A DNA stretch of 64,000 nt from an uncultured delta proteobacterium (GTDB lineage Bacteria; Desulfobacterota; Binatia; Binatales; Binataceae): assembly GCA_963724765.1 (NCBI GenBank), contig CAVRVY010000004.1, positions 448,001 through 512,000 on the forward strand, given 5' to 3'. Below are positions 1-64,000 of this stretch, in pieces. The position numbers were made by a program, and so were the translations under genes. Each line of letters starts with the position of its first letter. Position 1 is the stretch's first letter. Below the pieces are notes generated by a model, which did no database searches, was not told where the DNA came from, and saw nothing but the letters and a program-made list of their open reading frames with translations.

Positions 1-1
1 G

Positions 2-436
2 GAACGCGCGCGTGCGACCCTCCAGCGCAACCGCTCCGAGCTCGATCGGCGCACGCTCCTTGCGCAGATTGCTAACCATCACTCGGGCCGGAGCCTCGCC
101 AAGGGCGGCGCGTTCGAGGTCGTCGGGACGTCCGAGTCCCACCACGGCGTCAATCTCGGGCGCCGCGGCCAGCACGGCGGGATTCGCCTGCGCGAGGCAT
201 CCGGTCATCACCACGCGCGCGCGCGGGTTAAGCCGCCGTGCGCGGCGCGCGAGCTTGAGGCTCTCGGCGTCGGCCCGATCGGTCACCGTGCAGGTGTTCA
301 CGATATAGACATCGGCGACCTCGTCGAACTCGCAGCGTTCCATCCCGCGCGCGCCAAGGCGCGACTCGATCATCGCCGAGTCGTACTGGTTGACCTTGCA
401 TCCGAGTGTGGCCACCGCAAAGCGCATCGCACCCAT
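2..436 (-). CDS. mtaB: tRNA methylthiotransferase MtaB-like (MiaB family), N-terminal part; runs off the window edge
   Basis: Manual minus-strand translation from ATG at 436: MGAMRFAVATLGCKVNQYDS...ADVYIVNTCTVTDRAD...VVMTGCLAQ (UPF0004 domain Cys motifs); lies downstream of mnmA. Confidence 0.8.
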   Translation of the reverse strand, partial: MGAMRFAVATLGCKVNQYDSAMIESRLGARGMERCEFDEVADVYIVNTCTVTDRADAESLKLARRARRLNPRARVVMTGCLAQANPAVLAAAPEIDAVVGLGRPDDLERAALGEAPARVMVSNLRKERAPIELGAVALEGRTRAF

Positions 437-440
437 CTTT

Positions 441-486
441 AGATCAGTCTCGAGATCGTCTTGAGATCAGTCTTGACAATAGTCTT
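441..486. repeat. Imperfect 11-12 bp tandem repeat (4 units)
   Basis: AGATCAGTCTCG / AGATCGTCTTG / AGATCAGTCTTG / ACAATAGTCTT between the mnmA stop and the mtaB start. Confidence 0.75.
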
Positions 487-1580
487 CACAATGCGCGCTC
501 GATAAAGCCGCCGCCGACAACTTCGTCGCCGCGATAAAATACGCACGCCTGTCCGGGCGTCACCGCGGGACCGCCGCTGCTGGCGAAGGTCACACGCGCT
601 CGGCCGCCGGATTCGATCGCGAGCGTCGCGGGCAACGCCGGATGGCGATAGCGGATGCGCGCCTCGACCGTGACCGCGCCCGTGCCGACGCTCTCGGGAT
701 CGACGAAGCTGAGGTCGCGCGCGAGAAGACCGGCCGCGGCGAGATCCTCGCGCGGACCCACGACGATTTCACCGTTTTTAGCGCGAATCTCGCGCACGTA
801 CAGCGGCGCCGGCGCGCTAAGGCCGAGTCCGCGGCGCTGCCCGACGGTGAAGCGATGCACTCCGTCATGGGCCGCCAATGCCCGTCCCTTCAGATCGACG
901 ATACGGCCGGGGCGAAGACGCCCGGGGGCCGCCGCCCGTTCGACGAATTCGGCGTAATCGCCGTCGGGCACAAAGCAAATCTCCTGGCTCTCGGGCTTGT
1001 CGGCGTTGGCGAGACCAAGCTGGCGCGCGCGCGCGCGAACCTCGGCCTTGGTCATCGCGCCGAGCGGAAAGAGCGTGCGGCTGAGTTCAACCTGACCGAG
1101 CGTGAACAGGAAGTACGACTGATCCTTGATGGCGTCGGCGGCGCGCAAAAGATGGAAGCGGCCACGCGCGTCGCGTTCGATGCGGGCATAATGGCCGGTC
1201 GCGACGTAGTCCGCGCCGAGCGCCGCCGCGCGCTCTCGCAGGCGATCGAACTTGATCTCGCGATTGCACATCACGCACGGGTTGGGCGTGCGGCCGTGCA
1301 GGTATTCGGAAACGAAATTGTCGATCACGCGGGCGCCGAACTCCGCGCGCAAATCGACCACGTAAAATGGAAAGTCCATCCGCTCCGCGACCCGGCGCGC
1401 ATCCTCGAAATCCTCGTGCGAGCAACATGTCCCGCGCCGGCGCGCCGGCGATGGACCCGGCCGCTCCGGCGCGAGACGCATCGCCACGCCGATCACGTCG
1501 TAGCCACGCTCGCGCAAAATCGCCGCGGCGACGGAACTGTCCACTCCGCCCGACATCGCGACCAGCACCCGCGCGCTCAT
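486..1580 (-). CDS. mnmA: tRNA 2-thiouridylase MnmA
   Basis: VAMSGGVDSS PP-loop, TPNPCVMCN, ATGHYAR, KDQSYFL, ESQEICF, TPGQ; start ATG 1580 overlaps the upstream stop (ATGA). Confidence 0.96.
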   Translation of the reverse strand: MSARVLVAMSGGVDSSVAAAILRERGYDVIGVAMRLAPERPGPSPARRRGTCCSHEDFEDARRVAERMDFPFYVVDLRAEFGARVIDNFVSEYLHGRTPNPCVMCNREIKFDRLRERAAALGADYVATGHYARIERDARGRFHLLRAADAIKDQSYFLFTLGQVELSRTLFPLGAMTKAEVRARARQLGLANADKPESQEICFVPDGDYAEFVERAAAPGRLRPGRIVDLKGRALAAHDGVHRFTVGQRRGLGLSAPAPLYVREIRAKNGEIVVGPREDLAAAGLLARDLSFVDPESVGTGAVTVEARIRYRHPALPATLAIESGGRARVTFASSGGPAVTPGQACVFYRGDEVVGGGFIERAL

Positions 1581-2761
1581 CGCGTAGCCTCCGCCACGGC
1601 GGCGAATGCGGCTGTAGTCAGCGGCTCGGCCGCACGGACCCGCTGCCAGACGTCCGGGATGATTTCCGCCGCGCGCTCGATCTCGGCTGCGGTCGTGCTC
1701 CATCCGAGGCTAAGCCGCAGCGAACTGCGTGCCTCGTCGTGACTCAGACCCATCGCGAGCAGCACGTGCGACGGCTCGACCGCCCCTGCCGCGCACGCCG
1801 AGCCCATCGAAACTTCCACGCCCTCGAGGTCGAGCGCAATCAACATGCTTTCGCCGAGCACGCCGGGAAAAGTCAGGTTGAGCGTGTTGGCAATTTTGTC
1901 GGCGGGGGAGCCATTGAGGCGGAGACCCGGAATTGCCGCGCCAAGACGCTCGAGCAGCCGCTCTGCCAGCATCGCAACGCGCGCGGACTCTTCGTCCATA
2001 TGCGCTCCGGCGGCTTCAGCCGCCACGCCAAAGGCTATCGCGCCGAGCAAATTCGGCGTCCCGGCGCGCATCCCGGCCTCCTGCGGCCCGCCAAGCATCG
2101 CAGGCGCGAGCGCCACCCCGGCGCGCACGTAGAGCGCGCCGATTCCCGCCGGTGCGCCCAGCTTGTGGCCGCTAATCGTCAACAGATCGCATCGTAAATC
2201 GCCGACGCGAATCGGAATGCGTCCGGCAGCCTGCGCCGCGTCGAGATGAAACAGCGCTCCCGAGCGCGCGATCGGCTCGGCCATCGCCGCCACGTCCTGG
2301 ATCGTGCCGACCTCCGCGTTGGCAAGCCCCAACGTCACCAGCGCCGTATCGCCGTCGAGCGCCGCCGCCACTGTCGCCGGTGCGATTCGCCCTGCGCGGT
2401 CAGGAATCAATCGAACAACCTCAAAGCCGTGGTCAGCGAGATATTCGAGCGGCGCAAGGATCGAAGAATGCTCGATCGCCGCAGTGACGATCCTCCGCCG
2501 CGCCGGATGCGCGTCGGCCACGCCGCGAATCGCAAGGTTATTCGACTCGGTGCCACCGCTGGTGAAGACGACCTCGCGCGTGGCGGCTCCGATGAAATGC
2601 GCGACCTGGGCGCGGGCCTGCTCCAGCGCACGGCGGGCGCGTTGGCCGCCTCGATGCACCGCGGCGGGGTTGGCCTCGTCTGCTTCGCAGAAGCGGGCGA
2701 TAGCGGCGCGCACCTCGGGCCGCAGTGGCGCGCCGGCGTTATGGTCAAGATAAATGCGCAT
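1577..2761 (-). CDS. Cysteine desulfurase (IscS/NifS family)
   Basis: IYLDHNA, FTSGGTESNN, HLDAAQ, SGHK (PLP lysine), GSAC catalytic Cys; coupled to mnmA. Confidence 0.93.
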   Translation of the reverse strand: MRIYLDHNAGAPLRPEVRAAIARFCEADEANPAAVHRGGQRARRALEQARAQVAHFIGAATREVVFTSGGTESNNLAIRGVADAHPARRRIVTAAIEHSSILAPLEYLADHGFEVVRLIPDRAGRIAPATVAAALDGDTALVTLGLANAEVGTIQDVAAMAEPIARSGALFHLDAAQAAGRIPIRVGDLRCDLLTISGHKLGAPAGIGALYVRAGVALAPAMLGGPQEAGMRAGTPNLLGAIAFGVAAEAAGAHMDEESARVAMLAERLLERLGAAIPGLRLNGSPADKIANTLNLTFPGVLGESMLIALDLEGVEVSMGSACAAGAVEPSHVLLAMGLSHDEARSSLRLSLGWSTTAAEIERAAEIIPDVWQRVRAAEPLTTAAFAAVAEATR

Positions 2762-2842
2762 ACGGGTTTGATAGGCCCAGGGCGAACGACTAACTTAGCC
2801 TAGCGGATTGGCAGACAAAAGTCGTCGCAGCGCTAGTCATCA

Positions 2843-4045
2843 ATGGCAATGCCTGAAGTAATCGTGATCGGCGCCGGGGTGGTGGGATGCAGCCTCGCGT
2901 TCCATCTGGCCCGCGCCGGGGCGCGAGTGACGGTTTTCGACAAAGAGCGCGAAGTGGGCGCCGGGATGTCGGCGCGTTCGGGCGCGCTGCTGCGGATGCA
3001 TTACACCTTTGCGCCGGAAGCCGAACTGGCGTGGAAGAGCCTGCGCTACTTCGCCCACTGGGAAAAGATGGTCGGGCGCGACGCCGAGCGGCGCGGCTGC
3101 GGCTTCGCGAGGACCGGATTCGCGATCGTAGTCGGACCGCCCAACGCCGAGAAGCTACGCGCCAATGTAGCGATGCTGCAAGCGGTCGGCGTCGATACCA
3201 GCGTGGTCGAGCCGGCGGAGTTGCGCAGGCTCGAACCCGCAATCAACGTTGACGACGTCGCGCTCGCCGCCTACGAGCCACAGAGCGGCTATGCCGACCC
3301 GGTCGCGGCCACGCGCTCGATGGCGGAGGCGGCCTCGCGTCACGGCGCGGAGTTCAGGCTGGGAGTGCCGATCGGTTCGATCGACGCGGCGAGCGGTCGC
3401 GTGCGCGGCGTAGTTGACGCGGCCGGCAAGCGGTACGCCGCCGACGCTGTGTGCGTAGTGGCCGGTCCATGGACGGATCGGCTCCTGAAGCCGCTTGGCG
3501 CGCCGATCGGAATCCGCGCCGAGCGCGCGCAGATCGCTTTCTTCAAACGCCCCGCGACGCTCAAGCATTGCGGATGTATCGACACGATCTCAGGCAGCTA
3601 CTTCCGCCCGCAGGCCGCCGAAGAGACTTTGATCGGCCTCGGCGACGTCAAAGCGGAGTACGAACCCGACCCGGACAGCTTTCGCGAAGACAACGACGCC
3701 GACTTCGTCACCGAGGTCGCCGAACGCCTGGCCCATCGCGTGCCCGCGATGGCTGGTGCGGGATACTCGCGCGGCCACGCCGGAATCTACGACGTGAGCC
3801 CCGACTCGCGCGCGGTGCTTGGCCCCGTGCCAGAGGTCAACGGACTTTACGCCGCCGCGGGATTCAGCGGCACCGGTTTCAAAACCGCACCGGCGGTGGG
3901 CGCCGCGATGGAGGAGCTGATCCTCACCGGCCGCTCCACAACCGTCGACCTGCGCCCGTTCGGCTTCGAGCGCCTGCGCGAAGGACGCCCGATCCGCGGC
4001 GAGCACGAGTACCTGATGGGCGCCAACTTCGGTCACAAGCTCTGA
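2843..4045 (+). CDS. FAD-dependent oxidoreductase (DAO/sarcosine oxidase family)
   Basis: VIGAGVVG Rossmann motif; C-terminal GFSGTGFKTAPAVG. Confidence 0.88.
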   Translation: MAMPEVIVIGAGVVGCSLAFHLARAGARVTVFDKEREVGAGMSARSGALLRMHYTFAPEAELAWKSLRYFAHWEKMVGRDAERRGCGFARTGFAIVVGPPNAEKLRANVAMLQAVGVDTSVVEPAELRRLEPAINVDDVALAAYEPQSGYADPVAATRSMAEAASRHGAEFRLGVPIGSIDAASGRVRGVVDAAGKRYAADAVCVVAGPWTDRLLKPLGAPIGIRAERAQIAFFKRPATLKHCGCIDTISGSYFRPQAAEETLIGLGDVKAEYEPDPDSFREDNDADFVTEVAERLAHRVPAMAGAGYSRGHAGIYDVSPDSRAVLGPVPEVNGLYAAAGFSGTGFKTAPAVGAAMEELILTGRSTTVDLRPFGFERLREGRPIRGEHEYLMGANFGHKL

Positions 4046-4062
4046 GCCTCCACGATCCTCAG

Positions 4063-5157
4063 ATGAAACGCGTTCGTAGGAGTCGGCCGTCGCGGACGGC
4101 GATCATGATCGCGGCTTGCCTAGCGGCCGTGCTGGCCGTTGGATGCGTGGTCGAAAATCCTCCGGCTCCGCCACCGCCGCCGCCACCGCCGGCGTTGCCC
4201 GCCGGACTGGTGATCCAGCCCTCGTCGCTGGCCGAGGACGCGCAGGCGAGCCTGTGGTTCACGATCCTGGGAATTCCAAGGACCGGACGCCTCGATCGCG
4301 GCGGATCGCTGAGCGAGTTCAAGCTGCCGCCGGTAAGCTTCGCCGCCAACATGATTTACGGCCCCGACGGCAACCTGTGGATGGTCGGGATCACGACGCT
4401 CGGCTCGGCGGTCTCCGGCAACATCATCAGAATGACGCTCGATGGAAAAAGCACGCTCTATGAACTGCCCAACAACTGGGTGCCTGAGGGGTTGACTGCG
4501 GGACCCGACGGCAACTTGTGGTTCACGGGGTGGATGGGCGCAAACGCTGACGCCGCGGTGGCAATCGGGCAAATCACCACGGCGGGCGCCATCACCATGT
4601 TCCCGCTGCCCGAGGCCGGGACCGGTCCGACAACGATCACAAGCGGCCCGGAGCATAGTTTGTGGTTCACCGAGGCTCCGGTGGGACGCATCGGACGGGT
4701 CGCGCTCGACGGCAAAGTGCTCGAATACCATCTGCCGCGCAAAGGCACGTTGCCGGCGCAAATCGTGGCAGGCTCGGACGGCAACATCTGGTTCACGGAA
4801 AATTTCAGCGACCGGGTCGCGCGCTTGACCCCCAAGGGCCAAATCACTGAATTCACTTTGCCTGTAAACGGCAAGTACGAAGCGATCGTGACCGGCTCCG
4901 ACGGCAACTTATGGATCGCCGTCAATCGTGCCGGCGCGACAGCGAACATCACCGCCGGCGCGATCGTGCGTGTCACGACCAGCGGCGCAGCAACAGTATT
5001 TCCGATCCCGCGCGGCGCCGACATCACGGGTCTCATCCCTCGGCGCGATGGCACGCTGTCGTTCACCGAGCGATGGGTTACCGGCGGGTCGAGCTATATC
5101 GGACGCATCACCACCGCCGGCCAAATCACCGAGACTTCGCTCAGCCTCAAAAAGTGA
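4063..5157 (+). CDS. Vgb-like beta-propeller lipoprotein
   Basis: Start reassigned to ATG 4063; basic N-terminus, hydrophobic stretch, LAVGC lipobox, polyproline linker, repeated GPDGNLWFT-type blades. Confidence 0.8.
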   Translation: MKRVRRSRPSRTAIMIAACLAAVLAVGCVVENPPAPPPPPPPPALPAGLVIQPSSLAEDAQASLWFTILGIPRTGRLDRGGSLSEFKLPPVSFAANMIYGPDGNLWMVGITTLGSAVSGNIIRMTLDGKSTLYELPNNWVPEGLTAGPDGNLWFTGWMGANADAAVAIGQITTAGAITMFPLPEAGTGPTTITSGPEHSLWFTEAPVGRIGRVALDGKVLEYHLPRKGTLPAQIVAGSDGNIWFTENFSDRVARLTPKGQITEFTLPVNGKYEAIVTGSDGNLWIAVNRAGATANITAGAIVRVTTSGAATVFPIPRGADITGLIPRRDGTLSFTERWVTGGSSYIGRITTAGQITETSLSLKK

Positions 5158-5204
5158 CACAATGCGTTCGCGAGACGCGCACCCCGGGCCAGCCGCTTTT
5201 TTAG

Positions 5205-5996
5205 TCAGCGGTTCTTGGGAGGCGGGGGATCGCCCGTGGCGGCCGGAACCTCGGAGCCGTCCGCAGGAACGTTTGGATTGAACTTGTCTTCGAGGCAGTC
5301 CTGGCGCTCTTCGAGTTCTTCGATTCTCACGCCGATCCGGTTGAGCTTGTCGACCAGGCTCTGCATCGCGCGCGCCACCGGGTCGGGCAGATGCACGTGG
5401 TCGAGTCCGGCGACATCCTGGCGCGTGCTCTCGCCCTCGATAACCTTGCCCGGGATGCCGACGATGGTCGAGTACGGCGGCGCCGAGGAGACCACCACCG
5501 CCCCCGCGCCGATACGGCTGCCACGGCCGATCCGCACCGGGCCGATCACCGCTGCGCCGGCGCTGATCATCACGTGGTCCTCGATCGTCGGATGACGTTT
5601 CTCTTTCTTGAGACTGGTGCCGCCCAGCGTCACGCCCTGGTAGATGAGCACGTCGTCGCCAATCTCGGTGGTCTCGCCGATCACCACGCCCATCCCGTGG
5701 TCGATGAAAAGGCGTCGCCCGATGGTCGCGCCAGGATGAATCTCGATTCCGGTGATCCATCGCGCAAGTTCGCTCAGGAGCCGGCCGAGCAGACAGAGCC
5801 GATGCTGCCACAGCCAGTGCGCCGCTCGATACATCCAGATTGCGTGCAGCCCTGGATAGGCGAGCACCACCTCGAGCACGGTGCGAGCAGCCGGGTCGCG
5901 GTCGAAGACCGCCTGGATGTCCTCGCGCATCCGGCTGATGACGCCGATCGGCGCCTGCGCCTGTGCGTCGGTGCCGGTTGTGCTCGGGAGAGCCAT
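5205..5996 (-). CDS. cysE: Serine O-acetyltransferase
   Basis: [37 protein letters not shown]; start ATG 5996 just after the cimA stop. Confidence 0.95.
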
Positions 5997-6000
5997 GCGC

Positions 6001-7668
6001 CTACGTCCTCGCCGGCGCGCCGTTGCGCAGCGGAGCGCGATCGCGTGGCCGCGTTCCGTTGGCCGGCGCATGCTTGACGATGCGCGGCCGGGCCGCGTCC
6101 TTGTGCAGCTTGTACTCGACCGAATCGACCAGCGCCTGCCAGCTCGCCTCGACCACGTTGCTGGAAAGGCCGACTGTGCCCCAGCGCCGCCGGCCGTCGG
6201 TCGATTCGATCAGCACGCGCACGCGCGCCGCGGTGCCGGCGCCGTTGTCGAGCACGCGAACCTTGTAGTCGGCAAGCTGCATCGCTTCGAGCGCCGGGTA
6301 ATACGGGACCAGCGCGCCGCGCAACGCCGAGTCGAGTGCGTTGACCGGACCGTTGCCGGTGGCCGAGTTGCGCGTGCGCACGCCGTCGGGCCCTTCGATC
6401 ACCACCACCGCTTCGCTGAACGGCGTGTGGTCCTCGTGCCACTTGTCGTCGAACACGCGAAAGCTGACGAATCGGAAGTGGTCGCGCGCGAAACCGAGCG
6501 TCCGCAGCATCAGCAACTCGAACGAGGCGTCGGCGCCGTCGAAAGTATAGCCCAGCGACTCCAGCCGCTTGAGCTCGTCGAGCAGCACGCCAATCTTTTC
6601 ATTGCTCGGCTCGATGTTAAGGCCAAATTCCTTGCTCTTATAAAGGATGTTGGCGCGGCCGGACAGCTCCGAGAGCACTACGTGACGGTCGTTGCCAACC
6701 GCCGCCGGGTCGATATGCTCGTAGGTGTGCACGCTCCGCTGAATGCCGGAGACGTGCAACCCCGCCTTATGGGTGAAGGCGCTGTGCCCGACGTAGGCCT
6801 GGCGTATATGCGGCGTGATGTTGGCCAGCTCGTAGACCAGCATCGAGACCTCGCGCAGCGTCTTGAGCTTGCCGGGCGGCACGCACTGGTAGCCGAGCTT
6901 GAGTTGAAGGTCGGGAATGATCGAGACCAGGTTGGCGTTGCCGCAGCGCTCGCCAATTCCATTGATCGTGCCCTGAACCTGCACGGCGCCGCTACGCACG
7001 CCGGCGATCGCGTTGGCGACCGCGACCTCGCAGTCGTTATGCGGATGGATTCCGATCGGGCATCGCACCGCCTCGATCGCGGCCTGCACGCCGGTCTCGA
7101 TTTCATGCGGCAGGCGGCCGCCATTGGTGTCGCAAAGCGCAATCAGATTAACCCCCGCCGAATCGGCCGCACGCAGGCAGGCCAGCGCAAACTCGGGGTT
7201 GGCCGCGAACCCGTCGAAGAAATGCTCGGCGTCGAAGATGACCTCGTCCACGTGGCGTTTCAGGTACGTGACAGTGTCGTGCAGGATGTCGAGGTTGGCC
7301 TGGTTGGAGATGCGCAGGGCTTCGCGCACATGCATGTCCCAGGTCTTGCCGACCACGGTCGCGACCGGAGTCTCGGCGCGCAGCAGCAGCGCCAGGTTGC
7401 GGTCGGCCGAGGCGCGCGCATTGGCACGCCGGGTCGAGCCGAAGGCCGCGATTTTGGCGTGGCGCAAACGGAGCTTCTTGACCTCGCGGAAAAACGCGGC
7501 GTCGCGGTCGTTGGAGCCCGGCCATCCGCCCTCGATATAGTCGATCCCGAGATCGTCGAGGCGCTCGGCAATCTCCAGCTTGTCCTCGACGGTGAGCGAG
7601 ACGTCCTCGGACTGGCACCCGTCGCGCAACGTGGTGTCGTATATCTGTATTTTTTTCGCTACGGCCAT
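6001..7668 (-). CDS. cimA: Citramalate synthase
   Basis: [34 protein letters not shown], Hx[18 protein letters not shown] regulatory domain. Confidence 0.9.
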
Positions 7669-7672
7669 TTGC

Positions 7673-8908
7673 TTAGACCGACTCCGCCGATGTTGCATCG
7701 GAACCCAGGAATGCGTCGTGCAGCGCCCGCATCGCAAGCTCTCCATACTTGGCGTTGACCACGACCGAGATCTTAATTTCCGAGGTCGCGATCATCTCGA
7801 TATTGATGCTCTCCTCCGCGAGCACACTGAACATCCGCGCCGCGACTCCGGCATGCGTGCGCATCCCCAGCCCTACGATCGAGACTTTCGCGACCTGATC
7901 CTCGTGGCGCACACCGGCGGCGCCGATTTCCGCGGCCATCCGCCGGCACAGTTCCAGCGCGCCGCGCAAATCGTCGCGTCCCACGGTGAAGGTGACGTCT
8001 GTGTGGCCGTCCGCGCTGGCGTTCTGGATGATCATGTCGACAACTATCCCGGCCGCGGCGATGGGCCCGAAAATTCGCGCCGCGAGGCCCGGCCGATCGG
8101 CCACGCTCGCGATCGTAATCTTGCTCTGATTCTGATCCAGCGTCACGCCCGAGACCATCACGTCTTCCATTGATTTGTCCTCCTGGCCGACCCAGGTACC
8201 CTCGGCCTCGCTGAAGCTGGAGCGCACCACCAGCGGCACGCTGTAGCGGCGCGCCAGCTCGACCGAGCGCAATTGCAGTACTTTCGCTCCCAACCCCGCC
8301 ATCTCCATCATCTCGTCGTACGAGACACGCCCGAGCTTGCGCGCGCGGGGGCAGATGTTGGGGTCGGCGGTGAAGACGCCCTCGACGTCGGTGTAAATCT
8401 CGCAGGCGTCAGCCTTGAGCGCCGCCGCGAGCGCCACCGCCGTAAGGTCCGAGGCCCCGCGCCCCAGCGTGGTGATGTCGCCCTTGGCGTCGACGCCCTG
8501 GTAGCCCGCCACCACCGCGATGTTACCGCCGGCGACCGCCTCGGTCAGGCGCTCCACCTCAACGGAGCGAATCTTGGCATTGCCGTGAGTGGAGTCGGTC
8601 GCGAGTTTAAGCTGATGGGCGAGAAACGAGACCGTGGGATAGCCGAGCGCCTGGAGCCGAATCGCGAGGAGCGCCGCCGAGACCTGCTCGCCAGTCGCCA
8701 CCAGCACGTCGGTCTCGCGCGGATGGGGTGAGTCGCTGAGCTGCGCGGCGAGCTTGAACAGCCGATTGGTCTCACCCGCCATCGCGGAGACCACGACTAC
8801 GACGTTGTCACCGCCGGCGCGCACGCGCGCGACGCGATCCGCCACCGCTCTGATGCGGTCAATCGAACCGACCGAGGTTCCGCCATATTTGTGCACGACT
8901 AGAGCCAC
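7673..8908 (-). CDS. lysC: Aspartate kinase
   Basis: KYGGTSV, VVSAM, TTLGRG, YTDVEGVFTADP, two ACT domains, TSEIKIS. Confidence 0.95.
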   Translation of the reverse strand: MALVVHKYGGTSVGSIDRIRAVADRVARVRAGGDNVVVVVSAMAGETNRLFKLAAQLSDSPHPRETDVLVATGEQVSAALLAIRLQALGYPTVSFLAHQLKLATDSTHGNAKIRSVEVERLTEAVAGGNIAVVAGYQGVDAKGDITTLGRGASDLTAVALAAALKADACEIYTDVEGVFTADPNICPRARKLGRVSYDEMMEMAGLGAKVLQLRSVELARRYSVPLVVRSSFSEAEGTWVGQEDKSMEDVMVSGVTLDQNQSKITIASVADRPGLAARIFGPIAAAGIVVDMIIQNASADGHTDVTFTVGRDDLRGALELCRRMAAEIGAAGVRHEDQVAKVSIVGLGMRTHAGVAARMFSVLAEESINIEMIATSEIKISVVVNAKYGELAMRALHDAFLGSDATSAESV

Positions 8909-9009
8909 GTCATCGCCGCCGCGGGATAACTCGCGGCGTAATCAGGTATTATGGCGGCAATGGGCGACGCGAACCAGAGCCCCGCATTGGCTTGTACCAG
9001 GGGGTAAGC

Positions 9010-9513
9010 TCAGGCGAAGCGCGAGCGCAGGCGCTCCAGCAGTTGCGCGTAGCGGTCGGAGGCGGCCACAAACTCGATTCGGCGCGCGCTCGGACTGACA
9101 TAGCTGATTCGCACCGAGAGCACTTCCAGCTCTTCGGCCTCGCGCAGCCGCTCGAACCATTCCACCGCGGCGACGCCGCTGGTGAACAGGTACTCGCGCA
9201 ATCCCAGGTCGTCGAGCCCGGCCTCCTCCAGACGATAGAGGTCGATATGGTAGAGCGCCATGCGCCCGTGATGCTCCTGGATCATCGTGAAGGTGGGGCT
9301 CAGGATGTCTCCCTCGCGAAGATTGAGCCCGCGCGCGAGACCCTTGATGAAACAGGTCTTGCCCGCACCGAGATCGCCCATCAGACCGAGCAGCTCTCCG
9401 CCTTCGAGCACCGAGGCCAGGCGCCGGCCCCAGCTTTTGGTCTCGTGCGCCGAGCGGGTTTCAATGACGAACGTCATATTCACAAGCGTGCGCCCACTGG
9501 CGATTTCATTCAA
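9010..9513 (-). CDS. tsaE: t6A biosynthesis ATPase TsaE
   Basis: GDLGAGKT, SPTF, HIDLYRL, VEW motifs; start could be the later ATG. Confidence 0.93.
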   Translation of the reverse strand: MNEIASGRTLVNMTFVIETRSAHETKSWGRRLASVLEGGELLGLMGDLGAGKTCFIKGLARGLNLREGDILSPTFTMIQEHHGRMALYHIDLYRLEEAGLDDLGLREYLFTSGVAAVEWFERLREAEELEVLSVRISYVSPSARRIEFVAASDRYAQLLERLRSRFA

Positions 9514-9527
9514 GCGCCGAGCGTGGC

Positions 9528-9569
9528 GAGCGCGGCTGACCGAGCGCGGCTAACCAAGCGCGGCTAATG
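9528..9569. repeat. Three 14-bp tandem repeats spanning the nnr stop codon
   Basis: GAGCGCGGCTGACC / GAGCGCGGCTAACC / AAGCGCGGCTAATG. Confidence 0.8.
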
Positions 9570-11103
9570 TCGATGGCAGTTCGTCGGCCAGGTCACCGGC
9601 CAGGTAGCCGACCGGGCCTATACGCGCGGCTAACCTGTCGGCGGCATGACCATGAACGAAGGCGCCGAACGCGAGCGCGTCGAGCGGCGCCAACCGCTGC
9701 GCCAGCAGCGCGCCGACCATCCCCGAGAGCACGTCGCCCATCCCCGGCGTCGCCATCCCGGGATTACCGCTCGCGTTGATATACACCTCGCCGCCGAGGC
9801 CCGCGATAACGGTGCGCGCGCCCTTGAGCAGGACCGCCGCGCCGCTGAAATCGCTGAGCCGTCGCGCCGCGCCGATACGGTCGGCGTTGACCTCGACGAT
9901 ACTCAGCCCGAGCAGGCGCGCGGCCTCGCCCGGATGCGGCGTCAGGACGATCGGACCCGCGGCGCGTTTGAGCGCGCCCGCGCCAATCTGCGCGACCATG
10001 TTGAGGCCGTCAGCGTCGATCAGCATCGGGCGGCGCGGCGCGACGCCTTCGGCGATGAGCCATTCCATCAGCGCGCGCGTATCGTCGCTTTGGCCGATTC
10101 CCGGACCGACCGCGAGCGCATCCTTGCCTTCGATCAGTTGCGCGAGCACAGCCGGAACGTGCTGTCCGTCGAAATGGCCGTCACGGTCGGCGATCGGCTC
10201 GGTCATCAACTCCGCCTGTCCTGCGGCGACGATCGCGCCGATCGCTTCGGGAATGGCGGTAGTCACCAGCCCCGCACCCATCCGCAGCGCGCCGCGCGAG
10301 GCCAGGATCGCCGCGCCCGACTTGCCGCGGCTTCCCGCGATCACCATCACATGGCCATAATTGCCCTTGTGCGAGTTGCGCGGACGCGAGCGCAGATACG
10401 GCCGCGCCTCGGCCGGGTCGAAAAATCTGCCGCGCGGCGCGATTTCGCCGATCGCGGCGGCTGCGAATCCGATCTCCGCGATCTCGAGTTCGCCGCACAA
10501 CTCCGCGCCCGGGTAGGAAGCGTGGCCGAACTTCGCAAAGCCGAAAGTGACGGTCAGCGCCGCGCGCACCGCCGCGCCCATCACTGCGCCGCTGTCCGAG
10601 TTGACGCCCGAGGCGATATCGACCGCGACCACCGGAGCGCCGGCGTGGTTTATCGCCTCGATTGCGCGGCGTGTAAGTCCCTTCACTTCGGCGTTCAGCC
10701 CGGTGCCGAAGATCGCGTCGACGACTACGCCCCACCGTCCGCCCATCGCCGCGTCGAGTTCGGCCTCGCCGGCAGCTTCGATCACCACGCCGCCGGCCTT
10801 GACGAACTCTGAATGCGCGCGGGCCGCGTCGCCCTTGAGCGCCGACGCACTCGCGAGCAGGATCGCGCGCACCGGCACCTGCTCGGCCATCAGCGCGCGC
10901 GCGGCGACCATCCCGTCGCCGCCGTTGTTGCCCTTGCCCGCGACGACCAGGACGCCGTGATGCACCGCGTGACGCCATCGATGCATCACGGCCGCGGCGA
11001 CCGCCTCGCCCGCGCGTGTCATCAGTGCGTAGGACGCGACGCCATATTTTTCCTGGCTCAAGCGATCGAGTTCGCGGCTCTCAGCGGCACTTAGCAGCTT
11101 CAC
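9550..11103 (-). CDS. nnr: Bifunctional NAD(P)HX epimerase/dehydratase
   Basis: GKGNNGGDG, DAIFGTG, VDIASG, HKGNYG, GPG, IDADGL, TPHPGE, GMGDVLSG. Confidence 0.93.
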   Translation of the reverse strand: MKLLSAAESRELDRLSQEKYGVASYALMTRAGEAVAAAVMHRWRHAVHHGVLVVAGKGNNGGDGMVAARALMAEQVPVRAILLASASALKGDAARAHSEFVKAGGVVIEAAGEAELDAAMGGRWGVVVDAIFGTGLNAEVKGLTRRAIEAINHAGAPVVAVDIASGVNSDSGAVMGAAVRAALTVTFGFAKFGHASYPGAELCGELEIAEIGFAAAAIGEIAPRGRFFDPAEARPYLRSRPRNSHKGNYGHVMVIAGSRGKSGAAILASRGALRMGAGLVTTAIPEAIGAIVAAGQAELMTEPIADRDGHFDGQHVPAVLAQLIEGKDALAVGPGIGQSDDTRALMEWLIAEGVAPRRPMLIDADGLNMVAQIGAGALKRAAGPIVLTPHPGEAARLLGLSIVEVNADRIGAARRLSDFSGAAVLLKGARTVIAGLGGEVYINASGNPGMATPGMGDVLSGMVGALLAQRLAPLDALAFGAFVHGHAADRLAARIGPVGYLAGDLADELPSTLAALG

Positions 11104-11117
11104 GCTCGCGCGCTCCT

Positions 11118-11963
11118 TCAGCGCCGCGCCGCGCGGACGTCGCCGGCGCGGGCCCGCGGCAGCGCAGCGGCGCGTCCGCTGTCGACCAGCGCCAGCATCT
11201 CACTCACCGCGCGGCTCATCCCGACGGAAATCGCCCGCGCGACGATCGCATGGCCGATATGCAGCCACTGGATTCCCACCAGCGTGGCGATCGGAGCGAC
11301 GTTGCCGTAATTAAGTCCGTGGCCGGCGTTGGGTTTGAGTCCAAGCGCGCGCGCGGCCTTGACCGCATCGCGGATTTTGCGCAACTCCGCCGCCGTGGCC
11401 TCGCCGGTTTTGACTTTGGCGGCCTTGAGCGTGCGCGGCGAATCGACGCCGGTGAGATAGCGCTCGGCGAGATCCTTGTCGGCCAAATTGGCGTAAGCGC
11501 CGGTATGAATTTCGACGAAGTCCGCGCCCAGCGCGGCCGCGGCTTCGATCTGAAGCTGCTCGGGGTCGATAAAGAGCGATATCCCGATGCCCGCCTGCTT
11601 GAGCTGAGCGATCATCGGCGCGAGCCGCGCGCTAAGCCCGGCCACGTCGAGGCCGCCCTCGGTGGTAATCTCCTGGCGCCGTTCGGGCACCAGGCAAACT
11701 TCGTGCGGGCGAATTTTGAGCGCCAGCTCGACCATCTCGTCTATCGGCGCAAGCTCCTGGTTGAGACGGACGTGAACCTCCTGGCGCAGGCGCAAGAGAT
11801 CGCGGTCCTGGATATGCCGCCGGTCTTCACGCAGATGGAAAGTAATCGCGCCGGCGCCGGCGCGCTCGGCGGCGAGCGCCGCCTCGACCGGATCGGGATA
11901 GTCCACGCGCCGCGCCTCGCGCAACGTGGCAACGTGATCGATATTGACGCCGAGTTGGGGCAT
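11118..11963 (-). CDS. pdxJ: Pyridoxine 5'-phosphate synthase
   Basis: LGVNIDHVATLR, HLREDRRHIQ, TTEGGLD, EIHTG, NAGHGL, IGH. Confidence 0.95.
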   Translation of the reverse strand: MPQLGVNIDHVATLREARRVDYPDPVEAALAAERAGAGAITFHLREDRRHIQDRDLLRLRQEVHVRLNQELAPIDEMVELALKIRPHEVCLVPERRQEITTEGGLDVAGLSARLAPMIAQLKQAGIGISLFIDPEQLQIEAAAALGADFVEIHTGAYANLADKDLAERYLTGVDSPRTLKAAKVKTGEATAAELRKIRDAVKAARALGLKPNAGHGLNYGNVAPIATLVGIQWLHIGHAIVARAISVGMSRAVSEMLALVDSGRAAALPRARAGDVRAARR

Positions 11964-11965
11964 CT

Positions 11966-13333
<1,368 letters not shown>

Positions 13334-13342
13334 AATTACGTC

Positions 13343-14374
13343 TCATCCGCTCCCGGCGCGCCTTTGCCGGTAGATTCTGACCCTGACATTGTCCGGGCTT
13401 GCGCGCACCAGTTGTATTCCGTCGGGTAGCTCTATCTGCACGGGGAGATCGTGTAATCCTGGCTCCGCATCTTCCGCCGTCACGAAGACCGAGCCGTGCA
13501 GGTCAAGGCCGGAAAGCTGGTTTACCGGTCCGCGCACTAAGACCGCGACCCGTTGCGGCTCGACCTTAACCTTGTAGTCGGTGTCGCGGACCTCGACCGG
13601 GAGACCGCGGAACTCGCGATCCGAGATGATTTCGCTTATCGAAACCGCCGCCGCTACCGCCTGCGGGCCCACGACGGTCACGCGATCACTGGGCGGCGGC
13701 AGGCTCACCGGCTGCTCGACGTCGGCCTTGGCGCCATTTATCTCGACCGGCGAGGTCTGGACGCTATCGACGTGCAGGACGAAGCGGCTAGGGCCGCGTA
13801 TAGTCGTGGCGGGCGGATTTGTCCTCGCCGAGACGACGCGATAGCCGGCAGCGGGCTGGCCCTGGACGTTCACATGGATAGGGACCTGGTGATCGATGAT
13901 GCGGTCGATTTCGAGCACGATCTGGCTGGGCGAGATGCGCGTCACGTCGGTCTGGCGCGGAACGTTGAACATCTCGGGCCCGATTTTGAACACCGCCTGC
14001 CCCAGGGTGACGCCGCTTAAGTCCAGGCGCAGCACCATGCGATCGGGATCGAGCAGCGAGAGCAGCGTGCGGGGCCCCCGCACTTCGATTTGCACGAACT
14101 CTGGACGCTGATTGACGATCACCAGCCCGGCCGGCAGCGCCCGATAGCTTATCGGCACGCGCATCGGGGCCAGCGCGCCGCGCTGCCCGGCGTTGACGAA
14201 AAACCAAAGTCCAATGGCAAGCAGAAGAGCGATCGCGCGCAGGCCCAGGTTGCGCCGCACGCGCTGGAGCAGGAGCGGCCGCAGGGGAGGACTTATCTGC
14301 CGCGGCACGTCGCCGCCCACGAGCAGCCTGGTCAATGCGCTCCTGAGACGGGTCGCGATCGCTGTGCGCTCCAT
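13343..14374 (-). CDS. cdaR: CdaR/YbbR-domain regulator of diadenylate cyclase
   Basis: One TM helix followed by repeated V.V.GP YbbR-like domains; sits between cdaA and glmM. Confidence 0.85.
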   Translation of the reverse strand: MERTAIATRLRSALTRLLVGGDVPRQISPPLRPLLLQRVRRNLGLRAIALLLAIGLWFFVNAGQRGALAPMRVPISYRALPAGLVIVNQRPEFVQIEVRGPRTLLSLLDPDRMVLRLDLSGVTLGQAVFKIGPEMFNVPRQTDVTRISPSQIVLEIDRIIDHQVPIHVNVQGQPAAGYRVVSARTNPPATTIRGPSRFVLHVDSVQTSPVEINGAKADVEQPVSLPPPSDRVTVVGPQAVAAAVSISEIISDREFRGLPVEVRDTDYKVKVEPQRVAVLVRGPVNQLSGLDLHGSVFVTAEDAEPGLHDLPVQIELPDGIQLVRASPDNVRVRIYRQRRAGSG

Positions 14375-14389
14375 TGTACCGCGCTCCTG

Positions 14390-15139
14390 CTAGACCATCG
14401 TGACCAGGATGCCGAGCAAGTCCTCGGGACTCAGGCCGCGCTGCAATTCGCCGTTGCGTGCGAGCGAGATGGTCCCGTCCTCCTCCGAGACCACAATCAC
14501 CGCGGCGTCGCTGTCCTCGGTGATTCCGATGGCTGCGCGATGGCGCGTGCCGAGCGCAAGGTTCACGTTGGGATTGGTCGACAGCGGCAGCAGGCAGGCG
14601 GCCGCCAGCACGTGCTCGCCCTTTATGATCACCGCCCCGTCGTGCAGCGGCGAGCCGCGCATGAAAATGGTCTCCACCAGCTCGGGGGAGAGTTGCGCAT
14701 CGAGGATGCGGCCGGTCTCGACATAGTCGTTCAAGCCGACTTCCTGCTCGAGCACGATGAGCGCGCCGATCCGGCGCGCGGAAAGCCACGCGGCCGCATT
14801 GACCAGCTCCTGCGCCACGCTGGCCACCGTGACGTGGCCGGCCAGGAAGGTCGGCGTGCCGACCCGGGTCAGCGCGCGGCGGATATCAGACTGGAAAATC
14901 ACCACCAGGATTAAAAGCAGCGAGCCCAGGAAATTGTTGAGCAGCCAGTTGAGCGTGAACAGGCCCAGAAGCTGCGAGCCAACGAAAGCGCCGGCCACGA
15001 CCAGCAGGCCCACCACCATCTGCATTGTGCGCGTGCCGCGGATGAGCAGCGCGATTCGGTAGATTACGTAGGCGACAATCAGGATGTCGAGCACATCCTG
15101 CCATCGCAGCTTGGGAACCAGGCCGAAGTATTGCTCCAT
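14390..15139 (-). CDS. cdaA: Diadenylate cyclase CdaA
   Basis: Three N-terminal TM helices; PLHDGA (DGA) and GTRHRAA (RHR) DAC motifs. Confidence 0.93.
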   Translation of the reverse strand: MEQYFGLVPKLRWQDVLDILIVAYVIYRIALLIRGTRTMQMVVGLLVVAGAFVGSQLLGLFTLNWLLNNFLGSLLLILVVIFQSDIRRALTRVGTPTFLAGHVTVASVAQELVNAAAWLSARRIGALIVLEQEVGLNDYVETGRILDAQLSPELVETIFMRGSPLHDGAVIIKGEHVLAAACLLPLSTNPNVNLALGTRHRAAIGITEDSDAAVIVVSEEDGTISLARNGELQRGLSPEDLLGILVTMV

Positions 15140-15150
15140 AGCGGGTTGGC

Positions 15151-16020
15151 CTAGCCGCCGCCGTTGGAGGATTTGATTGCCGCCGCCATCTTCACCGCCG
15201 CCACCGCCAAGCCAACGTCATGCACGCGCACCAACGCAACGCCTGCGGCGACCGCAATCGCGCTCACCGCCGCCGTCGCGGATTCGACCGCGGCCGGTTG
15301 AGCGCCGGCCGTGACGCGTACGAAACCCTTGCGCGACGCTCCTACCAGTATGGGATAGCCCAGCGCGCAGAGCCGCGGCAAGGCGCCGAGCAGGGCGAGG
15401 CTATGGCGCGCCTGCTTGGCGAACCCCAGGCCGGGATCGAGAATGATGCGCGAGGGCGCCACGCCGGCGCGGATAGCGTCGCGCGCGCGCGCTGCGAGAA
15501 AGGCCTCGACCTCGCTGACCACGTCGCGATAGTGCGCGAACTTCATGTGATTCTCGGGGCCGCCGCGCATATGCATCAGGACCACTGCGCACCTGCGCGC
15601 CGCCACTAGCGGCGCCATCCCGGGGTCGGCCTCAAGCGCGCTCAGGTCGTTGACGATCGCCGCGCCCGCGTCGAGCGCGACGCGCGCGACGGCAGCCTTG
15701 CGCGTGTCGATCGAGATCGGCACGCGGAGCCGTCCTCCGAGCCTTTTCAGCACCGGCGCGACACGCTCGATTTCGATGGCGGCCGGAACCTCACGCGCTC
15801 CGTGCGGACGGGTCGATTCGGCGCCGATATCGATAATCGCGGCGCCGGCCGCCTCCATCTCCAGCGCATGATCGGCCGCGCGGCGCGGATCGAGGTATCG
15901 CCCGCCGTCAGAAAATGAATCGGGCGTGACATTGAGCACGCCCATCACGGCGGGAAAGCGGATAACCCGTCCGTCACCAAGACGAAGCGAGTTCCGACGG
16001 CGATGTGCTCTCACTTCCAA
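15151..16020 (-). CDS. folP: Dihydropteroate synthase
   Basis: MGVLNVTPDSFSDGG, DIGAESTRP, SIDT, DPGLGF, SRK, RVHDV. Confidence 0.95.
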   Translation of the reverse strand: MEVRAHRRRNSLRLGDGRVIRFPAVMGVLNVTPDSFSDGGRYLDPRRAADHALEMEAAGAAIIDIGAESTRPHGAREVPAAIEIERVAPVLKRLGGRLRVPISIDTRKAAVARVALDAGAAIVNDLSALEADPGMAPLVAARRCAVVLMHMRGGPENHMKFAHYRDVVSEVEAFLAARARDAIRAGVAPSRIILDPGLGFAKQARHSLALLGALPRLCALGYPILVGASRKGFVRVTAGAQPAAVESATAAVSAIAVAAGVALVRVHDVGLAVAAVKMAAAIKSSNGGG

Positions 16021-16200
16021 GCCTGAATTCTCCGCAAGCCGGACTTAATTGACGCGCCTCCATCGACGACGCGCCTCTACTGAGGATACACGCGCGGCGG
16101 CTTCGACGGGACGGGGTACGACCGTAAATCGACGCACTGCGCCGTCAGATGAGTGCGCATAGCACAAAGAATTCGACTCGGGGCGGCGGGACGGAAGGGG

Positions 16201-16253
16201 ATAAGAAAAGGGCCCCTCGCTCTACCCTCCCCCGCATACAAATCGCGGGCGAG
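16201..16253 (-). terminator. REP-like hairpin / probable intrinsic terminator after ftsH
   Basis: CCCGC-N9-GCGGG stem within ACCCTCCCCCGCA...CGCGGGCGAG, followed on the minus strand by a T-rich tract; similar element at ~40370. Confidence 0.45.
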
Positions 16254-16277
16254 AACAAAAAAAACGAGAGCGGATAC

Positions 16278-18209
<1,932 letters not shown>

Positions 18210-18279
18210 TCTTGGTTAAAGGGTACCATGCGGCTTCATTTGCAAGCAACGCATCATTAGTTGAATCGCAAGCGCTTCT

Positions 18280-19758
18280 TCATGCGCGCATCGCGTGTTC
18301 AAACGCCTGTAAGCGCAACACCCGGACGGTTTCTTCTGTAATCAACGCGACCTTGCCGCGCACCATCCCCGGAACCCATGCGATCTGCCCTTCCAACGTA
18401 ATCACTGGGAAGGTTTTGCGGCGCGGCCGCGCCAGTTTGCGGTCGACAAAGATGTCGTGGAGCTTGCGTGAGCCTTCCATGCCGAGCGGAGAAACCCGGT
18501 CGCCGGGTGCAAAATTGCGCACCACCAGGCCGGCAGCGACGCGGTCGGCATCGAAGCAGGCCTCCTCAAGGCCAAGGGGCATCGATGCGGCGTCGGCCGG
18601 CATCACGCTCGAACGAAAGACGAAACGCGCCCCTGGCACCTTCGTGACACCCTTGCACGCGATGGCCACGGCAAATCCGTCCGCGGCGGCTGCGAAGCGC
18701 CGGCCGTCATGAGCCTCGGCCCGCGGTTTCATCGAAAGCGCGGCATAGCGGCGTTCGGCGCGCCAGCCGCTGGGCAGATCGAGCGCACCGCTGGGAGAAT
18801 TGCTCAGGCATAGCCGGCGTAGATCGTCGATATGGCGGCGCGTGAGGTGGCGAAGGCTCCCGATTCGCGCGGCGAGAAACTCTCGCAGGAGCGCCGCGGC
18901 TAATGCCGGAGGCAATCCGGCGAAGCCATTGAGATCCAAAAGATCCAGCGGGCCGCCTGACACGCTCTCCCGCAGACGCAGGCCAAGCTCGATTCGCGCC
19001 GCACCCGTGACGTAGTCGTCAAGCTCGCGCATCTCTGTGGCGAGCGCAGCGAGACGGCGGCGCAATCCCGGCGCATAGTCGCGCTCAAGCTCCGGCAGCA
19101 GCTCGAGCCGCACGCGGTTGCGCAAAAAACCCCGATGCGCGTTGCTGCCGTCGCTCACGAAACGCGCGCCGATCGAATCCAGGTAGCGCAGGATTTCGTG
19201 CCGCCCCACGCGCAACAGCGGCCGCAGGACCGTCAACCCGGTTGGCGCGAGAGTCGCCGTCTGGGCCATCGCGCCAAGCCCGGCCGCTCCCGCGCCTCGC
19301 AACAGCCGGAGCATCACCGTCTCGGCCTGGTCGTCCGCATGATGAGCGGTCGCGATACGCGACGCGCCAATTCGCGTTGCCGCGGCGGCGAGAAACGCAT
19401 AGCGGAGCTCGCGCGCTCGCTCCTCGAGATTGGGCGCGGCGGAATCGAGATCGCTTGATTGCTCGACCACCAATTCGACGCCGAGCGTCGAACAGAGCTC
19501 GCGCACGAAGGCCTCATCGCGGTCGGACTCGGCGCCGCGCAGACGATGGTTCAAATGGGCAGCCACCAGGCGATAGTCGAAGCGCGGCGCCAACTCGCGC
19601 AGGCCGTAGAGCAGCGCGACCGAGTCGGAGCCGCCCGAGAGCGCGAGCACGATCGATTCACCGGCCGATTCCGCGCAAGGATTGCCTCGGCCGAGCCCCG
19701 CCCGTTCGAGCGCCCGAGCAATCTTGCCAACCAGGTATGATTTTGCCGCGGAGTTCAT
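18280..19758 (-). CDS. tilS: tRNA(Ile)-lysidine synthetase
   Basis: ALSGGSDS, HLNHRLRG, AHHADDQAET, RPLL, RNRVR, C-terminal TilS domain; start uncertain. Confidence 0.92.
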   Translation of the reverse strand: MNSAAKSYLVGKIARALERAGLGRGNPCAESAGESIVLALSGGSDSVALLYGLRELAPRFDYRLVAAHLNHRLRGAESDRDEAFVRELCSTLGVELVVEQSSDLDSAAPNLEERARELRYAFLAAAATRIGASRIATAHHADDQAETVMLRLLRGAGAAGLGAMAQTATLAPTGLTVLRPLLRVGRHEILRYLDSIGARFVSDGSNAHRGFLRNRVRLELLPELERDYAPGLRRRLAALATEMRELDDYVTGAARIELGLRLRESVSGGPLDLLDLNGFAGLPPALAAALLREFLAARIGSLRHLTRRHIDDLRRLCLSNSPSGALDLPSGWRAERRYAALSMKPRAEAHDGRRFAAAADGFAVAIACKGVTKVPGARFVFRSSVMPADAASMPLGLEEACFDADRVAAGLVVRNFAPGDRVSPLGMEGSRKLHDIFVDRKLARPRRKTFPVITLEGQIAWVPGMVRGKVALITEETVRVLRLQAFEHAMRA

Positions 19759-19875
19759 CGCGCATGCGGGCATCTGATGCCGGCCCGAGGCGGAGCGTAA
19801 AGAGTACGACGGCACTTCCGACACCGCAATCGCAGTATGTCTGTCGCCATTGCCGCACAAGGAGCGCAAGCGCGC

Positions 19876-20202
19876 TCAGCGATGCATTTGGTCGAGCAGG
19901 TTGAGGATTATGTCGATGCCCGGGAGGTTCACCTCGAGCTCCTCGGCGAGCGTGCGGATGAGTCTCGCGCGCCGCAGCGTCTGCGAGGCGTAGAGCGGCT
20001 CGCGGCGCCCGTCGAGCATGACCACGCGCTCTGGAGCAACCAGCGCTTCGTCCTCCCACCTCGCAAGCTCGCGCTCGCTCACGCCGCTCAGCACGCAAAA
20101 CGCGTCGCGGCTGACGAGGGCCGGCGCACCGGAAGCCCGGCGGCGGCGGCCGGGTCCGCGCCGCTGCACAGTGCTGGCACGCCGCTTCATGGGACTACTC
20201 AC
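19876..20202 (-). CDS. Chaperone modulator CbpM / MerR-HspR-like protein
   Basis: [28 protein letters not shown] motif; overlaps the end of the DnaJ-family gene. Confidence 0.8.
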
Positions 20203-21316
20203 GGATCAAGTCGGCTCGCGGGTCGGGCACCGCGCGCGCCTGGCGCCGCTCCGCGAAATCCTGCATCAGTTTGCGTTCTTCATCGGTCATATCGATCGGA
20301 GCCAACACCTTGAGTTCATACAAGAGGTCGCCCGCCGCCTCTTTGCCGCGTCCGGGCAGTCCGCGCCCGCGCAGCCGCATCACCCGCCCGGTCTGACTGC
20401 CGGAGGGAATTTTCAATGACACCCGCCCGTCGAGCGTTGGCACGGTTATCTCGGCGCCCAGCGCCGCTTCGTAGTCCCATACCGGCAACTCGCATCGCAG
20501 GTCGCGCCCGCTGACGCTGAAGACGCGATCGGGCTTAAGGCGCACGGTGAGGAAGAGGTCGCCGTTGAATTCCGGGCGCGGACCCTTGCCGCCCTGCCCT
20601 TTAAGCCGCATCCGGGTGCCGTCGAACACGCCCGGCGGAATCGTCACCTCGAGCGAACGGCGGGCCAGGATAGTCCCACGGCCGTGACATACCGGGCAGG
20701 GCTCGGCGGCGCGGACGACGCGCGTTTTGCCGCGGCGCTCTTCGCGCGCGACCACGCCGGTGCCGCCGCAATTCGTGCAGCCGTCTTCGGCGTTGAGCTC
20801 GATACGCATCTTGGCGCCGCGCATCGCGTCGCGCAGCGGGACCTCGACCTGGGCGTCGATATCGCGGCCGCGTGGCGGCTCTTCGCTGAATTCGTAGCCC
20901 GAAAAGCCGCGCGGCGCGCGGCCAGTAGCGCCGCGGCCGGAAAATCCGCCACCCAGGCCGCCGAAGAATTGCTCGAAGAAGTCGCTGAAGCCGCCGCCGC
21001 CAGCGCCGGCGTCGCCCGGACTGTAACCGCCGCTGCCGGGCGGCGCGCCACTCCAGCCATAGCGGCGCCGCATCTCCTCTTCAGTGGTGCCGCGCTCCCA
21101 GTCCGCTCCAAGCTCGTCGTACTTCTTGCGCTTGGCCGAATCGCTGAGGACCTGGTAGGCCTCGTTGATCTGCTTGAAGCGGGTCTCGGCGTCCTTGTTG
21201 TTGGGATTGACGTCGGGATGATGCTTGCGGGCGAGTTTGCGGTAGGCCGACTTGATTTCGGCCGCCGAAGCGCCGCGCTCGACGCCCAGGGTCTTGTAGT
21301 AGTCGCGGAATTCCAT
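20195..21316 (-). CDS. DnaJ/CbpA-family co-chaperone
   Basis: J-domain with HPD, G/F-rich region, two CxxCxGxG motifs, DnaJ C-terminal domains. Confidence 0.92.
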
Positions 21317-21368
21317 CTAGGCGGCGGTCACTCCCACTGGCACGGCCTCATCAACGATATCCTCCCGG

Positions 21369-21412
21369 ATATTGTCCCGCACAATATGACGCATCAGGTA
21401 CTATGACGCATC
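21369..21412. promoter_or_regulatory. Palindrome plus direct repeat upstream of the DnaJ/CbpA gene
   Basis: ATATTGT-N5-ACAATAT followed by TATGACGCATC-N6-TATGACGCATC. Confidence 0.35.
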
Positions 21413-21463
21413 CGGTGTAAAGATGCGCACGATTGTTCGCCCTCGCAAGCCGCCGCTTGGAAT

Positions 21464-21652
21464 TCAGGAGCCCGCGCGGAGCTCGGCTCCTTTGGCGGCG
21501 CCGGCGGCTTTATCGAGCGCCCGCATCCGCGCTTCCATCGCTCGCAGCTCGGCCTCCAACGCCACCTGGCGGCGCCAGATGAAGAGCACGTAGCCAAAGA
21601 TCACAGCGAAGATTATCGCGTAGGCGGCGAACAGGTAGCTCAGGTTGTCCAT
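21464..21652 (-). CDS. ccmD: Heme exporter protein CcmD
   Basis: MDNLSYLFAAYAIIFAVIFGYVLFIWRRQ.. single TM then charged coil; follows ccmC. Confidence 0.8.
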   Translation of the reverse strand: MDNLSYLFAAYAIIFAVIFGYVLFIWRRQVALEAELRAMEARMRALDKAAGAAKGAELRAGS

Positions 21653-21733
21653 TAGCGATTTCTCGCGCAGCGATAACACGTCCAACGGATTCTCTGACGG
21701 CAAATTCTCTGCCCGCGATTTCCAGTCAGGTTT

Positions 21734-22442
21734 CTAATCCTGCGCCGCAGCCTCGGCCAGCGCCAGCGTGCGCGCGAGCGCGCCCAGCCGCGTATGCATC
21801 CGCAGCGTGACGAAACGCAGGCATAAAATCCAGATGTAGAGCGCGGTAAACGCGGCGAGCGAGACCAGCAGCGTCGCGACCATCCGCGGGTCTTCGAGCC
21901 CGTGGCCGCCCTGGCGAGTGACCAGCACCGCGGGATGGATCGTGCGCCACAGCCGCACCGAGACAATCACAATCGGCACGTCGATAGCGGCGACGATTCC
22001 CACCACCGCGCCGAAGCGCGCGCCCTGCTCCGAATCGCCGGCCATCGCGCGCAGCATCAGGTACCCGCCATACAGCAGCCACAGGATTAGCGTGGTCGTC
22101 AGGCGCGAGTCCCAGGTCCACCATGCACCCCAGATAGGCTTGGCCCAAATCGAGCCCGTGATCAGCACCAGCGTGCAGAAGACCATCCCGGTCTCGGCGG
22201 CGGCGTAGCCAAGGTCGTCCCACACCTGCTGCGCCGAGCCACAGGTAAAAAATCCCGGCGATCGCCACCAGCGCGAAGGAGACGAACGCGACCCACGCGC
22301 AGGGCACGTGGAAGTAGAAGATGCGCTGCACGATTCCCTGGTCGGCCTCGGTCGGCACGTAGACGAATACCATGTAGAGCGCCGCGAGCATCAGCGCCAG
22401 CGTGAGGAGGCCGAGTCCGAGCCTGACTGCGCGGCCGTTCAT
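21734..22442 (-). pseudogene. ccmC: CcmC heme exporter with a 1-nt frameshift near 22232 (real lesion or assembly error)
   Basis: N-half QRIFYFHVPCAW in ORF 21726..22442; C-half TGSIWAKPIWGAWWTWDSRLT (WWD motif) and WRTIHP in ORF 21734..22225; junction CTC GGC G CAG CAG GTG TGG. Confidence 0.85.
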
Positions 22443-23116
22443 TCACTCTCCCCCGCAACATATTCGAACAGCAGGTAGCCGGCGGCGACGAACATCACGT
22501 CGAAAGCGACCAGCACCTTGAGCCACACCGCAAGATCGCCGAGCGGCGCGCCGCCGAGCGCCGACGCGCTCGCCTTGACCCCGGCGATAAGCGCCGGCAC
22601 GAACATCGGCACCGCCAGCAGCGGCAGCACCAGGTCGCCGCCGCGCAGGCGCGAGGAAATCGCGGCGAGCAGGGTCGCCAGCGCGGCGAAGCCAAGCGCG
22701 CCGAGCAGCACCGCTGGCACCAGGCGGATCACGCGCGCGTCGAACTCGAGATTGAAAAACAGCACCATCAGGATGATCGAGGCGGCCTCGGCCACGGCCA
22801 TGAAGATGAAGGCCGCGGCGAGCTTCGCCGCATAGAGCGCGGCGCGATCGAGCGGGCTCAGCAGCAGCGCCCGAATACAGCCGTTTTCGTTCTCGGCGCT
22901 GACCGCGCGCGTCGCCCCCAGCATCCCCGAGAACACCAGTGCGACCCAAAGCGCGCCGGCCGCGGCCTCAACGCCCTGCTCGCCGCCGCCGGAGTTAAAC
23001 GCGAACACCAGCACCACCAGCACCAGCAGCGAAAGCGCGCCGAGCGCGACCGTGCTCTGCCCGCCGCGCACTTCGAGCAGCAGGTCCTTGCGCAAGACCG
23101 CGACTAAGGAGGTCAT
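22439..23116 (-). CDS. ccmB: Heme exporter permease CcmB
   Basis: KDLLLE, six hydrophobic segments, ExENG, LLPLL.P..VP motif. Confidence 0.9.
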   Translation of the reverse strand: MTSLVAVLRKDLLLEVRGGQSTVALGALSLLVLVVLVFAFNSGGGEQGVEAAAGALWVALVFSGMLGATRAVSAENENGCIRALLLSPLDRAALYAAKLAAAFIFMAVAEAASIILMVLFFNLEFDARVIRLVPAVLLGALGFAALATLLAAISSRLRGGDLVLPLLAVPMFVPALIAGVKASASALGGAPLGDLAVWLKVLVAFDVMFVAAGYLLFEYVAGESE

Positions 23117-23130
23117 CTTGATCCCCCGAA

Positions 23131-23157
23131 TCTCACGAGTCTCACGAACCTCACGAG
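23131..23157. repeat. Three 9-bp tandem repeats immediately after the ccmA stop
   Basis: TCTCACGAG / TCTCACGAA / CCTCACGAG. Confidence 0.7.
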
Positions 23158-23159
23158 CG

Positions 23160-23864
23160 TCATGAAACCTGCCGCGCGAGCGGCGGACGCGCCGCGCTCT
23201 GCCGCGCTGCGGACGCCTGCACGCGCACGAGCCTGCCGCGGCTAAGCGTGAGGACCGCGAACCCCAGATCCTCCAGCGCGCCCGCGGAATGCGCGCTCGC
23301 CAGCACGGCGCATCCACGGCCCATCGCTTCGCGCACCAGCGCCGCGGCGAGCGCGGCGCCGTCGGCGTCGAGCGCCGCGAACGGTTCGTCGAGCATCAAC
23401 ACGTCGGGCCGCGCGAGCATCGCACGCGCGAGCGCGAGCCGCTGCTCCATCCCGCGCGAAAACCCGCGCACCCGCGCGTCAGCGGCGGCGCCGAGCGCGA
23501 CCCGCTCCAGCCATTCGGTAGCCGCCGCGCGCGAGCCCTCGACCCCGTAGAGCGTCGCGTAGAATTCCAGGTTCTCGCGCGCGGTCAGGTTGGGATACAG
23601 CATGCTCTGATGGCTCAGCAGGCCGAAGCGGCGGCGCAGCACCGGCTTGAGCGAGCGCGCCGGTTCACCGAAAAGCAGCGCCTCCCCGAGGCTTGGCGCC
23701 GAGAGGCCGGCGAGCAGCCGGATGAGAGTCGACTTTCCCGCGCCGTTGACGCCGACAATGGCGGCGCCGCAACCTGCTTCGACGCTTAAGTTTACGTCGC
23801 GCAGAACTGGCGCATGACCGAAACTCTTGCCCAGCGCGCGCGCCTCGATAAGCGCCGCTGTCAT
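23160..23864 (-). CDS. ccmA: Heme exporter ATPase CcmA
   Basis: GVNGAGKST, LTARENL, FSRGM, LLDEPF-like Walker B. Confidence 0.9.
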   Translation of the reverse strand: MTAALIEARALGKSFGHAPVLRDVNLSVEAGCGAAIVGVNGAGKSTLIRLLAGLSAPSLGEALLFGEPARSLKPVLRRRFGLLSHQSMLYPNLTARENLEFYATLYGVEGSRAAATEWLERVALGAAADARVRGFSRGMEQRLALARAMLARPDVLMLDEPFAALDADGAALAAALVREAMGRGCAVLASAHSAGALEDLGFAVLTLSRGRLVRVQASAARQSAARPPLARQVS

Positions 23865-24382
23865 CGATCGGCCCGCGCCGCGGCGCGCGCCGATCCGGAA
23901 AGCGGCGCGCCGCATTCGCTGCAGAAGTTTCCCGCCGCGACCTCGACACCGCATTGCGGGCAGAAGCGGATACGCACGGCGGCGGGCGAAGCCGCAGGCG
24001 CCGCCGCCGACGCGGCTGCGGGTTTGACCAGCCGCGGACGCGTCGCGGCCGCCTCCGGCGCAGACGCGACGGCAGTCCCGCCGGCGGAGGCCGGCACGGC
24101 TGAGGTCGCGCGCAGGCGCTCGAGCGCGGCGCTCGCGCCGAGCGCGCGCGCCATCAGGCCCTCGCGCAGCGCCGCGTAGTCGGCCTCGGAGAGCTTGCCC
24201 ATCTCGCGATCGAACTCCAGCTCGCGCAGCCCCTGCATCGCGAGCGCCCGCTCATGTTCGAGCCGCTCGGCCTCGGCCGCAACGCGGCCGGCGCGCCGGG
24301 TCGCCAGCAAGCCGCCGCCCAACGGCGCCGCGACGAACAGCGCCACGCTCGCGACGATCAGCACCGCGGCCAGATAGAGCAC
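23861..24382 (-). CDS. CcmI/CycH N-terminal-like protein with C-terminal zinc ribbon
   Basis: GTG 24382; TM, LRELEFDREMGKLSEADY motif, Ala-rich linker, FCPQCG...FCSECG. Confidence 0.7.
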   Translation of the reverse strand: MLYLAAVLIVASVALFVAAPLGGGLLATRRAGRVAAEAERLEHERALAMQGLRELEFDREMGKLSEADYAALREGLMARALGASAALERLRATSAVPASAGGTAVASAPEAAATRPRLVKPAAASAAAPAASPAAVRIRFCPQCGVEVAAGNFCSECGAPLSGSARAAARADR

Positions 24383-24384
24383 GG

Positions 24385-24990
24385 TCAGAGACGCTCCCGC
24401 AGTTCGCGTTCGAGCTGCTCGCGGAGAGCCGAATCGGACTTGTCGGATTTGTCTGATTTGCCGGAATTGTCGGAGCTGCCCGAGCCTGAATCGTTCGGCG
24501 ATTGCGGGGTCGAGGATGGTCCGCCGCGCCAGCGTCCCATCATCAGGACGACCAGGCCGCCGCCAACTATCAGCGCCACGAAGGGCATCGTCCAGGCGAG
24601 CAGGTTGAAGCCCTGCGTGGTCGGCGCGGAAAGAATCTTCTCGCCATACTGCTTGCGGAAGTAGGCGATTATCTCGGCGCGGCCCATCCCGTGCGCGAGC
24701 ATCGTGTCGATATGCTCGCGCATCGGCACCGAGAAGCTGCAATTGGGATGATTGCAGTTGGCGACCGTCAGGCCGCATCCGCACTGGCAGGTCAGCCCCT
24801 CGGCGATTTCACGCCCGCCGGCAGCGGCCGCTCGCGCCGGGCGTATAGGCGCCACCACCAGCGTCACGGCCAGCACGGCCGTCAGCGCCAACGCGGCAAC
24901 CGCCGTGACCAGCGCCACGTCGGCGAATCTCTTTGCGGCGTTCACCGGCTCAATCGCCTCCGGGCACGGGTTCGGCGCCAAGCGCCTCAT
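24385..24990 (-). CDS. ccmH: CcmH/CcmL-like cytochrome c biogenesis protein
   Basis: Signal/TM, LTCQCGC, YGEKILSAP, LAWTMP TM; start uncertain. Confidence 0.8.
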   Translation of the reverse strand: MRRLAPNPCPEAIEPVNAAKRFADVALVTAVAALALTAVLAVTLVVAPIRPARAAAAGGREIAEGLTCQCGCGLTVANCNHPNCSFSVPMREHIDTMLAHGMGRAEIIAYFRKQYGEKILSAPTTQGFNLLAWTMPFVALIVGGGLVVLMMGRWRGGPSSTPQSPNDSGSGSSDNSGKSDKSDKSDSALREQLERELRERL

Positions 24991-26959
24991 CGCGGCCGAG
25001 CGCCGCAGCCATCGCGGCGCGCTCGCGCACGTTGGGCCACATCACGACCACCGTGCCGATCGCCATCATCAGGCCGCCCGCCCACAGCCAGAAAACCAGC
25101 GGTGTGAGAAAAACCTCGAAAGTGGCAAGCCCGCTCTGATCGTCGACCCCGGCCAGCACGACATAGAGGTCCGCGAGCGGCGTCGAGCGAATCGCGACGC
25201 GCGTGGCGGGCTGTTGCGGGCGTTTGTAGAAGAGCTTGGCCGGCTCCATCGTGGCGATCTCACGTCCGCCGCTGCGCACGTCGAGGCGCGCGCGCAAGTC
25301 TTCGAGATGCGCGTTCTCGACGCCGTTCAGTCCGAGGTAGGTTAACTCATACGCGCCAATACTGAAGCTCTGTCCGGTGCGCACGCTGCGTTTGACCTCG
25401 GTCCTGAAGAACGACGAGGCGACGATTCCAACGAAGGCGAAAACCACTCCCAGGTGGATGATATAGCCGCCGTAACGGCGGTTGTTCTTGGCCACAAGAT
25501 TGACCAGTGCGCGCGCCGGAGTTTCATGCACCAGATGGCGCCGCGCGCTTACGCCGCGGCGGAACTCGACCAATACGGTGCCGAGCGCGAACGCCGCCAG
25601 CGAAAGCGCGGTCAGCACGTACCATTGCCGCAGGCCCATCGCGAATACGACCACCCCGGCGCCCACGCCCATCGTGATCGGCGCGAGGAACGTGCGCAAT
25701 AGCGTCTGCGGCGAGGTGCGCCGCCAGGCAATCAGCGGCCCCACGCCCATCAGGAAAACTAGGCCGAGCGCGAGCGGACCGTTGACCTTGTCGAAGAAGG
25801 GCGGCCCGACGGTTATCTTGACCCCGCGCACCGCTTCCGAGATCACCGGGAAAACCGTGCCCCAGAAGACCGCGAATGCGATTCCGACCAGCATCAGGTT
25901 GTTGAACAGAAACGCGGCCTCGCGCGAGAGATAGGACTCGAACTCGGCCGGGCTTTTCAAATCCTTGACGCGGCTCACCAAGAGCGCCGTGTAGCCGGCG
26001 ACGACCACGATCAGGAAGGTCAGGAAGTATGGCCCGAGGCCGGATTGGGTGAACGAATGGACCGAGGAAATCACCCCGCTGCGGGTCAGAAAAGTGCCGA
26101 ACAGCGTGAGCATGAAGGCCATCCCGATGAGCGCCAGGTTCCATACCTTCAGCATGTCCTTGCGCTCCTGGATCATCACCGAGTGCAGGTAGGCCGTCAT
26201 CACCAGCCATGGCATGAAGGCTGCGTTCTCGACCGGGTCCCACGCCCAGTAACCGCCCCAGCCCAGGACCTCGTAGGCCCAGCGCGCGCCGAACAGATTG
26301 CCGAGCGTTAGAAAGAACCACGAGAAAATCGCCCAGCGCCGCGTGGTGCGAATCCATCCGTCGTCGAGCTTGCGCGTGATGAGCGCGCCGCAAGCGAACG
26401 CGAACGGTACCGCGGCGCTGACGTAGCCCGTGTATAGCGACGGCGGATGGATCGCCATCCAGTAGTTTTGCAACAGCGGATTTAGGTCGGAGCCATCAGG
26501 CGGCACGGTCGCCAGCAGGTCGAACGGGCGCGTGACGAAATTCAGCATCCCGAGAAAGAAAATCGCAACTCCGGCCAGCACGATAAGGGCCCACGGAGTG
26601 ATCTCGGGATTGCGCCGGCGGTTCTGGAAGATCGCGACCGAGGTGAAAATCGAGAGCAGCCAGGTCCAGAACAGCAGCGAGCCCTGCTGCCCGCCCCACA
26701 GCGCCGCGAACTTGTACTGAATCGGAAGTGTAACGCTGGAGTACGAGGCTACGTACTCTAGCGAGAAATCGCTGGTGAGAAGGCATGTCCACAGCACGGC
26801 GACCGCGACCGTCACCATCGCGCACATCGCCCACAACGCATGGCGGGCACTGAGCAGCAGGTCGGGCGAGTTGCGGCGGATGCCAAGCAGATTAGCGCCG
26901 ATCGAATAGACCGCGACCATCAGGGCGAGGGCGAGAGCGAGCTGACCTATGAGCGGCAT
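24950..26959 (-). CDS. ccmF: Heme lyase CcmF
   Basis: WGGQQGSLLFW, LNPLLQ, IHPP, WAYEVLGWGGYWAWDPVEN, TRSG.SVHSF, YGGYIIHLG. Confidence 0.96.
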   Translation of the reverse strand: MPLIGQLALALALMVAVYSIGANLLGIRRNSPDLLLSARHALWAMCAMVTVAVAVLWTCLLTSDFSLEYVASYSSVTLPIQYKFAALWGGQQGSLLFWTWLLSIFTSVAIFQNRRRNPEITPWALIVLAGVAIFFLGMLNFVTRPFDLLATVPPDGSDLNPLLQNYWMAIHPPSLYTGYVSAAVPFAFACGALITRKLDDGWIRTTRRWAIFSWFFLTLGNLFGARWAYEVLGWGGYWAWDPVENAAFMPWLVMTAYLHSVMIQERKDMLKVWNLALIGMAFMLTLFGTFLTRSGVISSVHSFTQSGLGPYFLTFLIVVVAGYTALLVSRVKDLKSPAEFESYLSREAAFLFNNLMLVGIAFAVFWGTVFPVISEAVRGVKITVGPPFFDKVNGPLALGLVFLMGVGPLIAWRRTSPQTLLRTFLAPITMGVGAGVVVFAMGLRQWYVLTALSLAAFALGTVLVEFRRGVSARRHLVHETPARALVNLVAKNNRRYGGYIIHLGVVFAFVGIVASSFFRTEVKRSVRTGQSFSIGAYELTYLGLNGVENAHLEDLRARLDVRSGGREIATMEPAKLFYKRPQQPATRVAIRSTPLADLYVVLAGVDDQSGLATFEVFLTPLVFWLWAGGLMMAIGTVVVMWPNVRERAAMAAALGRDEALGAEPVPGGD

Positions 26960-26966
26960 TTCACTT

Positions 26967-27410
26967 TCACCTGGCCTGCTTGGGAACGTACTTCGACGGA
27001 CACGAAGTAAGCACCTGGCGGGCCTCGATCGTGCCATCGGCGGCAAGCCGCCCCTCGACGATCACGTCGCGTCCGGCCGCGAACATATCGGGCTTGGGCT
27101 CGCCGCGCGCGACCACCCGGAATTCGGCCGACTCCGCGGCGGTCACCGGTTTGACGGGCGAGCCGTCAGGATTGGGCGGCGAGACCATCGCGAAGCCGAG
27201 GGTCAGCGTTGCGGGGTCCCAGCTGATCGTGCCGGCCTTGACTCGTCCGGCTACCCGCAGCATCTGGCCGCTCAGTTGGGCCTGGCGGGCGCCGACCTCG
27301 TTGACCGTGAGGTAATACTCGGACGTGTTACGGACGGCCGTGGTGATGAGGTAGCCGATGGCGAGCACGATGAGGCCCGCCCCGATCACAAAACGCAACT
27401 TCGAGGGCAT
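26967..27410 (-). CDS. ccmE: Heme chaperone CcmE, CxxxY variant
   Basis: N-terminal TM, YYLTV, PDMF..G..VIVEG, C-terminal CPSKY. Confidence 0.9.
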   Translation of the reverse strand: MPSKLRFVIGAGLIVLAIGYLITTAVRNTSEYYLTVNEVGARQAQLSGQMLRVAGRVKAGTISWDPATLTLGFAMVSPPNPDGSPVKPVTAAESAEFRVVARGEPKPDMFAAGRDVIVEGRLAADGTIEARQVLTSCPSKYVPKQAR

Positions 27411-27654
27411 CGAGTTCTCTTATCCGTCAACCTGAACTATTGCCGGGACTACCGCGCGACTATCGCCAACCCCGGGCTATCGCGCAAGGGTATCCGCTGG
27501 CCGCGCCGGCAACAGAGGCTACGCTCGACAGCCAGATTGTTCCAACGGACCGCCCAATTGTTGCCGAGCGCGGCCGTTTCAAGCAAGCCCGCCTCGCGCG
27601 AAACAGGGCGTCCGGGGCGGAAATTACAGAAATTTCAGCATTTAGGGGTCTCGG

Positions 27655-28575
27655 ATGACCCGGCGCGAATCCGCCGGCGAGCTAGAGGAGCGTAGAGCAA
27701 TGCCCCCCACTGAGTGCACCATACTCACACTTAACCTCTTCCACGATCTGCCGATGTACCGCCACCTGGAGCGCCGCTGCGAGCTCATCGCCAAAGCTCT
27801 CGCCGTGCGCCGCCCGCACGTGGCCGCGCTCCAGGAGGTGGTGCGGTCAACCGGCTCGGGCGACATCGGCGCCAGAATCCGCGACCGCCTCAACCGGCTC
27901 TGTGGCGGCGAGGTATACCGGCTCGACTATGTGGTGGCCGACGGCGCCGGCGACGGTGAGTTCTCTTTCGATGAAGGCGTCGCGCTGCTCAGCCGCCTCG
28001 AGACCGACGGCCCGGCAGAGTCGTTCAAGTATCGCGCGCAGATCGAGATGACAACCGAAGTCGCCGGGCATCGCTACCGCTTGCCGGACAACCGGGTCGC
28101 GGTTCGCCGGCGGTTTCGGCTGAAGGGCGGCGCCAAACTCGACTTTTATGTCTCGCATCTGACGGACCGGCCGGAATGCATCGATGGAGTCGCGGTGCGG
28201 ACGATGCAGGCGCGCGAGCTCGCCGGATGGGCGGCGGCGGGCAGTGGCGCCGAGACCGTGATATTGGCGGGCGACTTCAACGACCTTCCAGACTCGGAGA
28301 CTATCGCGGGCCTCAAACGCGCCGGCTTCATCGATCTGCACGAAGCCTTCGGCCGCGGCCCCGGCTATACGAACGATCGCAACGATATCGATCTGAACGC
28401 CGAAATTCCCACGCACAACCAGCGTATCGACTACCTGATGATGCGTCAGGCGAGCGGAGAGGCCGCCGAGGTGACGGAAGTGGGACTGTTCGCCGACCGG
28501 CCGCATCGCGAGGGCGACGGCACATGGCTGTGGCGGTCGGATCATATCGGGGTGGTCGCAACGCTCCGGCTGTAG
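27655..28575 (+). CDS. Endonuclease/exonuclease/phosphatase family protein
   Basis: TLN, ALQEV, SHL, AGDFN, RIDY, SDH motifs; start may be ATG 27699. Confidence 0.87.
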   Translation: MTRRESAGELEERRAMPPTECTILTLNLFHDLPMYRHLERRCELIAKALAVRRPHVAALQEVVRSTGSGDIGARIRDRLNRLCGGEVYRLDYVVADGAGDGEFSFDEGVALLSRLETDGPAESFKYRAQIEMTTEVAGHRYRLPDNRVAVRRRFRLKGGAKLDFYVSHLTDRPECIDGVAVRTMQARELAGWAAAGSGAETVILAGDFNDLPDSETIAGLKRAGFIDLHEAFGRGPGYTNDRNDIDLNAEIPTHNQRIDYLMMRQASGEAAEVTEVGLFADRPHREGDGTWLWRSDHIGVVATLRL

Positions 28576-28603
28576 GCGCTGGATAGCACCGCGATGCTGA
28601 CGC

Positions 28604-29449
28604 CTATTGCGCTTCATCGTCCGACTCGCCCGCTTCGCCCGCGGCGCGCGGGCCGAAGGCGACCCCGCGGCGCGCAGTGCGGATGAACTCGACCATCTCG
28701 GCGACCTCGGGCGTCATCGGGCCCGCGGCCGCCAACTCTTCGATCGCAAGCTTGAGATTGCGCCGCTCGCCGAAAAGCGTCTTGAAGGCGTGGCGCAGCG
28801 CGGTGATCGAGCGCGCGTCGATACCGGCGCGCTTCAGCCCCACGGCGTTTATCCCGCGCAGCGTATGAGTCAGGTCGGCGATGCAAAACGGCGGGATATC
28901 GCGGCTGGTGCGGCTCATCCCGCGCATCATCGCGAGCCGCCCGATCCTGACGAACTGATGCACCACGCAGTTGCCCGAAACCAGCGCCCGGTCGCCGACC
29001 TCGACCCATCCCGCGAGCAACGCGCCGCCGCCGATGATCGCCGAGTTGCCGACCCGGCAGTCATGCGCGACGTGCGCGTTCTGCATCAGGAAGTTGTCGT
29101 CACCGATGATCGTGATATCACCGCGCTCGCTGCCGCGATGCACCGTCACGCCCTCGCGAAAGACGTTGCGCGCGCCGATCCGCACGCGGCGCGGACCGCC
29201 GCTATAGGCGAGGTCCTGCGGCTCGCCGCCGATGACCGCGTTGGGATGAAGCACGTTGGCCTCGCCCATCTCGACGTCGCCCAGGATGGTGACGTGGCCG
29301 ATAAGCCGCGTGCGCGCGCCGATCCGGATCGCGCCGTCGAGCAGACAAAACGGTCCGATCTCGACCCCCGGCGCAAGCTCGACCACGGGGCCGACCACGG
29401 CGCTTGGATGGACCCGGGGCGGCAGCGGCGCGTCGTGCTCAACGTTCAA
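28604..29449 (-). CDS. lpxA: UDP-GlcNAc O-acyltransferase LpxA-like
   Basis: Hexapeptide repeats, PQDL, HVAHDC, VHQF, DIPPF, GINAVGLKR. Confidence 0.85.
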   Translation of the reverse strand: MNVEHDAPLPPRVHPSAVVGPVVELAPGVEIGPFCLLDGAIRIGARTRLIGHVTILGDVEMGEANVLHPNAVIGGEPQDLAYSGGPRRVRIGARNVFREGVTVHRGSERGDITIIGDDNFLMQNAHVAHDCRVGNSAIIGGGALLAGWVEVGDRALVSGNCVVHQFVRIGRLAMMRGMSRTSRDIPPFCIADLTHTLRGINAVGLKRAGIDARSITALRHAFKTLFGERRNLKLAIEELAAAGPMTPEVAEMVEFIRTARRGVAFGPRAAGEAGESDDEAQ

Positions 29450-29631
29450 TGGAGGAGCTTCTTCTTGAGATCGTCAGGATGCTCGCGGTCCTCGACCGCG
29501 CCGCCGGCCACCCGATAGTCCTCGCCCGCCCACTTCCCGAGGTCAAGCATCTGGCATCGCTCGGAACAGAACGGCCGGAAGCGGTTGGCAGGCGCCATCT
29601 CAGCCGGCCTTTTGCAAATCGGACACCGCAT
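29446..29631 (-). CDS. yacG: DNA gyrase inhibitor YacG
   Basis: CPIC...PFCSERCQMLDLGKW..EDY. Confidence 0.9.
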   Translation of the reverse strand: MRCPICKRPAEMAPANRFRPFCSERCQMLDLGKWAGEDYRVAGGAVEDREHPDDLKKKLLH

Positions 29632-29673
29632 CGCGATCTACCCGAATCGAAAAATTGCCAGATAGGCGCGCGG

Positions 29674-29701
29674 CGCGCAAATCGTCACGCGCAAATCGTC
29701 A
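29674..29701. repeat. Perfect 14-bp tandem duplication containing a stop codon
   Basis: CGCGCAAATCGTCA x2; the second copy carries the TGA of 29699..30349. Confidence 0.85.
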
Positions 29702-30349
29702 GTAGATATCCGATTGACGGCAACGGTCGGTTCCGCCGACCGGCCTGAAACCCGCCGAACGATAGTCGAACACCACGCGCTCGGTGTAGCAGAAGGGCTC
29801 TGCGCTGACGCCTTTGTATTCGGCGCGCACATGGAGCATCAGTCTCTCCTTGCCGGTGACTACGGATTTGTAAGTGTCCACCGGGAAATAGACGTAGAAA
29901 AAATGCGGCACGCCGGGTGAAAGCACACCCGCTGAAACCGAGGACATTTCGTTGGGTCTATCGGCAATACGCTTGCCGTCGGCAAGCGCGACTACGGTGA
30001 TGATCGCGCCGCTGGCCGGAATTCTGCCGAAATTGCGATATTCAACGACGGCCCGCGGATTGGGCGTGTCGCCTTGCTCAAAGGTGACGCCCTCGAGGCC
30101 GACGAACGGCCGTTCCTCGAGGGCGAAGATGTGCGAGGTCACCTGCTCCGTGCGCCACGCTGCGTATGCGCTGAACGCGGTCGCGGCCACCATCAGCAGC
30201 GCCATGAAGTCGGCAAAGCGCAAAACCCTGGTCAGCCGTCTCATCAGCGACTTTTCGGCCGAGGTCAATTGCTCGGTCGCAGCAGGCGCTGGCGCATCGC
30301 CTCGCGGGTCGGACTGATGCTGTCGCGCCGGATGCTTGTGCTCGCTCAT
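29699..30349 (-). CDS. Hypothetical membrane-anchored protein
   Basis: ATG-started 216-aa ORF, one TM (FMALLMVAATAFSAYAAW), then ERPFV..N.G.IPA beta-rich domain. Confidence 0.7.
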   Translation of the reverse strand: MSEHKHPARQHQSDPRGDAPAPAATEQLTSAEKSLMRRLTRVLRFADFMALLMVAATAFSAYAAWRTEQVTSHIFALEERPFVGLEGVTFEQGDTPNPRAVVEYRNFGRIPASGAIITVVALADGKRIADRPNEMSSVSAGVLSPGVPHFFYVYFPVDTYKSVVTGKERLMLHVRAEYKGVSAEPFCYTERVVFDYRSAGFRPVGGTDRCRQSDIY

Positions 30350-30486
30350 TGGATCAGGAACCTCCGCCCCTACCCCGTTGCATCGCCCGCACCATAACGC
30401 TTTCTGTTCCCTGTGGGAACTTTCAAAACCCTTCCAACGTTGACTCTTCGGTTTGTCGACTCATAACTTCGGGAGGAGAGACAGTT

Positions 30487-31005
30487 ATGAAGAGTTTCAT
30501 CAGATACGGTCTGGCTGTGGCGATTGTGTTCGCGACAGCAATGCCCGCGATGGCCAGGACGATGGCCAAGAGCTGGGACGTATGTGTGGACCTGGCCCAG
30601 GCGAACCTCGCGACGGGCAGCAACGGCGACCTCTTCTCGGCCGCGGGGCCTGTATTCCCCGAGGGCACGCTTTCGGACACCGTAGCGACCACAGCCTGCC
30701 CGACCAGCGGCGCGGTCGGAACATTCTTCGCCACCGGTGGCTCAGTGTCGGGACAGCCCGGAACCAGCGCGAACGATGTCTTCATGGTGCAGTGGCATTT
30801 CAGGATCAACGGCCAGGGCGCCTTCGATACTATGGGCCCAGTTGAGAGCACGTCGCCCTATCCCCAGACAATCGTCGGCTCGAGCAACAGGCATTTCGTT
30901 CCGTCCAACGGCACAGCGCAGGTAACCACCCTGCCCTCGCCGGCAACGATCGACGCTTTCAGGATCACCACGCCCGAGCACGGCAACAATGGCAAACATC
31001 ACTGA
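30487..31005 (+). CDS. Secreted hypothetical protein (possible AOC/dirigent-like barrel)
   Basis: GGAGGAG RBS before ATG 30487; signal peptide MKSFIRYGLAVAIVFATAMPAMA. Confidence 0.72.
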   Translation: MKSFIRYGLAVAIVFATAMPAMARTMAKSWDVCVDLAQANLATGSNGDLFSAAGPVFPEGTLSDTVATTACPTSGAVGTFFATGGSVSGQPGTSANDVFMVQWHFRINGQGAFDTMGPVESTSPYPQTIVGSSNRHFVPSNGTAQVTTLPSPATIDAFRITTPEHGNNGKHH

Positions 31006-31292
31006 TAAAGCCTTTGGGTTGATGCGCTCGGTGTGCTGAACTTTACCGGATGACCCGGCATCACACCCGGCCTCACATCTTATGCGCTCCGTCCGTGGCC
31101 TCGCGGTCACCGGCGGAGCTTTCTTTCATGGAGGCGCGAGACTGAAATGATGCGTCTGACGATTGTCGGTCGGCATCAGGGCTCGCGGTCAGCATCCTTG
31201 CCCGCATCGTGGCGCGCCGCTTCGCGCTGGGCGTCACGCGCGTATAACTCAAGCTCTGAGCGGCATGCCGAAATTTGACAGCCCAATCGATA

Positions 31293-31333
31293 ATGCCGGG
31301 CGGTGAGCCCGAGGTGCCCACCGCCCGAGGCAT
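31293..31333 (-). terminator. Hairpin directly after the DUF1329 stop
   Basis: ATGCC-GGGCGGTG...CACCGCCC-GAGGCAT inverted repeat; no strong U-tract. Confidence 0.4.
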
Positions 31334-31335
31334 CG

Positions 31336-32724
31336 TTACCGGTGAATCTGCTCCAAACTGCTCACGTCGTAGAGCTTGGACACGTGCTGCGCCGTCACTG
31401 TAGGAAATCCGAGGCCGTAGATCGGATTTAGCGTGGCGCGATGGTTCTGCAGGTCCATCACGGCGATGGTCTGAAAGTCGGTGGCCCTGACGCCCTTGTT
31501 GATACGTTGCAGATTCGGATCCTTGAAGTCCTCGCTCCACACCTTGGTGAATTGAAAGATCTTCCAGAGCTTGCGGCCATGGTCGAAGGCTATCAGATAG
31601 GAAGTATCCCAGTTCTGGGCGTCCCAGAAATCGATCGCACTGCTGTAAGGATGACGCGGTATAGTTGGAGTACGTTCCACCACCGCAAAGCGTCGCACAT
31701 CCCAACGGTCGTTGGGGACGATGCCGTTGGGACCGTAGTAGTGGGCATAGTCATACTTGGAACTCATCACCGCCAACATTTGCTTCCAACCCAGGAACTT
31801 CCATTTCCATTCCAATATCCGTCCCGAGAACCCATAGAAATCTTCCAGCGTGTGATCGGTGCCGAGCAGCGAATCGGACTTGACCTCGACTGAGATCCGC
31901 CGCACGCGGCGCAACACTGGCAGATAGGCCCAGGCGTCGTCCTGCCGGCGCGGGTCTGCGTACCGGTAAACTATGAAGGCGGTGCCGCGAATATCGAACG
32001 GATCGAAGAAGCCGGTAAATTCCTTGAACTCGAATTCCTTGGCGTCAGGCACCGGGAGCAGCCCGCCGTTGTCGGCCATCGGGGCCAGGTGCGAAAAATA
32101 GACCCGCTGATAAGTCGACTGAAGGATGCGTTGAAAGGTGCCCCCGCCGCCGAACATCTGCGCGATCTGCTGCGTGTCGGGAAGTGCGCCCTGGAAGTTG
32201 GTTCCGGTGTCCCAGCTAATGTCCTTTTCGATATCGAACGGCGAGTGGCTGCCGCCAAAACGCACCCAGATCCACGGCAGCGTGTAGCAGGCCAGGCCGA
32301 AATTTTGCCAACGCCATTCGTAGTTCCAGGCCGCCTTAAATCCCGCCATCGGATCGGAGACACTCAAAGCATCGGAGAAGGGCTGGCCACAGACGTAGTT
32401 AAGCAAATCGCCGTCGGGTCCGAGGCGGACCTGACTTTGATATTTCTCCGTGCAACTCATGAAGTCCTGACGTGGGGTATGATCTTCGGGTTGCGCGATC
32501 TCCATCCGTAGCTCGGGAAAATTCAACTGCTCGAGGTAGCCGGGCGGCACGAATGGCCGGATGCGCTCGAGGTCCTTCTGGGTCAAAACATCGCCCGGCT
32601 TAAATGTGGGCTTGGCATCCAGGTACTTGTGCAGCCATACGTCGTAATCCGATCGCATCGGCAGCGTCTGTTGCGCTGTAGCGACGGATGCGCCCACGCC
32701 GACTATGATCGCGGCAAGGACTAG
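31336..32724 (-). pseudogene. DUF1329-family exported protein, 3' part; gene interrupted by IS630
   Basis: G.PF..D..AG.KAAWN, DDAWAYLPVLRRVRRIS, D..G.LWK motifs; joins in frame to 33873..33936 when the IS is removed. Confidence 0.85.
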
Positions 32725-33876
32725 TATTGTGTCCCACAAATAACTTTACAGGAGTGAGGCCCATCTGCTATGGTCCGGTGGAGGTTGAATGGGATGGGCA
32801 GGCCGAATGCAGCCTTGATGATTACTCAGTCGGAGCGGTCGCAACTGCGCTCGATCGTGCGTTCGCGCAGCCTGCCGCATTCGTTGGTGCGGCGCGCACA
32901 GATCGTGCTGCTGTCGGCCGCTGGCGCCGCCAACAGAGAGGTCGCCAGGCGCTGCGGGGTTAGTGCTCCGGTGGTCAGTCTGTGGCGCCAGCGTTATCAG
33001 CAACGCGGCATCGCCGGGCTGCACGCGGAACTTCGTCCGGGCCGACCGCGCAGCCATAGCGACGAACAGGTAGCGGGCTTGCTGCGCAAGGTACTGCACA
33101 GCAAGCCCGCCGTCGCCACCCACTGGAGCGTGCGCAGCGTGGCGGCGCATACTGGCATCTCCAAGAGCACGGTCGCGCGCTACTTCGCGCTGTTCGGCCT
33201 GCAACCACATCGGAGCAAGAGCTTTAAGCTGTCCACCGACCCGTTCTTCGTCGAAAAGGTCCGCGACATCGTTGGGCTTTATCTTAATCCGCCGGACAAC
33301 GCGCTGGTATTGTGCGTGGATGAGAAGAGCCAGGTGCAGGCCTTGGAGCGCACCCAACCAGTGCTGCCAATGGGGCTCGGTTATGTCGAGGGAGTGACTC
33401 ACGATTACTATCGTCACGGCACTACCACGCTCTTCGCGGCACTGGACATCGTCGACGGCGGGGTCATCTCCCAGTGCAAGCCGCGCCATCGCCACCAGGA
33501 ATTCCTGAGCTTTTTGAAACATCTCGATGCTAATATGCCGGCCGATCTTGAACTGCACCTGATCGCCGACAACTACGCGACTCACAAGCATCCCAAAGTC
33601 AGAGCGTGGCTCGCCAGCCATCCGCGCTTTCACCTTCACTTCACGCCCACCTACTCAAGCTGGCTCAACCAGATCGAGCGCTGGTTCGCGCTTATCACCC
33701 AGCAAGCGATTCGCCGCGGCTCGTTCCGCAACGTCCGGGAACTGGTGGGGAAGATCGACGCCTACGTGGCTCATTACAATGCCCACAAGCGGCCCTTCGT
33801 CTGGACTGCCACCGCCGACTCGATATTCAACAAACTCCAGCGCATCTGTAAACTTATTAATGGGACACAACACTAG
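32721..33876 (+). mobile_element. IS630-family insertion sequence
   Basis: Ends CTAGTATTGTGTCCCACAAATAACTTTACA and TGTAAACTTATTAATGGGACACAACACTAG are inverted (26/30 match); CTAG (TA core) on both sides. Confidence 0.95.
32794..33876 (+). CDS. IS630 transposase
   Basis: HTH, RPGRP, THWS, DEKS / DNYATH / NQIERWF DDE triad; GGAGG RBS before ATG 32794; stop lies in the terminal CTAG. Confidence 0.95.
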   Translation: MGRPNAALMITQSERSQLRSIVRSRSLPHSLVRRAQIVLLSAAGAANREVARRCGVSAPVVSLWRQRYQQRGIAGLHAELRPGRPRSHSDEQVAGLLRKVLHSKPAVATHWSVRSVAAHTGISKSTVARYFALFGLQPHRSKSFKLSTDPFFVEKVRDIVGLYLNPPDNALVLCVDEKSQVQALERTQPVLPMGLGYVEGVTHDYYRHGTTTLFAALDIVDGGVISQCKPRHRHQEFLSFLKHLDANMPADLELHLIADNYATHKHPKVRAWLASHPRFHLHFTPTYSSWLNQIERWFALITQQAIRRGSFRNVRELVGKIDAYVAHYNAHKRPFVWTATADSIFNKLQRICKLINGTQH

Positions 33877-33936
33877 CAGCAGCCCTAACCCGCCCACACT
33901 CGACGCGCCTCGGTTGTGCTTGAGATTCGGTGTCAT
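33873..33936 (-). pseudogene. 5' fragment (start of signal peptide) of the DUF1329 gene
   Basis: AAGGAGGT RBS then MTPNLKHNRGASSVGGLGLLL; continues as VLAAIIVGVGASVATAQQ across the empty site. Confidence 0.85.
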
Positions 33937-34295
33937 TTGGATAGACCTCCTTGATCGAAGACTCCATATTGCTCGTTACACCACCAACAGTGGTTTGTTT
34001 GCGAATGTACAACGATAAGCAATGAGATGCACCTTTTGTCTTTAATGAGCGGGTTTGCACTCGCGATTGCACTAATTGACATGGAACCGGCGGCGCGGCC
34101 TCAAGTCGAAGCGCAAAGCGTCGACGCGCGAAAAATACGGCGGTCGGATTGCTAGCGCTCGGAGCCGCTACAAGCCTTTGCTCTGGCCTTCGCGGATCTG
34201 CGCGAACACCGACCGTGCGGGTCTGTCAATTCAAAGCGGGGTCAAAGCGGGGCGGTCTATCCGATCAAAGAAAATCTCCGGGCACACCGGTGATC

Positions 34296-35282
34296 TCAGT
34301 GAAGAAACTCGGGCATGACTTCCTTCACTAGCAGTTCGTGAGACTCTTCCGAGTCCGGGAGCACGACGAAATACGTCATCCCGGTTTCCTCGATCCGCGA
34401 GCGGATTTCGCGCTTCACCTCATCCGTAGTTCCCGCAAGGATCGAAGGAGCGCGCCGCGCCGCCTCTTCATCAGGGAAACCCCATTTTTTGGCGATCTCC
34501 CGCACGGCGGTGTCCGCCCGGCCCTTGTCCTTGGAAAGACTTATGAGGAGTAAGCCACTGATCTCGATCTCCTTCGGATCGCGGCCGGCCTCTTTCGTAA
34601 GACTGTGCAACCTTGCGATGCGCCGCTTGAGCTCGGCCTTATCGAATCTCACTGCCGCGGCAGGATCGTTGATCAGATCCTTGCCATTGAATATAGGCGG
34701 GATCAAATTCAGGATGTCGGCCTCGGCTGCGGCAATTTTTAGCAGTTTGCTTCCGGACCCGCCGAGCATGATTGGCGGATGCGGCTTCTGGAGCGGCCGC
34801 GGATTGTTGTAGGCCTTTTCAATCGAGAAATAGCTCCCGTGATAGGTCGGCTCGTCCTGCGTCCACATCGCCTTGAGCAGCTTGATTGCGTCCGCGAGTT
34901 GATCGAGCCGTTCGGAATTTGAGGGGTAAGGATAGTTGTGCGCGTCGTACTCCGAGCGCTCCCAGCCGGAGCCCAGGCCGAGAACCAATCGTCCGTTGCT
35001 CACGTGGTCCAGCGTCGAGGCGATCTTGGCCAGCAGCGGTGGGGAACGAAACGCGACCGCCGCCACCAATGAACCTATGCGGATCCGGGTGGTTACGGCC
35101 GCGATCGCGCTCAGGGTCGTGAAACACTCGAGTTGGGGCTCGCGGGCGGGGCGAAAGGGCGAAAAGAAATGATCGTTGAGCAACATCGAGTGAAACCCTT
35201 CGGTGTCGGCGCGCCTCGCCGTCCGCAGGGCTTGCGCATAATCGCCGGTTACCGAGAACAGTCCGAACTTCACTTCACGCAT
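34296..35282 (-). CDS. LLM-class oxidoreductase, probably F420-dependent
   Basis: NDHF, LECFTTLSAIAAVTTRIRIG, LDHVSNGRLVLGLGSGW, PHPPIMLGGSG. Confidence 0.88.
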   Translation of the reverse strand: MREVKFGLFSVTGDYAQALRTARRADTEGFHSMLLNDHFFSPFRPAREPQLECFTTLSAIAAVTTRIRIGSLVAAVAFRSPPLLAKIASTLDHVSNGRLVLGLGSGWERSEYDAHNYPYPSNSERLDQLADAIKLLKAMWTQDEPTYHGSYFSIEKAYNNPRPLQKPHPPIMLGGSGSKLLKIAAAEADILNLIPPIFNGKDLINDPAAAVRFDKAELKRRIARLHSLTKEAGRDPKEIEISGLLLISLSKDKGRADTAVREIAKKWGFPDEEAARRAPSILAGTTDEVKREIRSRIEETGMTYFVVLPDSEESHELLVKEVMPEFLH

Positions 35283-35559
35283 TCGATTGGACTCCCTGTG
35301 CCTTTACGAATTCTTGAGCTTTGGCCTTAAATGGTTTCCCACTTTCCGTCAAGCTGACGAGCATCGTGCCCGGCACAACGTAAATCAGATGTGTGACTTC
35401 GAGCCGGCGAACGAAGCGTCGCGCATGAGGGCGCGGAAAAAAATGTCGCAGGTGATAGTCCAGAAACGATCACCGGCTATGCGTCAGCAATGATGGTCGT
35501 GGCGGCACGCCGCAGATGACGCGAATCGAGACTCAATCGCTGCCGGCTCGAGGCCCGGC

Positions 35560-35907
35560 TCAGTTTCCGCCGTCCGAGCCTTCCGAGCCTTTGACCTCTG
35601 TCCACTCATCGCCGGATTGACTGTTGTCGGTGTCGGCGGCGTTTGCGTCCGCAGGAGAGGAGGAGTCGTCCTCTCTAATCTCCGTCGCCGTCGTGCCGGA
35701 TGAACCGCTTTGGGTGGAGGCCGCAGGGATAGAAGGAAGCTCCGCCCTTGGAGCCTCCACTGCGGCGCCTGCGGAGTGGCCGACCGCGAGTCCGTACTCA
35801 CCCATCGCTTGCGCTTTGGCCATCGGCACAAACGCCAACACGACCGCCGCAAAGGCGAGCGACGCTACTCCCGCTCTGAGTATCGAATCCCGCTTGACGC
35901 TAGCCAT
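35560..35907 (-). CDS. Small secreted protein with low-complexity acidic tail
   Basis: Signal peptide ending AKA-Q, QAMGEYG motif, D/S/E-rich C-terminus; GGGGGA upstream. Confidence 0.6.
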   Translation of the reverse strand: MASVKRDSILRAGVASLAFAAVVLAFVPMAKAQAMGEYGLAVGHSAGAAVEAPRAELPSIPAASTQSGSSGTTATEIREDDSSSPADANAADTDNSQSGDEWTEVKGSEGSDGGN

Positions 35908-36113
35908 TGAAGTCCCCCCTTCGCCAGTTTGTGATCCTCATACTTCAGGCGTGATGACCATTCCATAATAACCTTGCGCGCATGAACGTGCATAGCCCTG
36001 TCTGGACACGTTTTGACGCACGCAAATGACTGCAAGGACCAGGGCCGTCTGGCTAAAGACGACCCCGAGAGCTAAACCTGAAATGATCCCAATAACCTGA
36101 CGAGAAAGGTGAC

Positions 36114-36632
36114 ATGGAACAACCCACAGGCGAATTGATTGAACGGATCACGCGGCTGGAGCATCAACAGGCCGAGCTTCGACACGCCAACCGGCGGCTG
36201 CGGCTGGTGACGGGTGCGCTAATGCTGTTGACGAGCGCGGTCGTCCTGATGGGCCAGACCGCGCTGACGGGTCAGACCGCGCCCGTACAAAGCCTGGAGG
36301 CCGAGCAGTTTGTGCTGCGCGGCAGCGACGGCAAAGTACGAGGTGCGATGGGTATCGGGGATAATGGCGCGGTGGGGATCAATCTGAACGATACCAAGGG
36401 CCAGACGCGGATCACGGTTGATATTGCCCCCAATGGATCACCCGGGTTCGACCTCTATGACGGGGACGGCAAGATGCGTGCGACGCTCGCGCTCGGGCCG
36501 AAGGGAACACCGGGCCTGGGGCTTTACGATCCAAGCGGCAAATTGCGCACCAGTCTCGATATTCCCGCCGCCGAAACTCCGGGCCTGGCCTTCTATCATC
36601 CAGACGGAAAGCCAGCCTGGGGTGCTCCATGA
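36114..36632 (+). CDS. Hypothetical membrane protein: coiled coil, TM, 22-aa beta repeats
   Basis: AAGGTG RBS; RITRLE coil; TM; repeated G.PG..LYD..GK.R..L units. Confidence 0.78.
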   Translation: MEQPTGELIERITRLEHQQAELRHANRRLRLVTGALMLLTSAVVLMGQTALTGQTAPVQSLEAEQFVLRGSDGKVRGAMGIGDNGAVGINLNDTKGQTRITVDIAPNGSPGFDLYDGDGKMRATLALGPKGTPGLGLYDPSGKLRTSLDIPAAETPGLAFYHPDGKPAWGAP

Positions 36633-36678
36633 ACGGGGCGTATGGCGAGACGCTTGTTAGCGGAGGTATTTTTTAGCC

Positions 36679-36987
36679 GTGCTGCGCTTAATCCAAATCA
36701 TCCTGATACTGAGTTCGCTCTGTGGCCTGGGCGGATGCATAGGACCCGCCTACGGTCCTACTTACGGCTATCCTGAATACGGCTACTCGCCTTATTCCTA
36801 TGGCTTGCCGGTGTATGCCCGTGGCTACGCACCGAACTTTGCCGTGCACCATCCGTGGGAGGAGCATCATGCCTCCGGCCACAATGAGAGCTTCTTCCAT
36901 CCCGCAGCCGGTGGCGGGCATCCCGTCGGCCATGGCGGCGGCTATGGTGGGCATGCGGGCGGCGGTCCCGGAGGTGGGCACCGCTAA
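36679..36987 (+). CDS. Small Tyr/Gly/His-rich putative lipoprotein
   Basis: GGAGG RBS, GTG start, LGGC lipobox, YG repeats, His/Gly tail. Confidence 0.6.
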   Translation: MLRLIQIILILSSLCGLGGCIGPAYGPTYGYPEYGYSPYSYGLPVYARGYAPNFAVHHPWEEHHASGHNESFFHPAAGGGHPVGHGGGYGGHAGGGPGGGHR

Positions 36988-37076
36988 ACTTTCTTCGCCA
37001 ATGGCTCTCCTTGGACCGGAGAATCGTCACCTAACCGGACGACCGGCCCCGCGGCAGCGTGGCGTGGAGCAAACAA

Positions 37077-38081
37077 TCAACCGACGCGGAGCACGGCGGC
37101 GCCCTTGAGCTCGTCGTGCTTGAGCATGTTGAGCGCGCGGTTGGCCTCGTCCAGGCGCATCCCGAGCGTATGTGTGCGCACGGGAATTTCGCCTGCGATT
37201 TTCAGAAACTCCTCGCCGTCCGCACGCGTGTTGGCGGTCACGCTGCGCAACTCGCGTTCGTAGAAAAGATAACGCTCGTAGTCGAGCGCAGGCACCTGGC
37301 TCAGGTAGATTCCGGCGACCGCGAGGATGCCGCCGCGGTCGAGCGCCTCCAGCGCAGGCGGCACCAGTTCGCCGGCCGGAGCGAACAGGATCGCGGCGTC
37401 AAGCTTTTGCGGCGGCGGCGCGTCGGCCGGGCCGATCCAATCGGCGCCCAGCGCTTCAGCGAGTTCCTGATGGCGTCCGCCGCGGCTCATCACGAACACG
37501 CGGCATCGCCAATGCTTCAGCACCTGTATAGCGATATGCGCGGAGCCGCCGAAGCCATAAAGGCCGACGGTCGCGCCGGGCCGGACCTCGGCGCGCTTAA
37601 TCGCGCGAAAGCCGATTATTCCCGCGCACAAAAGCGGCGCGGCTGCCTCGTCACCGAGCCCGTCGGGGATCGCGTAGGCGAAATCCTCGCGCACGACCAC
37701 GAACTCGGCATAGCCGCCGTCGTGATCGTAACCGGTGAAGCGCGCGCCGGGGCAAAGATTTTCGCGTCCGCGCCGGCAATAAGCGCATTGGCCGCAGGTC
37801 TCGCGCAGCCACGCGACCCCGACGCGCGCTCCCGCGGCGGTAAAACGCGCGCATCCGGGGCCGCATCGCTCGACCGTGCCGACGATCTCATGGCCGGGGA
37901 CGATTCGCGGATGGCGCGCCGGCAGGTCACCCTCGGCGACGTGGAGGTCGGTGCGGCAGACGCCGCAGGTCTTGATGCGGACGAGGATTTCGCGCGGCCC
38001 GGGCTCGGGCTCGGGAAGCTCGATCGCGCGCAGCGGATCGGTTTCGATTGGGGCGGGCGTGTATACAGCCATCGCTTTCAT
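37077..38081 (-). CDS. Zinc-dependent alcohol dehydrogenase (AdhA-like)
   Basis: CGVCRTDLH, PGHEIVG, CGQCAYC..RENLC, PLLCAG, GLYGFG. Confidence 0.93.
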   Translation of the reverse strand: MKAMAVYTPAPIETDPLRAIELPEPEPGPREILVRIKTCGVCRTDLHVAEGDLPARHPRIVPGHEIVGTVERCGPGCARFTAAGARVGVAWLRETCGQCAYCRRGRENLCPGARFTGYDHDGGYAEFVVVREDFAYAIPDGLGDEAAAPLLCAGIIGFRAIKRAEVRPGATVGLYGFGGSAHIAIQVLKHWRCRVFVMSRGGRHQELAEALGADWIGPADAPPPQKLDAAILFAPAGELVPPALEALDRGGILAVAGIYLSQVPALDYERYLFYERELRSVTANTRADGEEFLKIAGEIPVRTHTLGMRLDEANRALNMLKHDELKGAAVLRVG

Positions 38082-38257
38082 TCTGTTAACATAGAAGTTT
38101 GGCTATTGTCCGCGGCGAAATCATCGCCTTCCTATCGCATGGCCGCTTCGAGTCCCAAACTACCATTCCAGCTCAAATTCTTGATACCTATGACGGGGCA
38201 CAAGAGCAGCGACGGTGGCGGTATGTTACGATAGCAGAGATCTTAATAGTTGCAGAG

Positions 38258-39031
38258 ATGGACATGACCCATACGCAAACACCAGAGACATGGCTCGCCC
38301 GAGGTTTCAGGCTTAGCCTGTTCCCTAGCGCGCCTATGTACGGAAAGCCTTCCTGGTGGGAGGAAATTGTAGGAAGACCCCCAGATTCAGAATCTTCCCA
38401 ACGCAGCCAGGGCTTGGTGCAACAGGCGGGAGTGTTTGAGGGCGGCCAGCTAGCCTTGATAACCCGACCGAGTAGGATCGATTGGACTTTCGGAGCGGTC
38501 GAGGGGGAACCTTCATCTGGAGATATCCCATCCCTGGGAGCATTCTCGAGCGTACTTGAACTGTTTACATCGCTCGCACATCGCTGGCTCAGCTCTTGCT
38601 CGTCTGCGACACGGCTAGCGTTCGGCGCTGACCTTGTTCAGCCGTCCGATTCTATAGCGGCAGCCTACTTGCGGCTCGGCTACTATCTGCAGTCGATCAA
38701 GATTGATCCTGAAAATTCGTCAGATTTTTTCTACAGGATCAACCGGCCTCGCCTATCTCGGTCAGGAATCAACGGGCTGAAGATAAACCGCTTATCCAGC
38801 TGGTCGGTTCTCCAAGCTAGGTTGCTCTCTTTTGAGGTGGCCGCCGTAGGCAGGCCTAAATCTTCGCACGTGTCTCTTGCTCCTTCAGCTCAGCCAGCGT
38901 GCCGCGTAGAACTAGACATTAACTCATCCGCGGACTTCGTGGGCGACCTTCCATCGGACACGCTGAACGTTCTCTTCTCTGAGCTGATAGAATTGGCAAA
39001 CGAGATCGCAACACAGGGAGATGTTCCATGA
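38258..39031 (+). CDS. Hypothetical protein, distantly TIGR04255-like
   Basis: ATG 38258 or 38264; RIDW, RLAFG, INRP, ELDINS motifs; lower GC; family call is from motif recall only. Confidence 0.65.
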   Translation: MDMTHTQTPETWLARGFRLSLFPSAPMYGKPSWWEEIVGRPPDSESSQRSQGLVQQAGVFEGGQLALITRPSRIDWTFGAVEGEPSSGDIPSLGAFSSVLELFTSLAHRWLSSCSSATRLAFGADLVQPSDSIAAAYLRLGYYLQSIKIDPENSSDFFYRINRPRLSRSGINGLKINRLSSWSVLQARLLSFEVAAVGRPKSSHVSLAPSAQPACRVELDINSSADFVGDLPSDTLNVLFSELIELANEIATQGDVP

Positions 39032-39771
39032 ATTCCTCCGCTGTCACTTCCATAGGAACCCAGCAACCAGTATCCGCCGGTGGGACAGCCGCGCAATCCC
39101 CAACGCAAAACGACTTTGAGCATTCAGTACTCGCAAAAATGTTTACAGCTTTGGCAGAAGCACGAATGGATCCCGAGAGGTTAGCAGTTGTCCTCGTCGA
39201 AGGCCTGAGAGTGAACCCTAGCCTTTGGAAGGATCTCGATCGCTATGCTCTACTGCTAAGAAGTTTTGTAAACGAGCTGCCTGCAGAGTACGGGTCTCCA
39301 CCTGCCCAGTCCTCTAGCGCTCCACTGCAGACGTTAGCTCCTGCTAAATGGGCTGACGCGCAAGAAGCGTTGCGCGATCTGATCGAGCGAGGTCGGGAGC
39401 AAACTTTTGAAGACGGGATTGAAACGCCCTTCTCGAGGACCTTGCAGACCCTCTTGTCGAAGCACGGAATTTGCGCGCTGCAATTGCTTGAGCAGTATTG
39501 CCTTTCCGAAGCAGGCAATGGTTGCATCATCGCTGAAGTACTTCGCCAGTTTGGGCTTAGCGAGCAGCCCGAGACTCAAGAAGCTCGGTTCAAGATTCTG
39601 GTCCTCTGTTTGGGTCATCCGTCTCTCGCCGTGCGCGACGCCGCTGCGATCGGGCTTGCGTATCTGAATGATGTTCGTGCGGTTCCGCATCTGCGACAGG
39701 CCGCGAGCCGAGAATGCTCCCCCGATCTGCGCCACGACCTACGGGAAGTCATTGCACAACTGGAGGCTTAG
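39028..39771 (+). CDS. HEAT-repeat domain protein
   Basis: ATGA overlap with upstream gene; LGHPSLAVRDAAAIGLAYLNDVRAVPHLRQA PBS-lyase-type HEAT repeat. Confidence 0.75.
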   Translation: MNSSAVTSIGTQQPVSAGGTAAQSPTQNDFEHSVLAKMFTALAEARMDPERLAVVLVEGLRVNPSLWKDLDRYALLLRSFVNELPAEYGSPPAQSSSAPLQTLAPAKWADAQEALRDLIERGREQTFEDGIETPFSRTLQTLLSKHGICALQLLEQYCLSEAGNGCIIAEVLRQFGLSEQPETQEARFKILVLCLGHPSLAVRDAAAIGLAYLNDVRAVPHLRQAASRECSPDLRHDLREVIAQLEA

Positions 39772-39775
39772 AGCC

Positions 39776-40303
39776 TTGCCCTTTCTGCTTCGGAAGGTAA
39801 GAAAGAGCAAATGGTATAGTCGTCCCGATCTTCCTTGGCTTTTGCCGGGCGAACTTCAGGCTGACACTCTATCCGATCTTGCGACCAAGGATAACGCCTT
39901 ATCCGTTTACCTGATCCAAGATGATCTGGCCAATCTGGAGCGAGTCATTGCGGCACTGGCTGCGAGCGGTTCGCATGTCTCTATCATAGATTACGCCCTG
40001 CTAAATAGTGACGTCGCGCGTCGGTTGGGCTTCGAGCTGATATCCACGCCAGGCACAACTCCTGACAGGACGGTGAATATAGAGCTTCATCTTGAGTTCG
40101 CACATCTAACCGCCGGCAAACTAGCCACGCTGGCCGAAGAGATCCGAAAAGGATCACGGATAGAGCGAGTGCTGGATAAGAGAACTACGGAACTAGTGGC
40201 TAAAAGCATCCGCAGCGGACATATCGAAGCAAGTGTCGTAAACGAAGATTTCTTGTTGAGTCTGCAGAAAAACTGCAAGAAGCATTCAATCGCGCTCAGC
40301 TAG
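39776..40303 (+). CDS. Hypothetical protein, possible ADP-ribosyltransferase/RES-like fold
   Basis: GGAGG RBS at 39762 and TTG 39776; LLRK..LSVY..PGTTP..N..H pattern; function is inference. Confidence 0.65.
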   Translation: MPFLLRKVRKSKWYSRPDLPWLLPGELQADTLSDLATKDNALSVYLIQDDLANLERVIAALAASGSHVSIIDYALLNSDVARRLGFELISTPGTTPDRTVNIELHLEFAHLTAGKLATLAEEIRKGSRIERVLDKRTTELVAKSIRSGHIEASVVNEDFLLSLQKNCKKHSIALS

Positions 40304-40360
40304 AATCTCACACACGCAAATAAAAAACGCCGCGCGCGATCAGACAGAAGGAGGCGCGCC

Positions 40361-40402
40361 AAGAAAAAACCTCACCCTCCCCGCAAATGACGCGGGCGAG
40401 GG
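40361..40402 (-). terminator. REP-like hairpin / probable intrinsic terminator after E2
   Basis: CCCTCCCCGC-N7-GCGGGCGAGGG stem, followed on the minus strand by TTTTTTCTT. Confidence 0.55.
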
Positions 40403-40429
40403 CATGAACAAATAGAGTCCAGAGAAAAC

Positions 40430-42055
40430 TTACAAGTCGAAGTCAGCTTCCTCGAGAATGCGCGCGGCGCGGAACAGAAAGCGGTTGCCGAGCACGCCGT
40501 CGATCACGCGATGGTCGTACGAGAGCGCCAGATACATCATCGTGCGGATCGCGATCGCGTCCTCGCCGTCGCCTTCGACCACCATCGGGCGTTTCTTGAT
40601 CTCGCCCATCCGCAGAATCCCGACCTGCGGCTGATTGATGATCGCGAAGCCGAACAGATTGCCCTCGCGCCCCGGATTGGTGAGCGTGAAGCTGCCGCCC
40701 GCGAGATCGTCGGCGGCGATTTTTTTCTCGGCGATCTTGCGCCGCAGCCGCTCGATCTCGCGCGCCAGTCCCACCACCGATATCCCCTCGGCAGCTTTGA
40801 TTACCGGCACCAGCAGCCCCTCCTCGGCATCCATCGCGATCCCGAGGTTTATCTGGTGGCGCACGATCAGCGAGTCGCCCACCACGGAGGCGTTCATGCG
40901 CGGAAACTCCTTGAGCGCGCGCACCGTCGCGGCCGCGGCCAGCGGCAGCAGGGTCAGCGCGAAGCCTTCCCGAGCGGCAAAGGCATCCTTGTGCTTATTG
41001 CGCAGGCGCATCACACGCGTCAGATCCACTTCGGCGAGCGTGCCGACATGCGGCGAGTGGGTCTTGGAGTAGACCAGGTGCTCGGCGATGAGCTTGCGCC
41101 GCCGGGTAAAGGGCTCGACCACGTCGCCCTCGCGCGGCTCATAAACCGGCGGCCGATAGCCGGTACCGCCCGGCAATCCAACCGATGGCGCGCTTGAGCG
41201 CGCGGAGGCCGATGGCGCGCTCGGGCGCGCGGCGGCCTGCGCCGACGGTGGAGCGGCCGTTGCCGCGGCCCGCGCCGGCTCCTGTCCATTCACAGCATTC
41301 GTCGCACCGTTTGCCGCGCCGCTCGCCGGCGGCTGCACCTGGCCCGCCTGGAGGGCGTCGAGATAAGCGAGCGCGTCCCGCTTGCTGACGCGGCCGCCCA
41401 TTCCGGTGCCCGGCACGCGAGTCAGGTCGATGCCGTGTTCTTCGGCGATACGTATCACCACCGGCGAGTAGCGCCGATGAGCGCCGACGCCACCGGCGGC
41501 CTGGCCGCCGGGCGCGGTCCGCGGCACCGCGGCGGCCGAGTCGGCCGCCGCAGCGGCTGCGCCGCTTGCACCGGCGGACGGCGTGCTCGCTCTGCCCGCC
41601 GAGGTCTGCGGTGCTGCGTTAGCGGCGGCCGCTTGCGGCCGCGGCTCACTGCGCACGGCGCGCAGCGTCGGCGGCTGCTGCGGGCGTGCCGCGGGCGGCG
41701 CACCCGCAGCAGCCGCCTTGCCCGGCGCGGGCGGGAGTGCGGAGGCAGCCTTAGGCTGCGTCCGCACTCCCGCCGGGGCGGCGGCGGCAGCCGGGGCGGC
41801 GAAAGTCGCGCCAGCGCCAGCGGCTTCGATTACCGCCAGCGGCGCGCCCACCGGCAAAGTCTGGCCCTCGGCCGCGATCAGTTTCGCGATCACGCCCGCG
41901 CCCGGCGAGGGAATTTCCGTATCGACCTTGTCGGTCGAAATTTCACACAGCGGCTGATCTTCCTGGACGCGGTCCCCCTCCTTGACCAGCCACTTGGTGA
42001 CGGTCCCTTCGACCACGCTCTCGCCCATCTGCGGCATCATTACTTCGATCGACAT
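40430..42055 (-). CDS. 2-oxoacid dehydrogenase E2 (dihydrolipoamide acyltransferase)
   Basis: Lipoyl domain STDKVD, long Ala/Pro linker, E3-binding GTGMGGRV, DHRVIDG catalytic motif. Confidence 0.94.
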   Translation of the reverse strand: MSIEVMMPQMGESVVEGTVTKWLVKEGDRVQEDQPLCEISTDKVDTEIPSPGAGVIAKLIAAEGQTLPVGAPLAVIEAAGAGATFAAPAAAAAPAGVRTQPKAASALPPAPGKAAAAGAPPAARPQQPPTLRAVRSEPRPQAAAANAAPQTSAGRASTPSAGASGAAAAAADSAAAVPRTAPGGQAAGGVGAHRRYSPVVIRIAEEHGIDLTRVPGTGMGGRVSKRDALAYLDALQAGQVQPPASGAANGATNAVNGQEPARAAATAAPPSAQAAARPSAPSASARSSAPSVGLPGGTGYRPPVYEPREGDVVEPFTRRRKLIAEHLVYSKTHSPHVGTLAEVDLTRVMRLRNKHKDAFAAREGFALTLLPLAAAATVRALKEFPRMNASVVGDSLIVRHQINLGIAMDAEEGLLVPVIKAAEGISVVGLAREIERLRRKIAEKKIAADDLAGGSFTLTNPGREGNLFGFAIINQPQVGILRMGEIKKRPMVVEGDGEDAIAIRTMMYLALSYDHRVIDGVLGNRFLFRAARILEEADFDL

Positions 42056-42070
42056 GCCGGCCCTCTGCCC

Positions 42071-43051
42071 CTAGTACGCCGCGAGCTCGCGGATCGCCTC
42101 GACGATCTTGTTGGTGTTGGGAAGGATGTACTCCTCCAGCGGCGGACTGAACGCGACATGCGTATCGAGCGCGGCGACGCGCCTGATTGGCCCGTCGAGA
42201 TAGTCGAAAGCGTGCTCGGCGATAATCGCCGCGACCTCGCCGCCGATACCGCCGGTCAGCCGGTCCTCGTGCGCGATCAGCACCTTGCCGGTCTTGCGCG
42301 CGGTCGCGAGAATCGCCTCGCGGTCCAGCGGCAGCAGCGTGCGCAGATCGAGCACCTCGACTTTGAGCCCGTCTTCCTTCTCGACGATTCGCGCCGCGTC
42401 GAGCGCCTGATGCATCGTTCCGCCGTACGTGATGATCGAAAGGTCTCGGCCTTCCAGCCGCAGCTCGGCCGGCCCGATCGGCACGGTGAAGTCGCCCTCG
42501 GGCAGGTCCTCCTTGATGCTGCGATAGAGGCGCTTGTGCTCGAAGTAGATGACCGGATTGTCGTCGCGCACCGCGCTCTTCAGCAGGCCCTTGGCGTCAT
42601 AGGGCGTCGCCGGCGCGACCACCTTGAGTCCGGGGACGCGGGTAAACCACGCCTCGGGGTTTTGCGAATGGAAGAGCGCGCCATGCACGCCCGCGCCAGA
42701 GGGGGCGCGCAGCACCAGCGGGCACACGGCCTGGCCCCCGTGGCGATAGCGCAAGGTCGCCGCGGTATTGACGATCTGGTCGAAGGCGCAGGAAATGAAA
42801 TCGCCGAACTGCATCTCCAGGACCGGGCGCATCCCCAGGATCGCCGCGCCGATCCCGGCGCCGACGATCAGCGCCTCGGAGATCGGGGTATCGATCACGC
42901 GGTCTTCGCCGAAGGCATCGAGCAGACCCTCGGTGACTTTGAACGCGCCGCCCAGTTCGCCCACGTCCTCGCCCATCACGAAGACGTTGTCGTCGCGCCG
43001 CATCTCTTCGTGCAGCGCCTGGTTAATCGCTTTCAGATAAGTGACTTCCAT
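42071..43051 (-). CDS. 2-oxoacid dehydrogenase E1 beta subunit
   Basis: GEDVGELGGAFKVT, DTPISE, EMQFGDF, HSQNPE, FEHK. Confidence 0.94.
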   Translation of the reverse strand: MEVTYLKAINQALHEEMRRDDNVFVMGEDVGELGGAFKVTEGLLDAFGEDRVIDTPISEALIVGAGIGAAILGMRPVLEMQFGDFISCAFDQIVNTAATLRYRHGGQAVCPLVLRAPSGAGVHGALFHSQNPEAWFTRVPGLKVVAPATPYDAKGLLKSAVRDDNPVIYFEHKRLYRSIKEDLPEGDFTVPIGPAELRLEGRDLSIITYGGTMHQALDAARIVEKEDGLKVEVLDLRTLLPLDREAILATARKTGKVLIAHEDRLTGGIGGEVAAIIAEHAFDYLDGPIRRVAALDTHVAFSPPLEEYILPNTNKIVEAIRELAAY

Positions 43052-43100
43052 CGTACTCCAGTAGTTGAGATTCGAGGATCGGTATTCTGTGTGACGATGG

Positions 43101-44162
43101 TCACGATCCGCGATGGTTGCCGCCGCCGGCGGTCGAGGAGCTGGCGGAAGATGAGCCGGACGGCGCGTAGAGGTCCTCGAGCGCCTCTTCGGGCTTGGGC
43201 ATCGGGCTCTGCTCGGCAAAATCGACCGCGCCCTGGACCACCGAACGGACGCGCTCGTCCACCTCTTCGCGGATGCGCTTTAAGTCGTGGCCCTTTTTCT
43301 CCAGGAAGAACTCGTAGCCCGGGATCGGGTCGCGGCTCTCCCATTCCACCAGCTCTTCCTTGTCGCGGTAGAGCGCCGGGTCGTGCTCGCTATGGCCGCG
43401 GTAGCGGTAGGTCTTGCACTCGATGAGCACGGGCCCGCCACCTTCGCGCGTGCGGTTCATCACGCGCTCGCTCAACTCGACCACGGCTAGCAGGTCGTTA
43501 CCTGAGACCACATGGCCCTTGAAACCATAGGCTGCGGCGCGCGAGGCCACGTCCTCGATCGCCATCTGCTTCTCCAGCGGGGTAGAGTAGGCGTAGCGGT
43601 TGTTTTCGCAGACAAAGACCACCGGCAGCTTGTGCACGCCGGCAAAGTTCATCGCCTCGTGCACGTCGCCGCGCGAGGCCGCGCCGTCGCCGAAAAACGA
43701 CACCGCGATATGCTTCTCCTTTTTGATGTGGTACTTGAGCGCCGCGCCGACCGCGACCGGCAGCGACGACCCCAGCATCGAGGTCGAACCGAAGACGGCG
43801 TGCTCGAGGTCGCCGCCGTGCAGAAATGAATCCTTGCCGCGCGAAAGCCCGGTTTCCTTGCCCATCAGTTGCGCCATCAGGCGTCCCGGATCGACGCCGC
43901 GCATCAGGAAGACCCCGAGGTCGCGATGGAGCGGCGCCACCAGGTCGCCGTCCTGCAGCGGCGCGCAGATGCCGGTGACGATCGCCTCCTGCCCGGCGCC
44001 CGAGTAGACGCCGCCGAGAATCTTGTTCTGCCGATGAAGCCGCGAGACGCGATCTTCAAAACCGCGGATGAGCTTCATCCAGTAGTAAAGTTGCAATTCA
44101 TATTCGACGCGGGTGGCGCCGCTTGTAGCGGGCGCGCTCGCGCCTTCGACCTCAGCCATCAT
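43101..44162 (-). CDS. 2-oxoacid dehydrogenase E1 alpha subunit
   Basis: GQEA, GDGA..N TPP motif, ENNRYAYST, YRYRGHSEHD. Confidence 0.93.
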   Translation of the reverse strand: MMAEVEGASAPATSGATRVEYELQLYYWMKLIRGFEDRVSRLHRQNKILGGVYSGAGQEAIVTGICAPLQDGDLVAPLHRDLGVFLMRGVDPGRLMAQLMGKETGLSRGKDSFLHGGDLEHAVFGSTSMLGSSLPVAVGAALKYHIKKEKHIAVSFFGDGAASRGDVHEAMNFAGVHKLPVVFVCENNRYAYSTPLEKQMAIEDVASRAAAYGFKGHVVSGNDLLAVVELSERVMNRTREGGGPVLIECKTYRYRGHSEHDPALYRDKEELVEWESRDPIPGYEFFLEKKGHDLKRIREEVDERVRSVVQGAVDFAEQSPMPKPEEALEDLYAPSGSSSASSSTAGGGNHRGS

Positions 44163-44414
44163 GCACCTCACCGGTCAGCATCAAACATCAACAGTATTGC
44201 AGCCCTGCGCGCTCGGCAAAAGCGCTCTTTTGGGGCTTACGACCGGTTTTGTCTCGCTTGCGACATAGGATTTTCCGCGATTGTTCCGGCGCCGGCGCGC
44301 CGGTATCGTCTCGCGGCAGGCGGGGCGGCTCGGCCTGACCTGTCACTACGCTATACACTGCGAGCCGAGGTTGGGAGGGGGACTGCGATAAGCCAACTTT
44401 CAGCAAGCGGCCCA

Positions 44415-47400
44415 TTGTCAGCCGGAGACGGTCAGCCTTCGGCGGCCAGGCGAAGGCTTTTCGTTTCAACCGCCCGCATCGTACTGCTTTCATTTATTTG
44501 CCTGGCCGTCGTGTCCGTAGCGGCCCGGCCTGATTCCGCGCCGCCGCCAACCCTCACCTTCTCGCCCCAGGGCACGATAAAGAACGTGCGCCAGGCCGTG
44601 GCGCACTTCTCGCAGCCGATGGTTCCGCTGGGCGATCCGCGCGTCCATCAATCGCCCTTTCAGATTGATTGCCCCGAGCATGGGAAGGCGCGGTGGCACG
44701 GAACGGAGCGCTGGATAGACAGCCGGCAGTGGTCCTACGACTTTGACCAGGACCTGCCGGCGGGCGTCCGATGCACCTTCACGCTCGTCCCCGGCCTCAA
44801 AACGCTCAAGGGTGCGCCGATTGCGAGCCATCCCCCATTCGTCTTCGACACCGGCGGCCCGGCCGTGATCGAGACCAGGCCGTGGACGGGCAGCAGCGAC
44901 ATCGACGAACATCAGGCCTTCGTCCTCGTCCTCGACGCCGAACCGGACGAGCAAACGGTGCTGGAGCACGCCGAGTTCTCCGTACAGGGGATGGCGCAGC
45001 GGGTCGGCGCGAACATCATCAGCGGCGCAGACCGCGACCTGTTGCTCAAGCGCTTCGACGATTTCATCAACCATCGCCCGGCGATCATCGTGCAGGCGCG
45101 GCAGGCGTTTCCCGACAACGCGGACGTAAAGCTGATCTGGGGCACGGGGATCGCGACTATCAGCGGAATCGCAACCGCGCAGGACCAGGAAATCAGCTTC
45201 AAGGTGCGCCCCGCGTTCGAGGCGCAATTCCGATGCGAGCGCGAGAATGCGCAGGCCGCGTGCATCCCGGTGACACCGATGTCGCTTTCGTTTTCGGCGG
45301 CGATATCAGCGCAAGCCGCTAAGCGGATCGCGATCGTCGGCCCCGGCGGAGCGCGCCGCACCGCGCAACTTCCTGACAGCGCGGACACCTCGGACATCCG
45401 CAACGTAACCTTTCCCGGCCCCTTCAACGAGTCCGCGCAATATACGATCGAGATCCCCGCCGGCCTCACCGACGACACCGGCCGCCCGCTCTCCAACGCC
45501 GCACGCTTTCCGATGGCGGTGAAGACCGACGCGTTTCCGCCGCTGGCGAAATTCTCCGCGCGCTTCGGAATTATCGAGGAGGCGGACCCGGTGCTGCCGG
45601 TCACCGTGCGCAATCTCGAGCCACTGCTCCACGGCGCGCGGCTCAAGGCCGGCGGGATGCCCTCGCCCACCGGCGCGCCGCTAAGCGATTTTCTGAGCCG
45701 AATCGACGCGCGGGTCTTCGGACTTTCAACCCCCGAGGCGCCGGAGGTACTTTCATGGCTCAGACGAGTCGCCGGCGCTTCGCGCCAGCGCTCGGTCTTC
45801 GCGGACGACAAGTCGGATGACACGTCGGGCGGCGCGCCGAAACGCTTCACGTTGCCCCGGCCCGACCGCGCCAAGGCGTTCGAGGTGCTCGGCATCCCGC
45901 TGGGCAAGCCGGGACTCTATATCGTGGAACTCAAAAGCGCGCGCCTGGGCAGCGTGCTGCTGGGCAAAAACGCGCCGATGTACGTTCCGACCGTGGCGCT
46001 CCTCACCAATCTCTCGGTCCACTTCGAGCAAGGCGCCGCCAATTCGCTGGTCTGGGTGACCACGCTCGAGGACGCGCGTCCGGTCGCCGGCGCGGCGGTG
46101 GCGATCGCCGATTGTCACGGCAAACGGCTTTGGGCCGGCACCACCGATCGTCAGGGGCTCGCGCTGGCGCCGAAGATCGACGCCGTGAGCAACCCTCCGA
46201 AGTGCGACGACCTTGCGCCGACCAAGTATGACTTCTACACCACCCAGACCCAGGCGCTGCAGGAGCTAGGGTCGGGGCTGCTGGTGACAGCGCGGCTCGG
46301 CGACGACTTCAGCTTCGTCCATTCGAGCTGGCGCTACGGCATCGAGTCGTGGCGCTTCCATCTGCCGCAGGAATGGAGCCCGAGTAATCTGGCCGCGCAC
46401 ACCGTTCTCGATCGGCCGCTGTTCCGAGCCGGCGAGACGGTCCACATGAAGCATTTCCTGCGCTCCAAGACTCTCGGGGGGTTCGCGATAGTCCCGCCGG
46501 CCGAGCGTCCGGCGACGCTGACGATCCGCGCCGTGGGCGGCGACCAGCACTATGATTTCCCGCTCAAGTGGAGCGCGGCTGGCATCGCCGAGACCACCTG
46601 GCCGATCCCCAAAGGCGCGCGTTTGGGCGAGTACTCGGTCACGATGGCGCTTAAGGTCGGTCCGGAGACGTATCCCACTGAGATCCAGACCGCGGATTTC
46701 CGGGTCGAGGAATTTCGCCTGCCTCTGATGAAGGCGGCGATTCGGATGCCGGCGCAAGTCCAGGTCGGGGTCACCAGCGTGCCGATCGATCTCAGCGCCG
46801 AGTACCTCTCGGGTGGAGCGGCGGCCGGATTGGCGGTCACGCTGCGCAGCCAGGTTCAGCCCAATGCGTCGATTTCGTTTCCCGACTTCGAGGATTTCAC
46901 TTTCGCCAATGGCGAGGTCAAGCAAGGAACCGTTACCAGCGAGCAATGGTACCAGGGTTTCCAAACCGTGACGCCACCCGGAGTCCATCAGCGTAAAGAC
47001 CTGACGCTCGACGCCGCTGGCGGCGCGCGTACCGTGATAACCGATATCGAGCGCTCGCCTACGCCGACCGACGTGCGCGCGGAGATGGAATACCACGACC
47101 CCAACGGCGAGACGCAGACCGTTTCCAACTCGGTCACGATTTGGCCCGCCAAATGGCTGGCTGGAATCCGCGCCGACGACTGGGTTTCCTCGCCCGGCCA
47201 CGTGCGTTTTCGCGTCGCAGTGGTCGCGGAGGGCGGCAAGCCGGTCGCCGACGCTCCGGTCAGCGTCGAAATTTTCAGCCGCAAGACGTTCTCGTATCGC
47301 AAGCGCCTGGTTGGCGGATTTTACGCCTACGACAACACGGTCGAGACGCGCCGCGCAGGCGAATTGTGCTCCGGCGTTACCGACCGGCGCGGACTGCTGC

Positions 47401-50198
47401 TGTGCGACGCGAAGACCTCGATCACCGGTTCGGTTGAGGTGCAGGCCACTGTGCGCGACAACACCGGCAACTCGAGCATGGCGTACACCGAAGTATTTAT
47501 CCCCGGCTCGGACCGCTTGTGGTTCGAGGGCCATGACGAGGATCGGATTGACCTGTTGCCCGAACATCCGCAATACCAGCCGGGCGACGTCGCGCGCTTC
47601 CAGGTGCGGATGCCTTTCGCTGAAGCCACTGCGCTGGTCGCCGTGGCACGCGAAGGAATTATCGCGGCCTCCGTGGTTCATCTCTCGGGCCATAACCCGG
47701 TCATCACCCTCCCCGTGCGCGACTACGCCCCCAACGTGTTCGTGTCGGTGCTGGCGATTCGCGGCCGTATCGGCGAGCCCCAGCCCACCGGCATGCTCGA
47801 CCTCGCCAAGCCGGCCTTCAGGCTGGGCATCGCGGAGATTCGCGTCGGATGGCGCGCAAATCGGCTGAACGTGACCGTCACGCCCGAGCATCGCGTCTAC
47901 CGCGTGCGCGAGAAGGCAAAGATCACGATCGCGGTCAGGACCGCCACGGGCGCGCCGCCGCCCAGAGGCAGCGAAGTCGCGGTGGCCGCGGTCGACCAGG
48001 GATTGCTCGAACTCGCCAACAACGATAGCTGGAAGCTGCTGGACGCGATGATGGGGCGGCGGCCCTACCAAGTGGAAACGTCGACCGCGCAGATGGAGGT
48101 CGTCGGCAAGCGGCACTACGGACTTAAGGCGCTGCCGCCGGGCGGCGGCGGCGGCCGGCGTATCACGCGCGAGCTATTCGACACACTGCTGCTGTGGAAA
48201 GCGACGGTGCCGCTGGATGCGGCCGGCAACGCGTCGGTTGAAGTCCCGCTCAATGATTCATTGACCAGCTTCCGTATCGTCGCGATCGCCAGTGGCGGTA
48301 TCAACCTGTTCGGCACCGGCGACACGCTGATTCAGTCAACGCAGGATCTGATGATCCTGCCGGGAGTCTCGCCGATAATCCGCGCCGGCGACTCGTTCGA
48401 CGCGGAGTTCACCGTGCGCAACGCCTCCGAGCAGGCTTTCACCGCGACTGTGAACGCGAAGATCGAAGGCGTCGCGGCCCAGCCCGCGCAGCAGGTACTC
48501 GAACTCGCGCCGGGCGAAGGAAAATCCATCGATTGGAAAGTTGCAGTGCCGGCGGGCGTGAACGAACTGCGCTATCGCGTCGATGCGACGTCCATCGCCG
48601 GCGGACCGTCGGACCATCTGAAGATAACGCAGCGCGTGCTGCCGGTGGTCCCGGTCAGGACCTACCAGGCGACGCTGATGCGATGGGAAAAGCCGATCGC
48701 CGAGCCGGTCGCGTTACCTGCCGACGCGCTCGCCGGCCAGGGCGACGTGCAGGTTGCGCTCAGCCCTTCGCTCACAGCCGGGCTCGAGGGAGTGCGCGAT
48801 TGGATGCGCGTGTATCCATATACATGCCTGGAGCAGCGCGTATCGCGCGCGGTTGCGCTAGGCGACCCGCTGACTTGGAACAGCATCGCCGCGGACCTGC
48901 CGCAATATCTCGACGGCGAGGGCCTACTGAAGTTTTTTCCCGAGATGCGCGACGGCAGCGACCTCCTGACCTCGTACGTCTTCTCGATCGCGCACGAAGC
49001 CGGGCTCACGATTCCGCCGCAGTCCGAGGAAGCGATGGAGCGCGGCCTGCGCGGCTTTATCGCGGGCACTGTGGTGCGCTACGGCGTCGTGCCGGGCGCC
49101 GACCTGCCGCTTAGGAAAATCGCTGCGATCGAGGCGCTCTCCAGCGCCGGCCAGGCCAACGCCGAGATGCTCGGTAGCATCATCATCGAGCCCAATTTGT
49201 GGCCCGACGCGACGGTTATCGAATGGTGGAACATCCTGCTCCGCATGCATGGCGTCTCCGACCGCGCGCGCCGGCTCGCCGAGGCCGAGCAGATCGTGCG
49301 CTCGCGGCTCAATTGGCAGGGCACCGCCGTGCACCTTTCGGGCGGCCACTGCTGGTGCCTGATGACCGACGCGGAGAGCAACCTGCTGCGTCTGGACCTG
49401 CTGCTGATCGACAATCATCTTTGGCATGACGACGTGCCGCGCGTAATGCAGGGCGCGGTGAGTATGCAGTCGCGGGGAGCGTGGCCGACCACGCTCGCCA
49501 ACGCATGGGGCACGCTGGCGGTTGAAAAATTCGCGCGCGCCTTCGAGTCGGTGCCGGTCAAGGGAACGACCGCGGTCTCGCTCGCGGCGGCCGCGCAACA
49601 GCTCGATTGGGCCCACGATCCCAGTGGCGGAAATCTGAGCCTGGCATGGCCCCCGGCGCGAGCCGATCTGCATATCGATCACAACGGCAGCGGAAATCCG
49701 TGGGTGCAGATTCGCGCGCGCGCGGCGATTGCGCTCAAGTCGCCGTTTAACAGCGGCTACCGGATCACCCGAACGCTCAGCGCGGTGGACACAAACCATA
49801 GTGGCGGATGGCGCCGCGGCGACATCGTACGCGTGCATCTCAAGATCGAAGCGCAGACCGACATGGCGTGGGTGGTCGTGAACGATCCGCTTCCGGCCGG
49901 CGCCTCGCATCTCGGCACCGGACTGCGGCGCGACTCTGCGATCGCGACCGCCGGTGAAAATATCGGCGCCGAAAATATCAACAACAATGACTATTACTTG
50001 CCCGACTTCGTCGAGCGGCCGTTCGATGCCTTCCGCGCCTACTATGAATACATCCCCAAGGGCACGTTCGAGGTCGAATACACGATTCGGCTCAACCAGG
50101 CCGGCGTCTTCCAACTCCCGCCGACGCGCGTGGAGGCGCTCTACGAGCCCGAGATGATGGGCGAACTGCCGAACGCGCCGTTCGACGTCGCGCCCTGA
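44415..50198 (+). CDS. Bacterial alpha-2-macroglobulin
   Basis: DRPLFRAGETVH, FRVEEF, AVDQGLL, YPYTCLEQ thioester motif, PTRVEALYEPE; start (TTG 44415) inferred from the signal peptide. Confidence 0.92.
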   Translation: MSAGDGQPSAARRRLFVSTARIVLLSFICLAVVSVAARPDSAPPPTLTFSPQGTIKNVRQAVAHFSQPMVPLGDPRVHQSPFQIDCPEHGKARWHGTERWIDSRQWSYDFDQDLPAGVRCTFTLVPGLKTLKGAPIASHPPFVFDTGGPAVIETRPWTGSSDIDEHQAFVLVLDAEPDEQTVLEHAEFSVQGMAQRVGANIISGADRDLLLKRFDDFINHRPAIIVQARQAFPDNADVKLIWGTGIATISGIATAQDQEISFKVRPAFEAQFRCERENAQAACIPVTPMSLSFSAAISAQAAKRIAIVGPGGARRTAQLPDSADTSDIRNVTFPGPFNESAQYTIEIPAGLTDDTGRPLSNAARFPMAVKTDAFPPLAKFSARFGIIEEADPVLPVTVRNLEPLLHGARLKAGGMPSPTGAPLSDFLSRIDARVFGLSTPEAPEVLSWLRRVAGASRQRSVFADDKSDDTSGGAPKRFTLPRPDRAKAFEVLGIPLGKPGLYIVELKSARLGSVLLGKNAPMYVPTVALLTNLSVHFEQGAANSLVWVTTLEDARPVAGAAVAIADCHGKRLWAGTTDRQGLALAPKIDAVSNPPKCDDLAPTKYDFYTTQTQALQELGSGLLVTARLGDDFSFVHSSWRYGIESWRFHLPQEWSPSNLAAHTVLDRPLFRAGETVHMKHFLRSKTLGGFAIVPPAERPATLTIRAVGGDQHYDFPLKWSAAGIAETTWPIPKGARLGEYSVTMALKVGPETYPTEIQTADFRVEEFRLPLMKAAIRMPAQVQVGVTSVPIDLSAEYLSGGAAAGLAVTLRSQVQPNASISFPDFEDFTFANGEVKQGTVTSEQWYQGFQTVTPPGVHQRKDLTLDAAGGARTVITDIERSPTPTDVRAEMEYHDPNGETQTVSNSVTIWPAKWLAGIRADDWVSSPGHVRFRVAVVAEGGKPVADAPVSVEIFSRKTFSYRKRLVGGFYAYDNTVETRRAGELCSGVTDRRGLLLCDAKTSITGSVEVQATVRDNTGNSSMAYTEVFIPGSDRLWFEGHDEDRIDLLPEHPQYQPGDVARFQVRMPFAEATALVAVAREGIIAASVVHLSGHNPVITLPVRDYAPNVFVSVLAIRGRIGEPQPTGMLDLAKPAFRLGIAEIRVGWRANRLNVTVTPEHRVYRVREKAKITIAVRTATGAPPPRGSEVAVAAVDQGLLELANNDSWKLLDAMMGRRPYQVETSTAQMEVVGKRHYGLKALPPGGGGGRRITRELFDTLLLWKATVPLDAAGNASVEVPLNDSLTSFRIVAIASGGINLFGTGDTLIQSTQDLMILPGVSPIIRAGDSFDAEFTVRNASEQAFTATVNAKIEGVAAQPAQQVLELAPGEGKSIDWKVAVPAGVNELRYRVDATSIAGGPSDHLKITQRVLPVVPVRTYQATLMRWEKPIAEPVALPADALAGQGDVQVALSPSLTAGLEGVRDWMRVYPYTCLEQRVSRAVALGDPLTWNSIAADLPQYLDGEGLLKFFPEMRDGSDLLTSYVFSIAHEAGLTIPPQSEEAMERGLRGFIAGTVVRYGVVPGADLPLRKIAAIEALSSAGQANAEMLGSIIIEPNLWPDATVIEWWNILLRMHGVSDRARRLAEAEQIVRSRLNWQGTAVHLSGGHCWCLMTDAESNLLRLDLLLIDNHLWHDDVPRVMQGAVSMQSRGAWPTTLANAWGTLAVEKFARAFESVPVKGTTAVSLAAAAQQLDWAHDPSGGNLSLAWPPARADLHIDHNGSGNPWVQIRARAAIALKSPFNSGYRITRTLSAVDTNHSGGWRRGDIVRVHLKIEAQTDMAWVVVNDPLPAGASHLGTGLRRDSAIATAGENIGAENINNNDYYLPDFVERPFDAFRAYYEYIPKGTFEVEYTIRLNQAGVFQLPPTRVEALYEPEMMGELPNAPFDVAP

Positions 50199-52478
50199 AT
50201 GAAGCGCCAAGGCACATGCGTGGCCGCCCTCGCCGCGACCGGCACGCTTACCGCAGTCGGTGCGCTCGCGGTGATCGGATTCATCACCGCAATGGCGCTG
50301 TGCTGGCCCGTAGTGCCGAGCTTCGACGCGGTTCGTGCGCGATGGCGCCCTTCGGACGCGCAACTGCTCGACCGTCACGGCGAGCCGATTCATGAGCTTC
50401 GTGTCGATGCGCGCGGGCGGCGGCTGGCATGGACTCCGCTGGCCGACATCTCTGCGGCCCTGCAGCAAGCCGTGATCGCCGCTGAGGACCATCGCTTCTT
50501 CAGCCATCATGGGGTCGATTTCACGGCCATCGCCGGTGCCGCGGCCAGAAGGCTTGCGGGCCGGCGCTCGCGCGGCGCGAGCACGCTCACGATGCAACTC
50601 GCCGCGATGCTCGATCCGCGGATCGCGCGCGCCGGTATGCGGCAGCGCACCGCAACGCAGAAACTGCGGCAGATGCTTGCGGCCCTTGCGCTGGAGCGGC
50701 GATGGTCGAAGCCGCAGATCCTCGAAGCCTACCTCAACATGGTGACCTACCGCGGCGAGGTCGAGGGCGTGAGCGCCGCCTCGCGCGTGATGTTCGGCAA
50801 GGCGCCGGACGGAATCGACGCGGCGGAGGCGGTCGTGCTGGCGGCGCTGATCAAGGCGCCCAATGCGCACGCCGCCGCGCTTGAGCGCCGGGCCGAGGCA
50901 GTGCGGCTCGCGATGGACCGTCGCTCATCCGCGCCTGACCTTGCGGGCGAGCACGAAGTGTCGGGCGCACAAATGTCGATCGCGCAGCTTTCGAGCGCAC
51001 AGGTGTCGAGTGCACAAATTTCCAGTGCACAAATCTCGAGCGTGATTAACCGTGCGCTCGCGGCCCGACCGCGCGACTTCACTCGCGTCACGCTTGCGCC
51101 ACGAGTTGCCGAGCAACTGCTGCGCAACGGGCGTCTGACCGCGCAATCCACGCTGGATCGCAACCTGCAGGCTTTTACGCTCGACGCGTTGCGCCGCCAC
51201 GTGGCCGAGGTTCACGACCGCAACGTCGACGACGGCGCGGTGGTGGTGGTCGAAAACTCGACCGGCGAGGTCTGGGCCTACGTCGGCGGGACCGGCGTGC
51301 TCTCCAGCGCGCCCTACGTCGACGGCGTGCGCGCGATGCGCCAGCCGGGCTCGGCGCTGAAGCCGTTTCTCTACGCGCTCGCACTCGAGCGCCGCCTGCT
51401 CACCCCTGCCTCGCTGCTCGAAGACACGCCGCTCGAACTGCCCGAGCAGCGCGGGCTTTACCGGCCGCTCGATTACGACCGCGAGTTTCGCGGGCTGGTC
51501 TCGATGCGCGTGGCGCTGGCGTCATCGCTTAACGTCCCGGCCGTGAGAACGATCGACATGGTGGGCGTCGAAGCCTTCACCGGGCAGTTGCGCGCGTTGG
51601 GCTTCGAGGGAATCGTCGAGCAGGGCGACTACTATGGGGCCGCGCTCGCGCTCGGCTCGGCGGACGTGCGGCTGTGGGATCTCGTCGACGCGTACCGCAC
51701 GCTCGCCAACGGCGGCCGTTACTCCGCGATGCGCCTGGTGAGCGGCGGATCGCCGGAGCCGGCGCGGCAAATCTACTCACCAGCCACCGCGTTCCTGATC
51801 TCCGACATCCTGGCCGACCGCGCGAGCCGCGCCACCACTTTCGGGCTGGAAAACGCGCTCGCCACGCGCTTTTGGAGTGCGGTCAAAACCGGCACCAGCA
51901 AGGACATGCGCGACAACTGGTGCGTCGGCTACAGCGGCCGCTTCACGGTCGGGGTGTGGGTCGGAAATTTCTCCGGCGCCTCGATGCACGACGTGACCGG
52001 CATCACCGGCGCGGCACCGGTATGGCTCGACGTGATGAACTACCTCAACCGGCGCTTCGGCGGCGGCGCGATCGCGAGGCCGGCTGGCGTGACGGCGCGG
52101 ATGGTCGAGTTCCCGCGCGCGGTCGAGCCACAGCGGCGGGAATGGTTCATCGCGGGCACCGAGCCGGATCGCCAGGCTGCGCATCTCGACGATACGCCGC
52201 GAATTCTTTCGCCTGCGCCGGACACCGTGATCGCTGTTGACCCCGACATACCCGTTGGCCGCCAGCGCGTCGCCTTCGTCGCGAGCGCTGGAGCGGGCGG
52301 CTCGCGCTGGACGCTCGATCATAAGACGCTTGGCCCCGTCGACGGCGTTATGCTGTGGAGGCCCTCGCCCGGCGTTCATACGCTCGCGCTGGCCGACTCT
52401 TCGGGCCATCCGCTCGACACGGCGACGTTCCGGGTACGCGGTGGAACCGGCATGCGTTTGCGGGGGTTGGGGAAATAG
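50199..52478 (+). CDS. pbpC: Penicillin-binding protein 1C
   Basis: EDHRFFSHHGVD, GASTLTMQLA, SALK, SLN, KTGT; adjoins alpha-2-macroglobulin. Confidence 0.93.
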   Translation: MKRQGTCVAALAATGTLTAVGALAVIGFITAMALCWPVVPSFDAVRARWRPSDAQLLDRHGEPIHELRVDARGRRLAWTPLADISAALQQAVIAAEDHRFFSHHGVDFTAIAGAAARRLAGRRSRGASTLTMQLAAMLDPRIARAGMRQRTATQKLRQMLAALALERRWSKPQILEAYLNMVTYRGEVEGVSAASRVMFGKAPDGIDAAEAVVLAALIKAPNAHAAALERRAEAVRLAMDRRSSAPDLAGEHEVSGAQMSIAQLSSAQVSSAQISSAQISSVINRALAARPRDFTRVTLAPRVAEQLLRNGRLTAQSTLDRNLQAFTLDALRRHVAEVHDRNVDDGAVVVVENSTGEVWAYVGGTGVLSSAPYVDGVRAMRQPGSALKPFLYALALERRLLTPASLLEDTPLELPEQRGLYRPLDYDREFRGLVSMRVALASSLNVPAVRTIDMVGVEAFTGQLRALGFEGIVEQGDYYGAALALGSADVRLWDLVDAYRTLANGGRYSAMRLVSGGSPEPARQIYSPATAFLISDILADRASRATTFGLENALATRFWSAVKTGTSKDMRDNWCVGYSGRFTVGVWVGNFSGASMHDVTGITGAAPVWLDVMNYLNRRFGGGAIARPAGVTARMVEFPRAVEPQRREWFIAGTEPDRQAAHLDDTPRILSPAPDTVIAVDPDIPVGRQRVAFVASAGAGGSRWTLDHKTLGPVDGVMLWRPSPGVHTLALADSSGHPLDTATFRVRGGTGMRLRGLGK
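50958..51041 (+). repeat. In-frame 15-bp tandem repeat (5 full units plus a partial) in pbpC
   Basis: VSGAQ MSIAQ LSSAQ VSSAQ ISSAQ ISS. Confidence 0.85.
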
Positions 52479-52496
52479 CCTATAAACTGCGAAGCA

Positions 52497-53696
52497 ATGA
52501 CGACCGCGCAGCCCTCATCGGTTGTGGGGCGCTCCGGATCCCCGCAAATACGCGAAATCCTTGACCGGGCGCGCGATGGCGCGCGCCTTGGCGAGGCGGA
52601 CGCGATCGCGCTTATCGAGTGTCCCACGGACGAACTGCCGGCGCTGCTGGCTGCGGCCGGCACGTTGCGCGACCGCCTCAAGGGGCGCGTCGTCACCTAC
52701 TCACGCAAGGTCTTCCTGCCGGTCACCAACCTCTGCCGCGACCGCTGCACCTACTGCACATTTCGCAAGGACCCGCGCGAGCCGGGAGCATGGACGATGA
52801 CCTCGGCCGAAATCGCGCAATGGTCGCGGCGCGGCCGCGCGCTCGGATGCCGCGAGGCGCTGATGTGCCTGGGCGACAAGCCGGAACTGGCGTTTAAGGA
52901 ATATCGCGAGACGCTGGCCCGCCTGGGAGCGCAGAGCACAATAGATTATGTCGCGCGGGCCTGCGAGGTCGCGCTGGAGGAGGGCCTGCTGCCGCACACC
53001 AACGCAGGCATCATGAGCCGCGACGAGATGGTGATGCTGCGGCCGCTCAACGTCAGCATGGGGCTGATGCTAGAAAGCGTCTCGACCCGGCTGCGCGGCC
53101 GCGGCGGGGTGCATCAGTGGGCCCCGGACAAGGACCCTGCCGTGCGCATACGGATGATCGCGGAGGCCGGCGAGGCGCGCGTCCCGTTCACCACCGGAAT
53201 TCTGCTCGGGATCGGCGAGACGCCGGCCGAGCGGGCGCAGAGCCTGATCGCGATCCGCGATTTGAACGAACGCCACGGCCATATCCAGGAAGTGATCATC
53301 CAGAATTTTCGCGCCAAGCCGGAGATCGCGATGGCCGACGCGCCGGAGCCCGACGCGGTGGAGATGGCACGGGCGATCGCCACCGCGCGGATGGTGCTGG
53401 GACCGAAAATGAACGTGCAGGCGCCGCCGAATCTCTCGCCCAACGAGATCGAGCTGTTCCTCGCGGCGGGCATCAACGACTGGGGCGGCATTTCGCCGCT
53501 CAGCAAGGACTACGTCAATCCCGAAGCGCCCTGGCCGCACCTCGAACGGCTGGCCGAGCGCTGCGCGCGGGCCGGTTTCGATCTGCGCGAGCGGCTCGCA
53601 ATCTATCCCGAATACGTCGATGATTACTGGGTTGACCCGAAGCTTCGCCCGGCGCTTGCCCGGCACGGCGCGGAGCTCGAGGGAGGTGCATCGTGA
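52497..53696 (+). CDS. cofG: FO synthase subunit CofG
   Basis: TYSRKVFLPVTNLCRDRCTYC, LPHTNAG, PFTTGILLGIGE, QAPPNL, NDWGGISP, VNPEAPWP. Confidence 0.93.
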   Translation: MTTAQPSSVVGRSGSPQIREILDRARDGARLGEADAIALIECPTDELPALLAAAGTLRDRLKGRVVTYSRKVFLPVTNLCRDRCTYCTFRKDPREPGAWTMTSAEIAQWSRRGRALGCREALMCLGDKPELAFKEYRETLARLGAQSTIDYVARACEVALEEGLLPHTNAGIMSRDEMVMLRPLNVSMGLMLESVSTRLRGRGGVHQWAPDKDPAVRIRMIAEAGEARVPFTTGILLGIGETPAERAQSLIAIRDLNERHGHIQEVIIQNFRAKPEIAMADAPEPDAVEMARAIATARMVLGPKMNVQAPPNLSPNEIELFLAAGINDWGGISPLSKDYVNPEAPWPHLERLAERCARAGFDLRERLAIYPEYVDDYWVDPKLRPALARHGAELEGGAS

Positions 53697-54958
53697 ACCT
53701 GGAACTACTGCGCAACTATGTCGACGAAATCGAAGCGGCGCCGCTCGGCGCATTGATGGATAAGGCCAGCCCCGCCGTCCGCGCGGCGCTCAAGCGCAGC
53801 CGCGAACGCCAGGAACTTACGGCCGAAGAAGGACTGCTGCTCTACACCGCCGAGGGCGACGATCTGCGCGCGGCGATCAAGTGCGCCGATTTGGCGCGCG
53901 CCGAAGACGTCGGCGACGAAGTCACCTACGTCGTCAACCGCAACATCAATTTCACCAACATCTGTTTCGTCGGATGCCAATTCTGCGGCTTCAAGCGCCA
54001 GCGCTGGGAGTCCGACGCCTACGATCATTCCGACGAGACCATCCTCAACAAGGTCGGCGACGCGGTGGCGCGCGGCGCTACCGAGATTTGCATGCAGGGC
54101 GGAATCAACGCCGAGGCGCCCGACTTCAAGTACCGCGACCTGCTCCGCACGATTAAAGGCGGCTATCCCGAGATTCATATCCACGCCTTCTCGCCGATGG
54201 AGATCATGTTCGGCGCGCGCCGCGTGCGGATGGAGTACCCGGAGTATATCGCGATGCTGCGTGACGCCGGGCTGGGATCGATCCCAGGCACCGCGGCCGA
54301 AATTCTCGATGACAGCGTGCGCGAAATCCTAAGCCACAAGAAAGTCGACGTCGCCACCTGGGTCGATATCATCACCACTGCGCACGCGCTCGGCGTGCGG
54401 ACCACCTCGACCGTGATGTACGGCCACGTCGAAAGCCCGCGCCACGTCATCAACCATCTGAACCTCCTGCGTGACATCCAGAAGCAGACCCATGGCTTCA
54501 CCGAGTTCGTGCCGCTGCGCTTCATCCACGAGAATACCGTGCTTTTCCGCAAGGGTCTGGTCTCCGAGCCGCCGCCCAAGGGAACGCTCGACTTCCAGAT
54601 GTACGCGGCGTCGCGCCTATTCCTGCGTGGGCAGATCGACAATCTGCAGACCTCGTGGGTCAAGCTCGGCGTCGAACTCGCCGCGCTCACGCTGAAGACC
54701 GGATGCAACGATTTCTCGGGTACGCTGATGGAGGAAAGCATCACGGCCCAGGCCGGCGGCGATTCCGGCGAGTTCGTCGCGGTCGACGTAATCGAAGAGA
54801 AGGCGTGCGCGATGGGCCGGGTTGCGGTCGAACGCAGCACGCTTTACAAAAAGCTCTACGGGAAGAAGGCTCCCAATGGCGCGCGGCCGATCCTCACGTC
54901 CCCCTCACCAGTCCACCAGGCCGATCACCACGCTTGCGGGGGGAGTGGGGGCCGCTAA
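53693..54958 (+). CDS. cofH: FO synthase subunit CofH
   Basis: VTYVVNRNINFTNICFVGCQFC, PGTAAEIL, MYGHVE, EFVPL, QTSWVK, GTLMEESI; coupled to cofG. Confidence 0.9.
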   Translation: MNLELLRNYVDEIEAAPLGALMDKASPAVRAALKRSRERQELTAEEGLLLYTAEGDDLRAAIKCADLARAEDVGDEVTYVVNRNINFTNICFVGCQFCGFKRQRWESDAYDHSDETILNKVGDAVARGATEICMQGGINAEAPDFKYRDLLRTIKGGYPEIHIHAFSPMEIMFGARRVRMEYPEYIAMLRDAGLGSIPGTAAEILDDSVREILSHKKVDVATWVDIITTAHALGVRTTSTVMYGHVESPRHVINHLNLLRDIQKQTHGFTEFVPLRFIHENTVLFRKGLVSEPPPKGTLDFQMYAASRLFLRGQIDNLQTSWVKLGVELAALTLKTGCNDFSGTLMEESITAQAGGDSGEFVAVDVIEEKACAMGRVAVERSTLYKKLYGKKAPNGARPILTSPSPVHQADHHACGGSGGR

Positions 54959-55850
54959 GTTCCTGCGCGGCCTGGCACGCGTCGCCGGCCAGCCGCGGCT
55001 TGGCGTAATCGTCAACACCGGCGACGACGAGGCGTTCTACGGACTTCACGTCTCGCCCGACCTCGACACCATCGTTTACACGCTCGCCGGCGCGTCCAAC
55101 CCCACGACCGGATGGGGATTGTTGGGCGAAACCTTCAACACGCTGGGCGGGCTCGTCCGTTTCTATGGCCAGGCCTGGTTCAATCTTGGCGATCGCGATC
55201 TCGCCACGCACCTGTTCCGAACCGAACGGATGCGCGCCGGCGAGCCGCTCAGCCGTATCACGGCCGAGATCGCGAGGCGCTACGGCGTGCGCGCGCAGGT
55301 GATGCCGATGAGCGACGACCGCGTGCGCACTTTCGTGAAAGTGCGCGGGCGCGGCGCGATCCCGTTCCAGGAGTATTTCGTGCGCCGGCGCTTTCGCGGC
55401 ACCGTCGAGCGAATCGAGCTGCGCGGCGCGTCGCGTGCGCGTCCGCTCGGCGCGGCGCTCGGCGCGATTCGCAACTCGGAGGTGGTGATCATCGCGCCGT
55501 CCAACCCGTTCGTCTCGATCGGGCCGATTCTCGCGCTTCGTGGAATGCGCGAGGCGATACGCCGCGCGCGTCCGCGCGTCGCCGCGATAAGCCCAATCGT
55601 CGGCGGCAAGGCGATAAAGGGCCCGGCGGCAAAAATGTTGCGCGCGTTTGGACATCAGGCGTCCGCGCTCGGCGTGGCGCGGCTTTATCGCGACCTGTGC
55701 GCGGTCTTCGTGCTCGATAATGCCGACCGGCACGCGGCCGCGGCGGTAGAAAAACTCGGGATGCGCGCGGTCGTCACCGACACCATCATGGCCGACGAGA
55801 CGCGTTCGGCCCGCCTGGCCGACGTGGTTCTGCGCGCGCTTGAGGTGTAG
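54876..55850 (+). CDS. cofD: 2-phospho-L-lactate transferase
   Basis: LAGGVGAAKFL, NTGDD, PDLDT, WFNLGDRDLATH, FQEYFV, PSNPFVSIGPI, KGPA. Confidence 0.93.
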   Translation: MARGRSSRPPHQSTRPITTLAGGVGAAKFLRGLARVAGQPRLGVIVNTGDDEAFYGLHVSPDLDTIVYTLAGASNPTTGWGLLGETFNTLGGLVRFYGQAWFNLGDRDLATHLFRTERMRAGEPLSRITAEIARRYGVRAQVMPMSDDRVRTFVKVRGRGAIPFQEYFVRRRFRGTVERIELRGASRARPLGAALGAIRNSEVVIIAPSNPFVSIGPILALRGMREAIRRARPRVAAISPIVGGKAIKGPAAKMLRAFGHQASALGVARLYRDLCAVFVLDNADRHAAAAVEKLGMRAVVTDTIMADETRSARLADVVLRALEV

Positions 55851-55879
55851 TAGGCTGGACAGTCAATGGAAAAGGCGCA

Positions 55880-56632
55880 ATGCGATCGGTGACTTTCACC
55901 GCTATCGAGGGCATCCCGCTGGTCAGCCGGGGCGACAACCTGGGCGCACTGATTTGCTCGGCGATGGACGCGGACGGGCTGAAAGTGGCGCGCGGCGATA
56001 TCCTGGTCGTGTGCCAGAAGGTAATCTCGAAGGCCGAGGGACGCATCTGCGAGCTCAACGACATCGAGCCCTCCGCGCTGGCCATGGCGTATGCGGCGCG
56101 CTGGGAGAAGGACCCGCGCGCGGTCGAACTGGTGCTGAGACAGACCAGCCGCATCGTGCGCATGGACCACGGAGTAATGATCGTCGAGACCGGCCCCGGA
56201 TGGGTCTGCGCCAATGCCGGGATCGACGAGTCCAATAGCATGGCGGACGGGCGGGCGATTCTGCTGCCAGAGGACGCCGACGGCTCGGCCGCGCGCATCC
56301 GTGAGGAGATTCGCAAAATCACCGGAATCGAGATCGCGGTGCTGGTGACCGACACGTTTGGGCGTCCGTGGCGCGACGGCCTGACCGAGGTCTGCCTCGG
56401 AATCGCCGGAATGAATCCGATGCTCGATCTGCGCGGCAGCAGCGACTTAAGCGGCCGCGAACTGCATCACACGGTGATCGCGATCGCCGACGAAATCGCC
56501 GCGGGCGCTGGCCTGTTGATGCCCAAGGCGGGCGCCGTCCCGGCCGTGCTGGTGCGCGGCTACTCCTATGAGCCCTGCGAGGGCAGCGCGAAAGTGCTGA
56601 TTCGCCCCGCCGAGGCTGATCTGTTCCGATGA
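55880..56632 (+). CDS. cofE: F420-0:L-glutamate ligase
   Basis: KVISKAEG, CANAGIDESN, DTFGRPWR, ADEIA. Confidence 0.93.
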   Translation: MRSVTFTAIEGIPLVSRGDNLGALICSAMDADGLKVARGDILVVCQKVISKAEGRICELNDIEPSALAMAYAARWEKDPRAVELVLRQTSRIVRMDHGVMIVETGPGWVCANAGIDESNSMADGRAILLPEDADGSAARIREEIRKITGIEIAVLVTDTFGRPWRDGLTEVCLGIAGMNPMLDLRGSSDLSGRELHHTVIAIADEIAAGAGLLMPKAGAVPAVLVRGYSYEPCEGSAKVLIRPAEADLFR

Positions 56633-56651
56633 CCCGGGGAGCGTAAGCATC

Positions 56652-57668
56652 GTGGACCGAAACAAGATGGACGGCGCCGCCGCCTCGATCGCGCCGGCCA
56701 GCGTCACGGCGAATCCCGCGCGCGTGGTCGAGGCCGATTTATACCACGCCGAGGCAAAACTCGGTGCGCTGCTCGATTCCAACGAGGCGCTGATCTCGGA
56801 AATCTGCCACTACCTGGTCGACGGCGCGGGCAAGCGCCTGCGTCCGGCTTTCGTGCTGCTGGTTCATCGCGCCTGCGGCGGCACCGATCGCACGGCGCTC
56901 GACGCTATCGACGCCGCGATTGCAATCGAACTGATCCATTCCGCCACGCTGCTGCACGACGACATTATCGATGGCGGGATGCTGCGGCGCGGTAAGCCGT
57001 CGGCGCTCGCGCGCTACGGCTCGGCGGCCACGCTGGTCGCCGGCGACTACCTGTTCTGCCGCGCCTTCGAGCTGTGCGGCCGCTTCGAGGAAAATCTCGT
57101 GCGCACGGCGGCGCAGGCCTGCATCCAGTTGACCGAGGGCGAGGTGATGGAAGGACGGCTGCGCTACAACGCGGCCACCAGCCTCAAGGACTATCGCGCC
57201 GTGATCGCGCGCAAGACCGCCTCGCTGTTCGCCGCCGGCGGCAAGGTCGCAGCCGACCTCGCGGGCGCAACCAAACGGACCATCGACACTATGCAGCATC
57301 TCGGCAATGCGGTCGGCATGGCCTTCCAGATGATCGACGACCTGCTCGACATCCTCGGCCCCGAGGAGAAGATCGGAAAGCCCGTCGGATCGGATTTGCG
57401 CGCGGGGATTCCTTCACTGCCAGTGGTGCTCGGCGTGGCGGCGAATCCGGACTTGAAGGCCATGGTCGGCAACGGCACGCGGCTGGAAGGCGCAGCGCTC
57501 GAGCGCGCGCTCAAGATGCTGCGCGACCCGAAGCTCGTCGCCGAGGCGCGCGCGATGGCGGCCGAGCAGGGACGGGTCGCGATGGCCGCGCTGGGCGAAC
57601 TCGCGCCGTCGGTCTACCGCGAGAGCCTTGCCGCGCTGATCGACGACCAGCTCCGCCGCGAAGTGTGA
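56652..57668 (+). CDS. Long-chain polyprenyl diphosphate synthase
   Basis: GKRLRP, HSATLLHDDIID (FARM), RRG, KTASLF, FQMIDDLLD (SARM). Confidence 0.92.
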   Translation: MDRNKMDGAAASIAPASVTANPARVVEADLYHAEAKLGALLDSNEALISEICHYLVDGAGKRLRPAFVLLVHRACGGTDRTALDAIDAAIAIELIHSATLLHDDIIDGGMLRRGKPSALARYGSAATLVAGDYLFCRAFELCGRFEENLVRTAAQACIQLTEGEVMEGRLRYNAATSLKDYRAVIARKTASLFAAGGKVAADLAGATKRTIDTMQHLGNAVGMAFQMIDDLLDILGPEEKIGKPVGSDLRAGIPSLPVVLGVAANPDLKAMVGNGTRLEGAALERALKMLRDPKLVAEARAMAAEQGRVAMAALGELAPSVYRESLAALIDDQLRREV

Positions 57669-57684
57669 GCCGTAATATCCGCGG

Positions 57685-58077
57685 CTAGCTCGACCAGCGG
57701 CCAAAATCGAAGCCCGGCGGCAACTCGATGAACGCCAGCATCGCCGGGCCTTCGATCACGCGCGTAAGATGGCCCTTGCCGCTCAGGTCGTCGGGGATGA
57801 ACGCCGCTCCGGCGCCCCATCGCCGCTTCTCATTGTCGCTGGTGCCGACCTCAATCACTCCGGACAGCACGAACACGATCTGCCGCGCAGGAGCGTGATG
57901 CCAGCTCTGATCCAGTGTGCGCGGAAGCTCCACGAACCTGACGCTCGGCGAGCTGAACGCGTTTGACTGATGCATGACGTTGCCGAACGGATCAATCCGC
58001 TCTTCGTTCACCGGAAGTTCGATTTCCTGGAAGCGCGATCCGCCGTCATCGGTGGCATGGAATCTGGTGATCTTCAT
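57685..58077 (-). CDS. Cupin-like hypothetical protein
   Basis: WHHAPARQIVFVLSG and D..GKGH cupin motifs. Confidence 0.8.
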   Translation of the reverse strand: MKITRFHATDDGGSRFQEIELPVNEERIDPFGNVMHQSNAFSSPSVRFVELPRTLDQSWHHAPARQIVFVLSGVIEVGTSDNEKRRWGAGAAFIPDDLSGKGHLTRVIEGPAMLAFIELPPGFDFGRWSS

Positions 58078-58188
58078 AGACGCACCGATAGCATGAAATC
58101 CGTATCCGCGGGGAACGACATGCAGGTCCGATGAACGCGGCAGCCGGTGGGATGGCGCGCAGCCACTTCCAAGGTGCGGGGGCTATTT

Positions 58189-59016
58189 TTATTTTGCTAC
58201 CGCAGTGAGAGAGGCGGCGGCGCTCGCAGCGCTCAGCCGCGCCATCGCGGCCTTGAGTTCCGCGCGGGTGGTCCCGAGCGTGCGCAGCGTCGGCAACAGC
58301 CCGCGCTCCAGGAATGTGCGCGCGCTGATCCCCGCGCCCGTGGTGCGCAACCGCTCCTGGTAGTCAGGAATCAGACCGTCGCCCGGCATTTTGAAATTCG
58401 CGATCACGAAGGCAAGGTCGGCCAGTGTGCCGTCACGGTCTTCGTCCAGTTCAAGCTCGAGCGCCGCGCGGTAGAAGCCCGCGTGCGCGGCTTCGTCGCG
58501 GCTGAGGAAAAAGAAAATCGCCTCGAGTACCTTATCGCCCTCGCTCACCGCCTTGTCCTTCTGCGCCTTGTAAGCAAGAAAAGTCGCGGCTTCCTGGAGC
58601 GCGCCGTAGCAAGCCATCTGGCGGCGGGTCTGGAAGGGCAGACGCCAGACCTTCGACAGGACGCGTTCCTCGAAGATCGCCAACTCGGCCTCCGAGCGCA
58701 GGCCCGAGCGCCTCAGGTACTCGCGGAACACCAGTCCGTGCTTCGATTCCTCGTAGCTCCAGCAGGCCTGAAACCACGCCGCACCGAACATCGAGCGGGT
58801 CAGCTCAACGCCGCCCGCGCTATAGTCCGGCAGGTAAAGTTCCTCGGCGCAGAAGACTTCGATGCGTGCCGCCTTCTGCTCGCTGCCGATAGCACCATCC
58901 AGAGCCTCCCACGGCACGTCGTTGAACATGTTCCAGCGCCGCTTGGTCTCGGCAACCTCGAAAAATTCGAGGTACGCACGATACATTTTTTCACGCAGCG
59001 CAGGCGATCCGGTCAT
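58189..59016 (-). CDS. Ferritin-like diiron protein (acyl-ACP desaturase family)
   Basis: EE.YLPDY, WSYEESKHG, LQE.AT, DEAAH, FKMPG; AAGGGA RBS before ATG 59016. Confidence 0.82.
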   Translation of the reverse strand: MTGSPALREKMYRAYLEFFEVAETKRRWNMFNDVPWEALDGAIGSEQKAARIEVFCAEELYLPDYSAGGVELTRSMFGAAWFQACWSYEESKHGLVFREYLRRSGLRSEAELAIFEERVLSKVWRLPFQTRRQMACYGALQEAATFLAYKAQKDKAVSEGDKVLEAIFFFLSRDEAAHAGFYRAALELELDEDRDGTLADLAFVIANFKMPGDGLIPDYQERLRTTGAGISARTFLERGLLPTLRTLGTTRAELKAAMARLSAASAAASLTAVAK

Positions 59017-59395
59017 CGATATTTCCCTTTGCCTGCTGCAGCCAGACGCCTGGCATCGTACCGCGAGCAGGTTGCCCAATACACCCGGGCCTGATTGCCC
59101 TAAACGACCGGTTTTAAAAGAACGCGAGACTCCATCGTCAGCCGGCAGGCGAAGTTGGAGGATGTGTTCCGTGAGTGACAGGCCCGATTCTATGCTTTCA
59201 CGATGAGAAAATATACTGCTGCCGCGTTTGACACATTCCAGCTTAAGACAGTCGCTTGTCGCAAGTTGCAGACCATTGCCGCCAAAGTGCGTTTATGTGA
59301 TGCATGAAAACGTCGGATGAAAATAAAAAAGAACCGGCGCTTTCCCATGCGATTCGTCGCCGACCCTTGGCGAGGTAACAACAACGTATAGAGAT

Positions 59396-59450
59396 GTTCG
59401 CGAATTAATTTTTCGTTTGACAAATACGAATAAAAAGCGAAAATCCGATC
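59396..59450 (+). promoter_or_regulatory. Putative sigma70 promoter with overlapping operator-like repeats for imuA-imuB-dnaE2
   Basis: TTGACA at 59417, 16-bp spacer, GAAAAT at 59439, ATG at 59451; CGAA-N7-CGAA at 59427-59441; CGAA-N7-TTCG at 59401-59415. Confidence 0.55.
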
Positions 59451-60287
59451 ATGGCTGCCTCTCCTATAGCCTTGGTCGAAACCGTCGCGCGCGCTGCCGC
59501 CGGCGCACCTCTTTGTACCCTTACCGATCGACAAATAGCTGAATTTTCAGGGGTCTATCGCGGCCGCGAGCTTACTCGCAAAGATCGACGCCTAAACTCT
59601 GGGATCCCAGCGCTCGACGCCATCCTGGATGGCGGCATTGCCCGCGGCCGGGTGAGCGAAATCGTCGGGCGGCCCGGATTTGGGCGAACTTCACTCGCCG
59701 CCTCTTTCGCAGCTATTGCCACCCGGCGCGGCGAGGTCGCGGCGTGGATCGATTCGGCGGATGCGTTCGATCCGCGCAGTATCGCTGCGGCGGGTGCGGA
59801 CCTTTCGCGGATTCTCTGGGTCGGCGCCGACGCAGCGGTGCGTGTGCGCGATTCGGCCGAATCGCCGGCCGCTGAATTTGCGCCCGCGCGATCCAACGCA
59901 TCGCCGAAGGCGGGAATTAAACCGGTGCTGTTGGCGGCCGAGATGGTTTTAGGCGCGGGCGGCTTCGGCCTGGTCGTAATCGATATTGGCGGCCACGCGC
60001 GGACGCTCACGTTGAGCGCGGCGCTTAGGCTGGCGCGCGCGGCCGAGCGCAGCGGCGCCGCCGTGATCGTCCTGGCCGAGCGCCGGACGTGCGGAACCTT
60101 CGCCGCGCTCAGCCTCGTGTTCGGGCGCATCCGCCCCTTCTTCAGCCGCATGGCGCCGGGCGCTCCGGCGTTGTTCGACGGAACACGGGTCGAGGCGTAC
60201 GTGGCGCGCAACAAGCTCGGCGGCTCGGGCCAGGCGGCAGTATGGCGCGCCGCAACGCACGCACAACTTCCTTGCCGCTCGCAGTGA
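59451..60287 (+). CDS. imuA: ImuA / RecA-like protein
   Basis: SGIPALDAILDGGIARGRVSEIVG..G.GRTS, AWID..D.FDP, GLVVID; first gene of the mutasome cassette. Confidence 0.82.
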   Translation: MAASPIALVETVARAAAGAPLCTLTDRQIAEFSGVYRGRELTRKDRRLNSGIPALDAILDGGIARGRVSEIVGRPGFGRTSLAASFAAIATRRGEVAAWIDSADAFDPRSIAAAGADLSRILWVGADAAVRVRDSAESPAAEFAPARSNASPKAGIKPVLLAAEMVLGAGGFGLVVIDIGGHARTLTLSAALRLARAAERSGAAVIVLAERRTCGTFAALSLVFGRIRPFFSRMAPGAPALFDGTRVEAYVARNKLGGSGQAAVWRAATHAQLPCRSQ

Positions 60288-62128
60288 TCGAACGACGCCT
60301 ATCGCCAAAAACTACTATCGCCGGCGCCGCCGAAGCGGCGCGCGATCCGTTTTTGCCGCCGCCGCACGGCGTCCGTGCTGATACCATCGCGTCCGCAGCA
60401 AGCCCCCGGATCGCATGCATCCTGGTCGCGGATTTTCCGCTCGCCGCGGCGATACGCCAGAGCCCCGAGCTGCGCGACCGGCCGCTGGTGCTGATTGAAT
60501 CGGCGGGGCGGCGCGAGGCGGCCGGCGGCGCCAACATGGATTGCCGCTTCGTGTCGGCGCACGCGCGGGCGATGGGTGTGCGCACCGGTATGACAGTGGC
60601 ACGCGCGCGCGCGACCGCCGCGGGACTGGCCGTGATGAGCCGCTCGCCCGCGGCAGAAGCGTCCGCCGCCGAGGCGCTGATCGATGTCGCCTTTTCGTTC
60701 TCGCCGCTGGTCGAGGCCGGCGCCGCCGGCGAAGTTTATCTCGACCTCGGCGGCCTTGAGCGGCTCCATCAGCGGCGCCGTGCCAATTCGTATCGCGAGG
60801 GCGCGAGCACTGGTACGAGCGAATCATCATTACCGTCGGAGATGATGGAATCGCCGTCGGAGATGACGGATATCGAAACGATCGAGACTTGGCTTGCGCA
60901 GGAAGCGCTGGGGCGCGTGGCGCGGCTCGGAATGGACGCGGCGGTCGGAATCGCGTCGAGCAAGGAGGTCGCATTGCTGGCGGCGCGATGCGGTGGGGCG
61001 CGTGCGATCGCAGCGGCCCGCGAGGAGGAGTTCCTCAACTGGCTGCCGCTCGACCTGCTCAAGCTTGACGGCGGCGCGGGCGGCGGCGGCCACGACGGCG
61101 CGGAGCTGGAGCAGACGCTCGCGCGATGGGGAATCCGGCGGCTGGGCGAGCTGGCGCGGCTGGATATTCGCGCGGTCGGCAGCCGGCTCGGCGCCGGCGC
61201 GGTCGAGCTGATACGGATCGCGCGCGGCGAGTGCCGCACGCCGCTGATCGCGCGCCGGGCAGCCGAAAATTTCGCCGAGGCGGTCGAACTCGAATGGGGC
61301 GTGGACAGCCTCGAGGCGATGGGCTTCGTGATGCGCGCGATGCTCGAGCGGGTGGTCGAGCGGCTCAAGCTACGCGGGATGGCGGCCGGCGAAATTGCGC
61401 TCGCGCTCGAACTCGACGGTCGCCGCCGCGACCTTCGCCGCGTCGCGCTGCCCGCGCCGACCAACGAAGCGCGCACGCTGCTCGCGCTCAGCCTGCTCAA
61501 CCTCGAAGCCGCGCCGCCGGCCGCGGCGGTGGAAGCCATCCGTATCACGATCGTGCCGCGCGCGCCGCGCGCGGCACAGGCTGACATGTTCGCTCCGCCC
61601 TGCCCTACGCCCGAGCGGCTGCACGTCACGCTCGCGCGGCTGGCCGCGCTATGCGGTCCGGGGAAAGTGGGCACGCTGATGCCGCGCAACTCTCATCTGC
61701 CGGGCGCGGTCGAGCTTGGCCCGTTCGCGCCGGGTCCGGCCGTCGCGCCGTCGCTAGCGCAAAACGGCACGGCGGCGTTGGCGAATCACGACGTCGTGCA
61801 AAGCCCCGTCGCGGCAGGCGCCTCCGTGGCGCAACTGGCGATACGGGCGGTTCGGCCGCCGCATCAGGTCGAAGTGTTATGCACTCGCGGCGACGCGCCG
61901 GAGTACGTACGCGGCGCGGACTTCGGCGGGCGCGTGGTTTCGTGCGCGGGGCCATGGCGGATCGCGGCAGCGCCGTCGCATATCGACAATGGCGGCGGCG
62001 ACAATCATCAGGGAGCGCCCGGCGCGGCGCGCGATTACTACGACGTCGCGCTGGAGGACGGCGGCGTGTACCGGCTGCTATGCGACCTGCGCTCGGGCGA
62101 ATGGTACGTCGATGGAATTTACGACTAA
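60284..62128 (+). CDS. imuB: ImuB, inactive Y-family polymerase
   Basis: GTGA overlap with imuA; GVRTGMTVARA, FSPLVE, WGIRRLGELA, QADMF clamp-binding-like motif, GPWR..RDYY..W.VDG.YD C-terminus. Confidence 0.85.
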   Translation: MIERRLSPKTTIAGAAEAARDPFLPPPHGVRADTIASAASPRIACILVADFPLAAAIRQSPELRDRPLVLIESAGRREAAGGANMDCRFVSAHARAMGVRTGMTVARARATAAGLAVMSRSPAAEASAAEALIDVAFSFSPLVEAGAAGEVYLDLGGLERLHQRRRANSYREGASTGTSESSLPSEMMESPSEMTDIETIETWLAQEALGRVARLGMDAAVGIASSKEVALLAARCGGARAIAAAREEEFLNWLPLDLLKLDGGAGGGGHDGAELEQTLARWGIRRLGELARLDIRAVGSRLGAGAVELIRIARGECRTPLIARRAAENFAEAVELEWGVDSLEAMGFVMRAMLERVVERLKLRGMAAGEIALALELDGRRRDLRRVALPAPTNEARTLLALSLLNLEAAPPAAAVEAIRITIVPRAPRAAQADMFAPPCPTPERLHVTLARLAALCGPGKVGTLMPRNSHLPGAVELGPFAPGPAVAPSLAQNGTAALANHDVVQSPVAAGASVAQLAIRAVRPPHQVEVLCTRGDAPEYVRGADFGGRVVSCAGPWRIAAAPSHIDNGGGDNHQGAPGAARDYYDVALEDGGVYRLLCDLRSGEWYVDGIYD

Positions 62129-62154
62129 CCGTCGCTGAGCGCGGCGAGCCCCTC

Positions 62155-63999
62155 ATGTCAATGCCGAATTATATAGAGCTGCGTACGCGCAGCGCATTCA
62201 GCTTTCTCGAGGGCTCGGCCCTGCCCGAGGACCTGGTCGAGCGCGCCGCCGAACTCGGCTACCCGGCGCTGGCGATGGGCGACCGCGATGGATTGTACGG
62301 CGCGCCGCGCTTTTACCACGGCGCCGAGCGCGCCGGGATACGCGCGATCGTCGGCGCGGAACTGACGCTCGATCTGTCTTCGGTTGGCACGCCGTCCAGC
62401 CGCGAGCCGGGCGACCAGCGGCTATACGTGCTGGTGCCCGACCGCGAGTGCTACCGCAATCTGTGCCGGATGATCACCGCCGCGAAGATGCGGCCGCTTA
62501 ATCCCGTCGAAATCGAGCAAGGGCGCGCGCCGAAATATCCCGCCAAGGGGGAGAGCCGCATCACGCTGAATGACCTCGAGCGCTACGGCGCGGGCTTGAT
62601 CTGCCTGGCCGGCGGCGCGCGCAGCCCGCTTGCGCTCGCGCTCACCCGCGGCGACAATCCGCGCGCGCTGTGCGATCGGCTGGGCGCGATCTTCGGCCGC
62701 GGCAATTTCTATATCGATCTTGGACGTCATCTCGATCCCGTCGAGGAGCGGCTCAATCGGCGACTCGCCGCACTCGCCGCCGCATCGGGCGTTCCGCTCG
62801 TCGCGACCAACGACGTATGCCATACCGGCGCCGACCGCGCGCTGCTCGACGCACTCACCTGCATCCGGCTCGGCCTCACGCTGGAGGAGGCGGGGCGGGC
62901 GTTATGGGCCAACGCGGAGCGCCGGCTCAAATCGCCGTCGGAGATGGCCGCGCTGTTTCGCGATCTTCCCGGCGCGATCGCCGCCACGGGCACGATCGCC
63001 GAGCGCTGCGCGTTTAGGCTCTGCGACCTCGGCTACCGCTTTCCGAGCTATCCGCTGCCGCCCGGCGAGACTCCCGACAGCTACCTGCGGCTGCTGGTCG
63101 AAGCCGGAGCGCGCGAGCGATGGGGTGCGGCGCCCGGCGCGCGAGTGCTCGGCCAGCTCGCGCACGAGCTCGCAGTGATCGCGCGGCTCGGGCTTGCCGG
63201 CTACTTCCTGATCGTCTGGGACATCGTGCAGTTCTGCCGCGAGAACGCGATCATGGCGCAGGGGCGCGGCTCGGCGGCCAACAGCGCGGTCTGTTATGCG
63301 CTCGGAATCACGGCGGTCGACGCGGTCAAGATGGAACTGTTGTTCGAGCGCTTTCTCTCCGAGGAGCGCGGGGAGTGGCCCGACATCGATATCGACCTGC
63401 CGAGCGGCGATCAGCGCGAGAAGGTCATCCAGTACGTCTATCGCCGCTACGGAGAACGCGGCGCTGCGATGACCGCCAACTTAATCACCTACCGCACGCG
63501 CAGTGCCGTGCGCGAAATCGGCAAGGTGCTGGGCTTCACAGCCGAACATATCGACCGCCTCGCGCGGCTCAACTACGTCTACGAATTCCGCGACAGCAAC
63601 GACGAACTGGCGGCGCTGCTCAAGCGCGGCGGCGTCGACGTCGAGACGCCACGTCTTGCCCGGCTGGTCACGCTGGTGCGCCAGATCCAGGACCTGCCGC
63701 GTCATCTCGGGCAGCATAGCGGCGGGATGGTGATCGGCGCGGGGCCGCTCGATGAAGTCGTGCCGCTGGAGCCGGCCTCGATGCCGGGGCGAGTCGTAAT
63801 CCAGTGGGACAAGGAGGATTGCGCCGACCTCGGAATCATCAAGATCGATCTGCTGGGGCTTGGGATGATAGCCGTGCTGGAGGAGGCGATCCCGCTGGTG
63901 CGCCGGAGCGAAGGTATCGAAATCGACCTCGCCCATCTGCCGGCCGGCGATCCCGCGGTGTACGCGATGCTCTCGCGGGCAGATACCGTCGGGGTCTTT
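62155..63999 (+). CDS. dnaE2: Error-prone DNA polymerase DnaE2, partial; runs off the window edge
   Basis: Manual translation: YIELRTRSAFSFLEGS, ATNDV, GRGSAANSAVCYALGIT, FERFLS, PDIDID, PRHLGQHSGG, IQWDKED, KIDLLGLG in one frame. Confidence 0.93.
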   Translation, partial: MSMPNYIELRTRSAFSFLEGSALPEDLVERAAELGYPALAMGDRDGLYGAPRFYHGAERAGIRAIVGAELTLDLSSVGTPSSREPGDQRLYVLVPDRECYRNLCRMITAAKMRPLNPVEIEQGRAPKYPAKGESRITLNDLERYGAGLICLAGGARSPLALALTRGDNPRALCDRLGAIFGRGNFYIDLGRHLDPVEERLNRRLAALAAASGVPLVATNDVCHTGADRALLDALTCIRLGLTLEEAGRALWANAERRLKSPSEMAALFRDLPGAIAATGTIAERCAFRLCDLGYRFPSYPLPPGETPDSYLRLLVEAGARERWGAAPGARVLGQLAHELAVIARLGLAGYFLIVWDIVQFCRENAIMAQGRGSAANSAVCYALGITAVDAVKMELLFERFLSEERGEWPDIDIDLPSGDQREKVIQYVYRRYGERGAAMTANLITYRTRSAVREIGKVLGFTAEHIDRLARLNYVYEFRDSNDELAALLKRGGVDVETPRLARLVTLVRQIQDLPRHLGQHSGGMVIGAGPLDEVVPLEPASMPGRVVIQWDKEDCADLGIIKIDLLGLGMIAVLEEAIPLVRRSEGIEIDLAHLPAGDPAVYAMLSRADTVGVF

Positions 64000-64000
64000 C

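Follow-up and report, generated by a model that had tools for sequence, protein, structure and literature searches.

What three small plus-strand genes, set between two minus-strand metabolic genes, encode together, and how they came to lie there, is the question raised by a locus in 64,000 nucleotides of DNA from an uncultured delta proteobacterium (the window). The flanking genes encode a zinc alcohol dehydrogenase (PF08240, PF00107) and a 2-oxoacid dehydrogenase E2 (PF00198, PF00364). The original prediction, made from the letters alone, had described three tightly coupled ORFs in opposite orientation between two metabolic genes, with no integrase beside them, as a candidate toxin-antitoxin-chaperone or anti-phage cassette. 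The ORF listing and our reading of the sequence agreed with this layout: the three ORFs form a coupled cassette (Table 1), with an ATGA overlap of genes 1 and 2 at 39028–39031, a GGAGG ahead of the TTG of gene 3, and no integrase ORF adjoining. The frame of ORF1 is open from a TTG at 38099 to 39031; its homologues start near 38258–38264 and not at this upstream TTG, and the internal ATG at 38258 gives a protein of 257 aa, with 38264 as a possible start. ORF3 lies in a frame open from 39668, and since its homologues all begin at the residue encoded at 39776, the TTG start there is confirmed. No sigma-70-like site, promoter or terminator consensus was found in a scan of the cassette region. The leader contains a weak 12-nt inverted repeat (38091–38102 and 38155–38166) and an 8-nt direct repeat, GCAGAGAT, which is present twice ahead of the gene 1 start.

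Table 1. Features of the cassette, in positions of the window.
Feature	Position	Strand	Description
Inserted segment	38082..40429		~2.35 kb; gap between alcohol dehydrogenase start and E2 stop
Leader, presumed promoter region	38082..38257	+	Non-coding, upstream of gene 1; role presumed
Gene 1 (ORF1)	38258..39031	+	257 aa; conserved protein, proposed accessory 'hub'; unnamed family, acidic
Gene 2 (ORF2)	39028..39771	+	247 aa; putative antitoxin/adaptor; stop TAG 39769–39771
GGAGG ribosome-binding site for gene 3	39762..39766	+	Within gene 2 end, 9 nt ahead of TTG 39776
Gene 3 (ORF3)	39776..40303	+	175 aa, TTG start; putative toxin, ADP-ribosyltransferase-superfamily fold predicted

The lower GC content that had been estimated for the cassette was confirmed on measurement (0.52–0.56 versus 0.65–0.70), with values of 0.52–0.563 in 400-nt windows from 38000 to 40399, against 0.657–0.695 over 37000–37999 and 0.652–0.67 over 40600–41199 in the flanks. 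When the window was compared with a related genome, G001, similarity stopped at 38081 and restarted at 40430–40437, and in this relative the alcohol dehydrogenase and E2 genes are separated by 149 bp only. The insert was not found in any of 40 related genomes. Members of the ORF1 family were found in one of 41 related genomes (G000 only), and of the ORF3 family in four of 401 genomes of the phylum. At the same intergenic site, relative G013 carries a ParE gene (PF05016, E 1.5e-13) and a Phd/YefM gene (PF02604, E 8e-12). No tRNA was found in the window and no att-like direct repeats around the insert. The cassette is a horizontally acquired, foreign insert with a mapped insertion site; sporadic in its presence, and with a toxin-antitoxin (TA) pair in its place in G013, it behaves like a mobile TA module.

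The proposal that the three genes belong together could be judged by their recurrence. The gene 1-2-3 order was found in 45 of 76 loci retrieved through gene 1 (44 initially, plus L062 after HMM iteration) and in 32 of 44 informative loci retrieved independently through gene 3, and these triplet loci come from many phyla, with one archaeon among them. The three-gene arrangement is not due to chance, given that dozens of unrelated genomes show these families in this order. The predicted triplet stands as a recurring order, but not as the core of the system: the core unit is the pair of genes 2 and 3, which occurs without an ORF1 or TIGR04255 gene in 11 of the 44 loci, so the proposed hub is dispensable in some contexts. 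Gene 1 is missing from 12 ORF3 loci, and in three of them (L133, L135 and L136) its place is occupied by a gene of about 200 aa; two of these stand-in genes give a weak HTH match, and in L133 and L135 the stop of the stand-in gene overlaps the gene 2 start. No fourth gene is conserved beside relatives of the cassette. Their neighbouring genes were transposase, TA, restriction or phage genes in 12 of 82 cases and housekeeping genes in the other 70. In G031, a two-gene pair of HEAT gene and ORF3 relative sits inside a type III restriction operon, between its methylase (Mod) and Res genes, and other restriction genes adjoining relatives were GmrSD_N, DpnII and methylase-HNH. Homologue counts from a word index (ORF2, itself only; ORF3, seven proteins) were rejected as true family sizes; since HMM searches on the loci and a full library search show both families to be large, the low counts reflect a limit of that search. 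The ORF3 family, which is unnamed, comprises 3354 clusters at 50% identity.

Recurrence of the triplet was accompanied by exchange of its parts. Where an ORF3 relative is absent, the third gene encodes a PIN domain in L010 and L031 (E about 3e-4, just under the gathering score), a HEPN domain in L047 (above the gathering score) and, more weakly, in L058 and L074, and a true RES domain in L027 (37 bits, above the gathering score), which marks the third slot as a toxin slot. A tree of gene 1 with 72 rows shows at least 15 switches of toxin type. An ART-like locus, L034, and a locus of another type, L043, are sisters on this tree (SH-aLRT 100), with gene 1 proteins that are 63% identical and gene 2 proteins that are unrelated. 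True TIGR04255 genes are followed by two coupled genes in 17 of 24 cases, the third gene being PIN in four (above the gathering score), HEPN in one and DUF7689 in three. Whether the first gene is a gene 1 relative or a true TIGR04255 gene, genes 2 and 3 are exchanged together as a unit. The ORF1 and TIGR04255 families share a context of a first gene, two coupled variable genes and a toxin-like last domain, a criterion that is our own description and not a curated one, and at one locus, L140 from a metagenome, a TIGR04255-type gene stands ahead of a HEAT gene and an ORF3 relative. Another group of third genes, with an Arg on strand 1, an 'SV' strand and an 'NPxH' motif, was considered for homology to ORF3 and set aside (hhalign E 0.27); this group was formed by eye, and two of its seven members cluster by BLAST.

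The original prediction had read ORF1 as TIGR04255-like and had allowed for a SecB-like fold; neither membership of TIGR04255 nor a SecB-like fold was borne out. Membership of TIGR04255 is defined by a curated NCBIfam model with a cut-off of 30 bits; this model gave no match to ORF1 at E≤1 and none to its relatives at E≤0.1 (0/38), and a scan of G000 returned 0 candidates, the same scan being positive in 29 of 301 genomes of the phylum. Proteins of the TIGR04255 family resemble ORF1 in their length of about 250 aa and in holding the same first operon position before two coupled variable genes, but differ in that their model matches neither ORF1 nor the 38 relatives. Alignment of the ORF1 family (A2) with four TIGR04255 sequences by hhalign gave E 0.03 over 46 columns; with 24 sequences, local mode gave P 0.0075 and 203 co-linear columns at a probability of only 5%, and global mode gave nothing. 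On these comparisons ORF1 may be, at best, a remote relative of the TIGR04255 family. ORF1 had no match at E≤1 in Pfam or NCBIfam, the SecB family included, and matched 0 families in PADLOC; its profile retrieved chance rows only from PDB sequences, and its 38 relatives matched nothing in NCBIfam. Structure prediction gave ORF1 a TBP-like duplicated beta-alpha-beta4-alpha fold in a double-barrel. The conserved Arg and Asn residues, in the motifs INRPR and INRLS and with R161, R163 and R176 invariant, sit on strands of this model, and no recognisable DNA-binding domain was found in gene 1. For an ORF1 homologue in the Protein Atlas, the neighbours are all unnamed.

Gene 2 has two parts: a low-complexity N-terminal stretch that varies (about residues 1–105) and a C-terminal domain of PBS-type HEAT repeats that is conserved (about residues 106–247). 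In an alignment of 44 gene 2 sequences the N-termini vary, and some 135 aa at the C-terminal end form a conserved block. ORF2 itself matched HEAT_2 of Pfam at E 4e-5 and 24.3 bits, under the gathering cut-off of 27.7, its relatives in L053 and L140 exceed the HEAT cut-off, and the family profile retrieved alphaRep and 'HEAT repeat domain-containing protein' chains at E 8e-28 to 2.6e-7. These matches indicate that gene 2 carries genuine HEAT repeats, in line with the single repeat that had been read in ORF2. The family is acidic, with a median pI of 4.95; ORF2 matched 0 families in PADLOC, and no recognisable DNA-binding domain was found in gene 2 proteins of any type. The N-termini have no motif in common, not even in sister loci, so that nothing like a ChAD element is seen in them. 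The median length of gene 2 proteins was 217 aa where gene 1 is present (n=32, of which 18 exceed 213 aa) and 198 aa where it is not (n=11, none above 213 aa), a difference with overlapping ranges and a one-sided Mann-Whitney p of 0.005 that ignores relatedness. HEAT-repeat immunity proteins against toxins are known, as Imm-HEAT, from an account within PMC3482391.

An Arg on the first strand of ORF3 and a Ser on a later strand had been the grounds for suspecting a toxin fold, and both were conserved across the family. Among 53 gene 3 sequences, R6 was conserved in 49, S43 in 52, H105 in 52 and D/E107 in 47, within a conserved set of R6, W13, S43, D72, N101, H105, D/E107 (E in the window protein) and R131. 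The structural model places R6 on strand 3–8, S43 on strand 41–47, and H105 and D/E107 on strand 105–109. In ADP-ribosyltransferases (ARTs), the triad that binds NAD+ and supports catalysis lies on strands 1, 2 and 5 and is of the R-S-E or H-Y-E type; placed by strand order in the model, Arg6 on strand 1, Ser43 on strand 2 and His105-x-Glu107, which opens strand 5, are the likely catalytic set of gene 3. The nearest structural neighbours of the model were Tpt1/KptA 2'-phosphotransferases and, since only residues 90–185 of the Tpt1 chain align, ORF3 lacks the Tpt1 N-terminal RNA-binding domain. The best reading of the predicted structure is a fold of the ADP-ribosyltransferase superfamily, most like the NAD+-binding domain of Tpt1/KptA and DarT. 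A Foldseek search of the PDB with this model returned nothing at E≤0.001, with Tpt1 as low as rank 29, the gene 3 profile retrieved 0 PDB sequences at E≤10, and PADLOC gave only a chance-level row (E 0.084). The RES domain (PF08808) was rejected for ORF3, which had no match at E≤1, with none among 49 members at E≤0.1; Pfam assigned no common family to 49 ORF3 relatives, and no RES, DarT or ART. ART-fold toxins of two-gene TA systems include DarT of DarTG, ParT of ParST, the RES toxins (Xre-RES, MbcT/MbcA, VPA0770) and NatT. ORF3 has no sequence-level membership in these groups and no solved relative by profile, and whereas their partners are a macrodomain, Xre or ParS protein, the partner of ORF3 has HEAT repeats and is joined by a third gene. 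A three-chain complex prediction with ORF1 as the scored partner gave 0.00 in both runs, a value that was obtained without controls and speaks neither way on binding.

We propose, with moderate confidence, that the cassette is a self-contained three-part TA module in which a toxin with an ART fold and a HEAT-repeat antitoxin are joined by a generic accessory hub; for these parts we infer the toxicity, the NAD+ chemistry, the binding partners and the hub role. Gene 3 would be a small toxin that uses NAD+ to modify nucleic acid or protein, or that depletes NAD+. Gene 2 would be its cognate neutraliser, with a C-terminal HEAT domain that binds and masks gene 3 and a variable low-complexity N-terminal stretch that confers lability. 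Gene 1 would be an accessory hub of a TIGR04255-like class serving many unrelated toxin/antitoxin pairs; it may stabilise or gate the antitoxin, like the SecB-like chaperone in TAC systems, and might also sense a trigger, for example infection by a phage, again like the TAC chaperone. A bolder version, which we put forward only tentatively, holds that the ORF1 family and TIGR04255 are a new, widespread class of TBP-fold universal TA hub, one that stabilises or gates the antitoxin of the module behind it and senses infection, a second, SecB-independent TAC-type immunity with PIN, HEPN, RES, HicA-like, DUF7689 and the ART-fold ORF3 family as its warheads, and that ORF3 is a new nucleic-acid-modifying ART clade near Tpt1/DarT.

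The same toxin-antitoxin pair could be accompanied by a gene 1 that is neither chaperone nor sensor but the operon's separate transcriptional autoregulator, its TBP-like concave sheet binding the operator, as omega or PaaR regulate. Operator binding would explain how one protein can serve any toxin pair, and it is consistent with the first position of gene 1 in the operon, its predicted TBP-like fold, the conserved Arg and Asn on its strands, the gene 2 proteins of all types being devoid of a recognisable DNA-binding domain, and the stand-in genes of L133, L135 and L136, two with the weak HTH match. There are known TA operons of three genes in which the regulator is separate (described in part of PMC8832971): in omega-epsilon-zeta and paaR-paaA-parE, as in the cassette, the first gene is distinct from the neutraliser, and hyperpromiscuous Panacea (PanA) is, like gene 1, one conserved component combined with many toxin types, which can be an accessory domain while a separate domain neutralises (from sections of PMC8832971 and PMC10440598). 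Unlike the proteins of these separate-regulator and PanA systems, gene 1 is acidic, has no recognisable DNA-binding domain of its own and is a protein in its own right, not an antitoxin domain, and it is unrelated to DUF4065/PanA (no Pfam match). We consider the autoregulator somewhat unlikely.

Two further accounts differ in what the operon is for. Were it an abortive-infection defence, gene 1 would be a direct phage sensor or activator with no antitoxin-folding role, which releases or switches on the effector of whatever module comes next. A modular layout of one conserved component and many effectors would suit such a defence, relatives lie in or beside restriction genes, as in the type III operon of G031, and the conserved component of TAC senses phage structural proteins (PMC11618068 and bioRxiv 10.1101/2024.02.24.581848). 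However, no PADLOC model matched, and the neighbours of relatives are mostly housekeeping genes (70/82) and not defence islands; we judge this account doubtful. Its structural likeness to Tpt1/KptA would also allow gene 3 to be harmless, a Tpt1-type enzyme that depends on NAD+ or a nucleotide and processes RNA or DNA ends, in a small repair or regulatory unit, and on reading the sequence the window protein has no signal peptide or toxin delivery feature. This we regard as very improbable: PIN, HEPN and RES toxin domains occupy the same slot in homologous operons, the cassette is sporadic and horizontally transferred, the partner to which gene 3 is tightly coupled varies along with it, gene 3 lacks the RNA-binding domain of Tpt1, and it is found in the setting of a mobile toxin module, unlike Tpt1/KptA in RNA repair or splicing.

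The three-part TA module that we favour can be set beside the TAC systems HigBAC and CmdTAC, which, in the parts of their accounts that bear on this (bioRxiv 10.1101/2024.02.24.581848, PMC11618068), likewise have three small coupled genes and one conserved accessory protein serving differing toxin-antitoxin 'warheads', in a modular and horizontally mobile form. In TAC the accessory protein is the phage sensor and the warheads are exchangeable, and CmdT of CmdTAC is an ADP-ribosyltransferase toxin, like the fold predicted for gene 3. The two differ in their accessory protein, which is SecB-like and encoded last in TAC, whereas gene 1 comes first and is predicted to have a TBP-like duplicated fold, with no SecB match at E≤1. 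Unlike in TAC, the antitoxin candidate of the cassette is a HEAT-repeat protein with no ChAD-like conserved element visible, and its variable, motif-free extension is N-terminal and not C-terminal, and tends to be longer where gene 1 accompanies it.

The original prediction that the system is undescribed was upheld, as no match to it was found in PADLOC-DB v2.0.0, Pfam, NCBIfam or the searchable literature. None of the families in these three collections describes the three-gene system; literature searches for TIGR04255 and for DUF7689 found neither name, and a search for a three-gene TA system with an ADP-ribosyltransferase and a HEAT repeat found none, as did a broader TA/ART search. Such a triplet is also absent from the main-text portions consulted of the HEPN survey (PMC3710099) and of the Panacea (PMC8832971) and NetFlax (PMC10440598) papers, surveys whose cluster lists could include the same families by different names.

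These data suggest that three-part toxin-antitoxin systems include a kind that is widespread and undescribed. To our knowledge, three-part TA systems with a chaperone have so far been linked with only one accessory family, that of the SecB-like chaperones. The cassette suggests that a second accessory family exists, unrelated to the first but modular in the same way; it spans many phyla of bacteria as well as at least one archaeon, and is linked to an uncharacterised NCBIfam family, TIGR04255 ('sporadically distributed protein, TIGR04255 family'). The analysis also defines a large unnamed family of predicted small ART-fold proteins together with its HEAT-repeat partner. Testing the predictions is cheap, as each of the three proteins is small and looks soluble; if true, they would reveal a toxin chemistry and a sensor/adaptor fold that are both new, and would annotate thousands of 'hypothetical' genes.

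The original prediction described three plus-strand ORFs of low GC content set between two minus-strand metabolic genes and coupled by an ATGA overlap and by a GGAGG motif preceding a TTG start, and each of these points was borne out by ORF calling, the sequence itself and a GC scan (see table). GC content was 0.52-0.563 over 38000-40399, versus 0.657-0.695 and 0.652-0.67 in the flanking genes. These encode a zinc alcohol dehydrogenase and, on the other side, 2-oxoacid dehydrogenase E2, followed by E1 beta and E1 alpha. Homologues of gene 1 start near 38258 rather than at the TTG further upstream (38099), and the start of gene 3 agrees with its homologues, all of which begin at the residue encoded by its TTG. 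No tRNA was found within the window, and no direct repeats were found bracketing the cassette.

Positions of the cassette genes and of neighbouring features in the window
Feature	Position	Strand	Description
Gene 1	38258 (or 38264)..39031	+	ATG start; from ORF call and sequence
Gene 2	39028..39771	+	ATGA overlap with gene 1
Gene 3	39776..40303	+	TTG start; GGAGG 9 nt before it, inside the end of gene 2
172-aa ORF	36114-36632	+	Upstream of the dehydrogenase gene; one predicted hydrophobic segment, repeated 'G..G..R..LD' units; no Pfam family found
102-aa protein	36679-36987	+	Upstream of the dehydrogenase gene; Gly/Tyr/His-rich, lipoprotein-like N-terminus
GC peak within the E2 gene	41200-41800	-	GC up to 0.77-0.79; long Ala/Pro/Gly-rich linker from lipoyl to E3-binding domains; also yields long spurious opposite-strand ORFs
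Bacterial alpha-2-macroglobulin	43869-50198	+	Very large ORF, 2109 aa from first TTG; domains bMG3, MG2, A2M_BRD, A2M, bMG10

The segment is an insertion. Using a profile of gene 1 relatives, we found the gene 1 family in one of 41 related genomes, the window's own; the other 16 genomes in its genus all lack it. In the related genome G001 only 149 bp separate the start of the dehydrogenase gene from the stop of E2, and its similarity to the window breaks off exactly at the ends of these two genes; in two other genomes (G005 and G014) the neighbourhood of the site is rearranged. The equivalent gap in G013 (L082:2600-3193) holds a ParE toxin (PF05016, E = 1.5e-13) and a Phd/YefM antitoxin (PF02604, E = 8e-12). 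Since this intergenic site has thus taken up a toxin-antitoxin module at least twice, it looks like a recurrent landing place for such modules.

The three genes were predicted to form one system, and they do recur together. When aligned gene 1 relatives served as the query against a single genome from each species, 76 loci were returned, distributed according to their record titles over Chloroflexota, Nitrospirota, cyanobacteria, Acidobacteriota, several proteobacterial classes, Binatia, Spirochaetia, Ignavibacteriales and one Nitrosopumilaceae archaeon. HMM searches over all ORFs of these loci recovered genes 1-2-3 in the same order in 44 (45 with L062, added after one HMM iteration), mostly with overlapping stop and start codons. 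Four loci had only genes 1 and 2, two of them cut by a contig end, and in 27 gene 1 was followed by other genes. An independent gene 3-centred scan of metagenome contigs gave 73 loci, 44 of them informative (gene 2 complete and at least 800 nt upstream), and a gene 1 relative lay directly upstream in 32 of these 44. No conserved fourth gene was found among the 82 nearest neighbours of complete loci, which are mostly unrelated housekeeping genes; 12 are mobile-element, restriction, toxin-antitoxin or phage genes (IS200 and DDE transposases, CopG, BrnT, nucleotidyltransferase, methylase-HNH, Vsr, DpnII, GmrSD_N, two capsid genes and a terminase).

Gene 3 had no match among Pfam, NCBIfam or PADLOC models, its 49 relatives shared no Pfam family, and its family profile matched no solved-structure sequence. 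The family is nevertheless large. Searched in full by HMM, a set of 1.84 billion representative proteins yielded 3354 clusters at E ≤ 1e-3, of which 890 reached E ≤ 1e-30; the best 150 of the 3354 were all stand-alone proteins of 160-218 aa. AlphaFold2 modelled gene 3 as an alpha/beta domain (pLDDT 79.4; strands 3-8, 41-47, 71-77, 87-90, 105-109 and 128-132). The claim that it resembles ADP-ribosyltransferases (ARTs) drew no significant match from Foldseek against the PDB, but it gained from an exhaustive VIA search, whose strikingly uniform match list includes Tse2, CopC, TreX, Xre-RES, ParT, NarE, pertussis toxin, SidE, LT, MbcT, Tne2, Scabin, NatT and diphtheria toxin. Judging by the identity of the entries, we take about 40 of the 50 rows to be ART-superfamily proteins. 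It gained also from the polar residues most conserved among 53 aligned sequences: R6 (49), S43 (52), H105 (52), N101 (49), D72 (46), R131 (45) and D/E107 (47, the window protein having Glu). Transferases of the R-S-E type carry an Arg, a Ser and an acidic residue in that strand order. As R6, S43 and H105-x-E107 fall on modelled strands one, two and five, they appear to follow the R-S-E order, an assignment made from strand order only.

The HEAT repeat proposed for gene 2 rests in the window protein on a sub-threshold HEAT_2 match, and a word-index search found no relatives. In the fetched loci, phmmer found 48 relatives (51 after iteration), and their profile matched alphaRep and natural HEAT-repeat chains (E = 8e-28 to 2.6e-7), which confirms the repeat. 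In the family alignment the N-terminal part varies greatly in length and composition ahead of a conserved C-terminal block of about 135 residues. The family is acidic (median pI 4.95). HEAT-repeat proteins (Imm-HEAT) are already listed among polymorphic toxin immunity proteins (PMC3482391). Gene 2 proteins had a median length of 217 aa with gene 1 (range 165-291, n = 32) and 198 aa without it (range 163-213, n = 11, excluding L140; one-sided Mann-Whitney p = 0.005). Because the test ignores relatedness and the ranges overlap, the difference does no more than hint at an association of the N-terminal extension with gene 1.

Gene 1 has 177 homologues by word-index search, all 'hypothetical' and without a Pfam domain, and the nearest Atlas clusters of one of them are unnamed. 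Its confident AlphaFold2 model (pLDDT 91.2, pTM 0.88) contains two repeats of strand-helix-four strands-helix, the topology of TATA-binding protein (TBP). TBP chains headed the Foldseek results (E = 6e-4 to 1e-2), followed by EspG chaperones and AdoMetDC, and a viral library returned an unnamed viral protein (E = 1e-6) along with rows for viral TBP/TFIID and VETF. Conservation is strong in the motifs RLAFG, INRPR, INRLSKWS, ELDIN and C-terminal EIAxxGD, which sit mostly on strands and on the last helix of the model.

Gene 1 is not always needed. A relative was missing from 12 of the 44 informative gene 3-centred loci; one of these carries a TIGR04255-type gene, eight have unrelated neighbours, and in three metagenomic loci (L133:2257-2871, L135:2244-2870 and L136:2270-2860) an unrelated gene of about 200 aa takes its place before the HEAT and gene 3 pair. 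Two of these three genes had weak helix-turn-helix (HTH) matches at the C-terminal end, and all three are possible alternative first components. Within the phylum, the gene 3 family occurred in four of 401 genomes, and the three besides the window's own have the two-gene pair. In one of them, G031, the pair (L122:1018-2010) is a guest of a type III restriction operon, flanked by the N6_N4 DNA methylase gene on one side and the type III Res helicase gene on the other; it comprises a gene 3 relative and a 158-aa HEAT-like protein lacking the long N-terminal part.

In the 27 loci in which gene 1 lacks gene 2 and gene 3 relatives, two coupled genes mostly still follow it, and the third gene encodes a PIN protein in four loci (L010, L015, L031 and L042; Pfam PIN E = 2.6e-4 to 4.2e-4, just under the gathering score, in the two scanned), a HEPN protein in five (L011, L047, L052, L058 and L074; L047 above the gathering score) and a RES protein in one (L027, 37 bits); the PIN and the HEPN proteins each form one BLAST cluster. 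The remainder are several singletons and seven small proteins grouped by eye (L043, L044, L054, L055, L059, L064 and L068), which share an Arg in the first hydrophobic stretch, a 'GxSV/LS' stretch and a conserved 'NPxH'. For these seven no Pfam family was found and homology to the gene 3 family was unsupported (hhalign E = 0.27); their second genes end in a beta-rich 'DGxLxLEW'-like domain. Across the 27 loci, second genes cluster along with the third genes, not among themselves. A tree was built from 72 gene 1 proteins; five loci whose gene 1 ORF falls below 200 aa were excluded from the 76, and five rows in which the context is cut or unclear carry no label. On this tree third-gene type changed at least 15 times (minimum 5, shuffled mean 21.2). 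L034, of the gene 3 type, and L043, which is of a different type, form a fully supported sister pair whose gene 1 proteins share 63% identity from end to end. Their gene 2 proteins showed no similarity, N-terminus included, so the gene 2 and gene 3 pair was swapped as a unit directly behind gene 1. These data identify gene 1 as a probable hub with exchangeable gene 2 and gene 3 modules, which we regard as the key finding. Separately, two sister Acidithiobacillus loci have near-identical gene 1 and gene 2 proteins; L031 retains the PIN gene, and L038, with no intact PIN ORF there, may carry a decayed toxin.

Gene 1 had been called similar to TIGR04255, a curated but uncharacterised family of sporadically distributed proteins. 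Membership is ruled out, as the model matched neither gene 1, nor any of 38 relatives, nor anything in the window's genome; the suggested likeness was a useful lead. Across the phylum, 29 of 301 genomes gave TIGR04255 genes with the curated model. Of the 24 such genes recovered, 17 have two coupled genes behind them and six, within the short flanks, have one, the last gene (loci L077-L118) encoding PIN in four cases (above the gathering score), DUF7689 in three, HEPN in one and a weak HicA-like match in one. These toxin-like last genes suggest that TIGR04255 marks three-gene toxin operons in general. In the metagenomic locus L140, a TIGR04255-type gene (E = 2e-27 against our 24-sequence HMM) precedes a HEAT gene above the Pfam cut-off and a gene 3 relative. 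Both families would fill an equivalent role in operons of this type. They may also be distant relatives: local profile-profile comparison gave a weak, co-linear alignment of 203 columns (P = 0.0075, probability 5%) pairing the first strands, the RLAFG strand, and the ELDIN strand with the last helix, although global mode returned nothing.

The most economical reading is a type II-like pair in which gene 3 would be the toxin and gene 2 the antitoxin, acting through its HEAT domain, with gene 1 as a generic accessory. As the hub pairs with nucleases, NAD-consuming and ART-fold toxins, it cannot act on toxin chemistry and must act on something those modules share, which could be antitoxin stability or folding, operon expression, or sensing of a common trigger. 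A serious rival to the generic accessory places gene 1 as a separate repressor of the operon, as in the three-gene omega-epsilon-zeta and paaR-paaA-parE operons (PMC8832971). Its TBP-like fold and first position, gene 2 proteins that lack DNA-binding domains, and the HTH-like substitutes found in its place all argue for a repressor, while the acidity of the family (median pI 5.24) argues against one. For stability and trigger sensing, toxin-antitoxin-chaperone (TAC) systems offer a precedent: a SecB-like chaperone binds the antitoxin's ChAD element, is titrated away by structural proteins of the phage and can be combined anew with a different toxin-antitoxin warhead (bioRxiv 10.1101/2024.02.24.581848, PMC11618068).

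As the original prediction anticipated, the cassette matched no named system in PADLOC, Pfam or NCBIfam, where none of the three families has a name. We found no description of the operon in the main texts of openly accessible papers, and an earlier mention under another name is possible; the main texts of three large toxin-antitoxin and HEPN surveys (PMC3710099, PMC8832971 and PMC10440598) held no matching passage. We propose that the cassette is a three-part toxin-antitoxin module, comprising a new accessory family and a new putative ART-fold toxin family.
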